Under the pieces are notes generated by a model that ran no database searches, was not told the origin of the DNA, and worked only from the letters and a program-made list of their open reading frames with translations. A DNA stretch of 64,000 bases from Leucoraja ocellata (Eukaryota), in the NCBI GenBank assembly GCA_036785375.1, contig JAWMAR010000188.1, positions 3,286,001-3,350,000 on the forward strand. Reading direction: 5' to 3'. The position numbers were made by a program, and so were the translations under genes. Each line of letters starts with the position of its first letter. Position 1 is the first letter of the stretch. This document shows, in pieces, positions 1-64,000 of this stretch.

Positions 1-150
1 ACTCCCGTGGCTATCTGGACTACACTTCTTCCCACCTTGCTTCTTGTAAGGACTCCATCCCCTACTCCCAATTCCGTCTATGCCGCAACTGCTCCCAGGA
101 TAAGGCATTCCACACCAGCGCATCTGAAATGTCCTCATTCTTCAGGGAAC
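1..150 (+). mobile_element. Penelope-like retroelement fragment (RT C-terminal region)
   Basis: Translates YLDYTSSHLASCKDSIPYSQF, typical of Penelope-like RT thumb regions. Confidence 0.6.
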
Positions 151-863
151 GGGTTATTTTATTATAGTGACTTTATTATATCTAAAGCTGGATATAAAAT
201 TATACCAAATTAGCTGGATGCAATGGATGTTATACTACATTTAAAAATAACAAATAGCTTCAATGATACAAAGCAATTGAAAATGGGTTTACAATTATTG
301 CACATTTCGCGTAATCATAGTCAATTTACTGATCTGAGTGGTGCTATTGGGTATGCAGTGCCGCAATAGGCTCAGAATCCTCTCAAAAGACTGACTAAAG
401 TTAACGGGAAACTTAACCAATCATTGCCGTTGGAAGATCAGTGTCTCTGCCTTTTTGCTGAGAGAGGTTGGGAAAAGGATTGGAATGCTAATACCATCTT
501 TCCTGATCCCTTTGTACTGAGTTTAGCTCTGTGATCGATCTACTAATGGAGATGTGGATCTATCCATTCTCCACTGAAGATCAGTGCTTACAGCCCATCA
601 TATAGTGGATGACCGTTTAAAGTCACCATTGATCTTGCTTCAGAAATGAACTGACAGCAGATGCCACAAACTACTGAAGAGGTACCAAAATCTCAATTCA
701 CTCAATTTGGTGAATCACTTCTCAATATCAAGAAAATGGTTCTCAACAGGATATAAAAGTAGCTTCAGTTTTAGTGATACATTACAGAGCAACGGTTGGT
801 TAGACTTTAAGAACATGTGTGTATTTAATTTGTAATTTTCTGGGTTTTCTTTCTCTTGAATAG

Positions 864-1044
864 AGTGGAATGCATGTGAATGGGGCACCATCCTTAATGC
901 AACCACCAATGCAAACTGCAGTATCTGTTCCTGGACTCGGACCCGTACAAGGACCAGGTGGGCCAGGGCTAGGGCCAGGGCTAGGGCCTGGGCCCGGGCC
1001 AGCACCTGGACCAGGACCAGGACCAGGACCCGTTGGACCTGGAG
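864..1044 (+). CDS. CSTF2: CSTF2 exon (human exon 7 equivalent): [17 protein letters not shown]...[10 protein letters not shown]
   Basis: Polypyrimidine tract plus TAG acceptor at 861-863; G|GTATAA donor at 1045; Pro/Gly-rich translation. Confidence 0.92.
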
Positions 1045-4000
1045 GTATAAAAGTGTTTACAGAAAAATATCAAAGTGTGTTTTGTTTTATCTAATCAAAT
1101 TTTAATTTCCTGTTTTACTTATTGCCTTTTCTGTATCTCTACTGTACAATCTACTCTTCTGGTGATAGCAACATTTTGAAATATTTTTAATTCAATTCAG
1201 CAGAGATTATCAGTGATCTGAGTTGATTCTAATATTGAGTCAGTGGGTCTGTATTACATATCAGCATCTTTGGTGAAATTGTCGCTGCATTGTGACAGAG
1301 GTGAGGGAAAAGCATAACATGGCTAGTGAGGGTTTGCTTGCTTTTATGAAAAGGAAATTGTGTTTGAAGTTCATTCACGATGTGTGTGACATGGATTGAG
1401 TCATAGTCTTACAGCAACAAAAATGGCAGAGAAATGGCACGTGGTGTTTGACCCGACCGAGTGTGGGGTGATGCACTTTGGGAGGATGAATGTAAGGAGG
1501 ATGTATACAGTTAATGGCAAGACCCTTAACGGCATTAATATGCAGAGGGATCTTGGAGTCCAAATTCATAGCTCAGTGAAAGTGGCAGCACATGTAGATA
1601 GGGTGGTTAAGAAGACATATGGTATGCATGCCTTCATTGATGCGGGCATTGTATATAAGAGTCAGGAAGTCATGATGCAGCTCCTTTGGATTTTGGTTAG
1701 GCAGCATTTGCAGTATTGCATGCCGTTCTGATCGCTCCATTACAGGAAAGATAGGGAGGCTTTGAATAGGGTGCAGAGTATGTTTACCATATTGCTGTCT
1801 GGATTAGAGGTTTTCAACTAAAGGGAGAGGTTGATAGTATTGATTTTTTTTCTCTGGATTGTCGGAGGTTGAGGGTAGACGTAAAAGTATATAACATTCT
1901 GAGAGGCATTGATAGGGTAGACAAGATACAAGATACAAGATAAATTTAATTGTCACGTGTGCCAGATGGCACAGTGAAATGAATTCCCATACAGCCATAC
2001 AATAAAAATAAACGGGACTCAACACACTATAGAATTTAACACAAAACATCCCCACACAGCAGAACCAAAGTTACCCACTGTGTGGGAAGGCACCAAAGTC
2101 AGTCTCTTTCCTCCACTGTTCCCCGTGGTCAGGGTCTACTGGTGACCTGGGTGAATCTACATCTTCATTCAGTAAAACTGGCTAATCTGAACTCTTTCTT
2201 TGTGTACCTTTGTTTGCTCCATTTAAAATATATATTCTAGCATTGATCGGACGTTGAGTGCAGTATCAGTCCATTTTCGTTTAGTGCAGTATTAGTCCAT
2301 TGAAACAGCCAAGTAAGTGTTGCCTCGTTAATTTTGAACACAATTATCTGTGCATCCATTCCAATGCACCGTTGCAATACCCTGTTAATGTCACTAGATG
2401 GTAATCAAAGTATGTTGAATCTGCTGACAACAATAACCAGAGAAAGACTAATAGTGTCAGTTTAAAATTATATAAACTGCTTTCCAGTTGATTGTTATCA
2501 GCTATACTTTCAATTTTTTATTTTTGGCATTATTAGAAGTTCTGAAGAAAATTATGTGTCCGTTAAAGTCAAATGATGATCTCATTGGTTGCATGTTTTT
2601 TTATATTAACCCAGCGGTTTCCATAGCCACTAAGGACACATCTTGGAAAGTAACCTACCATTGGAATGGTGAATGCAGGGGAGGTGGTGAGGAGGGTGGG
2701 TGTGTTGACCTCCCATAGACACTTTTTAATAACTTCCTTTCGAATGGAACAACTACAGGTGCACCACCTTTTATCCGAAGATCCAAATAACGAAAAGCTC
2801 CGAATAGCGGACATTTTTTCAGTCCTTGAAGAAAGGTACCTGAAGACGTTTACCGAGAGCGGCCCGCAGAGGTGACAGCGGAACCTCCGGTCGGTCCTCG
2901 AAGAAAGGGGAACTAAATCCCCATTCATAAAAGAGGTGAGGGTATATTGCGCGGGAGGGTTAATAATTGACAATCTGCTGCTGCCTGCCCGCTGAGTTAA
3001 AAAGTTCCCACGGTAGACTCACGATACACAGTGTATCGCGAGTCTTGCGTGGGAACGTTTTAACTCGGCTGGCAGGCAGCAGCAGATTGTCGCTCCCTTC
3101 AGTTTCACCCCACCTACACCCCTCTGCTTCCCGGCCATGTGTGTGTCCCCTTCCCTCCTCTCTCCAGTTCCCCGCCCATTGCACCGGCGCGGGGGCTTTG
3201 CACTGTCTTCACGTCGGCGATGCCAGCATACAATGCCAGTCACCGGAGACGTCAGGACCAACGGGACACCGAACCCCAGGCCCACTGCAAGCACGGAGAT
3301 CCCAGAGACCCACAGCCAGCAGCAGCCCAGCCCCGTTCCAACTCCAGAGGAACACGCTTCCCGTAGGGACAGAAGCTGATGGTGTGCAAGTTACGTCTTG
3401 TTCTTGGGGTTGCAGATGAGGGGGCGCAGCTCGGGCTGTGACGTCTCCGGCCACCCCCCTGTACAGGAGCTGAGACTGGGAACTGTACCGCCCTTGCAGG
3501 TGAGCAGGAGAGTGGGGTTGTTTGCAGTTGCAGAGGGAAGGGGCAAGGGCGGTACAGTTCCCAGTCTCAGCGCCTGTCCAGGGGGGTGGCCGAAGACATC
3601 AGGACCACCAGAAGCCGCTCCCCGATGGGCCGCTACGGCGACAAGTGGCAGTTCGCCCACAGCCCGAGCTGCGCCCCCTCATCGGGACACCGACCTCCAG
3701 GCTCACTGCAAGCACGGAGGTCCCAGATCAGCAACTCCAGCCCAGCCCCGCTCCAACTCCAGAGGAACACGCTCCCCGTAGGGGCAGAAGCTGATGGTGT
3801 GCAAGGTGCGTCTTGTTCTTGGGGTGGCGCAGCTCGGGCTGTGGGCGAACTGCCACTTGTCGCCGTAGCGGCCCATCGGGGAGCGGATTCCTCTGGAGTT
3901 GGAGGGACAGGGAGGCACAGCGGCTTTTGAGAATGGTGGGCAATCACTTCCAAAGTTCTGCCCACACAGTCAGTACACCTCTCCTACACTTGTCTCCCGC

Positions 4001-7000
4001 ACTAAGATTATCTCGCAGAGAATGATCCCAGCCTAACCCTCCCTATTCTCTCCTATTCTGCAAGAAAAAACTACATTGAAGACTCAAACTCGCGATCGAG
4101 TAACTGCCGGGATCGAGGCGCAAATTTGCGACCTTGCGGATATGAGCCGAGCATTCTACCACTGCGCCAGCCGTTAAAATCTACGCTAAAAATCTTCCAA
4201 TCCGAAAGCCGAAAAATTCCGAATTACGAAAAGTGTCTGGTCCCAAGGCTTTCGGATAAAAGGTTGTGCACCTGTATTAAAGTTAAAAATGTAGCATGCT
4301 CGAACATTCATTAAGATTATTGATGACCCTACGCTTCAAAAGCACTTTCTTGCTGGTTCACTGTTTCAAAGATCTATTGATCTCGGCCATCAATACACCA
4401 CTCAAATGGACTCAAACCTAGGTATAAAACAGAAAAAATATTTTCATCTTAGTCTTAAGTGATCCTTGGACTATGCCCTCAAGTTTTAGATTTTGCAATG
4501 TGGAGAAACAGCCCTTTTAACAATATATCCTTCTCAATCGCTCTCAACAGCTGGATTCCCAATGCAATCACCTCCCAGTATTTTAAACTGTAATGAATTT
4601 AGATCAAGCTTTTTTCAATCACCTCGGGAATCAATCTTGTAAATATTGCACTGACTATAAGATTCTTCGGGTATATTCATTGAAATGTAGTTGCCAGAGA
4701 GCACTAAGAATTTTCAACCTTTTACTTTTCGATACTTTTGCAATAAAAATTAACTGCCATATTCCTTTGGATTTGCTTGCTAAACCCGCATGTTCACTTT
4801 TCTGCATCCTCTGAAATAGCACACCCAGATCCGTCTCTATACATGTGTTTGCTAGTTTCTTTATTTAAAAAATATTCTGTTTTTCTTCGAGTCAAAATGC
4901 ACAATGTAGATTATTCTCCATTTGCACCACCAAAATATAGATATGCCATTTATTGTCACTATACATGTTTTAATTTCATTGTACATGTATAGTGACAATA
5001 AATGGCATATCTATATCTTGAATCTGCTGACAACAATAACCAGAGCTATATCTAACTCTTGAAAACATCCAGCGAATTGGCCTCAACTGCCTTCTGTGGC
5101 AGAGAATTCCACAGATTCACAACTTTCTGGGTGAAAACGTTTTTCCTCATCTCAGTCCTAAATGGCCTACCCCATATTTTTAAACTGTGACCCCTGGTTT
5201 TGGACTCTCCCCAACATTGGGAACATTTTCCCTGCATCTAGCCTGTCCAATCCCTTAAGAATGTTATATATTTCTATAAGATTCCCTCTCATCCTTATAA
5301 ATTCCAGTGAATGTAAGTCTAATCGATCATTCTTTGATGCCTTCCAACTGGTGGGACTATTTCAGAATCCCAGGGATTTTTAAAGGTCAGGTTTAGTGAA
5401 CAGTTTTCTTGTGCATGCATTTCCGCTCTTGCCCACCTTCACCAAAAATATAATTTGTGTACAGCAGCAATATTCCTTTCCTGATTATATATACTTTATC
5501 TGCATGAATTACTTCCCACAGGAAACATGCAGCCTCAGATGGGTCTTGCTCCTTCAGGACTGGTGCCAATGGACAGAGGACAAGGTATTGGACTTGCTTT
5601 TATTAACTTGTTAATTTGGCTTAAGATTGATAGTGACCTTTATTAAAATGATCCAGTATTGGCTCTGTAACTTTTAAAATAATAAAGTTTTCTAATGAGA
5701 GGGAAGAAACATTGCATTTGAAATTTGAGGGGATACTAATAACAGTTAGGTTTTGTTAATTTTTTTGTTACTTTTCATTGTTGAACAATATTTTCTATAA
5801 TTTTACACTGATTCCAAATGTTTGGTGTAGTTATTAATTCAGAAAATGAATCGCACCAGATACTGTATATGCAGAAAGATCTAGGCAGTACTTGGCACGG
5901 GCTATTGAGTAACAAGTAACCATTCTACCGCACAAGTACAGGGACTGTCCATTTCCAAAAAGTCTAACCCATGACTTTTTATGGCATTGCAATTGCTTAG
6001 GGTCCATCAGTAATATCTTGGTAAAGGACTGCTCACCAATAAAACTAATACCTGACTGATCACTGTCATTCGAAGCTGCCTAGAGCCCAAACCTATGTGA
6101 TCTGACCCCGAGTCATTTGCGGAAAAGTGGGGAATATTCTTACTCTGTTGCATGTGTGCATTACCTTGGATCAGGTATAGTAGACAAATTGTAAGATGAA
6201 AAAATCAACCTGATTTAGATGAAATATTGGGCTATTGTGGCATGGCTAATCTCACTAAAATGAATATTTTAGTAAAATATACACCCAAACCAACTTCATC
6301 CCAATATGTAGTTGGCCTTACTAAATCATATGTACTAGGGGGTCATCATTGATAAGGCCTTCATTGGAATACTGTGTCTATAAGAACCGATCAGAAGTTC
6401 ATCTGCTGATACCCTTAAGCATTTTTTACCCTTAAGCATTTCTACATTGATGAAATGCTCATCCTACTCCTGAGTAAGTGCAACCTCGACAACTCCAAAA
6501 ACATAGAATCATCCAGGATAAAGCAACCTTTTTGACTGGTACCCTATCTATTGTCCTGAACATTCATTATTACTAAAACGAGCACTCCTACTGTGCTTTC
6601 ACCATCCCCCTGACCTCTCTCTCCAATGCTGTACTCAGCAGAGGCCTAACATTTATACCCCTGTGCTAACACCTCAGAATTCCTTGCCCAATCCACACCC
6701 CCACCTTCCACCCTAGCGGTTGTGGCCTTATCCATGTATCTCATGTCTCCACTATCCAGCATTTCTGCTCGTATTCACCCCATCCCTTGCTCCCGTGCAA
6801 CCCTCATGCATAATATGGTAGAGTTACCCCAGTTTTCACCTTACAAACCCAGCTAAGCATCCAAACCATAATTGTCTGACATTTCCACCACCTTCAATGT
6901 GACTCCACCAACAGGCATTTCTTCCCATTCCCACCCTTTTTCACTTTCCACTTTCCACAGAGACTTCTCCCTCCAGGACTTCTTGGCTCTGCTCATCCCT

Positions 7001-10000
7001 TCCAACATAGCCACACCCCTCCCCAAGCACAGTCCTGCAATCGCAGGTTATTGGACATCTGTCCCTACACCTCCCTCACCTCTATTCATGGGCTCCAACA
7101 GCCCTTCCTGGAGAGATGCGATTACTTACACCTTGCATCGATTGGCAACATTTCATTGAACACATGCACTCGGTCCACCAGGGCTTGCTGGAGCTCCTGG
7201 TTGCTAGACATTTTAATTCCCTTTCCAATTTCCCTATCAACCTGTCTGTCCTGCCAGAGTGAGGCCAACTCTTCATATTTCCCTTGGGCAGCCGACAACC
7301 CATTGCTATGAACATTAAATTCTCAATTAAATTTTTGGTCAATCTCCTCTTCCTTCTCACTACCTATTTCTTCCCATTCCTGATTTAAATGGCATTATTA
7401 TTACCAAACCTCATATCAAATCTTCCAATTTTCTTGGAAAAGAAGTACAGGACACCTATTCACAGTTGCCAACCCATCTAATCCATTACAATAATCATGT
7501 AGACTTTATCTAACCCAGCATCTGCAGATTTTTAAAAAATCACAAATAATATGTTTGGCTGCGTTGCTAAGTAGAATATTTCTTGCATGTGGTATTGCAA
7601 TTGTGTGTGTATTTGTGTGTGCATATGTATGTGTAGGTATGTTTATGTGTGTGTGTGTATATATATATATAATATATATACAGGTGCACAACCTTTTATC
7701 CAAAAGCCTTGGGACCAGACACTTTTCGTAATTCGGAATTTTTCGGCTTTCGGATTGGAAGATTTTTAGCGTAGATTTTAACGGCTGGGTCAGTGGTAGA
7801 GTGCTCGGCTCATATCCGCAAGGTCGCGAGTTTGCGCCTCGATCCCGGCAGTTACTCGAGCGCGAGTTTGAGTCTTCAATGTAGTTTTTTCTTGCAGAAT
7901 AGGAGAGAATAGGGAGGGTTAGGCTGGGATCATTCTCTGCGAGATAATCTTAGTGCGGGAGACAAGTATAGGAGAGGTGTACTGACTGTGTGGGCAGAAC
8001 TTTGGAAGTGATTGCCCACCATTCTCAAAAGCCGCTGTGTCTCCCTGTCCCTCCAACTCCAGAGGAATCCGCTCCCCGATAAGCCGCTACGGCGATAAGT
8101 GGCAGTTCGCCCACAGCCCGAGCTGCGCCACCCCAAGAACAAGACGTACCTTGCACACCATCAGCTTCTGCCCCTACGGGGAGCGTGTTCCTCTGGAGTT
8201 GTAGCGAGGCTGGGCTGGAGTTGCTGATCTGGGATCTCCGTGCTTGCAGTGGGCCTGGGGGTCGGTGTCCCGATGAGGGGGCGCAGCTTGGGCTGTGGGC
8301 GAACTGCCACTTGTCGCCGTAGCGGCCCATCGGGGAGCGGCTTCTGGTGGTCCTGACGTCTTCGGCCACCCCCCTGTACAGGAGCTGAGACTGGGAACTA
8401 CCGCCCTTGCAGGTGAGCAGGAGAGTGGGGTTGTTTGCAGTTGCAGAGGGAGGGGGCAAGGGCGGTACAGTTCCCAGTCTCAGCTCCTGTCCAGGGGGGT
8501 GGCCGGAGACGTCAGGACCAACAGGAACCCACTCCCCGATGGGCCGCTACAGCGACAAGTGGCAGTTCGCCCACAGCCCGAGCTGCGCCCCCTCATCCGC
8601 AACCCGGGTTCCTCTGGAGTTGGAACGGGGCTGGGCTAGAGTTGCTGCTGGCTGTGAGTCTCTGGGATCTCCGTGCTTGCAGTCGGTGTCTCATTGGTCC
8701 TGATGTCTCCGGCCAACCCCCTGGACAGGAGCCCGAGCTGCGCCCCCTCATCTGCAACCCCAAGAAAAAGACGTACCTTGCACACCATCAGCTTCTGTCC
8801 CTACGGGAAGCGTGTTCCTCTGGAGTTGGAACGGGTCTGGGCTGCTGCTGGCTGTGGGTCTCTGGGATTTCCGTGCTTGCAGTGGGCCTGGGGGTTGGTG
8901 TCCCGTTGGTCCTGAAGTCTCCGGTGACTGGCACTGACCTGCTGGCTGGCATCGCCGACGTGAAGACAGTGCAAAGCCCCCGCGCCGGTGCAATGGGCGG
9001 GGAACTGGAGAGGGGAGGGAAGGGGTCACACACATGGCCGGGAAGCAGAGGGGTGTAGGTCGGGTGAAACTGAAGGGTGCGACAATCTGCTGCTGCCTGC
9101 CCGTTAAAACGTTCCCACGCAAGACTCACGATACACTGTGTATCGTGAGTCTACCGTGGGAACTTTTTAACTCAGCGGGCAGGCAGCAACAGATTGTCAA
9201 TTATTAACCCTCCCGCGCAATATACCCTCACCTCTTTTATGAATGGGGATTTAGTTCCCCTTTCTTCGAGGACCGACCGGAGGTTCCGCTGTCACCTCTG
9301 CTGGCCGCCCTCGGTGAACGTCTTCAAGGACCTTTCTTCAAGGACTGAAAAAATGTCCGCTATTCGGAGCTTTTCGTTATTTGGATCTTCGGATAAATGG
9401 TTGTGCACCTGTATATGTGTGTGTGTGTGACATACATACACACTTAAGAGATGTGGATAAAGATTGTGGCATGACATTTATGATAAGTATCATTTTTACT
9501 GTAAGTCTCATTTTCACTTTGATTTTCCAGCACTATGTAAAACAAATAATCACGACACTAGTCATATCTTCTCTTTGATTTTAGTATTTGTTATTTTGTG
9601 CAGCCTTTAAGGGTGGCGTCTAGTGACAAAAAGCTTGTAAAATAATTATATTAAGTGGAGTTAATGAAAGAAGCTTTGCAGTTTAACTCTACCCAATTGC
9701 TAACTTCTAAGTCATTCATGAATTGTGGATGATCCAGGTGTGAATCTCCACTTTGACAGAAAGATAATTAAAGTCAATATTCGAATTTAGACAAAAGCAC
9801 TGATCATTTGGCACATCATTCTGTTATCAGATAAACATTTTACATGCTTAGTGGCCAAGTTATCTATGATGGTGGAAAGGACTGCAGATGCTGATTTAAA
9901 TCAAAGGTAGACACAAAATGCTGGAGTAACTCAGCGAGGCAGTCTGCAGAACGGTCTTGACCCGAAACGTCACCCATTCCTTCTCTCCAGAGATGCTGCC

Positions 10001-13000
10001 TGTCCCGCTGAGTTATTCCAGCATTTTGTGTCTATCTTTATCACAATTTGCAAGTTTGAGTCCAGAAATAAATTAAATTATTTTACTAAATAGTTCCATC
10101 AGTTTCCTTGATAGAATTAAATGCACTGTATTTATATATTTTTTTAAATACGGATTTATTAACATTCCAAGATATAAATTAGCTATACATAAATTCAAGT
10201 TTTCTTAGACTTTACTTGGGACTGTTCTTATAGCTAATTATTCAGATGAATAAGCGAGTTTGGTATTCCGAAAAACGCAAGGAATCATGGGATTTGTCAA
10301 AGGTCATTCACCATAAAGAAAAAGCGAACAAAACGCTGGCTGAAGAAACTCTATAAATTCTTGTCTTTATTAAAATTTATGTGTAAAAATATATTTGATC
10401 TGAGGAACGGGGGTGCCGTGTGGTCACATTATAGGAAAATTAATGTATTCTAGATTGGAACATAACGATGATAGTTTCTGTTGAATTTCACTATTCTGCT
10501 AATTTCAAGGCATTAGAATTCTTCAGCCTCATCTATGAATACGAAAGAGCAATGAATTTCTCGATTCCAGAGAGACTCCCATAAATGGCCAACTCCTTAT
10601 CTCCCCCACTCCCCAAAGGAAGCGGGAGAGCGTGGTGTAACAGCAAAAGAGAGGGGGCCGATGCGAGTGGGAGGCAGGGAAGAGTGGCACGCAGACCCGC
10701 ACCTCATCTGCAGCATGGATTGAACCCGGGTCCCCGGTGCCGCAGGCGCTGCCGAACCGCCACTGTCGCATACCCGCCCGGGGGGTGCGGCCGGAGACGT
10801 CCGAGGTGACACCCGACCGACGTCTCAGGCCCACAGCCAGCGCGGAGAAGAAGCCCCAACCCCAGCTCAACTCCGCCTGAGTTCCCCGCCGATGACCGGC
10901 ACTCAGCCCCCGTCGGCACCGACAGCCACTGGACAAGGAGAGAGGCGCAGCCGACGGTCCCCGGCCCGCCGGGGAACGGTCACCCAGGAGCTGGAGCCAA
11001 CGCCTCCTCCTCACGCCGGGTATAAGCCCGGCCCGACACCTCCTGCCGCCCTCGGACAGGGACGAGACACCCGGGAGGGGACAGGGATGGCCCAGCAGGA
11101 ACTCAGCAGTGCCGGAGACTCGATCCCGACCACGGACAAGCACGACCTCGCTCACGCACCAAAGCATAAAGCGATAAAAACAACAAAATAATCTTATCTT
11201 TTAACAAAGGAACAATAAATACAACGTTCATAGTTTGAAAGCAGTATTTTCTTCTCTAGAAGAATCAAAGTTGGAAAACGGGAGAAATTAAGGTATTTTG
11301 TACACAGCGCCACTGCTTTCCAGCAATGTTTATGCATAGTGACCTTTGACCTGGGCATGCGCAGTTGGAATACCAAACTCGTTCATTCTGTAAATGTTGG
11401 CGTATTTGGTTTTTGGCACAGAGACTTGCCAGTGAATGGTTCCAAATTGAAATAGTCAGAATACTAACTTGGCATAAAAAAAATATTTTGTTGAACGCTT
11501 GCTTGATGGTCATTCTCTCATTATATAGCATCTAGCTAAATGTATTTATTTATTTACTTTGCTTTACTTGTCATTATATATATTTACACTGTGATGGTCA
11601 TCGTGGAGCTTTACTCCTTCTGTTGTAGGAGATTTTCTTATCATTTATCTTCATCCTGCGCTTTACTCTTCATTGGAAAACGTTGATACTGTTGCATTGA
11701 GCGCTTCTTGGAATGCTCTCTGATATACTTTCATTCTTTATGACATTCTAGTTGTTTAATGATTTTACGCAGTTTCAGAAACAAGTTATTTTATTGCCCC
11801 TGGAAGCCTCCGAGTCTATTCTTGAAGTTAGTTCATGTGCTTCTGTTACTTTTAATGCACAAACTTGAATGTTGCAAAGGACTGGTTATCCATTGCACTG
11901 TTCTTTATCTCGTGTTCTCACAGGAAATATGCACTCACCTGTGGCCTCCGCAGGGACTGCACAGATCGAGAGAGGACAAGGTACCATTCTGATTTCAATT
12001 TTTAACCTCTGATCTTGTAACTAGTCTGTTACAGAGGTGTAAACCCTTCAGCTTTACTGGATTGTGTTCACTTTAAAAAAGTGTTCATTTTTGATGGAGG
12101 AGATGTAACGGTCATTAAAAAAAAAAGGAATGAATTTCCTGTTGCAGATTTTAGGTCAGAGGTTAAATAGATTTTGGAATTATTGTGATGCGCCAATATG
12201 TGATAAATTATGCCGGAAATGTATTTTTATCATTTGTAATGCCTGACAATGCAGCAATCCAGTGACTAAAAAACATGAAGAATACGGCTACATTCCAAGG
12301 ATTTTGGTTAATGGCATTCAAGTTGGGAACATCACAGTGTGCTGACCTCTATTTATATATTTAAGTCTGCAAGCTAAATTTGTTATTTGGACTGATGGGG
12401 AAAAATGAGGATGAATTTTCCACCAATATTTTTGACCTACTTTGTAACTGTATATTGTGCAATGTTGAAGTGTCCTATATTTTAATGGGCGCTTGTCAGT
12501 TACACATTTTTGAAAAAGATGTGCTATTTTATTTTTAAATTGTTTGATAGGCTAATTATTTGCATTCACATTAGTTTCTTCTTCTGCTAATGCACACAGT
12601 ATTTTGAAGGTTCCAGCTGCAAATTTATGGGATCATGTTTGGCTGTTAAACTTTACATTTTCTTCCCGACTCACCGTCTGAGAGAAATTTTTGAAATCCC
12701 AATTTAGCACATTCTTTGCCCCTTACTTATTTTTGAGCTTTACCCTAAAATAGACAGTGAAGAGTGTTACAAAAACTGTAGCAGAATCTTTCTTAATGGG
12801 CTAGGCAAGTGGGCTGAAGAACTAATGGAGTTCAATGCAGGTAAGTGTGAGATGCTGCATTTTGGGATGTCAAAGCAGGGCAGGATCTTCACTGTGAATG
12901 GTAGGGCCCTGGGAAACCAGAATTCTTGGGGAGTAGAGGGATGCAGGAGTACAATTGCACAGTTCCCTTAGATAGGTGGTAAATTAATATTTTGGTCCAT

Positions 13001-16000
13001 TGACCTTCATCAGTCAGCATGTTGAGTATAGAAGTTAGGATGTTCTGTTACAGTGGAACAATACATTGGTGAGGCTACATTTGGAGTATTGTCTTCAGTT
13101 TTGGTCACCCTGCCAATGGAAGGAAGTCATTAAGCAGGAAAGATTTACGGAGTGTTCCAGGACGAGGGCCTAAGCAATGGCAAAGTTAGGGGCGACTATG
13201 ACTTTATTCATTGGAACGCAGGATTCTACTACAGTGATCTTATGGTGTTTACAATCATGAGGGGAATTGATAGGGTGAATCAAGTACCTTCGGATAGGGG
13301 TTTAAGGTGAGGGGAAACGATTTAATAGGAACCCAAGGGGCAAATTGTTCACTCTTAGGGTGATGGGTATATGGAATGAGTTGTCAGAGATAGTAGTTGA
13401 GGCAGGTACAAAAGCAGCATTTAAAAGACACTTGAACAGGTACATGGGTTGGGAAGTTTAGAATTACAGTGCCCTCCATAATATTTGGGACAAAGACCCA
13501 TCATATATTTATTTGCCTCTGTACTCCACAATTTGAGATTTGTAAATTAAAAAAAATCATATGTGGTTAAAGTGCACATTGTCAGATTTTAACAAAAGTT
13601 ATTTATATACATTTTGCTTTCACCATGTAGGCATTACAGCTGTGTTTATACATAGCCCCCCCCCATTTCAGGGCACCATAATGTTTGGGACGCATGGCTT
13701 CACAGGCGTATGTAATTGCTCAGGTGTTTTAAATGCCTCCTTAATGCAGGTATAAGAGAGCTCTCAGCTGGTCTTTCCTCCAGTCTTTCCATCACCTTTG
13801 GAAACTTTTACTGCTGTTTTTCAACACGAGGACCAAAGTTGTGCCAATGAAAGTCAAATAAGCCATTATGAGACTGGGAAACAAGAATAAAACTGTTAGA
13901 AATATCAGCCAAACCTTAGGCATACCGAAATCAACTGTTTTGAACATCATTAAGAAGAAAGAGAGCACTGGTGAGCTTAATAATCTCAAAGGGACTGGAA
14001 GGCCAAGAAATACCTCCACAGTACTTTGCCATGAAGTACTTAAAAGAGCACCCGCAGTTCTGGAAAAAGGTCTTGTAGACAGATGAGATGAAGATTAACA
14101 TATCAAAGTGATGGCAAGATCAAAGTATGAAGGAGAGAAGGAACTGCCCAAGATCCAAAGCATACCACCTCATCTGTGAAACATGGTGGTGGGAGTGTTA
14201 TGGCCTGGGCATGTATGGCTGCTGAAGGTACTGGTTCACTTATCTTCATTGATGATACAACTGCTGTTGGTAGTAGCATAATGAATTCTGAAGTGTATAG
14301 ACACATCCTATCTGCTCAAGTTCAAACAAATGCCTCAAAACTCATTGGCTGTCTGTTCATTCTACAGCAAGACAATGATCCGAAACATACTGCTAAAGTA
14401 ACTAAGGAGTTTTTCAAATCGAAAAAATGGGAAGTTCTTGAGTGGCCAAGTCAATCACCCGAATTGAACCCAATTGAGCTTGCCTTTTATATGCTGAAGA
14501 GAAAACTGGATTAGCCCCCAAAACAAGCATAAGCTAAAGATGGCTGCAATATAAGGCCTGGCAGAGCACAACCAGAGAAGACGCCCAACAACTGGTGATG
14601 TCCATGAATCGCAGACTTCAAGCAGTCATTACATGCAAAGGATATGCAACAAAATACTAAACATGACTACTTTCATTTACATGACATTGCTGTGTCATAA
14701 ACATTATAGTGCCCTGAAATTGGGAGACTATGTATAAACACTGCTGTAATTTCTACATGGTGAAACCAAAAAGTACAGAGGCAAATAAATAACTGATGGG
14801 TCTTCGTCCCAAACATTATGGAGGGTACTGTATATGGACCAAATGCGGCAAATGGGACTAGTCCTCTCTTTTAAAACCATGTCATAACATCATAGCTCCA
14901 TGCACTGATGCAGGCCCTCAGTGATACTGCTTACATTGAAATAAACACATCAAAATTATGAGTCTCACCATGTTCATTCATCTGTCTCGCCTGTCCTTCC
15001 TTTCAGATTTGTTTATCAAAACCTCTACCTTCCTATCAGTCCCTCCAGCTGCTGACCTACTGTTCTGGTTCTCACAGCACTGTTACTAGTTTAAAACCTC
15101 ATGAGTAGCAAACTTCCTGGCATAGGATATTGGTTGCCCTCCAGTTCAGTTGCGTCCCAACTCTTGTAAGGCTCCCACCTGCCTTGGAAGAGAGCCCATT
15201 GATCCACATATCTGAACCCCTTCCTCCTGCACCAGCTTCTTAGCCACACATTTAGCTGGCTTCCCATCTCCCACCGGATCACCTACAAAATCCTGATCCT
15301 CACCTACAAAGCCCTCCACCATCTGGCCCCCCTATATCTCACTGACCTCCTCTCCCCCTACCAACCCTCACGGTCCCTCAGATCCACATCAGCTGGTCTC
15401 CTCTCCATCCACAAGTCCAACCTCCGCAGTTTTGGGGACAGAGCCTTCTCCAGGGCAGCTCCCAGGCTCTGGAACTCCCTCCCCCAACTGATCCGCAATT
15501 CCGTGTCCCTCACCATCTTCCAGTTCTGCCTCAAGACCCATCTCTTCACCTCTGCCTATCCTTAGCCCCACGTCCCCCTCCCTTTTCATCTGTGCATTAA
15601 TTGCCTCATATTGTGTTTTGAATTGTATTTTGTCTTTACTTTGTGTACTAGTCATGTCTCTACTATTTATTTCATTCCCCTTACATGTTTTTCCTCTACC
15701 TGCTAAATTTTTGTAAGGTGTCCTTGAGACTCTTGAAAGGCGCCCATAAATAAAATTTATTATTATTATATTATTATATTGAATTGCACTATCCTTGTAC
15801 TTCTTGCCTCACTAACTCGTGGCACAGGTCCTCATCCTGACATCATAACTGCAGAGGCCCTTTTTCAAAATAAATATTTTATCTAACACCTGCAATTGCC
15901 TTTGCAAATCCTCATCTCCCTTCCTACTTAATGCCAATGGTACCAACATGGACCATGACCTCTTGTTGCTGACCCTCCTCAGAATGTATTGTGGCCACCT

Positions 16001-19000
16001 AGAGATGTTCTTCATATCGGCACCAGGGTGGCAAAATACCATCCTGGATTTCGTGCTTGCGGCCACAGAAATGCCTGTATGTACCCTTAAATATTGTGTC
16101 TTCGTGCTCGCCTAAACTTAGCCCTACCCTGCTGTTCAAGTGTCGAACGTGATGCTGCAGTTCTGGCTACTGCTGCTCTAGGTCCCTGAGAGACCATTCC
16201 CCCAGCAGTATCCAAAATGGTATACTTGTTTGAGAGAGAAGCATAGCCACAAGAGGTTCAGGCAGTATCTGCCTACCTCTCCTGGTGATGACGTTTGCCT
16301 ACGTATCTGGCTGAACCTTGGGTGGGGTACTTCCCTAAAACTGCTATTTGTAACCTCTCTGTCTCCTATATGCCCCTCGGTATGTAGGACTGCTCCAACT
16401 GGGACATACGTCCTGTAGACAATTGTTAGGGACACATGAATGCTCACAGATTTCCCAAATCTGAGAGAGGTATGCAGCGCTACTAACTGCTATAACTGCC
16501 CCCTTAATACATGCTGAAAAATAATCCAATAGACTTAAGGGGAAATAAATCTTAGACACGTTGTCCGTACCTTGATTCTGTGTGCCCTCCTTACTATTGT
16601 GGTTTCTCTTCATTGCCTGTGTAGCATTCTGCTTTTATCTGTTTCGTATAGATGTCAGTTTCTGTCATTGCTCTTCTCTACTCCTGATTGGTCATGGACT
16701 GCAGAATATGCTTGGCTGTGTAGTTGCAGCTCACAGCACCCCATTGACCATGACCGATTTTTGAGCTACTTTATCCTTTTGAGATCCATCCCATATCAAT
16801 GATTTGTGTTACTACACAATGTTATACTGCATGATTTCAATTGGAAGACATGATCTTGCATCTGGAAGGAATGTGGTGTCACCAGTTCTAGCAATGTTGC
16901 CATGAACCAATGAAGTAAATATGTCCATAGATTGTATCGCACTTATCTCTCACCACACAAATCGAGCTGGCAGGCAGACAGGTTTGCCACTCCTACGGGT
17001 GGTTTTAAACTGAATAAGGCGGGTGGGGTGTCAAATGGGATAGTCAAGGACGGAGTTAAAGGGAAAGAGAGTAAAGGGATAGTTAATGACCCCAGAATTA
17101 ACGGGAAAGAAAGCTCACCAAGGGATAGGAGAGTATGTCAAAGTGTAATAGGGATTGATGTGAATGGTGAGATGCGTAAGGAATTAAAAGTATTGTATAT
17201 GAATGCGCAAAGTATAAAGTAAAGTAGATGAGCTTGAGGCTCAGTTAGAGGTTGGTAGACGTGACATTGTGGGGATTACTGAGACGTGGCTGCAGGAGGA
17301 TCGGACCTGGGAACTTAATATTCAGGGTTATGCATCCTATAGAAAGGACAGGCAGGTGGGCAGAGGAGAGGGGTAGCTCTGCTGGCGAGGGATGGAATTC
17401 AGTCCCTTGCGAGGGAAGACATAGGGGCTAATGGAATGTTGGCCTTCATAACAAGAGGATTTCTGTATAGGAGTACAGAGGTTCTTCTGCACTTGTATCG
17501 AGCTCTGGTGAGACCACATCTGGAGTATTGTGTACAGTTTTGGTCTCCTAATTTGAGGAAAGACATCCTTGTGATTGAGGCAGTGCAGCATAGGTTCACG
17601 AGATTGATCCCTGGGATTGCGGGACTGTCATGAGGAAAGATTGAAAAGACTAGGCTTATATTCACTGGAGTTTAGAAGAATGAGGGGGGTCTTATCGAAA
17701 CAAATCTATCTATATTACTAAAAGTCTGATCTTGACCACTTCCTGCTGTTCTGTATACGCTGCCACTTACGTCTGTGATTTTTGGCCATCTTACTCGGAG
17801 TCCCCGCCGCTGCGCAGGACAAGAGGATTTTTCCCATCAATTAAAAATAAAACAGTTATTAGTGTTTTAAAAAATGTTGAGATTCTCTCTCCTGAAGGCC
17901 ACGCCCCTTGCGGTGGGACTATAAAACCCGGAAGCGTTGAATGCCTCAGTCAGTCTCTGCAAGAAGGGGGACCGAGAGGGTCATGTTTCTCAGACTGAGC
18001 TGTGAATAGCACTGAACAGATGTCTACTAAACTGTGAGTGTGGTTTTACTGACATTGAGTGCCCTTAATGTGGTTTGAAAATGAAAATGTGGTTGGTTTG
18101 AAATAAAGCACAGCAAATGGTTGTTGGTGGTGGTGGTCGGTTTGAAATAAAGCACAACAAATGGTTGTTGGTGGTGGTGGTCGGTTTGAAATAAAGCACA
18201 GCAAATGGTTGTTGGTGGTGGTGGTCGGTTTGAAATAAGCAATGATTATGAGTCTAAACTTGACAACTTCCTGTTTGCACTTTATATTGATTTTAGATAA
18301 AACGTTACCACTTATGGCTGTGAATTTTGGCCATCTTACTCAGTCCCCTCTCTGCTAATCGGGTGCAGAGGATTCTTCCCATCAATGAAAAATAAAAGTG
18401 CTATTAGTGTTTAAAAAATGTTGAGAATCTCTCTCCTGTCTAAAAAGTATTCACCATGGACATGATTTGTCAGTTGAGGGAAAATGACAAACAGTTATAG
18501 ATTTCTGTGCCTTTGTTTGTTTTTGTGGAATTGAACTTCAAGGGGTTCAGAATGCAGGATGTGACTTTCCCCCCAATTGTTTGGCCTCTAAGATTGAACT
18601 TGTGATTGATAACAAGACTAAGAATGACGATCTTTAACTATAGCCTTATTGACATTTTGTTATACCGTTTACAAATTCTAATACATCACGTGAGTTATAC
18701 TCAACTCACAGGCTCCCAACTCAGTTTGGGTATCCTTGCTTCTTGGATACGTGAACCGACTAAATTGATAACCCCACTAACTGCAGTTTTAAATACAGAT
18801 CCTTCTCAGTTTTTATCATCTTTCCACTGTTACAGATAAATCATCAGCTAGCTGAGTGGTCATTGAAGCAGTGCAGTCTTGATTGAATTGCAAGATGTAC
18901 TTTCTGTACCAAGTGCTTTTGCTATTACTTCCTCGTGTAGGCTTAGGATGTTGGCTATTGTACAGTTTTTTTTCTTGGTTTAAATGGAAATGTAAAATTC

Positions 19001-22000
19001 TGGAAGGAAATATGTACCAAAGTACACTTAAAAAACAGAACAAGCAAGAACCTTGAATTCTGAATCTGTTACAGCAAGAAGTCGTGCCCAACTTGTGAAG
19101 ACAGTATAAGCCGGGGTCTCGTGGATTTCTATACTAATATCCAAAAGATAATTCGCTGGGGTCATTGTTAAATACCAGCACCATTCCTTTTTGAACCAAG
19201 CTTCTGTTATTACCACCGCATTATATTCCCACGCAGTTATCTGTGCCTGAAGTTGACCAAGTTTACCACACATTCACTTACATTCACTTGTGCATTCACT
19301 TACAAGCATAACAAATCAAATTTACTTGTTACTTCATTTCCATTGACCCCCGGTAATGTCCATGAACTGACTATATCCATTGTGAATTCTTCCACATTTC
19401 CTATTTCTTTTAAACCTTTAGTAAGTTTTATCTTATTTTTGTTATACTGCATGATTTCAATTGGAAGACATGATCTTGCATCTGGAAAGAATGTGGTGTC
19501 ACCAGTTCTAGCAATGTTGCCATGAACCGATGAAGTAAATATGTCCATAGATTTGTATCGCACTTATCTCTCACCACACAAATCGAGCTGGCAGGCAGAC
19601 AGGTTTGCCACTCCTACGGGTGGTTTTAAACTGAATAAGGCGGGTGGGGTGTCAAATGGGATAGTCAAGGACGGAGTTAAAGGGAAAGAGAGTAAAGAGA
19701 TAGTTAATGACCCCAGAATTAACAGGAAAAAAAGCTCACCAAGGGATAGGAGAGTAACTCGAAGTGTAATAGGGATTAATGTGAAAGGTGAGATGCGTAA
19801 GGAATTAAAAGTATTGTATATGAATGCGTGAAGTATAAAGTAAAGTAGATGAGCTTGAGGCTCAGTTAGAGGTTGGTAGATGTGACATTGTGGGGATTAC
19901 TGCGACGTGGCTGCAGGAGGATCGGGCCTGGGAACTTAATATTCAGGGTTATGCATCCTATAGAAAGGACAGGCAGGTGGGCAGAGGAGAGGGGTAGCTC
20001 TGCTGGCGAGGGATGGAATTCAGTCCCTTGCGAGGGAAGACATAGGGGCTGATGAGATAGTCATGAGAAGATACTAATTGGTGTTATCGACAGACCCCCA
20101 AATAGTAGCCCAGATGTAGGGTGTAAATTGCAGCAGAGGTTAAAACTGGCATGTAACAAAGGTAATGCCACTGTGGTGAAGGGGAATTTCAGTATGCAGA
20201 TGAGTACGAGGGGAAGCTGGCCAGGAATATAACGAAGGACAGTAAAAGCTCCTTTAGATCTGTTAAGGGAAAAAGTGTAGCAAAGTCAAATGTGGGTCCC
20301 TTGAAGGCAGACACAGGTGAAATCATTATGGGGTACAAGGAAATGGCAGAAGAGTTGAACAGGTACTTCGGATCTGTCTTTACTAAGGAAGACACAAACA
20401 ATCTCCAGGACGTACCATTCCTTTTTGAACCAAGCTTCTATTATTGCCACCGCATTATATTCCCACGCAGTTATCTGTGCCTGAAGTTGACCAAGTTTAC
20501 CACACATTCACTTACACTCACTTGTGCATTCACTTACAAGCATAACAAATCAAATTTACTTTATTTCCATTGACCCCCGGTAATGTCCATAAACTGACTA
20601 TATCCATTGTGAATTCTTCCACATTTCCTATTTCTTTTAAACCTTTAGTAAGTTTTATCTTATTTTTCATTATTCTGATTCTGTTTACACATGCACTCTT
20701 GTGCTAGTACACTGCTCATCTCCCACGCATTGTGGTTATCAGTACCGTTATAGCTCCATTTAAAATTAAAAAAATTACTGGAGGAACTTAGTGGATTGGG
20801 CAGCATCTGTGGTGGAAAAGTTTACAGACAATGTTTCAGGTCATCCGACAGTTTATTTTTTGCTCCGGTTTCCAGCATCTGCAGTCTCTTGTGTCTCCAT
20901 TACTCTGTATAATTACCTTTGATTTTTTGCTGTTTTTAATATCCCCTTATCTGAGCTTCCAGCTTGGCTTTTCGCCCTTCTGTTTAGGACCCTAGGTTCC
21001 CAGCAACACTAGTTGATCCTCCCATGGGAATATTGGTTTAATTCCTCCTGAAGTACAAGCCATAAACTTGCAGCAGCTCAAATTGTCTCCAAAAATGTCT
21101 TAATTCCTCAGGATTCTGAAGCCATTCCTTCTACACCATATCTCCAACTGTTCATTTATCTGCTCTGCGCTCAATAATATGTGGTATTGATATTGAAGCA
21201 GAGATTTCTATCTTTTAAGGTACTGATTTGTGGTCCTTTACCTATTTCCTATAGTCTGTCTGTAGGGCCTTATTTGCCTGTGCCATTGACAACAATACTG
21301 ACTTCAACTTCTTGCTGTTTACTTTTCCTTCTCTTCCTTGATACTCTCATAAAGTTAAGAACTTTTATTTTTGCCAATATTTATTGAAATATTTCAAGAT
21401 AGTGATTATTGATTAGATCTGGCTTTTTCTAGATTTACAATAAGAGAGCTATAACCTAATTATAACTGGATACTATATTTCTTACAAAAGAATGTGTCAA
21501 TAAAATTGGAAGTGAGAAACCATTTTCATTTGGGTCAAGATTCTTGAGAGCGTGGAGGACCCCCATGAGGTAGGGGGACGAACAATGTAAGACTAGGCGT
21601 GGGGGGACCGCTGAGAGGGGGGGAGGGGAAGAACAATGGAGGACCCGGCGTGGAGAAGATGGGGAGAGACAACGGGGGAGGGAGGGAGAACAAAAGACAA
21701 TGGAGACCTGATCACGGTGGGGGAACCGCTGTTGGGGGAGGGAGGGGGGAGAGAACAAAAGGAGGAGCCGGCGTGCTTTGTAACTTTGTCAACGCTGTAG
21801 GTGGCCGCTATTTGTATACATTGGGTATGCAAGCAAAGAATTTCACTGTGCCTAGTCACATGTGATAATAAAGTATTCCATTCCATTCCATGCAGATAGA
21901 CACTGATAGACAATAAACATCCCATATCTTTCCCTCACAGTCTCATAGAACTTCCACTTGTTGACAAGTATGCTTCATAGGTAAAAACATTTCAAGATTT

Positions 22001-25000
22001 GCTTATTTTAAGAGACTGCAGCCTCAATTCAAGTTACGTGGTCACTAGACATAGAAAAGGAAGATAGCAATACATAATAGCAATACATACATTAACTGTA
22101 ATGCTATTTTTACAATGAATTTTAGAAATGGAAAATAGGCAAAATGCTGGAGTACTCAGCAGGACAGGCAGTAATTCTGGATGGAATGAATGGGTGAGGT
22201 TTTGGGTCGAGACCCTTCTTCAGGCTGAGTCAGGGGAGACACAGATATGGAAGGGTAGGGTGTGAAAATAAGACCAAAGGGGACGAAGTTCAAAGAAAAT
22301 GTAGGATAGATTATTGTTAGCTAGTGGAAGGTGACGAACATATATGTTGGAAATGGAAATGCCGGCCGCATGGCTGAATGGCGATGCTTAGAATGCTTAA
22401 TTTGCTCTTTGAGCTGAATGGTTCATATAAATTTACAATTTAAATGTATTGTTTGAAATAATTCATGTGTTCATAGAACTTTACAGAACATAATCATTCA
22501 CTCAAATAGCTAACTCAAATAATTGTGCTAACGTAGTCCGCTGTGGCGTACCATAAGATACAATGGCATGTGTCGAATGACAGGAAACAGGCATAGGTAC
22601 CCATAGTTTCCAAAGGTGATGTATCATGGATATCTGTGGTTGAATCCTCGGTGACTGCCAATCACCCCCCCCCCCCCCCCCCCGGACACTTATTATTTAT
22701 TTTTTTTATTCAAAATCGTTTGCTATGTCGCTCTTCAAAGGAGATGCTAAATGCATTTTGTTGTCTCTGTACTGTACACTGACAATTAAAATTGAATCTG
22801 AATCTGAATCATCCTTATGCTCTGTCCATGATTCTTTTAAGACTACTTTTTAGAATGATCTAAAAGCTTGGGAGCAGGCCTCATACAGAATGTTCACCAT
22901 GCAGAAAGTAATCACCTATGCTCTGTGAAGTCAGAAAGAGTTTCAGTTGTCTACTGCCTGAATTTATAAAATATAATTTCATGCACATATTTGACAAATC
23001 TTTTGACAGTGGTTCCTTTTCCCTTTCAGTCCCTATGCAGGACCCCCGAGGCAACATGCAACGGGGTCCCCCTGTAGGTGTGCCTCCAGCTCCAAGAGGG
23101 TTGCTTGGAGATGCACCAAATGACCCGCGTGGAGGGACTTTGCTTTCTGTCACTGGGGAGGTGGAACCAAGGTAAGTGACAAACTATAAAGTATTTGGTT
23201 GTCTCCTGTCAAGTATTTCCTTATATAATTCTGAGTTGATCCCAGACTTTAATCCAAGATATTTTTACAATCAATTATTTCTCAAGTGTGGCTATGCTGG
23301 TGTTAATACCATAGTCAGAGGGTGGTGAACCTGTGGAATTCTTTGCCACAGAAGGCTGTGGAAGCCGTCAGTGGATATTTTTTAAGGCAAAGATAGATAG
23401 ATTCTTGATTAATACAGGTGTGAGAGGTTATGGAGAGAAGGCAGGAGCATGGGGTTAGGAGAGAAATGTCAGCCATGATTGAATGGCGGAGTAGACTTGA
23501 TGGGTCAAATGGCCTAATTCTACTCCTATTCCTTATGACCATATGACCTAATTTTTGTAGATGCTATTTTATCGTTCAGATGTAATGTATTGCTCTGCCT
23601 GGATGACCATATTTTAAGCAACAAGCACTGGAAAAGAAAACGTTGTTCATGCACTAATTTGTTGCATGGATTATAATGGGGTGGGGAAGGGATACTGTAT
23701 CGTTCTTTATAATACTTTATAATCCATAATATTTATGAGAGGCTATGACACAACCGAGCAATTACTCAGCTAGATAAATTTACTATTTTTAATTAAAGGC
23801 GCTATATGATATTATAATAGGAGACAATTAGTGGTTTCCATGAAGTGACAGATTATTTCCAGCCTGCCTTTTAAGAAAGGCTTCCCATATGTAGCAACAA
23901 CTGCAGATGCTGGTTTACATAAGAGACACAAAGTGCAACAATAACTCGGGGAACATCCCCAGCAAACGTGGATGGATCATATTCTCATATTATCAGTCTA
24001 ATCTGCACAAATTGACAGTGGAGATCTCAGTAATAACATTTTCAGCCATGATAAACTGATTTAAACTTGTGAACTGGTCACATCAATTCTTGAGTTTTTT
24101 CAAGAAGTATTGCTAATAATCACAGTTGATTCCATGTTCATTGACTTGATTTACTTTTTATAATGCGGTGCTGGCTTAAAGGGCCGTATGGCCTACTCCT
24201 ATTGTCTAAAGCCGCGAATTAGTAACCCAAGCTACAAAAGGTAGCGGATACCCGGAAACCCAGGCTCCAAAAGGCAGCAAGCTCCCCTGCCTCTATGTCC
24301 CTCTCTGTGTCCCTGTCTATGCCTCTGTGTCCCTCTCTGTGCCTATGTCCCTCTCTGTGTCCCTCTCTGTGCCTCTGTGTCTCTGTGCCTCTGTATAATA
24401 TCATTGGGGTGGTTAGTGTGTGTGTGTGTGTGGTGGTTAGTGTGTGTGACGCCGCAGGCCGCCCCCTCCCCTCGCAACCGCGTGTTGAGGTGACGGGACC
24501 CAATTGGTCCCACTTGGTCTAGTTACTTATATATTTGTGTAATTTTGTCTTCTGTGTTTCAGGGGGTATATTGGGCAACCACATCAGGGACCACCCATAC
24601 ACCATGTTCCTGGCCATGATGGTAGAGGACCTCCAGAACTTAGAAATGCCCATGAACCACGGGGCATGCAACATGACATGAGACCAGGGCCAATGGGAGA
24701 ACAGAGGGGACCCATTGGTGAACCAAGGGGCCCCATGGGTGAACCACGTGGGCCACTTGTTGAACCAAGGGGGCCAATGGGTGATCCAAGAGGGATGATG
24801 GGAGATCCAAGGGGCCCAATGATGGATCAGCGTGGACCTCCTCATGAATCTAGAGGCAAGTTAGTGCAAAGCAGAGGAAAATTAAGATAATTTGGAAAAT
24901 GACAGAGATAACTAAATGTGATTAACCGATTAACTTTTGTGCTATTACCAGTATTTTATATTTGACTTTTCAGTGTACATATAATTGACAATCTTTGCTG

Positions 25001-28000
25001 GAGAGCAGAAACATTTTTCAGTAAATATAAAATATTTACTTAATTCAGTGGGCACATTTCAATTAGTCTCTATATCGAGAATAATTGCCACTGCTTTTAA
25101 ACAGGCATTATCAAATACTGTTGGTTTTGAACCTTTAAATAATCAGTTTTGAAATGAAATGTATCTTTCTCCATAGCATTCAGTTCTAAGAACAGTACAA
25201 AACAACCATTATTTTATATCAGGATTGTCTGTGGGCTTCATTGTTCTCGCATAAGTGAAATACTTTACAGGATAGTTGATGGGGAGAATGAAAAAAAATC
25301 CACTGATGTTGGCTCAAAGTAGATCTTCAGCCTGGTAAATCACGAAAGTGTTTATCAGGACACCTATTAGGCAGTTAAACCTATTGAGGAAAATTGCTGT
25401 AAAATAGTAAGAATCCTCAAGTTGGGTGGTTTGGGGAAAAAATATATAGGTGTAAAAGAACATACAAAATAATTCCTCTGTGAAAGGGAACAGATTGCTG
25501 TATTTTATTGGATGTATCTTGGATGTATCCGGAGAAGTTGGTCAGTGAACAAGTGTTTCTCGTGTTCTCGACCTAAAACTTCTTATTCATACTTCAGTCT
25601 TCCTTGGGCTTTCATCCATCCAAACGGGACATGCGACTGAAGGATGATAAACAATGACTCTTCAAAGGAGGTTATTCCCTCCAAAACCAAACCTTCATGA
25701 AAGCTATGCCTACTATCAACACTGATAGTCACACTTGTGTTCAATAGGACAAATAGATGAGTTTTCACATGGTGTTCCACAGGCCAGAGATATGTGCTTG
25801 GTATGGAGACTGGAATAATAGTGGTAAGTCTGCATCGTGAGGCACGGAATCCTGCAGACTCTTAGCTGGTTATAGGTGCTTCACTGCAGTCTAGGTCATT
25901 CAGGAACCAAGTTCTTCTTAAGCAGCAGCAGCAACAGAGGATATTTTAATGTTTCCCAGTGCAATTATATGTGCTCTTACAGGGAGTGGCCAAGCCCATA
26001 GAAGGCCAAGCACAACAATCCAATGATATACTCAAAGGGCATTTACGGTATGATTGCCAACGTTAATAGGATAATTAATGATGTTGCCTTGGGTTTGTGC
26101 TTTTTTTGAAGTGCTCTTAACTTTTTGCTGGCAGTACCATGCAAAAGAATAACAAGAGTGATAATGATGAGGCGCACATTAGAAGTGAGAGTTCTGATAG
26201 GAGAGGGAGGGTGGGAGGGAAAGAGGGTGGGTGAATGAGAGAGGGTGGGGGAGGGAGAGAGGGTGGGTGAGGGAGAGAGGGAGGGAGGGAGAGGGAGGGA
26301 AAGAGAGGAAGGAGGGAGAGAGAGGGAGGCTTCCAAATTGGCTTCCACAACATCAACTGGTGCTGAAAGCCAGAAGCAGCTGTTCAAACAGCAGTATCCA
26401 AAGAGATGACAATGAATGCACTGTCAAGTAAGGTGCATAGAAGACATGTCAATTGGTAGCAAAATTATGCATTCTTACACTCTTACATGTGTATGACCGC
26501 ACATAAAAATGGCACATTGTAAAAATACTGATTTCCTCCGCAAAATACTGATTTTCAGGTATTAGAATACTGAAATGCTCTGACAAAACTTGGCATCTCT
26601 GATATCTGCACAGACCCATAAAGCCCAGTATATCAGGGAGCAAACTCCTACAATGTTGCTCTGTATATAGCATGTATTTTAGATCAGAAATAAGTATTTT
26701 AATCTGTGAGAATTGGAAATTCATGGTCTTGTCAAAACTAAAGAATACATGTACATGGGTGACTTATTTGTGTTGGCGCTAGGTGGGAAGGAACTAAGAA
26801 TTGCATAGAGGTTCAAATGGAGGTTTTGTTGTAATCTAACTGAATCTTGCAGCTATAAATGCATCCCATGTAACATTGTATTCTATTACTCCAGCACTTA
26901 TTCAGCATTTATTCAGAAACAGGAGGAAGTGTGTTTCATGGCATGTGTCATATTTGTAGTTGGAACAAAAAGACCACCATAATTCTTTACTGCCTGGCAC
27001 GTTGTAGAGCTTCTCATAGTTCACAGATTTTCTAACATTCTTATGGCTTGTCCATTCACATTTCTGGGTGATAGTTAAACAGATTGGTTTGCTCATGAAA
27101 CACCTGTTTTTTAGGTTCATCACTTGAGACATGGGGCATCTTGTGAAATCTTAATTTGTTCCCAATCCATGATTTCTCTAAATATGAATTCCCCATTGAG
27201 ATTGAATCATGGCAGTTGCCTGGATATCTATCCCATGGCAGAAGATGGATTATCCTGTGGTTGCAGAACAATGAATGATTAATGAAAATAATTCCTTTAT
27301 GACTGATAAAGAGTCCACAAGAAGGTAGTTATTGACCTCCATTCACAAAGCTGATGTACATGCCAGCCTTTGCAAGCTATCATCATCTTGATATACTTAT
27401 GGATATATTATGGATTGCAGTGTCCAACAATACTTAAATATATCTCCTTCAAAGCCTCGGAAGGATCCAAAATTTGGAAGTTGAAGCAATCGGTCAATTC
27501 ACCACTAAGAAAATGTTAGCAGGTATTTTCCGAAGGGCTGCAAAGATCTGACACCATGTGTCATGTGTGTACACACCATATGTGCATCTCCTGAGATACT
27601 GATGTTCACAAATTTGATGGAAGTTGTACCCGCCTACATATATTTGTGTGTTTGTAATTTCTCCATAGTACATGGCTACAGGTGGGTCAATAAAACCTGT
27701 TGTTGATATCGAGACTGAACTTGAAGGAGAATGTTATCCTCTCTAATCTAACAGCCGTATTTCAGTGAAACCACTCAGTTGTAGCTGTGAGTTCATTTAT
27801 CACTCCAGAGGATATAGACTCTGGGTAGTATATAAGCACTGAGGCAATGCTACCAGTTGGTGATACAGTTTATTGGGTGAAATGGTGAGGTCATATCTTC
27901 CCTCTGACGTGGTTGTAAAAGATCACATGCAAATTGCCCAGCAGATTTCTGAAACTGCACCAATCTTTATTCTTTAAAGTACTTTATTATTTGTTAAATG

Positions 28001-31000
28001 TAATGGGATACCCTCAGATGATGGGGGGGGGGGGGGGGGGGGCAAGTAAGTGCTCATTAATTCAAATGCAAATACTCTTTATTCAGTTAAATAGACCTTT
28101 ATTACATTCAACAATACTAGTCATGAATTTGACTGGGAGAAACTGGAGTAATATCAGTGTTGAAGGCTATTCTTTGTGCATATCCACACCTTTGGCATAT
28201 GTTTTCATTTTCATGAATGGAGTCATTAATGTTTTGAGTGCATTAAAATTGAACTGAAAGCATTAGTTAAGTGCAGTTGAACTGATTTTTGATTGGAGGC
28301 CTGTGGGGAACAGGGAAAACATGGATATATGCCAAATTATGACACACATATATTAAACCAACTGGACATTTTCATGCTTGGATCTCTGCATTTTATAGGA
28401 AGAAATCTAATCTGGGTTTACTTTTCAAGAACTGTTCACCATCAAATATTGACACGGTTTTGTCTGATATTCCCTTTATGCCTATCAGCATAGTACGTTT
28501 AATCAGAAATGGCATAAAGTTACAATTTCCACTAAAGTAGAGACTAAAGGATGAGAGGGAATCTTATTGAAACATAAGATTATTAAGAGTTTGGATAAGC
28601 TAGAGGCAGGAAACATGTTTCCGATGTTGGGCGAGTCCAGAACCAGGGGCTACAGTTTAAGAATAAGAGGTAAGCCATTTGGGACTTAGATGAGGAAATA
28701 CTTTTTCACACAGAAGAATTTTGCAATAAATAATAATTTGACTCGCTGGTTAGAACCATGCAGATCCTCTTCAATTTTTTTGTATCTGAACACCAGGGTA
28801 GATATCGCTCTCTCATTTACATTGAATAGTATTTATTGGCTAATAGGAAATTATTTTAAAGGACATCATACTCTTAAAAGTTACTATTGCTGATCAACAA
28901 AATCCAATCTATGATTGATTAAGTTATTCTTCTGGGGAGAATATGAAATTGTTGTCAAGGATCGTGGGTTAATGTTGATAACAAATGCAGCTTTAAAACA
29001 AATCACCTTTGCTTGCTTGTGCACCTCCCTGTTCTCTTTTTTTTTCCCCTAGTCTTCTCACTCCCCGCCATCACTAGTAGTTATTTGCTTCCTAGGTACA
29101 TTTGATCCCCGCAGCATCCCACCTCACGATTCTCGACATGGACCTCAGCATGATCCACGCTCCCAACCTCATATTGCTCAGCAAGACCCTCGTGGAGGGT
29201 CTTATCCGAATGCACATCAACTAAATGCACCCATGGGTGAGAAAAAACGAGTCCAGCTGCCCTCTTAATTCTGTAGGTTGGCTCACAGTTTCTGCATGGG
29301 ACATCTTTCACAATGCTGCTAAAAAGCACGTTTTCACATTTAACGAAAATACTGGAACGGTACATTGGTGAAATATTGATCTAACTTCCTTTAGCAATGC
29401 ATTACTAAAATAGGTAAGTGCAGATTATTTTAAATACATTTTTTAATAGAAAACACGATATGTGTTTGCTATAAGGTTTGCTTGTAAGGCCGTTGGATTT
29501 TTTTTTGCCAGATTTTAGGGCAGAATTCACTTCCACGTGGTTTGTCACTATCTTTTTAGATTCTTTGAGCCAACCTAGACTCCCTATAATTTGTTATTAT
29601 TTTACTCTTTACAGCTTCTTTTTTTTGTAGGACTAAGTGATTTATTATTGTTTGAGCATTTTTGTTCTGAATGCTAACAGTGTTAATTTAACACTTTATT
29701 GGATGTTCTAAATTACTGAGGTTACTAACACTTTTATTGTTGATGTACTCATTACTGAAAATATTGTTGCACAAAGAACTTGAGGTTTTTTTAATCAGTA
29801 AAACCCACAAATTTGCATGAAAGTGTGTGGAATATCCTCAGAAGGTTACACGCACAATTGTAGATGGTTTTATTTTTGAAATGGTATCCCGCAAGTGGTG
29901 CAAAATTTTCTTGGCTGTTGACAATTTGCATATTGAGCTTTGGGGACCCAGAACCCCCAGGGTTATGAGCTGAAAATAAGACTTTGGAAGAAAGTAGAAT
30001 TGCCCTTTCAAAGGGTCTGCATTTATATGATTGGCTGAGTGTACTTGTTCGGTTTTGTATATTTCTAAATGTATGATATCATGATAAAGAAAACTGATTC
30101 AAATGTTAATGCATTTGTCTGCATTTAAACGACTTCAGGAATTAAATATATACCAGAGTAATTTAAGTGTGAATCAAAAGAATTATTGTATCAACTATCC
30201 CTTACTTGAACATGTGCAGATAACATGGAACTATGGATCTATTAACCCAAACCTTAGGAGACTAGATTTACAAGGCATATTTACATATGCATTTGTTTAT
30301 ATTGTTGTAATAGGAATTTTCCATCTACAAATGGGTTAGTACAAAAAAAGACAATTATTGGAGGCACCAGGTATTGCAGATGCTGGAATCTTGAGCAAAA
30401 CCCAAAGTGCTAGAGGAACTCAATAGCTGAAGGAGCCACTGGTGAGGGAATAGACAGATTACATCTGACCCGAAACAGATGACCAGATGCTTTCTGACCT
30501 GCTGAGTTCCTCCAGCACCCTGAATTTTCCTCAAGAGACAATTGTTTACTGGATTCGTGTTAAGGGCCTGTCCCACTTTCACGACCTAAGTCACGACTTC
30601 TGCCGAGTTTGCCCTTGACTCGTACTCGCAGCATGGTCGTCACGAGGTCATAGGAGGTCGTAGGTAGGTCGTGATGCCAGTTGTAGGTAATCGTGGCATC
30701 AAGTAGGTCGGGCGTTTTTCTAGCCTGATGAAAAATGTCCACGAGTAAAAAAGTTCGTGAATTAGGTTGTGAAAGTGGGACAGGCCCTTTAGGTTCCCAG
30801 GTGGTCGTTGCAGTGGTCATTTAATGTCTGTTGATGTGCTGAACAGAAAAGTCGCTGTCTTCTTTCTTTCATTTCTCCTCAAAGCACGGAATCTAAAGAA
30901 TCCTTATATGTTGTTTTATGGAATTGACAACTTTATTAAGATGCTGCATAGGAAACTAAATATGATGAATAGCCATACATGGTCGGTCCAGTGACTTAAT

Positions 31001-34000
31001 TTTACGATTGCCACTCGTTAAAGCTGGATTTATAGTCAACAGTTTATTGTAGCAACGTTGCTGCATATCAGGAAACCTGTTCCATTTTAGGCTTAATCAT
31101 ACCGAATGAAGTAAAAAAATTCTCCTTGCTGACTGTATCTGTTGTTATGCAAATCAGTTGTTGTATCTTCGGTGAGCTGGATTTAATATCTCTTTATTTT
31201 TGGTTTGCCACAAAGGGATAGTGGCCCAGATGTTGAACAAATCTTTCTTTCTTTGGGGTAGATGCAGCCTTACATTCTAACCTCTTTTTCACTCATTGAT
31301 ATCATCTTCCTCTGAGTTCTCAATTAAGTATCGATGATCAGCCATGATCATATTGAATGGCGGTGCAGGCTCAAAGGGCCGAATGGCCTACTCCTGCACC
31401 TAATTTCTATGTTTCTATGTTTCTATGAACAAATATTTAAAGTAGTATGTATGCAAAGCAACAAGATTCGTAATTGACAGAATTTGCAATGCTAATGTTA
31501 TATGGACAAAATCATCAATTTGCCAAAGCACTTTTGAGTAACATGCAGATGTTCATCCCATGATTCTGAGTAACGTAAGCAATTCCAAATCGAGAATGTA
31601 AGCAATTGAATGCCAATTGGATCATGTGCAGAGCTGCACAACTTCTGTGCACTTGTTCCCAAATTGTATGGTGCTGGATCAGACCAAACAATGTCAAGTT
31701 TTGAGGCAAGTACCAATTAATGGTCTTGACTTGTTGCCGAACGTCATCCAAAACTCCAAGGAACATGCCCTTGCTCAATATGTTGCTGTCGTGTGGATAG
31801 GCCAGAAAAACCCTACCAGTAAACAGTAGAGAAAAATGAATAGTTGAAGCAAGGAACTGCAGATGCTGGTTTGCAAAAGAAGACCTATAGTGTTGAAGTA
31901 GCACAGGGGGTCAGGCAGTATCTCTGGAGAACATGGAAAGATGACATTTCAAGTTGGGACAATTCTTCAGAACAATGGATAGCTGCCCAAGCCATACACC
32001 CAGGATTTTTTAGCAACCTGTTAAGATCCATAAATGCTTTGGATGGCCTCAAACATTCAAAATAATTAAAAAAAAACCCAGTGAAACAATTACAAAAGGT
32101 AATCAAAAAATCATAATATTCAAAGCATTTAACTATCAATTAATTCAGAGGAAAAACATAAATTAACTGATTCTTATGTTTAATCCTTGCAACTGCCCTG
32201 CTTCTTTATGGACATTCTTGCTTTATATCTAATCTTTCATAGGTTTATTTGGTGAATTTCCCAGAGTAAGTGCAGGGAAATTACAGCAACACACTGTCCT
32301 TGGACTCCCAGAGTTGAATGACAGACCATTGGTGACAACACCCCAGCAAAGGGAAGTTAGTGAGTTTGCAATAATGTTTGTTCAGAAATAAACTTAGACG
32401 TGCATACACTGAGAAATGTCAGCAGTTCAGCAAGTTTCAAGCTGTTGAATTTGGAGTTGAATATTTGAACTGGGTCATACTTTTTTTTTATAGAAAAAAA
32501 AAGAGGGCCTTGAATCCATAATCTGGAGTTATCTTTCCTCAGATGAATTTTAACCCCTACCTTTTAAACTACTTTTGGACATCCAATGTGATGTCCTCTG
32601 AATCTTTGGAACTGAGGTTGTTCCGTGCAGTTTGTCAACAGGATACCTGTAAGAGTGAGCTTGGCTCGGTTAATAATATGACATGGTTGAAAGTCTTGTT
32701 TTAGAATGTGGGTCGATACCATAGTGCAGCATTGAGGTAGTGTAATATTGTCAGGGTAGATTATTTGATTTGATGCAGATGGACAAAAAATTACGACCTT
32801 ATTTAGAAGAATGCAAATAATTACGGATATTGCTTTTGTTGGGGGAAAAGTCTTTAAAAACACATATATAACACTTTGCTATTGCTTGACAGATTTCAGT
32901 GCTTTTTCTCTCTCTATTAAATGCTTGTTTCATTAAGGAAACAAATTAGAATTGGACATTGCTGCTTCTTTATGATTGTAATTAAAAACAAAATGCAGGA
33001 GATACTCAGCAGGTCAAGCATTGTCTGCAGAAAGAGAAAAAGGTAATGATTCATGTCAGTGATCTTTAATTTGAATTTCATTTCCATTATCTTAACAACA
33101 CAAGGTAAATAATGAACAAATTTAACGTGGAAAGCTTACTTTGAATATGGAAATAAAACTTGAATTATACATAGGTTTATGATGGTTTTGAATACCATAG
33201 CTATCAAGACTCAAACTATAAAGAGTAACACGAAACTTCTAATTTGTGCCTAGGTGCAAGAGATCCCAGAGGTATTGATTCGAGAGGTATTGACACCAGA
33301 GGACTAGGGCCTGGACCAGGACCAGGACCAGGACCAGGACCAGGACCAGGTCCAGGTCCAGGTCCAGGTCCAGGTCCAGGTCCTGGACCAAGCCAGGGCC
33401 CAGTCCCAAATCCAAGGGGACCAATAGCAGGAGGACTACAAGTTCAAGGTCCAGGTACCCATCAGATAGGGCAAGGTGGCCCTCAAGGATCACAGCAACC
33501 TGTTCCACCTCGACAGGTAAGAGAATTGGTGGTGAATAGCAATTTCAGCAATTTGTTGTGTTAAGTGGTGCTAGTTATGCTGAAATGTTAAAGAAAATAT
33601 TGCTCAGATTGATCATAGTCAAACAGCATAGAAACAGGCCTTTTGGCTCAACATGCCATGCTGACCAAGATGCCCCATCTACAGTGCATTCAGAAAGTAT
33701 TCAGACCCCTTCACCTTTTCCACATTTTGTTACGTTACAGCCTTATTCTAAAATTAATTCAATTCATTTTTTTTGTCATCAATCTACCCACAATATCCCA
33801 TCATAAAAAAAGCAAAAACAGGTGTTTAGAACTTTTTGCAAAGTAATTAAAAATAAATTACTGAACTATCACATTCACATAAGTATTCAGACCCTTTACT
33901 CAGTACTTTGTTGAGGCACCTTTGGCAGCAATTACAGCCTCAAGTCTTCTTGGGTATGACGCTACAAGCTTGGCACACCTGTATTTGGATAATTTCTCCC

Positions 34001-37000
34001 ATTCTTCTCTGCAGATCCTCTAAAGCTCTTTCAGGTTGGATGAGGAGCGTCGATGCACAGCCATTTTCAGCTCCCTCCAGATATGTTCAATGGTGTTCAA
34101 ATCCGGACTCTGGCTGGGCCACTCAAGGACATTCACAGACTTGTCACGATGCCATTCCTGCGTTGTCTTGGCCGTGTGCTAAGGGTCGTTGTCCTGTTGG
34201 AACCTTCATCAGTCTGGTGAACCTTCTCGGTACTCCCTCTATGGCAAGATAGGCTGCTTCATCAAGGCAAGGATGTCTTTCCTCAGATTAGGAGACCAAA
34301 ACTGTACACAATACTCCAGGTGTGGTCTCACCAAGGCCCTGTACAACTGCAGTAGAACCTCCCTGCTCCTATACTCAAATCCTTTTGCTATGAATGCTAA
34401 CATACCATACGCTTTCTTCACTGCCTGCTGAACCTGCATCCAATGACTGGTGTACCATGAACCCAGGTCTCGTTGCATCTCCCCTTTTCCTAATCGACCA
34501 CCACTCCTCCCCAGTCTGAGGTCCATCAAGGTTTTCATCAAGGATCTCCCTGTACTTTGCTCCGTTCATCTTTTTCTTGATCCTGACTAGTCTCCCAGTT
34601 CCTGCCACTGAAAAACATCCCCTCGGCATGATGCTGCCACCATAGGTATGGTATTGGCCAGGTGATGAGCAGTGCCTGATTTCCCCCAGACGTGACGCTA
34701 GGCATTCAGGCCAAAGAGTTCAATCTTCATCAGACCAGAGAATCATGTTTCTCATGCCGTTTGGCAAACTCCAAGCGGGCTGTCATGTGTCTTTTACTGA
34801 GGAGTGGCTTCCATCTGGCCACTCTACCATAAAGACCTGATTGGTGGAGTGCTGCAGATATAGTTGTCCTTCTGGAAGGTTCTCCCATCTCCACAGAAGA
34901 ACTCTGGAGCTCCGTCAAAGTGACCATCGGGTTCTTGATCACCTCCCTGACTAAGGTCCTTCTCCCCCGATTGCTCAGTTTGGCCGGGCAGCTAGCTCCA
35001 TGACGAATCCTGGTGGCTCCAAAATTCTTCCATTTAAGAATTACGGAGTCAACTGTGCTCTTCGTGACCTGCAATGCTGCAGAAATTATTTAATACCCTC
35101 CCCCAGATCTGTGACGCGACACAATCCTGTCTCGGAGATCTACGGACAATTCCTTCGTCTTCATTGCTTGTTTTTTGCTCTGACATGCACTGCCAAATCT
35201 GGGACCTTATATAGACAGGTATGTGCTTTTCCAAACCATGTCTTCATTAGGATGGAGAGTGACATAGTTAATTCAGAAACAAGGGTTCTGAACTTAAAGA
35301 AAGGTAACTTTGAGGGTATGAGACGTGAATTGGCCAAGATAGACTGGCAATTGATTCTTAAAGGGTTGACGGTGGATATGCAATGGAAGGCATTTAAGGA
35401 CTGCACGGATGAACTACAACAATTGTTCATCCCAGTTTGGCAAAAGAATAAATCAGGGAAGGTAGTGCACAAATGTAGGTCCCATGCAGTCAGAAACAGG
35501 TAAATTAATCATGGGGAACAAGGACATGGCAGACCAATTGAATAATTACTTTGGTTCTGTCTTCACTAAGGAAGACATAAATAATCTGCTGGAAATAGCA
35601 GGGGACCGGGGGTCAAATGAGATGGAGGAACTGAGTGAAATCCAGGTTAGTCGGGAAGTAGTGTTGGTTAAATTGAATGGATTAAAGGCCGATAAATCCC
35701 CAGTGCCAGATAGGCTGCATCCCAAAGTACTTAAGGAAGTAGCCCCAGAAATAGTGGATGCATTAGTGATAATTTTTCAAAACTCTTTAGATTCTGGAGT
35801 AGTTCCTGAGGATTGGAGGGTAGCTAATGTAACCCCACTTTTTAAAAAGGGAGGGAGAGAGAAAACGGGGAATTACAGACCAGTTAGTCTAACATCGGTA
35901 GTGGGGAAAATGCTAGAGTCAGTTATTAAAGATGGGATAGCAGCACATTTGGAAAGTGGTGAAATCATTGGACAAAGTCAGCATGTATTTATGAAAGGTA
36001 AATCATGTCTGACGTAATCTTATATAATTTTTCGAGGATGTAACTAGTAGAGTGGATAAGGGAGAACCAGTGGATGGATGTGTTATATCTGGATTTTCAG
36101 AAGGCTTTCAACAAGGTCCCACATAAGAGATTAGTATGCAAACTTAAAGCACACGGTATTGGGGGTTCAGTATTGATGTGGATAGAGAACTGGCTGGCAG
36201 ACAGGAAGCAAAGAATAGGAGTAAACGGGTCCTTTTCACAATGGCAGGCAGTGACTAGTGGGGTACCGCAAGGCTCAGTGCTGGGACCCCAGCTATTTAT
36301 AATATATATTAATGATTTGGACGAGGGAATTGAATGCAACATCTCCAATTTTGAGGATGACACGAAGCTGGGGGGCAGTGTTAGCTGTGAGGCGGATGTT
36401 ACGAGGCTGCAAGGTGACTTGGATAGGTTGAGTGAGTGGGCAAATGCATGGCAGATGCAGTATAATGTGGATAAATGTGAGGTTATCCACTTTGGTGGCA
36501 AGAACAGGAAAGTAGACTATTATCTGAATGGTGGCCGATTAGGAAAAGGGCAGATGCAATGAGACCTGGGTGTCATGGTACACCAGTCATTGAAAGTAGG
36601 CATGTAGGTGCAGCAGGCAGTGAAGAAAGCGAATGGCATGTTAGCATTCATAGCAAAAGGATTTGGGTATAGGAGCAGGGAGGTTCTACTGCAGTTATAC
36701 AGGGCCTTGGTAAGACTACACCTGGAGTATTGCGTACAGTTTTGGTCTCCTAATCTGAGGAAAGACATTCTTGCCATAGAGGGAGTACAGAGAAGGTTCA
36801 CCAGACTGATTCCTGGGATGGCAGGACTTTCATATGAAGAAAGACTGGATAGACTCGGCTTGTACTCGCTAGATTTTAGAAGATTGAGGGAGGATCTTAT
36901 AGAAACTTCTGATTACATTTTGTCATGTTTATGTACACATTTTTAATCAAATCCTTCTTCCCCCGCCACTCCCCAATATTTAAAAAAAAAACTGGCTTCT

Positions 37001-40000
37001 CACCCATAGAAGCAGCCCCAGCCCCAGCCCCTGGTGAACATTCCATTGTGTGATGTCACAATGCCCAATGCTCAAAGACATTGTTGCCATAGAGGGAGTA
37101 CAGAGAAGGTTCACCAGACTGATTCCTGGGATGTCAGGATTTTCATATGAAAAAAGACTGGATACTCAGCTTGTACACGCTAGAATTTAGAAGATTGAGG
37201 GCGGATCTTATAGAAACGTACAAAATTCTTAAGGGGTTGGACAGGCTAAATGCAGGAAGATTGTTCCAGACGTTGGGGAAGTCCAGAACAAGGGGTCACA
37301 GTTTAAAGATAAGGGGGAAATCCTTTAGGACAGAGATGAGAAAAACATTTTTCACACAGAGAGTGGTGAATCTCTGGAATTCTCTGCCACAGAAGGTAGT
37401 TGAGGCCAGTTCATTGGCTATATTTAAGAGGGAGTTAGATGTGGCCCTTGTGGCTAAAGGGATCAGGGGGTATAGAGAGAAGGCAGGTACAGGATACTGA
37501 GTTGGATGATCAGCCACGATCATATTGAATGGTGGTGCAGGCTCGAAGGGCCGAATGGCCTACTCCTGCACTTAATTTCTATGGTTCTATGTTTCCCTCT
37601 CCTCACCCCTCTCCCTCTTCCACCCATCCCTCTCTCCCCCATCCCCCTTCCCTCTCTACGCCACCCCTTCCATCTCTCCACCCGCCCCCTTCCTCCTACC
37701 ACTCTGTCCCTCTTTCATCACTCCCCCTACCCCTCTCCTCCTCCCTCCCCACTCTTCCACCTCTCCCCCTTCCCCCTCCACTCTCTCTCCCCACTCTTTT
37801 CCCTCTCTCCCCCCACCCCATCCTCCCCCTCCCCCACATCTCTCTCCCCATCCACCTCTCTCACCCCCTACCCCGCTCTCCTTTCCCTCCCAAATCTGTC
37901 CCGTTTCCTCCTCCTCCTCTCCCCTCCCTCCCCTCTTCTCACCCCCCCTCCCCCCACCTGTGTGTTTGAGGGGTGGTTAATTTGAGTTTGATGCCGCAGC
38001 CCCCCCCCCCCCCGCAAACGCCGTTGGGGAAACAGACCCAACGGGTCTGCACTTGGTCTAGTATATAATTAAAAGTTGGGGGGAGAGAGAGGTCGCAATT
38101 CTCAGTCTGAGCTGTGAATAACACTGAAACACATGTCTACTAAACTGTGAGTGGTTTTCTGACCTGCCAGTACCCTTAATGTGGTTTGAAAATGCAAAAG
38201 TGTGTTTTGGTTTGAAAGTGCTCAAGCTGTGTTGCCTCTGGTTTTGAAAGTGCTAAAGCGAGCTGCCTTGCATTTGGTTTTGAAAGTGCTAAAGCGAGCT
38301 GCCTTGCCTAATTAGAGCTGCCTTGCCTAATTAGAGCTGCCTTGCCTAATTAGAGCTGCCTTGCTTAATGAAAGCTGCTTTAATTAAAGTTATTAGTGTT
38401 TAAAAAATGTTGTGATTCTCTCTCCTGTCAATCAAGCCATGAAGGCCACGCCCCTTCTGGTGGGAGGGGGGAGGGACTATAAAACCCAGAAGTGTGGACT
38501 CTGCAATATGGGGGCTGGAGAGGTCACGACTCGCTGTCTTTAGTGGCCTTGCACCCTGCTTGAAATGGTATGAAACTGCACTTGAATTTGTGCCCTTGCA
38601 CCCTGTTTGAAATGGCATTTCAAGGAATAGCCGTGAGTCAACTGCGAGCCCACCAGCCGTGAGTGAGTGAGCTGCCAGCACAACAGGCTTGAGTGACTGA
38701 GCCGCCAGCACAACAGGCTTGAGTGACTGAGCCGCCAGCCCAAGAATCCATGCGACCCACAATGTTCATACTAGCCCTCTGGAAACCAGTCCCTTCAATG
38801 CACAACACCCATACTAGCGCTCCAGAAAGCCCCCCCCCCCCCCCCCCCCCCCACTGGCCACCAATATTGGAATTAGCAGAGAGGTGGAATATTGCGTTGG
38901 GGGACCAACCCTCCCATGGGATGCTGGGACCCAACGGGTCCCACTTAGTCTAGTAATCTTATATGTTTCAATAAGATTCCCTCCCATCCTAAATTCTAGA
39001 GTATACAAACCCAGCCGCTCCATTCTATCAACATATGACAGTCCTGCCATCCTGGGAATTAACCTTGTGAACCTACGCTGCACTCTCTCTATAGCAAGAA
39101 TGTCCTTCCTCAAATTTGGAGACCAAAACTGCACACAGTACTCCAGGTGTGGTCTCACTAGGGCCCTGTACAACTGCAGAAGGACCTCTTTGCTCCTATC
39201 CTCAACTCCTCTTGTTATGAAGGCCAACATACCATTCGCTTTCTTCACTACCTGTTGTAACTGCATGCTTACTTTCGGTGACTGATGAACAAGGACCCAC
39301 CCCCAGATCCCGTTCTACTTCCCCTTTTCCCAACTTGACACCATTTAGATAATAATCTGCTTTCCTGTTTTTGCCACCAAAGTGGATAACCTCACATTTA
39401 TCCACATTAAACTGCATCTGCCATGCTGCCCACTCACCCAACCTGTCCGTCATTCTGCATCCTCATAGCATCCTCCTCACAGTTCACACTGCCACCCAGC
39501 TTTGTGTCTGGTCTCCATGGAATCCATCTCTTTGATCTTCTTTGATCTCCATGGAACTGCAATATTTCAATTCTAAATGTAGGGGTTGTACCAGTGATTT
39601 GTGTTGCTCAGAATGTGTTCTGTTGGTGTAGATAATGATGCCACCTAGGCTGATTAGGCAGCGCATGAGACTCTTGCTTGTGTCTGCTGGACATTGTGCT
39701 AAGAAATGACTGAAAATACCTTCCAACCAAATGCTGATGCTCTTCTGTTGATGACCTGCATTTATTGCACTTTGTCAGGGCCTTGCTCACCCGGTGGCTG
39801 CAAGTCAACCTGGAGGATTCAGTCCTGCTCAGACTCAAGTGACACCACAAGACCATGAAAAGGTTTGGAAATTAAAGTAGTACACTGCAGAAATGATGTT
39901 GCTTTAATTTCCACAAACAAGTTTCAGTATTAAATTAATAACCAGTAATTCTTAGATCATAGCTGTTACCACTTTTGTCCAAAATGTGCTGCATTCTGTT

Positions 40001-42785
40001 TCATTTCGATTCAATTTTTCCGATCTGTGGATACAAGCGATTTTGTAAATTAAAAACTTGAAGGACGAGAAGTGGGATAAGCAAATTTCTATATCATAGG
40101 TTCATACAGAATGGAAACCACCCCTTTTGCCCATAACTCTAAACCTTTCCTATCCTATGTGTGGAGAGAAGATAGAGGCTGAAGTATACTGGACTATTCT
40201 TCAAAGATGGATTTATAATTAAGACAGATATTGATTGAAAAAAATACTGTAACCATTTTGGTACTTTTTGCAAACTGGGCATAAAATACCCGTGAATTAT
40301 GATTCATATTCCTTTCAGCTTCCTGCATTGAACACTACCTTGAACAGTGTTAAAAACATGACAGGTCTGTACCCACTAGTACTGTAGACTAGTGTTATAT
40401 AGCCACATACAGTCCATTATGTTGGGGACAAAGACCCATCATTTATATATTTGCCTCTGTACTCCACAATTTGAGATTTGTAAGAGAAAAAATCACGTGG
40501 TTAAAGTGCACATTGTCAGATTTTAATAAAGGCCGTTTTTATACATTTTGGTTTCACCAAATAGAAATTACAGCAGTGTTTATACATAGTCCCCCCCCCC
40601 CCCCCCATTTCAGGGCACCATAATTTTTGGGACACAGCAATGTCATGTAAATGAAAGTAGTCATGTTTAGTATTTTGTTGCATATCCTTTGCATGCAATG
40701 AGTTCTTGATGCCTGTGATTCATGGACATCACGAGTTGCTGGGTGTCTTCTCTGGTGATGCTCTGCCAGGCCTGTATTGCAGCCCTTTAGCTTATTGGTT
40801 GTTTTGGGGGCTAGTCCCCTTCAGTTTTCTCTTCAGCATATAAAAGGCATGCTAAATTGGGTTCAGATCGGGTGACTGACATGGCCACTCACGAATTGAC
40901 CATTTTTTAGCTTTGAAAAACTCCTTTGTTGCTTTAGTCGTATGTTTGGGATTATTGTCTTGCTGTAGAATGAACTGCCGGCCAATGAGTTTTGAGGCAT
41001 TTGTTTGAACTTGAGCAGATAGGATGTGTCTATACACTTCAGAATTCATTATGCCACTACCATCAGCAGTTGTATCATCAATGAAGATAAGTGAGCCAGT
41101 ATCTTCAACAGCCATACATGCTCAGGCCATAACACCACTGTGTTTCACAGACAAGGTGGTATGCTTTGGATCTTGGGCAGTTGTTCTCCATACTTTGCTC
41201 TTGCCATCACTCTGATATGTTAATCTTCATCTTATCTGTCCACAAGACATTTTTCCAGAACTGTGGTTGCTCTTTTAAGTACTTCTTGGCAAACTAACCT
41301 GGCCATCCTATTTTTGCGGCTAACCAGTGGTTTGCATCTTGCAGTGTAGCCTCTGTATTTCTATTCATGAAGTCTTCTGCAGACAGTGGTCATTGACAAA
41401 TCCACACCAGATTTATTAATTTCACTGCACTTTATTGTGTACGTGACGAATAAATCTGACTTTTGACGATTGACTCCTGAAGAGTGTTTCTGATCTGTTG
41501 GACAGGTGTTTGGGGTTTTTGCTTTATTATAGGGAGAATTCTTCTGTCATCAGCTGTGGAGATCTTCCTTGGCCTGCCAGTCCCTTTGGGATTAGTAAAC
41601 TCACCAGTGCTCTCTTTCTTCTTAATGATATTCCAAACAGTTGATTTTGGTAAGCATAAAGTTTGGCTGATGTCTCCACCAGTTTTATTCTTGTTTCTCT
41701 GTCTCATAATGGCTTCTTTGACTTTCATTGGCGCAACTTTCCTCGTGTTGATAAACAGCAATGAAAGTTCCCAAAGGTGATGGAAAGACTGGAGGAAAGA
41801 CTAGGTGCTGAGAGCTCTCTTATGCCTGCATTAAGGAGGCAATTAACAGATCTGAGCAATTACAACACCCGTGAAGCCATGTGTCCCAAACATTATGGTG
41901 CCCTGAAATGGGGGGGGGGGGGGGGACTATATATAAACACAGCTGTAATTTCTATATGGTGAAACCAAAATGTATAAAAATTGCCTTTATTAAAATCTGA
42001 CAATGTGCATTTTAACCACGTGATTGTTTTTAATAACAAATCTCAAATTGTAGCATACAGAGGTAAATAAATAAATGATGGGTCTTTGTCCCAAACATTA
42101 TGGAGGGCACTATACTTGTACCCTCCAATATTATATCCATTTGTACTGGATGTTTAGACATATATTTGACATTTACAAACGGATGTCCGCCAATACAGTA
42201 CATCTAGGCAGAAAGATCGATGTGAACCTTGATTTGGATTGTTGTCCAGTTTATTAGATTGGCCTAACATGGCCCCTTCACTTGTGGTCCCTACACATAT
42301 ATGGGTCTCTGGTCCAGAGTGGACCATAAGGCCCATGTGTATAAGCTAGCCTGTGAGTTTAATGATCATCAAACCCAGAGTCAGTTCAATAAATTGTATT
42401 ATTGAAAGTAAGATTTCATATTTCTTTTTCCATAGTAAGGTATTTAAAAATATTTCTAAATAGCAATATTTATTTTTATGTTTGCTGCAATATGGTTCAT
42501 GGGCTTTGCAATTATTTTTAGACATTCTTCAAAATGTTTGGGCTTGAAATGCCATATCTTTTTGTTTCTTCATTCATTACGTTCAGTATAATTAAAGAAG
42601 CTATGACATAGAAGTATTAGCTTGTTTCCTTTTGACACGGTTTCTACTTCTGTTTGGTCCAGGCTGCATTGATCATGCAGGTTCTCCAGTTAACTCCGGA
42701 ACAGATCGCCATGCTACCGCCAGAACAGAGACAGAGCATCCTTATCCTGAAAGAACAGATTCAAAAATCTGCAGGAGCTCCTTGA
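864..42785 (+). CDS. CSTF2: Cleavage stimulation factor subunit 2 (CstF-64), 3' portion of a multi-exon gene; RRM/hinge exons lie upstream of the window
   Basis: Phase-compatible exons 864-1044, 5522-5584, (11924-11980), 23030-23171, 24563-24855, (29096-29236), 33254-33516, 39779-39862, 42663-42785. They translate to CstF-64 hallmarks: [43 protein letters not shown] and the C-terminal [40 protein letters not shown]. Confidence 0.97.
1290..1920 (+). mobile_element. Degenerate CR1 LINE ORF2 3' fragment
   Basis: ORF 1396-1731: [27 protein letters not shown]. Confidence 0.85.
2756..4274 (+). mobile_element. Non-autonomous Tc1/mariner-superfamily (pogo/Tigger-like) DNA element, copy 1, GC-rich interior (orientation arbitrary)
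   Basis: TIRs CAGGTGCAC(C/A)ACCTTTTATCCGAA...TTCGGATAAAAGGTTGTGCACCTG, flanked by TA on both sides; internal direct and inverted duplications; no transposase. Confidence 0.85.
5050..5330 (-). mobile_element. CR1 LINE 3' fragment
   Basis: [11 protein letters not shown]...[15 protein letters not shown]. Confidence 0.85.
5522..5584 (+). CDS. CSTF2: CSTF2 63-nt exon (exon 8 equivalent): [21 protein letters not shown]
   Basis: ttcccacag acceptor, AAG|GTATTG donor, phase 1-1; resembles mammalian GGMQAQVGMPGSGPVSMERGQ. Confidence 0.9.
6560..7370 (+). mobile_element. Old degenerate Penelope-like fragment
   Basis: C-rich strand with remnants resembling the 63640-64000 GIY-YIG region (cattttaattccct...ctgtctgtcctg...atgaacattaaattctc). 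Confidence 0.5.
7681..9411 (-). mobile_element. Same non-autonomous DNA element, copy 2, inverted relative to copy 1, inserted in a TA/TG microsatellite
   Basis: Same TIRs and TA flanks; near-identical mirrored ORFs in the track (2569- vs 9194+, 3813+ vs 7930-). Confidence 0.85.
7783..7850 (+). pseudogene. tRNA-Met(CAT)-derived segment inside the DNA element (mirror copy ~4105-4172, - strand)
   Basis: GGCTGGGTCAGTGGTAGAGTGCTCGGCT-CAT-ATCCGCAAGGTCGCGAGTTTGCGCCTCGATCCCGGCA: A-box-like D arm, CT-CAT-AT loop, T arm CGAG/CTCG with degenerate B box; no intact acceptor stem. Confidence 0.55.
9908..10034. repeat. Penelope-terminus-derived fold-back mini-element with a degenerate hammerhead core
   Basis: TAGACACAAAATGCTGGAGTAACTCAGCG ... 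CGCTGAGTTATTCCAGCATTTTGTGTCTA inverted arms; internal CTGCAGA..GAAACGTC. Confidence 0.65.
10248..11388. mobile_element. Unclassified non-autonomous TIR element with GC-rich core
   Basis: Perfect 15-bp inverted repeat CGAGTTTGGTATTCC (10255-10269 / 11367-11381), extendable to about 22 bp; the core resembles the 2756-4274 interior. Confidence 0.55.
11924..11980 (+). CDS. CSTF2: CSTF2 57-nt cassette exon (exon 8.1-like): [19 protein letters not shown]
   Basis: ttctcacag acceptor, AAG|GTACCA donor, phase 1-1; shares the GNM start and RGQ end with exon 5522-5584. Confidence 0.8.
12780..13465 (+). mobile_element. Degenerate CR1 LINE 3' region, interrupted by a Tc1 element
   Basis: KCEMLHFG and [10 protein letters not shown] remnants; the CR1 3' end resumes after 14832. 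Confidence 0.75.
13467..14830 (+). mobile_element. Tc1 transposon (internally deleted, defective transposase)
   Basis: TA-flanked CAGTGCCCTCCATAA...TTATGGAGGGTACTG long TIRs; HTH fragment [12 protein letters not shown], and [32 protein letters not shown]. Confidence 0.93.
15090..16300 (-). mobile_element. CR1 ORF1 (esterase-like) remnant, interrupted by an L2 3' end
   Basis: [20 protein letters not shown] and [10 protein letters not shown] fragments. Confidence 0.65.
15275..15780 (+). mobile_element. L2-clade LINE 3' end
   Basis: [21 protein letters not shown]...[18 protein letters not shown]...LKTHLF, then AATAAA and an (ATT)n tail. Confidence 0.8.
16821..20667. repeat. Local duplications of CR1-derived blocks: 16821-17429 ~ 19441-20050 and ~19180-19440 ~ 20413-20667
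   Basis: Direct sequence match; duplicated ORFs in the track (16932+/19541+, 19028-/20286-). Confidence 0.85.
17709..18440 (+). mobile_element. Non-autonomous Helitron-like element, 5' portion, with a 44-bp minisatellite (18095-18238, about 3.3 copies)
   Basis: A|TCTATATTACTAAAA start; shares blocks (GGCCACGCCCCTT..GGGACTATAAAACCC, CTGAGCTGTGAATA) with the hairpin+CTAG-terminated element at 38062-38953. Confidence 0.6.
23030..23171 (+). CDS. CSTF2: CSTF2 142-nt exon (exon 9 equivalent): [13 protein letters not shown]...TGEVEPR
   Basis: ccctttcag acceptor, AAG|GTAAGT donor; conserved [26 protein letters not shown]. Confidence 0.96.
24205..24522 (+). mobile_element. Helitron-like 3' end
   Basis: GGGACCCAATTGGTCCC hairpin (24495-24511), then ACTTGGT-CTAG|T; preceded by (CCTCTCTGTGT)n simple repeats. 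Confidence 0.7.
24563..24855 (+). CDS. CSTF2: CSTF2 exon (exon 10 equivalent): [18 protein letters not shown]...(xGEPRGP)7...HESR
   Basis: gtgtttcag acceptor; open frame; ends at AG|GCAAGT, a GC donor in phase 1 that matches the next exon. Confidence 0.9.
26200..26330. repeat. GA-rich polypurine low-complexity tract
   Basis: Direct reading. Confidence 0.9.
26600..27950 (+). mobile_element. Highly degenerate Gypsy-like pol remnant (tentative)
   Basis: Only scattered RT/integrase-like peptides (FTFLG, AEDGL); no intact ORF. Confidence 0.3.
29096..29236 (+). CDS. CSTF2: Candidate alternative CSTF2 exon: [47 protein letters not shown]
   Basis: ttgcttcctag acceptor, G|GTGAGA donor, 141 nt, phase 1-1, stop-free, with three DPR motifs like the flanking exons. 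Confidence 0.65.
30563..30788. mobile_element. PIF/Harbinger-type MITE
   Basis: TIR AGGGCCTGTCCCACTTTCAC...GTGAAAGTGGGACAGGCCCT with TTA on both sides. Confidence 0.85.
31500..32870 (-). mobile_element. Degenerate Gypsy-like RNase H/integrase remnant
   Basis: [29 protein letters not shown] and SDYGFKA resemble integrase and RNase H motifs. Confidence 0.4.
33254..33516 (+). CDS. CSTF2: CSTF2 exon (exon 11 equivalent): [18 protein letters not shown](GP)14[11 protein letters not shown]...PPRQ
   Basis: gtgcctag acceptor, CAG|GTAAGA donor; RDPRGID and GPVPNPRGP motifs. Confidence 0.93.
33682..35240 (-). mobile_element. Tc1 transposon of a second family, fragmented by CR1 pieces
   Basis: TA|CAGTGCATTCAGAAAGTATTCAGACCCC terminus with an internal direct repeat (AAGTATTCAGACCC at ~33881); transposase [15 protein letters not shown]...[28 protein letters not shown]. 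Confidence 0.9.
35240..37590 (+). mobile_element. CR1 LINE ORF2 (reverse transcriptase) with stops/frameshifts and 3' tail; internal duplication ~36772-36907 / ~37084-37218
   Basis: [38 protein letters not shown]; (TTCTATG)n tail at ~37578-37592. Confidence 0.95.
37594..38953 (+). mobile_element. Two tandem Helitron-like units (3' ends at 38061 and 38953) with CT-rich tract and 19-bp and 30-bp tandem repeats
   Basis: CAGACCC-AAC-GGGTCTG...CTAG|T (38033-38061) and GGGACCC-AAC-GGGTCCC...CTAG|T (38926-38953); GAGCTGCCTTGCCTAATTA repeats at ~38298-38365. Confidence 0.7.
38955..39510 (-). mobile_element. CR1 LINE ORF2 fragment
   Basis: [28 protein letters not shown]. Confidence 0.9.
39779..39862 (+). 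CDS. CSTF2: CSTF2 exon (exon 12 equivalent): [28 protein letters not shown]
   Basis: tttgtcag acceptor, AAG|GTTTGG donor, 84 nt, phase 0-0. Confidence 0.93.
40410..42112 (-). mobile_element. Tc1 transposon, near full length, defective; same family as 13467-14830
   Basis: Long TIRs ending TTATGGAGGGCACT(A), TA flanks; [35 protein letters not shown]. Confidence 0.93.
42663..42785 (+). CDS. CSTF2: CSTF2 last coding exon (C-terminal domain) ending in TGA
   Basis: [40 protein letters not shown]; G|GTAAAT donor 1 nt after the stop suggests an intron in the 3'UTR. Confidence 0.97.
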   Translation, partial: AALIMQVLQLTPEQIAMLPPEQRQSILILKEQIQKSAGAP

Positions 42786-42820
42786 GGTAAATTTGAGAAG
42801 TCACTGAACATTTGGCTATG

Positions 42821-43020
42821 NNNNNNNNNNNNNNNNNNNNNNNNNNNNNNNNNNNNNNNNNNNNNNNNNNNNNNNNNNNNNNNNNNNNNNNNNNNNNNNN
42901 NNNNNNNNNNNNNNNNNNNNNNNNNNNNNNNNNNNNNNNNNNNNNNNNNNNNNNNNNNNNNNNNNNNNNNNNNNNNNNNNNNNNNNNNNNNNNNNNNNNN
43001 NNNNNNNNNNNNNNNNNNNN
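42821..43020. other. Assembly gap (200 N)
   Basis: Run of N; the round size suggests a placeholder length. Confidence 0.99.
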
Positions 43021-43539
43021 GATTCGATATTGTCAACCATCTATCTTCCCAGAAAAGACTACTTAAAATATACCTAATAGAGAATTTTAACTGATGGAAT
43101 TGCCTGCTCAGGGAGAAGATGAGAGTCTTGTACTTCCATATATTTTCATTTTTGCGTAGGCCACTATAAGAGTAAAATTTATACAGTGTAAATTGATCCA
43201 CTCCACTCGTCAGTTTCCCTTTTTTTAAACGTACATTGCACCTACATCAGAGAGATTGCATTTAAGCGCAGTGCTCTAGACTGTATATCTGCCCTGAGCT
43301 TCTGCTGTGCTTCTCATTATTGAAGATGGAGCTGAGAAGTGTGATATACCAAAATTACATTACATTACAAGCAACTAGATGTTGGGAGTAATACCAATAT
43401 TTAAAAAAAACACTTGTTGGCAGTTTAGTTTTGAACATTGCCAAGTCACATTAAATTAGATTACAAAATGCTATTACACCAAAGCGTTTAGGTGCTCAAG
43501 GTAAAGGTACAACATATATTTAAAAAGTATTTACATTTC

Positions 43540-44370
43540 TTTAGAATGTTGGCTTTTATTGCAAAGGGTATGTCTCCTAATTTGAGGAAGGACATTCTTG
43601 CTATTGAGGAGTGCAGCTTAGGTTCACCAGGTTAATTGGGACTGACATATCATGAAAGAATGGATCGACTGGGCTTATATTCACTGGAATTTAGAAGGAT
43701 GAGAGGGCATCTTTTGGAAACATATAGAATTCTTAAGGGATTTGGATAGGCTAGATGCAGGAAAAATGTTCCTGATGTTGGGGGAGACCAGAACCAGGGG
43801 TCACAGTTTAAGAATAAGGCCCATTTAGGACTGAGATGAGGAAAAACCTTTTCACCCAGATAGTTGTGAATCTGTGGAATTCTTTGCCACAGAAGGCAGT
43901 GAAGCCCAATTCACTGGATGTATTCAAGAGAGTGTTAGATATAGCTCTTGGGCCTAATGGAATCAAGGGATATGGGAGAAAGCAGGAGCAGGATACTGAT
44001 TTTGGATGATCAACCATGATCATATTGGATGGCGGTGCTGACTAGAAAGGCCGAATGGCCTATTCCTGCACTTATTTTCTATGTTTCTATGAAATAAAGA
44101 ATAGGGAAATTTCACTACAGCTTTGCAGGGTACTGGTGAGAAGACATCTCAAATACATCTGCAACACATCTGCATTGTTTTTGTCTTCATATGTAAGGGA
44201 TGATATACCAGCAATGAAGGCTGTGCAGAGAAAGTTCAGCAGGTTGATTCCTGGGTATAAGAGAGTTGATATATGAAAAAGGCTGAACAGGTTGTGCCTG
44301 TACTCCATGAAGTGAGCAGTACACTTATTGAAACATGTAAATGCCTAGGGATTGACAGGGTGGATGTTGG
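43540..44370 (+). mobile_element. CR1 LINE 3' fragments
   Basis: [13 protein letters not shown]-type sequence, CR1 3'UTR and TTTCTATG tail at ~44075-44090. Confidence 0.85.
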
Positions 44371-44430
44371 TATGGCATGGTGCTTCATTTGTCACATGTA
44401 CTGAGGTACAGTGAAATGTAGTTTTGTATA

Positions 44431-45770
44431 CAGTTCAGGACAAGCTGCTGTAAGAATCCATCTTGGAAGCACTCTACAAACACTCTTTCTTGGGGTCCTG
44501 AACCAACCTGATTTTCCCAGTCTACCTGCATATTGAAATCCCCCATCACCACAGTGGCATTATCTTTGTTACATGCCAGTTTTAACTCCTGCTGCAACTT
44601 ACACCCTACATCCGGGCTACTATTTGGGGGTCTGTAGATAACACCAATTAGTGTCTTCTTGCCTTTACAATTCCTCAACTCAATCCACAGTGACTCTACC
44701 TCGTCGGTTCCTATGTCTTTCCTCGCAAGGGACTGAATTCCATCCCTCACCAGCAGAGCTACCCCCCCCCCCCCTCCTCTGCCCACCTGCCTGTCCTTTC
44801 TATAGGATGTATAACCGTAAATATTAAGTTCCCAGGCCCGATCCTCCTGCAGCCACATCTCAGTAATCCCGACAATATCATATCTACCAACCTCTAACTG
44901 AGCCTCAAGCTCATCCACCTTACTTCTTATACTACGTGCATTCATATACAATACCTTTAATTCCTTACGCATCTCACCTTTCACGTCGATCCCTATTACA
45001 CTTGGCCATACTCTCCTGTCCCTTTATGAGCTTTATTTCCTGTTAATACTGGGGGTCATTAACTATCGCTTTACTCTCTTTCCCTTTGACTCGGTCCTTG
45101 ACTATTCCATTTGACACCCCACCCCCCTTATTCGGTTTAAAACCACCCGTGTAGCAGTGGCAAACCTGCCTGCCAGAATGCCTGTTAAGGTGCAATCTGT
45201 CCCTTTTGTACAGTTCCCCTTACTCCAAAACAGATCCCAGTGGTTTAAGAATCCAAATCCCTGCCCCCTGTACCAGTTTCTCAGCCACACATTCAGGTCC
45301 TGTATCTCCCTTGTTCCTGCTCTCGCCAGCACGAGGAACTGGAAGCAAACGCTTCAGAATATTCATCCCCGGCTTTCCGACATTGTTTGTGCCAACATGC
45401 ATTACCACTTCTGGCTGTTCACCTTCGCCCTTGAGGATTTTCTGCACTCTGTCCATGACATCCTGGATCCTGGCACCAGGGAGGCAGCACACCATCCTCG
45501 AATCCCGTCTGTTGCCGCTGAAACCCCTGTCCGTACCTTTCACAATGGAGTCTCCAACTACCATGGCGTTGCTGACGTCGGCCTCTTTGGTTTTGGCTCA
45601 ACAGCCCTTTTTGCTTTGCAAGCCAGTCCGCCGCTCAGTGTGTTAACATCGTCTGTCCCGACAGTTTCTAACTGGGTACACCTGTTCTCAAGAGGTACAA
45701 CACCCGGGGACCTTTGCATTCCATGTTTCCCTCCCTTTTTCACCATCATCCACCTTCTCTCTTCCAGTAC
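44431..45770 (-). mobile_element. CR1 LINE 5' part: ORF1 (SGNH esterase-like) and ORF2 APE endonuclease
   Basis: VVGDSIVKGTDRGF...CCLPGARIQDV...HVGTN; YMNARSIRSK, VGITEMWL, GVIYRPP, VMGDFN. Confidence 0.92.
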
Positions 45771-46589
45771 CTCAACCTTACTGTAGGATTGAGTTACTGT
45801 AGATGTTGAGTTAGATGCATCTTAGTTATGCCCAGGTGATGATCATCAATAATTGTGAGAACATTTCTCATCATGTTATCACACTTCGTAAAATTTTAAT
45901 ATAAGAAGTATTGAATTAAATTGTTGAAAAGACCTGTATGTCCCTAAAAGATTATTGGTTTACATGATTATGTAGAAAGAATATAGTTTGAATTCAGAGA
46001 CGAAAGCATCCTATCAATGAAACATTAAAGAATGAGACCTCCTGTGACTTTGGAATTAATTCTGAGTCAAGACAAATTTATCAAAGAAACTATGTAGAAC
46101 TAAACTTTTTGGAATTTCTGAACTCGTTATCTGTACCACACAAAATTAAATAAAATTGCAATGTAAAATGTATGTAATTCTAGGCACAGTCCAAAGATTG
46201 CTTCCAAAGTGTCTAGTTCCTAGTGTCTAAGTTCCTAGTTCCTTTCACCACAGAATATTAACTACATCATTTATAGCATTCTCAAAATATATATTGGCAG
46301 GAAATTAATACAACAGCAACTTTTCCACTGATTTGATGTTTTAATAAAAAGACACCGAAAAAACGGTTTTGGGAATTTAAGTAACTGTCGACAATCTTGG
46401 CTTCAACTGAGTGCTTGGCCATGTGCAAGAATCAATGATAAATATTATTCTAGATATTATTCATTCCCTGTTTGATGGCCATAGTTGTATGCTTGCCACT
46501 GGTTTACTCTTCCAATTGTATTCAAGTAATATGATCATTAGTTATTTAAATATTGCTCCTGTTTCAATATTATTTTGTTGGTCCTTTAG

Positions 46590-46795
46590 CTGCCATGATA
46601 GAACAAACAGCATCTTCCGATTTGATAGACTCCAGTCCAGCATCTTGTGATCTGAGTTTCATGGAGGCTATCAGTCAGAAAATGAGAATTCTAATAGACT
46701 GAAAGTAACTGAGAGGCCAGGAGATGAAGAGAGAGCAGAAGATATTCAGATGTCGACATTACATATGCAGATTCCTGAAAGAATATCAATGGGAG
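46590..46795 (+). CDS. MFF-like first coding exon (ATG 46595, GCCATG context) with the two N-terminal repeat motifs; apparent frameshift at 46691-46692
   Basis: cctttag acceptor; MIEQTASSDLIDSSPASCDLSFMEAISQKMRI, then in a shifted frame NRLKVTERPGDEERAEDIQMSTLHMQIPERISMG; G|GTAAAC donor. Confidence 0.82.
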
Positions 46796-49700
46796 GTAAA
46801 CTGTTTCAATGTGAATTAACCAGGTATGTAAAAATCAATGGATATTTAGTCATTTTCAAGTATTGGTCCAGATCTTGTTTTAATGTCAGTTAAATAACTA
46901 ATTGATAGGGATTAAATTAAAAAATGAATTTATTCTAATAGAACATAGAGTACAAAATAGGCTTATTTGATCCAGATAAGTTCCCCCAGATGAATTACCT
47001 CCCAACTCTCTCGTCATCTAAAAAACATTAGCATAACTTTTCATTTCCTTCTTGATCATTTATGTCATTTCTTCTTTATAGAATTCATGCTATGAGCTCT
47101 ATTGTTCCTTTATTTTTATTTATTTTATTTCCTTTATTTTAAAAACATTGGTAAACCTAACTATTAATTCAAGAAATAATTATATATCTCAGAGTAGGTC
47201 AAGATTCAAGATTCAATTTATTTGTCAGGTACTGCGTTGTGGCTATATCATGTCGGCGTATGGCGCTGGTGATCTGGTTATGGCTCTAGAAAGCATCTGC
47301 AGTTCAGGGACTTTATCTTGACTAAATGTCGTACCCATTATCCTTTTTCTATACACAATTGACGACTTGATTGTAATCATCCATTGTCTTTCCTTGGATA
47401 GCATGCAAACAAAAGCTTTCACTGTATCTTTGTAGACATGACAATAATAAACTAAACTAAACTAAACTTTGGCTCAGAATGGATGAGCTAGAGTCCAAAG
47501 CTTTGACAATGAGATCCAAGAAAGATGGAGAACTGGACACCTTGCTCCAGAAGGCAGTTAGATCTTTTAGGTTAACGGCATGGTTAGCAGACAGAAATCA
47601 TGAGAAGCCCGATGGAACCCTGTAGTAGTATTGGAAGAGCCTAAGCCATACATTTCCATGAGCAATGAGGTTATTGGAACCTATGTAGACAAGAGCAGTT
47701 CTCCAGGGAAAATAAGCAAATGGACCACAGCACGGTAGCGCAACAAATGACTTGATGTGATACTTTTGAGGATATCTCATGGAGGATATCTCATTGCTGA
47801 CAAAATTATGGATTTAGGGTGTCTTCTTTCAAGTTTTTTCATTGAGACTGTTTGCTGTACTGATGGTCATTAAGGATCCTCTTTGCCTTCTTCAAAGGAA
47901 GGGGAGTTCATCACAATTTATATTATTTATCCTTGGATGAATTTAAAAACAAATATTTTAATCATATTTACATTAGCATGTGTGGGAACATGGTGACGGA
48001 TTATAGTCAAAAATAGAATTAATTGGCTGTAAGGGTCTTTGGCATCCAATGCTGAAAAATGCCGTACAAATGCATTTCTTTTAAGATATTAATATAAAGA
48101 GCCATAATTCCTTCTATCAGTTGCAAGTATTTGTACTTTGCGGAAGATAAATGATTATAGAATATGCAAAGATCTATTTCAGATTTTAGTAGTTCTGTAA
48201 ATAGATAGATCTGATGGTATAATTTGCCGTAAATTATGAGATGCTATTTTATAGAACAGTTTATTCTGGTGAGACCTTAAATATTTATTGCTGTTAACAA
48301 GGTAATTGTGCAGATTGGACATGAAAATGTTCTACTCTGATTTAAAAGGATCACGCACGAAGTACTGGTTTTCTTGTATCATATTTTTGACACTTGGAAT
48401 TGATATGCAATAGATATGCAGTAGCTACATGATTATTTGAATTTTGTAACTGAATACTAATAGGGGACAACAATAAATTATTTAAATTGCAATATTTGTT
48501 GGTTGGTTTAAAAGAAATGCTCTTTTCTCTTTAGAAACCGAAATGCAGGATATTGGAGCAAGGCCGTACTTGTATGGTTGGTTCCACAATAATCCTATGA
48601 ATACAGATCCTCCACCACTTAGCATATCTCCTCACTTAATGTATGGAACCTCCCAGGCTATGAATGTGGATAGATCGGAAAGTCCACTGCAGGTATATTA
48701 GGAATAACATTATGTCCTTTTATAATATAAAGATTTAAGTAGACAAACTCACTAACTTTTTACCTTTACACCACATAATGTGTTTTGAAATTCAGTTATA
48801 TAACACAGTTTTTTGTCTCTTTTTTCCATGGCGTGAAATCACTATCTTCCATCCTTGGAACTTATGAACCTATTTTAACTATCTCTGATGCTGTTATTGA
48901 GCCTCCAAAGTCCAGGTTCTGACCTGCACTTAGTCACTGATCACTCAATCCTCTCAAACCTACAATTCCTCATAGTGACCGATCCATGACTGCAATCCTG
49001 GGCCATCTTTCCTGATTCTCAGCTGCAGCCATTATTTCATACCCCAATGCCCAGATACAGGCCAATTCTTTTACGCACTGTGGGTGGGGGGAGAAATATT
49101 CTTGAATTCTCACTAGTTCAGTCTGCTGCCTGAAAAAAAGTTGTGTTGGTTGTTGACCCACAAAGTAAAAAACTGAATGTGATGTTCATTGAAATACAAT
49201 TTAATACAGACATTTTTGCACAGTGTTCCTTTAAAGTAGTTTAACATACAAAATTGCACACTACTAAATTAATAAATTAATCCATTCTGTATTTATCCAG
49301 ATATTTCAAATATTCAATGTTAACATAAGTTCATCATTGGGAAGGCCTGTATTTATGTCACTGATAATTTGGGTGCCTTCTACATTTAAATTAACTCATC
49401 AGTAAGAAACATGCTTGCAAACTTTTTTTGCAGGTGACCACCTCTCACAATTCCAGCAGATCACGAACATTAAGTGAGAATGAAATCAGTCTATCAAATG
49501 TGGCTAAAAGACAGAGGAATTTGTAAGTAAGACATTTTGGATTGGTTTGATTGTAGTGATATCAAGTACAAACTACTGCAAAAAATGTTGCCATATTCAG
49601 TTACTGAGATGGATTTCAGCTACTTGAAGGAATATTTAACTAAATGATAGTCCCTGAGGAATGTTTATGCCATTTTTTGGGATTGCAAGAGCTAGATGAA

Positions 49701-52700
49701 CATCATATCCTTCTCTTTACCTGTAGATCATTTCTACATGAGTCATTCTTAAGATCTATATACAGCAAACCCATGTTTTAACAGACCTCTTTATTTATCA
49801 CGGATTTTGGTTATAGCGGATTGACATACCAACCGCTGCCCATGTCACCTCTGACTCACGTCATCTCCTCGGCAACTTACAGTACCGGCTGCTGACCTTA
49901 CCTGCATTCCAGCAGTTGACCATTGACTCTGCCGATCCTCACCACTCCCCCGGCTGCCAGGGTCACCAACTCACCTGTATTCTAGGCCCAATTCCAGACA
50001 AGGGTCTGAAGAAAGGTCTTGCCCTGAAACATCACCTATCTATTTTCTCGAAAGATGTTGCCTGACCTGCTGAGTTACTCCAGCACTTTTGTGTCCACAA
50101 GCAACTGTAGTTGTTTGTTTCTACTACTTAGGCAATGATAAAACCTTCCTCGTTTATTGTGGACAATCAGCAGTTACGGACACCATTACACTCCCCCCCC
50201 CCCCCCCCCCCCCCAATGGTCTGTTATAATGAGGGTTTATTGTACAGGTTAATGATACTATCAGATTATGAAATCAAGCATGAATGAAAGTGGCAAAAAT
50301 TATAATATAAAATTTGCCATTCTTTGTCTATTTTCTGGGAACTAACATCATGAGCTGGATGGTCCATAAACCAGAGAGGATTCAAATAATATTGCCTTTT
50401 CATTACATTTAGTATGAGAGGCTCGTGAAATGTTTAAATCTTTGCATATCGTAAATAAAAAATCCATACTAACTTGTCTCCAAAGTTCATGTAATAAACT
50501 GACAGTAACTATCATCCCAAGTTTTATAGCTGGGTTTAGAGATGAACTGTTAATTTTTAAGGTATTTTGTGAAAAATATTTTGGAAAAAATATTTTGGAA
50601 ATTCCAGCAATTTTCATATCTTGTTGAAATTTGTAACAGCTTTGAACTAAACTAATTTAGACAGCTTTGAACTAAAATGGTGGAAACCCAAAGCCAAGCA
50701 CCCTCTGCATTTTTTCAGTGATTACTTTAGAAGTGCTAAAGAATAGCAAGTAAATGTAATATCGCCAATGAAAATATATGGAAAAAAACATACCATTATT
50801 ATTTTTCAATTATATCCATTTTGACACCTATAATGCTAGAAAGAGAGTGAATGAGATGAAAATATACTTTGAACCAGATTCAGTATCATGCCAATTATTA
50901 TGTTCTGAGTATCACTCTTGCTCTTTTTACCAACATTCATTAACGCTATGTTTCATATTTCCAGCTGATTTCTTTTTTGCAATTGTAGAATGTGATAGCA
51001 ATAATAATTTGAATAAGGTACTTGTGTTAAATCATGCTGCATTGCGTTGGGGTGTGTGGGTGGGTGTGTGTGTTTGCTTGTGTGTGCAACTTCCAACTCG
51101 CATGTCTGCTGGAAAAATCGGGGAAATTTTCTATGGGCTTGAGAGTGAAAAAGAGTGATTGACAGGAAAGTAAAAATGTAAATGTCTACTTGTTTTAGAA
51201 GAAAATAAATATTTCAAATGGCAGATTTCTCTGACTTTGAATGCAAAATAAAATTCTCAGATATCAGAGAAACTGATTTGCCCAAATTTCTGCCTGTTGA
51301 ATAATCTGTGACATCTGTAGAAGATCCTTTTAAAAATAAGTTGAATTAAAAATTAGTGGAACAATTGAATTCTGTGGGCTTGTAATATTTAAATCGCTGT
51401 GACTACTGGGTAGCCAATTTATATATTTTCCACTTTCAGAAATCGGTTCCATAATCAGCCCCTTTCTGGCAGCCTACACTCAGATGTGACTAATCAAACA
51501 AGGAATCAAAGGTGCTTGGCATACTATCTTCCTTGATGAAATCACTTATGTGCTAATCATTTTATTCTTGTGTTCTAAACGTTTTATTTCTAGCATTTTA
51601 CACCAGTCTGGGTGAATAATGTAGACATATTACAGCCAGATTGGTCTAAGATTTAGAAACAGTTTTTCACTGTATCTCGGTATATGTGACATTCAGAAAC
51701 CAATGCCAACACTTATACCAGATGCTGCTTCAATTCAATCAGTGAAATTTCTGTGGGACATTTGTATGCTGTCCAAAATGGATTAAGGATGACTGAAAAT
51801 CATGTGAAATTGCAAGTATCCACTTGCTTTAGAGGGAAATAAATGATGGAATCAAGGTTAAGCATTATATATATATTTTGCGAATTAGTCAAAATGAAGG
51901 AAAGAGATCTGTTCCCCTTTCAGTTTTCTGCTTTATTTCATGCTTGCTTCCTCCTCAGGTTTACTGCTTTTGCCTCCAACCCATTTTAATTTTATTCTGA
52001 ACTCCAACCTCTAGTTTCTTGCTGGCTACATTGTGACCTTGGTCTCGACTCAGGTACAGGTCCTTGCGGCATCATGCTCTTGAATTTGGAACATTTTGCC
52101 AAAGTTTCTTATCTGATGAATCCTTTATCAATTTCAAAATCTTTACAAACCTACCACCGTGGCCAAGCTCTTAGTTCTTCAGATTTGCTTTTCCCACACG
52201 TACATTACAACTTAATCTGTTCCTCATTGATCTATTCTTGGTACTCACTTTTTCTCGACTGGGTGCAGCCTTCTTCCACCCGAAGATATCAACTACAGCT
52301 ATCTCCATGCTTCTCTAGTGAACTCCTTATGGCCCAATGAAGCAGTGTGGTCATTGCTGAATGCTAGCACTCAAGGTTTAGATTTTGCTTCCTGAGCCAG
52401 CATCTGGTTTAACCTGGCTTAAGTGTAGAAAATGAATTTGAATGAATGCGACACATTCATCACTAGGCGAAAGGGAAGTAATTTTATTACTTATATGTAT
52501 TACAGATTTGTAATGTGTAGATTAATTTTAATAGTTTAATATGTGTACCAAAATATGTATTATTGAATATTTGTGAGTGTCTAATACTTCCACAAACATT
52601 CAGTTGCTCTGACTGCATGAACCAATTTGCAACCTGAGTTGGGTGGCAAAGACTAAATGGCCAATAAAAGTTGAGTCTCGTTAGTTACATGTGCTGAGTC

Positions 52701-55700
52701 AATGCATTTGCTGCACATGGCAAAGACAATGCTAAGGGTTGGAATTCTTGAGTTGAAGAGTGAAGTGCATATGGGTGATAGAAGATCAGCTCCAATTGTT
52801 GATGATGATTTGGTTAATGGCCAAGTCAGCGATGTTGTGCTGAATGAGGAGTTGCAGGAAGGATGAAGAAACATTTCAGAGGTGATAATTTTCAGACACC
52901 GTGGAGAGCAAAGTGGTTAGAGATGAAGTGGTTTGGAACAGAGAAAGACAATTTTTTTTTGAGTCAGCTAATGGATATTTTGAAAGAGGGCGTTTAGTAC
53001 CAGATTACATGGGGCTAAGAAGAAATTGTAGTTATTAGCAAATAAGTGTCATTGATCAATTGGGCTTATTGAGAATGGGATAAAAGGAGAGAAACAAAAG
53101 AAATATGGATTTGAAAATGAGGCCAAGGAAGCCTGGGACGGATCAAACCACTTGCCTGGTAAGGGGAAGCAGCCGAGGCAGGCAAGTTGATGCTCACATA
53201 CTTTGTGAGAAAGTAGTTGTAATGTTATAATTGTGAAGATGACGGACTGCGGGGGTGATGCGCCGTTGTGTATGGCTGCTCCTCCTGCAGTCCGTCCTTT
53301 CTCCCTTTTTTATTTTTATTTTTAGTCCTGTCCGTGAAAATTGTTCATTGGAAGTCTTCTTTTATGTGGTGGGTGGGGGGGGGGAGAAGGGGGAAACTGT
53401 TTTAATCCCAGTCCTACCTGGTCAGAGATGCGGTTTTCTTCCGAACCGCTTCTTCGTCCTCTCTGTGCGGCCTACCATCGAGCTGGAGCAGTGCTGGAGC
53501 GACGATTTCCTGCCGGGGCTACAGCTTCGCTGGCGGTGCAGATGCTGGGACACCAACACCAACACGGAGCGGGCGATGCCTTACCGGGTCGCCTTCCGGT
53601 AAGCTCCGGGGCACTGGGAACGCCGACTGCAACATCGCTGAGCTGCGGCTGCGGAGCGTCCAGCCGCGGGCGGGCGGCACTGGATTTCAACGCCGCGGGG
53701 CCTGGTGTCCGAGTTCGCCGGTGTCAGAGGTCCAGCCAGCGCGGCCTGAGAACTTTGGACATTGCAGTCTTCAGGGAGGAAGCGGCCGCTTCAGTCCAGG
53801 CCGCTGAAGAATGTTCACCCGACGCCGATGATCCAGCTTCGTGGCAGAGGGCCTGAGAACATCGACTTGGCTGAGGAGTCCGCATATACACCCCGACCTC
53901 GGGTGGACTATGAGGGGGAGAACTGGATATTTTTAGTGCCTTCCCTCACAGTGAATTCTGCTGTGGGGGGACGTTTCATGTTGATTTCTATAGTGTACTG
54001 TTCTGTGTCTTTTTTTCTTTTTCTCTTTTTTGTTTTGTATGGATTTATTGACATTTGATCTGTTCAATTAATTTAATCAATCTCTGTAAAGCTCTTTGGT
54101 TCAAATACTGGTTTTGTTGAAAAGTGCTATATAAATAAACATTATTATTACAATGGAGGAAAAGGCAATCTGGCCCATTGAGTCTGCAATGGCATTTTGT
54201 GAAAGCAATTCAATTAGTCCCATTCCGACTCTTTCTCTGTAGCCCTACATTTTTCTCTTCAAGTAATTAACAAATTCTTCTTTTAAAATCACATTGAAAT
54301 GCTTCCTGTTGCTTTCCGGCACTTGCTTCATGAAAAATATTTTCCTCTTTTTATCTTTATGGGCCTGTCCAACTTGGCGATTTTTTAGGCAACTGCCGGC
54401 GACGGTCAGAGTTGTAGCGGGTCACCGAAAAACCGGCGACAACCTACGACAGCACCTACGTCAGGAGAAGTCAAGCTACGCTCATTGACGTCAAACCCAC
54501 TGTCGCCGAATATTTTTCAACATTTTGAATATTTAGCAGCGATCAGAAAAACGCTACGACTTTTTGCGCGACTGAGGAGACCACCAGCGAACATGTGGCG
54601 ACAAACAGCCTGTAGTTGCCTGACAAATCACATGTGGGACAGGCCCATTTGGATCTCGACCAATTGCCTTAAATCGGACTTCTGTAAACTTACTTGTTGT
54701 GACACAGAAGGGAAGTATATTGTCCATTGGGTCCATGCTAGCTCCCAGCAGAGCAGTACCATTGGTCCCATTCTGCCTTTTATTTATCTTGTTTCCCTGC
54801 AACTTATTTTCTTCCAAATGACAATCAATGCTCGTTTGAATCATTTGTCCTGCACTAAGGACAATCTATTGTTTAAAATGGAACCATCCAAGGAGAATTT
54901 ACAAAAACCAGGCAGACAGTCCCTCAGAGCAGGACTGAGGTGGCTCAAGCTGTGATGCAGCCATCAGTGTGCTGCCATCAGTGTGCTGTTTGTCTTTGTG
55001 ATTGCAAATAGTTCCTCTTTATTCACATTGTTGAATGTTATATGAATTTTAAAACTGTTGGCATATCATGTTTCAGCTTCTTCTGGTTCTAGGTAGATCA
55101 ACCTCACCTTGTCTGATCTATTCATTAGACTAAAGTTCCTCAACCATGGCACCATTATGGTAAATCTTTACTGCACTATTGCTAAGGCTTTTATAGTGTC
55201 ATGCATTAAAATGGACACCATATTCCTGAATTTGTATTCCAAAAAGATTTGCTTTTCTTTTTGTTTAAGAAGGAACGGCTGATGCTGGAAAATCGAGGGT
55301 AGACAAAAATGCTGGAGAAACTCAGCGGGTGAGGCAGCATCTATGGAGCGAAGGAAATAGGCAACCTTTTGGGACGAAACCCTTCTTTTCTTTTAACTCT
55401 TTCTAAAGCTCAAGATCCTGAATATCTTTCTAACCACTTTCTCTTCTGCCTAGCCATCAAGGATTAGTTCTTAATTATCCACAATTCTTCCTATAACCAT
55501 ATATAACCATATAACAATGACAGCACGGAAACAGGCCATCTCGGCCCTACAAGTCCGTGCCGAACAAATTTTTTTTCCCCCCTTAGTCCCACTTGCCTGC
55601 ACTCATACCATAACCCTCCATTCCCTTCTCATCCATATGCCTATCCAATTTTATTTTTAAATGATACCAATGAACCTGCCTCCACCACTTCCACTGGAAG

Positions 55701-56689
55701 CTCATTCCACACCGCTACCACTCTCTGAGTAAAGAAGTTCCCCCTCATATTACCCCTAAACTTCTGTCCCTTAATTCTGAAGTCATGTCCTCTTGTTTGA
55801 ATCTTCCCTATTCTCAAAGGGAAAAGCTTGTCCACATCAACTCTGTCTATCCCTCTCATCATTTTAAAGACCTCTATCAAGTCCCCCCTTAACCTTCTGC
55901 GCTCCAGAGAATAAAGACCTAACTTATTCAACCTATCTCTGTAACTTAGTTGTTGAAACCCAGGCTTTTTGGAACCCATTTTGGATATTGTGGATATTTT
56001 GGATATTTGGAATCCTTTTTGGAACCCATTTTGATATTGCATTCATATTATGTCTTCTCAATAAACCTATCAAAATATATTTCACACTTCTCATCAGTGA
56101 TGGAAATGGGTTTTAAGAACTAGGGATACCCTAAGGTCCGTGAGGTCATACCCAAGTAAGAGTACAAGAATGCAGAACTTGTTTATTGTGTATTTATAAT
56201 ATAGTTAGTTCATTGTGTATTGTATGTCATAGCTGCTTTAGTATCTTTGATCTGCAGTTCCTTCCTATTGAAGAAGAACCCTGGCCCGAAACAACTCCTA
56301 ATCCATTCCCTCCACAGATGCCGCCTAACCCGCTGAGTTCCTCCAGCACTCTGTGTTTTTTTATTTAACTCTTGAAATTGAAGTTAGACAAAGCTGGAGT
56401 AACTCAGCGGGACAGGCAGCAACTCTGGAGAGAAGACCCTCTTTAGACTGAACTGAACTCTCGTCGGTGAGAGTACTTGTGATTGTTTGCAGAAGGGTCT
56501 CGAGCTGAAACGCCACCCACTCCCCAGAGCCGCCGCCCGTCCCGCTGAGCTACCCCAGCCCTCTCGTGTCCACCTTCAACTCCAGAGCCAAACAAAAAAC
56601 ACAGAGTGCTGGAGGAACTGAGCGGGCCAGGCGGCACCCGCGGAGGGATCGGACCAGGAGCAGCTGCAGGCCAGGGTTGCACCAATCGC

Positions 56690-56748
<59 letters not shown>

Positions 56749-59700
56749 GAGCGAGCGGACAGACGGACAAAATCAGCCATCACAGAACGGAATAGGTGAC
56801 ATTTCATCTCGACACCCTTCTTCACACTGACAGCCAAGGGAAAAGGAAACGGGAAATATAGGCATATCTTCCATTCATTTGGCCTTAGTACCGTCTATAT
56901 CTCTTGTTCCTCTTTCCGCTGACTCCGTGTGAAGAAGGGTCTCGACCCAAAATGTTATCTATTCCGCTCTATGATCGTTGCTTTCATCCGTCTGTTCGCT
57001 CGCCCCTGGATTAAGTAGCGCAGGATAAAGCTGCGATTTCATGCCCAGGATGGAAACTGGACACTGAAAAGTAGGGGAATGCCGTCCCCCAGCGTACCCC
57101 CCCAGTTCCATCACTGCTTCTCACCATTAGATTTCATCTGATGTGTGCCTGGTACAATTCTTGATATCTACCACTATCCTTCTCACTCTCTTCCATTCTT
57201 TTTCTTATCTACAGATTTTGAGTTTGTATGGTGAACACTCAACTCCAAGCTATTGATATATGTCAAGAAAAATATTGGTCCCAGCACTGGCTCCTCAGGA
57301 ATTGCCATTGCATATTTTTCTCCAGATTAAAATATGTTTTATTCGTAATATTAATTACTCCCTTAAGCTAATTTCATATCCATACTTTGTCCTTTGTATT
57401 CCATTGCCTTTTTGTTGGTAATCAGCTATGTAGAACTTTGAAAATCCATGTTTCCAAAAAAAAATGTTTTGCCTTAGTCAACCCTCTCTGAATAACTCGA
57501 GCTTTAGCCTAACATCGTTGATCTTTATTGAATCTTTAATGGCTGTCTTTATCTTAATATCACGTTAATTTTGCACCATATTACTGCATAAAGACACTTC
57601 CAGACCATTAAGGTTAAACTGATAGCTTGTCAGTGCATGATTTTTGCTTCCATTCTTTCTTGAACAAGAGTAACATTTCTAATTTTCCTATCTTGGCCCC
57701 AACACAGTATTTGAGGAAAAATCTTAGAATTATTCTCCATAATTTTCATCCTTATTCCCTTCAGCAATCTAGGTTGCACTGCATCCACACCGAAACGGTA
57801 GTCAGCCAGTATTATTTTCCCATTTTTGCCTATCCTGTATTTCAGCTTTCACTGTGACTTTGTTTTGATCTTCTGTCTTGGTAATGACTTGCAAGGGTAT
57901 TCATAATTTCCTCATGTTGATGCATAGCACTTTTTTTGATCTTATAGGCCCTTACGGAAACATTTTGCAGTAGGCATTATACGGCGATTATCCCCGTATA
58001 AACATGGATTATCTTTGCTTTTCAAATTGACCGTCACCTGAGATGGACCAATCATTAAGCACTTCATGCTGAATCTGGTTGGGGATGCTTTATCCTTGTC
58101 TTTGAGGATAGAATCTTTTCACCATTCATGAATAGATGCGGCAAGACTACAAAATTTGGATATGATTTGTTATTTTCAAGCAGAGTCAGGGTTGCACTCC
58201 TTTTTCTATTTAGAACACAAATATTCCTGTGTTTCAGCATCAGGTTGGCATCTAATTGTTAGATCCTCCCCCTGCTGCATCCAGCATGTTCTTTAATTCA
58301 CTTCAGTGAACTAGGCTTGATGGGCTGGCTTGATAATGATATTAAAGTGAGGTGTATGCAAGCCCATATGGTTGCCGACTATGGTGGTGTGCCTTTCTAA
58401 TGTTGCTTATGTTCTACAGTGTCTCATCATTGTACAATTAAGAACTGGAACATTTCTTATGAACAAATCTCATTTAGCATGATTGCAGTTCCACAAACCA
58501 CAGTGAAGGGTGTCCTAATTGTGAAAATTGAACTGTGTCTCCACATAACTGTCATGTATGGCAACAGTGAGATTAATGATAACACTGTAAATCTGAAATA
58601 AAAAACAAAATTATAACAATCAGGTAGTTTAGTAATGTAATTTACAAAATGAAATTAAATGTACACTCCTCAGCTGCTATGGGAGGGAATTTTGAACTTG
58701 CTGCTGGAGTGATAGTCCAGGCCTCTGTGTTTTTAGTGTGGTAATTTAACCATTACATGACATCTCTTTTCTAAATAAGTATATGTTTTATTTAAGTGTG
58801 ATTAAATAATACAAGATGTAGCGAATGGCTTTTTTTGTAGTTATCATGCTGCTATTATCCTCCAGGACTGAAATCTGAAGAATTCTGTTCAGTGTGATTA
58901 AAATATTGATACTGTTATCAGTGGGACAAGAGGAAGGATAAAAATGACTTGCTTGAATTTGTATTTTTTATTTTCCAGTGTGGCCCCTGATTACACTATA
59001 CCCGAGGGTGTGCTTGAAAATTTCAGTGTAATGGAAATTGTAACACTCCGACGACAGGTAAGAATTTCAATAAGGAGCATTTACAAGAGGATTTACAAGA
59101 GGAATCATCACTGAGTCCTTGGTTTATATGTTTTAATTATATAATAAATGTATTAATTGCATTCAATTCCTAATAATTTACTTAAATAAATTTCAACTTT
59201 TAAAATGTTTCTGATTATCAGAAACATCGAAATATGATAAAAACTGAACAGCTTGGTGAGCCTCCGGATGTGATGCCTTGAGGCTTAGTCACTCACTGGT
59301 CACAGAACGGCTGCAGCATTGAAGCCTTGAGCTTGTTTCCAGAGCTGGTGGTCAAAATGTTGGTGTGGTCTCAAACCTCGCATAGGCAATAGATCATGTT
59401 GAGCATAATTTAGCCTCTTACCTGACCAGCAGCTCACTATTTGGAACATTTTATGCTGCATAACTGAAGATATTAGAGCTGTTGTACACTATCCTGCCTG
59501 TTACAATTTCAAAGCAAATTGCTCCTTGATAATTCATTTCATGAAGTTATATCTTTCATTTGATTTAAAATAACAAGAAATAAGTTATTTTAATACTGCT
59601 GTAATTTTGTATTAGTGTACAGTTCTATCAGTGAATAGTCCAAACTTTTTATTTTGTAGTTGAACAAGTTGAATCGCCGCCTACAGTTATTAGAACAGGA

Positions 59701-59791
59701 GAGTCGGGACCATGCACGAAAAGAATTTGTTCTCTATTCCATCATCTTTGCTGCCTGTTTGGTCAACAGTTGGCTCTGGCTGAGGAAGTGA
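46595..59791 (+). CDS. Mitochondrial fission factor-like (MFF/FATE1, Miff family) tail-anchored protein; 6 coding exons, about 243 aa if a 1-nt frameshift at ~46691 is repaired
   Basis: Exons 46595-46795, 48535-48692, 49434-49522, 51440-51511, 58979-59057, 59660-59791, all AG/GT and phase-compatible. Motifs: EAISQKMRI(P)NRLKV, MQIPERI, RSRTLSENE, LRRQ|LNKLNRRLQLLEQE coiled coil, and the C-terminal TM FVLYSIIFAACLVNSWLWLRK*. Confidence 0.88.
48535..48692 (+). CDS. MFF-like exon: ETEMQDIGARPYLYGWFHNNPMNTDPPPLSISPHLMYGTSQAMNVDRSESPLQ
   Basis: ttctctttag acceptor, CAG|GTATAT donor, phase 1 to 0, stop-free. Confidence 0.75.
49434..49522 (+). CDS. MFF-like exon: VTTSHNSSRSRTLSENEISLSNVAKRQRNL
   Basis: ttttttgcag acceptor, GTAAGT donor, phase 0 to 2; RSRTLSEN resembles MFF RERSMSEN. 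Confidence 0.82.
49763..50242. mobile_element. Tigger/pogo-like MITE with a nested Penelope-terminus fragment
   Basis: TA-flanked imperfect TIRs CAGCAAACCCATGTTTTAACAGACC / GGTCTGTTATAATGAGGGTTTATTG. Confidence 0.55.
51440..51511 (+). CDS. MFF-like 72-nt symmetric (possibly cassette) exon: NRFHNQPLSGSLHSDVTNQTRNQ
   Basis: ccactttcag acceptor, weak AG|GTGCTT donor, phase 2-2, stop-free. Confidence 0.55.
53235..54150 (+). mobile_element. Unclassified GC-rich retroposon-like insertion with AATAAA and (ATT)n tail
   Basis: Abrupt CpG-rich block ending ...AATAAACATTATTATTA; the ORFs have no recognisable domain. Confidence 0.5.
54360..54647. mobile_element. PIF/Harbinger-type MITE related to 30563-30788
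   Basis: TGGGCCTGTCCAAC...GTGGGACAGGCCCA termini. Confidence 0.7.
55490..55965 (-). mobile_element. CR1 LINE 3' end
   Basis: LGLYSLERRRLRGDLIEVFK...FFTQRVVAVWNELP; (TATAACCATA)n tail. Confidence 0.9.
56692..56746. repeat. (GT)n microsatellite preceded by CGCGCG
   Basis: About 27 uninterrupted GT units. Confidence 0.97.
58979..59057 (+). CDS. MFF-like exon: VAPDYTIPEGVLENFSVMEIVTLRRQ
   Basis: ttttccag acceptor, CAG|GTAAGA donor; ends in LRRQ like the penultimate MFF exon. Confidence 0.88.
59660..59791 (+). CDS. MFF-like last exon: coiled coil plus C-terminal transmembrane anchor
   Basis: LNKLNRRLQLLEQESRDHARKEFVLYSIIFAACLVNSWLWLRK*; ttttgtag acceptor. Confidence 0.93.
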   Translation: MNKLNRRLQLLEQESRDHARKEFVLYSIIFAACLVNSWLWLRK

Positions 59792-60464
59792 CTTTGTTCT
59801 AATTGCACTGAGGTTGAGACTATTTCTGAATACAGCCTGGCAGATATCATCATTTATTTTGTGCAACAACTTGTATCATTACTAAAATACAAGGGAATGA
59901 TGCCATTTAGAATAACTTGTGAACATGATTTTAAAAAGCACAATTGCAAGGGTTATAGAAAAATGTTACAGCGTAATGCTCTCAAACCTAATTAATTAGT
60001 TTAAGGCCAACTAATATCTATCATAATTTATATCATATGCAAAATCCTTACTACTTCATCAAACTGCAATTAAATGAAGCAACTTGAAAATTATTACCCT
60101 AAACACATTGTATTGCTAAATCAAGAGAGAAATTAGAAAGAAAATGTCCTCTTGTTGGTAATCAAAATCTCTTTTGCATTCTCCACATGCTCCCCATGTT
60201 TCTCCTATAACTTGGTGAGGTTGTAGGGATATCTGAAATTTGACAGTTTTTTTGTTCTCTCTTGTTTTTATTGAATAATTGGGGTAAATGATGTAATTGC
60301 ATAACTGCCGAACCAGCATTTCCTTCCTTAGCATGTTTTCATTTATAAATGCCAGATCATACTTACAGGTAGTTGGCAGTTCCACAAAGATGTTGCAGTG
60401 TGTTCCTCAGCAGCCAGGTCTCTGCATGATTTTTTGCAAATTGCCTAGTTACATTAGGTACAAA

Positions 60465-60680
60465 GTCTGTGGAATTCTCTGCCTCAGAGGGCGGTGGAGG
60501 CAGGTTCTCTGGATGCTTTCAAGAGAGAGCTAGATAGGGCTCTTAAAAATAGCAAGAGTCAGGGGATATGGGGAGAACGCAGGAACGGGATACTGATTGG
60601 GAATGATCAACCATGATCACATTGAATGGTGGTGCTGGCTCGAAGGGCCAAATGGTCTACTCCTGCACCTATTCTCTAAT
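60465..60680 (+). mobile_element. CR1 3' fragment downstream of the MFF-like stop
   Basis: CTGTGGAATTCTCTGCCTCAGAGG...GAAGGGCCAAATGGTCTACTCCTGCACC. Confidence 0.85.
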
Positions 60681-62274
60681 ATCTAAAGTCATGAGCAAGG
60701 GTAGTGTAAGTCTCCGAACTGTTATTCTTTATCCTGCATACCATTATAGAGCTTTAGTAACAGGAGATTAGGAACTGGTCACATACCTCTTAGCAGGGGA
60801 AATGAATAAACTAAGGGAAGTTTTTTTTCCTCAAGTTTTATAACCTTCACCAGACATTTTATAAATTTCCTAAGATATCTTGACCACTACCAAGAGCTAT
60901 ATACAGCAAAAGAAAATGACTTGACAAATTAATTCCTTGACAATGTGATGTGCAAGTTCTTAGATATAAATATCCCTTGATTGTTACATACCTGCTTGAC
61001 CATTGGTATAAAATGTGTCATAAAACAGTAAAGTAAGATACTTAACAGAGATATTATTAACACTAAAGGCTGTTACTTAAAAACTGTGCATTTATCACAA
61101 TTGCACACTATTTAAGGTGGGTTATGTTCAAATCTGGTTCTAACTTTGCAATTTAGTAAGATAATCAGTACTCAAGGGTTTAATTGTATGGTGGGATAGT
61201 GGATCAGGCAGGATTTTATTTTGAAATAACATGCTCCACCCATGTTGGACAATGCATTGTGCAAGGGTAAAATCAATATTATGAATTGTTAGGGATAATT
61301 AAGTTGCAAATTTGATTTTGGCAAAGGGATGAAGATTAAAGCCATTTCTGTGAAATGCAAGAAATATGTAAGTGACAAATGTTCAATTTATAGATATCCA
61401 TTCTGAATAACAAATTTGTGGTTGAGGCAATTGTGGCTAATTAAATAATTTCCTGAATAAAATAATGCATTTATTTATAATGCATTCCTTCATTCAGTTA
61501 AAATAAAGTCCAGACACAATTGTGTTTCTTCAGAAATCTACTTCTCTTAATTCAGAGCTATCAGTGCTTAATTTTATATTTAAAACTAATTTATTACAAA
61601 TAAAGTGTAAAACAGTGATATGGCCATGAGAATTTGTCATAGATGAATTTACCTCTCTAACTATGAATTAAAAACAATTTTAATAACATGTTGGAATTAA
61701 GTGCAGGTTTAACATTTGTGAATGGCAGTTAGTAAAAAAAACTATGACCTGTGTCTTAGAAGAATGGTGTTAATTTTGTAATGTTAAAAGTTTGTGCAGG
61801 TCACTTGAGTTGTCCATAGACTTAACAGCTCCAGTTTTTGTACACTGTACTTAAGCCATTTACAAAGGATAATACACAGTAATAGGATTATACACAAAAA
61901 TGTTTACTCTTTATTTTCCTGAATTCCATATTTACATTTTCCAGAGAATCTGTGATTAGTTCATTTTTACTAGCCTTGTCTTCTTTCTGCCTCCTCCCTC
62001 CTTCATACCCATCCATTTACTTCTCTTTACTTTTTCTGATCATTAACTAATCTTCTGTCTTTGCTAATATGTTGTCCCCAAATCGGTGAGTCCTTATTTT
62101 ACATAACATTGTAGTTCTGACAATGTTGTATTTAATATAACTGGTACACATTGTTGCAAGGGATGCTTATTTTATCAACCCATTTATCAAAAGCAACAAG
62201 GAGATTCATACCGAATCATTGTGGAATCATTTTCATAGTGTGCGCTTATGACGAATGGGCAAGGGACTTACATA

Positions 62275-62460
62275 GAAAATAGAAACATAGAAAATAGGTG
62301 CAGGAGTAGGCCATTCGGCCCTTCGAGCCTGCACCGCCATTCAATATGATCATGGCTGATCATCCAACTCAGTATCCTGTACCTACTTCTCTCCATACAG
62401 CCTGATCCCTTTAGCCACAAGGGCCACATCTAACTCCCTTCCAATGAACTGGCCTAAACT
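62275..62460 (-). mobile_element. CR1 3' end
   Basis: (CATAGAAA)n tail and GGAGTAGGCCATTCGGCCCTTCGAGCC. Confidence 0.85.
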
Positions 62461-62982
62461 ACCTATATTTACAATATATTTAAAGCTTCCTCACACCATA
62501 GCAGGCATTTAAAGATTTTTATTTCAGAGCCCAAAGCTTTCTCATCTCCTGAATGCTAATAATAACTGAGAACAGAGTGGAATAGGGGTGGTGTTAAGAG
62601 AGAACAAAAAGTTAGTCAACTAGTTTGCAGTAGGTATGTGGTAACCATTCCATGATATTTCTGCCATATTAACGGTTCCAGAAATAATTTAAGTTTACAG
62701 AAACTTTAGATCACCCACTTAAATAAACAAATTCTCATGTACATTATTCTTCTCACAAGTCTCGTTATTCCAATCATACCTTAAGATTTATCTCGACTAG
62801 AATAATCTCATGAAATGTCATGGAAAGAATTTGGATTAACCAAAGGGATGTACCGAACTAAGGAATTTGCCCATTAATTAATGTTATTTTTTGAACAATC
62901 ATAAAAGAACCGGTGTGGGAAAGAACTGTCGGATAGATAAAAAATGCTGGAGTAACAGGCAGCATCTCTGGAGAGAAGGAAT

Positions 62983-63017
62983 GGGTGACGTTTCCGGTCG
63001 ACACCATTCTTCAGACT
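62983..63017 (-). ncRNA. Minimal type I hammerhead ribozyme motif (Penelope-associated), copy 1
   Basis: - strand: GT-CTGAAGA-A-TGGT-GTCG-ACCG-GAAAC-GTC-ACCC. Confidence 0.65.
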
Positions 63018-63084
63018 GCTATCAGGGGAGTGGGCGGTACAGTCTATAGATAAGGAAATGTAAGGTGTGAAAACAGGACAAAGG

Positions 63085-64000
63085 GAATGGAGCGAAGGAA
63101 ATAGGCAACGTTTCGGGCCGAAACCCTTCTTCAGACTGATCAGGGGTGGGGGTGGGTGGGGACAAGAAAGGGAAAAGGAGGAGTAGCCGGAAGGCTGGAG
63201 GGTGGGAGGAGACAGCAGGGGAGCTGAGGAAGGGGAGGAGACAGCAAGGACTAACAGAATTGGGAGAAGTCGATGTTCATGCCCCCGGGGTGCAGACTCC
63301 CCAAACGGAATATGAGGTGCTGTTCCTCCAATTTCCGGTGCTGCTCGCTGTGGCCATGGAGGAGACCCAGGACAGAGAGGTCGGAGGCGGAGTGGGAGGG
63401 GGAGTTGAAGTGCTGAGCCACCGGGAGGTCAGCTAGGTTATTGCGGACCGAGCGGAGGTGTTCGGCGAAACGATCGCCCAACCTCCGCTTGGTCTCACCG
63501 ATATAGATCTGCTGACATCTAGAGCAGCGGACGCAATAGATGAGGTTGGAAGAGATGCAGGTAAACCTCTGTCGCACCTGGAACGATTGCTTGGGGTGGA
63601 GATGGGGAGATGTAACTAGTAGTGGGATCTCGTTGCAACCCAAGCAATCGTTCCAGGTGCGACAGAGGTTTACCTGCATCTCTTCCAACCTCATCTATTG
63701 CGTCCGCTGCTCTAGATGTCAGCAGATCTATATCGGTGAGACCAAGCGGAGGTTGGGCGATCGTTTCGCCGAACACCTCCGCTCGGTCCGCAATAACCTA
63801 GCTGACCTCCCGGTGGCTCAGCACTTCAACTCCCCCTCCCACTCCGCCTCCGACCTCTCTGTCCTGGGTCTCCTCCATGGCCACAGCGAGCAGCACCGGA
63901 AATTGGAGGAACAGCACCTCATATTCCGTTTGGGGAGTCTGCACCCCGGGGGCATGAACATCGACTTCTCCCAATTCTGTTAGTCCTTGCTGTCTCCTCC
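63085..64000. mobile_element. Penelope-like element: GIY-YIG endonuclease 3' region present as a perfect inverted repeat (arms 63234-63595 / 63639-64000, truncated by the window end)
   Basis: FTCISSNLIYCVRCSRCQQIYIGETKRRLGDRFAEH on both strands (ORFs 63251-63694 - and 63540-63983 +). Confidence 0.93.
63104..63137 (-). ncRNA. Minimal type I hammerhead ribozyme motif (Penelope-associated), copy 2
   Basis: - strand: GT-CTGAAGA-A-GGGT-TTCG-GCCC-GAAAC-GTT-GCC. Confidence 0.68.

What the first reader, a model, noticed from the sequence alone, without database searches (positions are those of the whole stretch)
46595..59791. Hidden divergent MFF paralogue (candidate FATE1-lineage ohnologue) that keeps the Drp1-recruiting repeats
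Seen: six phase-compatible exons, none in the ORF track, give a ~243-aa tail-anchored protein with MFF architecture: two N-terminal repeats (I[P]NRLKVT, IPERISMG), RSRTLSEN, a coiled coil and a TM ending WLWLRK. Known: MFF recruits Drp1 through its VPEKLKVA/VPERIVVA repeats and is strongly conserved. Its mammalian X-linked relative FATE1 shares mainly the C-terminal part, and CSTF2 is also X-linked in mammals. Inference: the divergence (roughly 25/43 identities to human MFF in the last exon, from memory) is too high for a true MFF orthologue. It may be the X-paralogon copy and an intermediate between MFF and FATE1, i.e. a second, possibly tissue-restricted mitochondrial fission adaptor in cartilaginous fish.
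Basis: partly seen in the sequence, partly recalled or inferred. Interest (0 to 1): 0.8.

Follow-up and report, generated by a model that had tools for sequence, protein, structure and literature searches.

The report
Skate FATE1 orthologue keeps Drp1 repeats
This is a real, spliced skate gene, the fish counterpart of the human cancer-testis gene FATE1, which still carries the two motifs that its sister gene MFF uses to grab the mitochondrial fission enzyme Drp1 and so likely acts as a weaker second fission adaptor; the broken copy in this window is most likely a duplicated-haplotype assembly error.

Summary
Observation real, with corrections. Six AG/GT exons encode a 243-aa Miff-family tail-anchored protein, but the window copy lacks one base in exon 1. 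An intact copy lies 168 kb upstream on the same contig. The window copy starts at a gap, repeats that region at 97-99.7%, and three read sets carry the intact letters, so it is most likely a false duplication. A separate canonical MFF sits beside COL4A. The gene's true upstream neighbour is PRRG3; CSTF2 is about 100 kb downstream. A tree puts it in one clade (100/99) with bird, reptile, marsupial and eutherian FATE1, and AU tests reject grouping with MFF. It is not specific to cartilaginous fish: 25 of 25 sampled non-therian members keep both repeats, all have lost a third motif that MFF, lampreys and invertebrates keep, and therian mammals have eroded the repeats too. The protein is already in RefSeq as 'MFF-like', and NCBI calls sauropsid members FATE1. 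I found no paper describing this stepwise decay. Drp1 binding, localisation and tissue pattern are untested.

The parts
42821..43020 (.). 200-N scaffold gap. The duplicated block that holds the window copy starts directly after it.
   Evidence: C188:3329021 onward repeats C188:3160914 onward at 96.8-99.7% up to the end of the fetched DNA (3440000)
46590..46795 (+). First coding exon (ATG at 46595, phase-1 donor). The non-coding 5' exon is absent from the window copy and lies at about C188:3160.3 kb in a CpG island.
   Evidence: (RNA-type contig X15 joins a 5' exon at 46588)
46690..46692 (+). One base missing in the window copy only, with three substitutions at 46714, 46715 and 46722; likely consensus error
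   Evidence: copy comparison; X1 and X2 carry the intact-copy letters at 7 of 7 differing sites, X15 at 4 of 4; 23 one-base indels in the first 10 kb after the gap, 1-11 in each of the next ten 10-kb bins
46682..46710 (+). Repeat R1 (residues 30-39), spanning the frameshift
   Evidence: score 27.7, within the canonical MFF range 22.5-31.6
46765..46794 (+). Repeat R2 (residues 58-67), kept but altered
   Evidence: score 14.5 against 27.2-34.7 in canonical MFF; shuffle 99th percentile 6.8
48535..48692 (+). Exon 2; equivalent of the MFF exon that carries the third conserved motif (likely R3), here lost
49434..49522 (+). Exon 3 with the RSRTLSEN motif (49458-49481), aligned to MFF RERSMSEN
51440..51511 (+). 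Exon 4 (72 nt, phase 2-2). It is absent from the 219-aa Amblyraja isoform P0002, so likely a cassette exon.
58979..59057 (+). Exon 5, start of the coiled coil
59660..59791 (+). Exon 6: coiled coil, transmembrane segment (about 59729-59782), basic LRK tail (+2), stop
   Evidence: predicted helix 191-242

Best explanation
The gene is the skate orthologue of FATE1, an MFF sister gene shared by jawed vertebrates, and its protein likely anchors by its tail in the outer mitochondrial membrane, likely oligomerises through its coiled coil and likely recruits Drp1 through its two retained repeats, though more weakly than MFF. Shown here: exon structure, splicing, the intact copy, clade membership, PRRG3 linkage, retention of R1/R2 and loss of the third motif. 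Inferred: membrane target, oligomerisation, Drp1 binding, and that the lost third motif is R3. The history read from the motif pattern is stepwise: duplication of MFF before sharks and bony fish split, loss of the third motif in the new copy, erosion of R1/R2 in therian mammals, and then the non-recruiting, fusion-promoting human FATE1. The window's own copy is most likely a second-haplotype assembly duplicate with a sequencing error, not a pseudogene. My odds: FATE1 orthology about 0.9, artefactual duplicate about 0.85, measurable Drp1 recruitment about 0.5.
For: Canonical MFF lies elsewhere, 14 kb from a COL4A gene (PMC12141075 passages place MFF 3' of COL4A3). Intron phases 1,0,2..,0 are the same in both skate genes. 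Tree of 51 rows: MFF-like plus FATE1, 31 rows, one clade at 100/99; canonical MFF 99/98. The C-terminal 62 residues alone give 85/96. AU rejects shark clade + MFF (p 0.0019) and eutherian FATE1 + MFF (p 1e-5). The upstream gene is PRRG3; PRRG3 and the paralogue have the same longest-contig length in 10 of 10 species where both lengths are given. NCBI names eagle, skink, bearded dragon and turtle members FATE1. R1 and R2 score above the shuffle 99th percentile in 25 of 25 non-therian members while the linkers diverge. R1/R2 plus the Drp1 stalk are the minimal interaction unit (PMC4666140 section 6). The tail charge is +2, as in MFF. Spliced contigs: X16 record 9 spans exons 2, 3 and 6 with 149 nt between, which equals exons 4+5; X18 record 23 joins exons 2 and 3.
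Against: The third conserved motif scores above background in 9/9 MFF, 2/2 lamprey and 9/9 invertebrate rows but in 0 of 31 FATE1-lineage rows. Truncations that removed R3 abolished recruitment of full-length Drp1 in two-hybrid tests; that R3 is this motif is my inference, as the figure was not visible. R2 scores only 12.7-23.7 against 27-35 in MFF. Human FATE1 does not bind or recruit Drp1 and promotes fusion through Mfn2 (preprint 10.1101/2025.08.18.670752, passages). The TM segment is more hydrophobic than MFF's (1.85 against 1.24-1.54), which could favour ER. Rows were found with a profile that contains the repeats, which favours repeat-bearing members. Only three eutherian rows were used, one of them a 96-aa partial. 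That human PRRG3 and FATE1 are adjacent is recalled and comes from no call.
Confidence: 0.5

Rival explanations
1. Same gene and orthology, but the protein is a brake rather than an adaptor. It would bind Drp1 or MFF without activating fission, or work at ER-mitochondria contacts through Mfn2 like human FATE1.
For: Third motif lost in 31 of 31 rows and R2 weakened. The coiled-coil core KLNRRLQLLE is identical to MFF's in cartilaginous fish, which would allow mixed oligomers. More hydrophobic TM. Human FATE1 antagonises fission.
Against: R1 is as good a match as in MFF and is kept in 25 of 25 non-therian rows, whereas human FATE1's anti-fission behaviour goes with loss of R1. The +2 tail is kept, while the three eutherian rows have +1.
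Confidence: 0.33
2. The window copy is a real tandem duplicate or a real null allele (pseudogene) carrying a frameshift.
For: The two copies differ by about 1% with many substitutions along 111 kb, so they are at least two haplotypes. The runs laid may not be the assembled individual, and contigs drop variants.
Against: The block starts exactly at an N gap. PRRG3, CSTF2, canonical MFF, COL4A and a CNG channel gene are also present twice in this assembly. One-base indels are enriched next to the gap. No contig in X1, X2 or X15 carries the window's letters. Exons 2-6 have no differences between the copies.
Confidence: 0.12
3. A duplicate of MFF specific to cartilaginous fish and unrelated to FATE1, grouped with FATE1 by long-branch attraction.
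For: The last exon is closer to MFF (25/43) than to bird, turtle or platypus FATE1 (19-20/43). The C-terminal-only tree is not starred (85/96).
Against: The higher identity reflects slow evolution in sharks. AU p 0.0019, PRRG3 linkage from sharks to caecilians, shared loss of the third motif and the shared TM signature A-C-x-x-N all point to FATE1.
Confidence: 0.05

Closest known systems
MFF (mitochondrial fission factor, Pfam PF05644 Miff)
   Same: Miff family (E 3e-31); same intron phases; R1, R2, RxRxxS-type motif, coiled coil, tail anchor with +2 tail
   Different: Only 66/213 identical to the skate's own MFF, which is 148/214 identical to horse MFF; third conserved motif lost; R2 altered; beside PRRG3 and not COL4A3
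[quoted passage not shown]
   Same: Same clade, with eutherian rows nested inside; PRRG3 neighbour; NCBI uses this name for bird and reptile members
   Different: Human FATE1 has only an R2-like motif, does not recruit Drp1 and promotes hyperfusion. The skate protein keeps R1 and R2, and its 5' exon lies in a CpG island; tissue pattern unknown.
RefSeq 'mitochondrial fission factor-like' of Leucoraja erinacea and other cartilaginous fish
   Same: 242 of 243 residues identical to P0003: the same gene, already annotated by pipeline
   Different: The annotation gives no orthology to FATE1 and no function. Other sharks and rays have an extra 52-aa cassette that was not found in skate introns 3-4.

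Membership tests
Miff family (PF05644) | Match to the Miff profile above the curated cut-off | tested here: met
   109.5 bits against cut-off 23; last exon alone 50.4 bits
Miff family (PF05644) | C-terminal coiled coil plus tail anchor | tested here: met
   Predicted helix 191-242 with pLDDT mostly 73-88, N-terminal part low confidence; hydrophobic 18-mer and +2 tail
Canonical MFF orthologue | Groups with vertebrate MFF | tested here: not met
Canonical MFF orthologue | Lies 3' of COL4A3 | tested here: not met
   That place is held by the C513/C917 gene; this gene follows PRRG3
Canonical MFF orthologue | Third conserved N-terminal motif (likely R3) | tested here: not met
   0 of 31 lineage rows against 20 of 20 others
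Drp1 receptor (works like MFF) | R1 and R2 repeats | tested here: met
   R1 27.7, R2 14.5; shuffle 99th percentiles 9.1 and 6.8
Drp1 receptor (works like MFF) | Binds and recruits Drp1; mitochondrial or peroxisomal location | not testable with these tools
FATE1 orthologue | One clade with mammalian FATE1 to the exclusion of MFF | tested here: met
   100/99; 85/96 on the C-terminus alone; AU tests
FATE1 orthologue | Position directly downstream of PRRG3 | tested here: met
   PRRG3 exons at C188:3136826-3142203, about 18 kb before the 5' exon, same strand, no Pfam-supported gene between among the ORFs scanned. The human order is recalled; PMC5757860 (one passage) only places PRRG3 and CNGA2 at Xq28.
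FATE1 orthologue | Testis-restricted expression | not testable with these tools
   Run tissues are not given
2R ohnologue of MFF | Duplication at the base of vertebrates on paralogous chromosome segments | tested here: inconclusive
   Both clades include cartilaginous and bony fish; lamprey placement not resolved (AU p 0.15-0.16 either way); neighbours resemble human X-linked genes (recalled); C188 could not be linked to COL4A5/6

The most novel reading that the evidence does not exclude
All jawed vertebrates except therian mammals carry a second, unstudied MFF-type Drp1 receptor, the ancestral FATE1. It became the anti-fission cancer-testis antigen of humans by stepwise loss of its Drp1-binding motifs: the third motif first, then R1 and R2 in therians. 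Skate, chicken, platypus and marsupial proteins would form a natural series that shows how a fission adaptor was turned into a fission antagonist.
Probability: 0.4. Interest if true: 0.65.

Novelty: new variant of a known kind. Interest (0 to 1): 0.42.

Why it matters
MFF has been listed as having no whole-genome-duplication sister (PMC3411107, one passage), and FATE1 is discussed as sharing mainly MFF's C-terminus. If the repeat-bearing form recruits Drp1, fish, frog and chick models have an overlooked fission adaptor that could mask mff knock-out phenotypes. The natural R1+R2-without-R3 design also tests what the third motif does, and the series explains the origin of human FATE1's opposite activity. 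The limits: the sequence is already in RefSeq, NCBI's naming already links bird and reptile members to FATE1, and no function is shown here.

Tried and rejected
Canonical MFF orthologue: rejected. CSTF2 adjacency as synteny evidence: rejected as a gap artefact. An alternative acceptor or start that bypasses the frameshift: not needed once reads showed the missing base. The 52-aa cassette of other sharks and rays: no hit above shuffled controls in introns 3 and 4. CNG channel (CNGA2-type) neighbour: 3 matches in the genome, none on C188. PDB sequence search: nothing significant. Atlas search: only MFF-named clusters for the protein, uninformative for the PRRG exon. AlphaFold model: mean pLDDT 55, so no fold search was run. 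Complex prediction of the two coiled coils: not run, no verdict. The 2026 RNA run X22 laid no reads (no test). No run was on record as RNA; X15-X18 are guessed RNA, and their exon-only cover and joins support that. Literature: no paper held FATE1+MFF+paralog, and none listed described FATE1 evolution or a non-mammalian MFF paralogue (listings only unless cited). Hits in PMC12828049, PMC6007259 and PMC7096497 were false matches. Held supplements of PMC13450315 and PMC4042849 had no FATE1, MFF or PRRG3, but online ohnologue and orthology databases and subscription journals were not visible and may list the pair. The AMPK-site paper could not be read, so those sites are not argued. Earlier scan findings: none.
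Full report
Observation. Six exons with AG acceptors and GT donors were defined at 46595-46795, 48535-48692, 49434-49522, 51440-51511, 58979-59057 and 59660-59791. Joined, they give 731 nt: the ATG frame stops at 46700-46702 and the repeats lie in another frame, because one base is missing at about 46690-46692. The last exon hits Pfam Miff at E 3.4e-13; the other 6 of 7 pieces scanned gave no hit.

The window copy is most likely an assembly duplicate. The window is G000:C188:3286001-3350000. A Miff search of the genome gave 11 matches at four loci: C917, C513 and two on C188. The second C188 copy (3164490-3177740) has a 202-nt first exon, 732 nt in all, no internal stop, and differs from Leucoraja erinacea MFF-like P0003 at 1 of 243 residues. 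From the first base after the N gap, the window repeats C188:3160914 onward at 96.8-99.7% for at least 111 kb. PRRG3, CSTF2, canonical MFF, COL4A and a CNG gene also occur twice in this assembly. Between 46300 and 47100 the copies differ at 7 sites; contigs of runs X1 and X2 carry the upstream copy's letters at 7 of 7, and X15 at the 4 of 4 it covers. One-base indels number 23 in the first 10 kb after the gap and 1-11 in each of the next ten bins. A private null allele is not excluded, because these runs may be other individuals.

It is transcribed and spliced. An X15 contig joins a 5' exon to position 46588. That exon maps to C188:3160331-3160352, is followed by a GT donor, lies in a CpG island (GC 0.64, CpG o/e 0.95) and is absent from the window. 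X16 record 9 covers exons 2, 3 and 6 with 149 nt between, the length of exons 4+5 less the 2 shared letters; X18 record 23 joins exons 2 and 3. X16 and X18 are of a related organism, RNA status is guessed, and tissues are not given.

It is not canonical MFF. The C917/C513 gene is 148/214 identical to horse MFF, against 66/206 for this gene. On C513 it lies 14 kb from a COL4A gene, the position given for MFF in PMC12141075 (passages). Both skate genes share intron phases 1, 0, 2 and 0.

True neighbourhood. I scanned 504 candidate ORFs from C188:2.90-3.33 Mb, chosen by a splice-site heuristic out of 1007 candidates, against Pfam. The order is: a glycosyl-hydrolase-15 gene (PHKA1-like), LEAP-2, a UBA gene, a parvulin (PIN4-like), PLA2G12, a Gla/TM gene, this gene, a C2/FYVE gene (SYTL4-like), TYW2/TRMT12, CSTF2. 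The names ending in '-like' are my reading of the domains. The Gla/TM gene is PRRG3: top hits are named TMG3 at up to 98% identity. I recall that human FATE1 lies directly after PRRG3 at Xq28; no call shows this, and one passage only lists PRRG3 and CNGA2 at Xq28. In 10 of 10 species for which both proteins have a contig length (Amblyraja, Mobula hypostoma, Scyliorhinus, Chiloscyllium plagiosum, Stegostoma, Callorhinchus, Protopterus, Rhinatrema, Amia, Erpetoichthys) the lengths are identical. This shows the same chromosome or scaffold, not adjacency. One control pair, Brachyhypopomus mffa and PRRG3, differs. CSTF2's last exon at window 42663-42785 is near only because of the gap.

Range and tree. 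A word-based search found close relatives only in cartilaginous fish. A profile search found 167 proteins, 150 listed, of which I named 30. They include MFF-like proteins of coelacanth, lungfish, caecilian, newt, sturgeon, bowfin, reedfish, teleosts, lizards and platypus, and proteins that NCBI names FATE1 in eagles, skink, bearded dragon, turtle, three marsupials and three eutherians. I built a tree from 51 chosen, mostly full-length rows (one row with an aberrant C-terminus dropped; 231 columns; LG+C20). MFF-like and FATE1 rows (31) form one clade at 100/99, with the shark clade sister to the bony vertebrates; canonical MFF (9) has 99/98. On the last 62 residues alone the clade has 85/96, and eutherians sit with marsupials and platypus. 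AU tests reject shark MFF-like + MFF (p 0.0019), eutherian FATE1 + MFF (p 1e-5) and therian FATE1 + MFF (p 2e-6), but not lamprey with either clade (p 0.15-0.16). The duplication therefore predates the shark/bony-fish split; whole-genome duplication is plausible but not shown.

Motifs. Profiles trained on MFF, lamprey and invertebrate rows were scored against 1240 shuffles. R1 and R2 exceed the 99th percentile in 25 of 25 non-therian lineage rows, in 1 and 0 of 3 marsupials and in 0 of 3 eutherians (one is a partial sequence). R1 scores like MFF's (18.9-31.6); R2 is weaker (12.7-23.7 against 27.2-34.7). A third motif of exon 2 passes in 20 of 20 MFF, lamprey and invertebrate rows and in 0 of 31 lineage rows. 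PMC4666140 (section 6 read whole) names a third conserved motif R3, reports that its deletion abolished two-hybrid recruitment of full-length Drp1, and finds R1/R2 plus the stalk to be the minimal unit once insert B is removed. I could not see its alignment figure, so equating the two motifs is inference. The rows were found with a profile that contains the repeats, which biases the counts upward.

Likely working. Shown: a disordered N-terminal part with two repeats and a long C-terminal helix (low-confidence model), a hydrophobic anchor and a +2 tail. Inferred from MFF biology: insertion in the outer mitochondrial membrane, oligomerisation through the coiled coil, and capture of oligomeric Drp1 by R1/R2. 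Long retention of R1 in a protein whose linkers drift argues that the repeats still bind something, and Drp1 is their only partner known to me. Loss of the third motif and a weaker R2 suggest lower affinity. I put measurable Drp1 recruitment at 0.5 and a brake or contact-site role like human FATE1's at 0.33. Human FATE1 has an R2-like motif only, fails to recruit Drp1 and drives Mfn2-dependent hyperfusion (bioRxiv 10.1101/2025.08.18.670752, abstract and passages).

Novelty. The protein is already annotated as MFF-like (22 of 24 hits carry NCBI or UniRef names), and NCBI's names already tie sauropsid members to FATE1. Nine literature searches returned no paper on FATE1's origin or on a repeat-bearing non-mammalian paralogue; one paper lists MFF as a non-ohnologue (PMC3411107, one passage). 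Orthology databases and journals outside the library were not visible. Verdict: a real gene, correctly guessed to be of the FATE1 lineage, much more widespread than proposed, seen here through a defective duplicate. It is of moderate interest for the stepwise loss of Drp1-binding motifs that it makes testable.

Noticed in passing
G000:C188:3099462-3124993 and 3133335-3158892: PRRG3 is also duplicated at 99.3% across a 200-N gap, the same pattern as the window copy; the assembly seems to keep both haplotypes widely.
   Followed up: partly
window 49523-51439 and 51512-58978: A 52-aa cassette present in other rays, sharks and elephant shark is not detectable in skate introns 3-4. It has an amphipathic helix like the 53-aa MFF cassette, and a similar stretch is seen in eagle and platypus members.
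   Followed up: partly
window 42663-42785: Last coding exon of CSTF2 (Pfam CSTF_C), ending 36 bases before the gap; the gene is present again around C188:3456-3461 kb.
   Followed up: yes
L028:868-8110 (C188:3260868-3268110, - strand): Multi-exon TYW2/TRMT12 between the SYTL4-like gene and CSTF2; human TRMT12 is, from memory, a single-exon gene elsewhere, so this may be the ancestral site.
   Followed up: no
L062:5195-5416 (-) and L068:596-6721 (+): A LEAP-2-type antimicrobial peptide exon and a group XII phospholipase A2 gene upstream of PRRG3, between PHKA1-like and PIN4-like genes or next to them.
   Followed up: no
L022:4502-7075 (+): 858-codon open frame with integrase domains inside the SYTL4-like gene, likely an LTR retroelement; observed only.
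   Followed up: no
proteins P0124 and P0135: Unnamed Miff proteins that fall outside both jawed-vertebrate clades on the C-terminal tree (P0135); possibly a second jawless-fish paralogue, which would bear on dating the duplication.
   Followed up: partly
window 49458-49481: RSRTLSEN aligns with MFF RERSMSEN and keeps an RxRxxS pattern in most sharks and rays and in turtle, but scores poorly in most bony-vertebrate members; kinase control of this site is recalled for MFF and not checked.
   Followed up: partly
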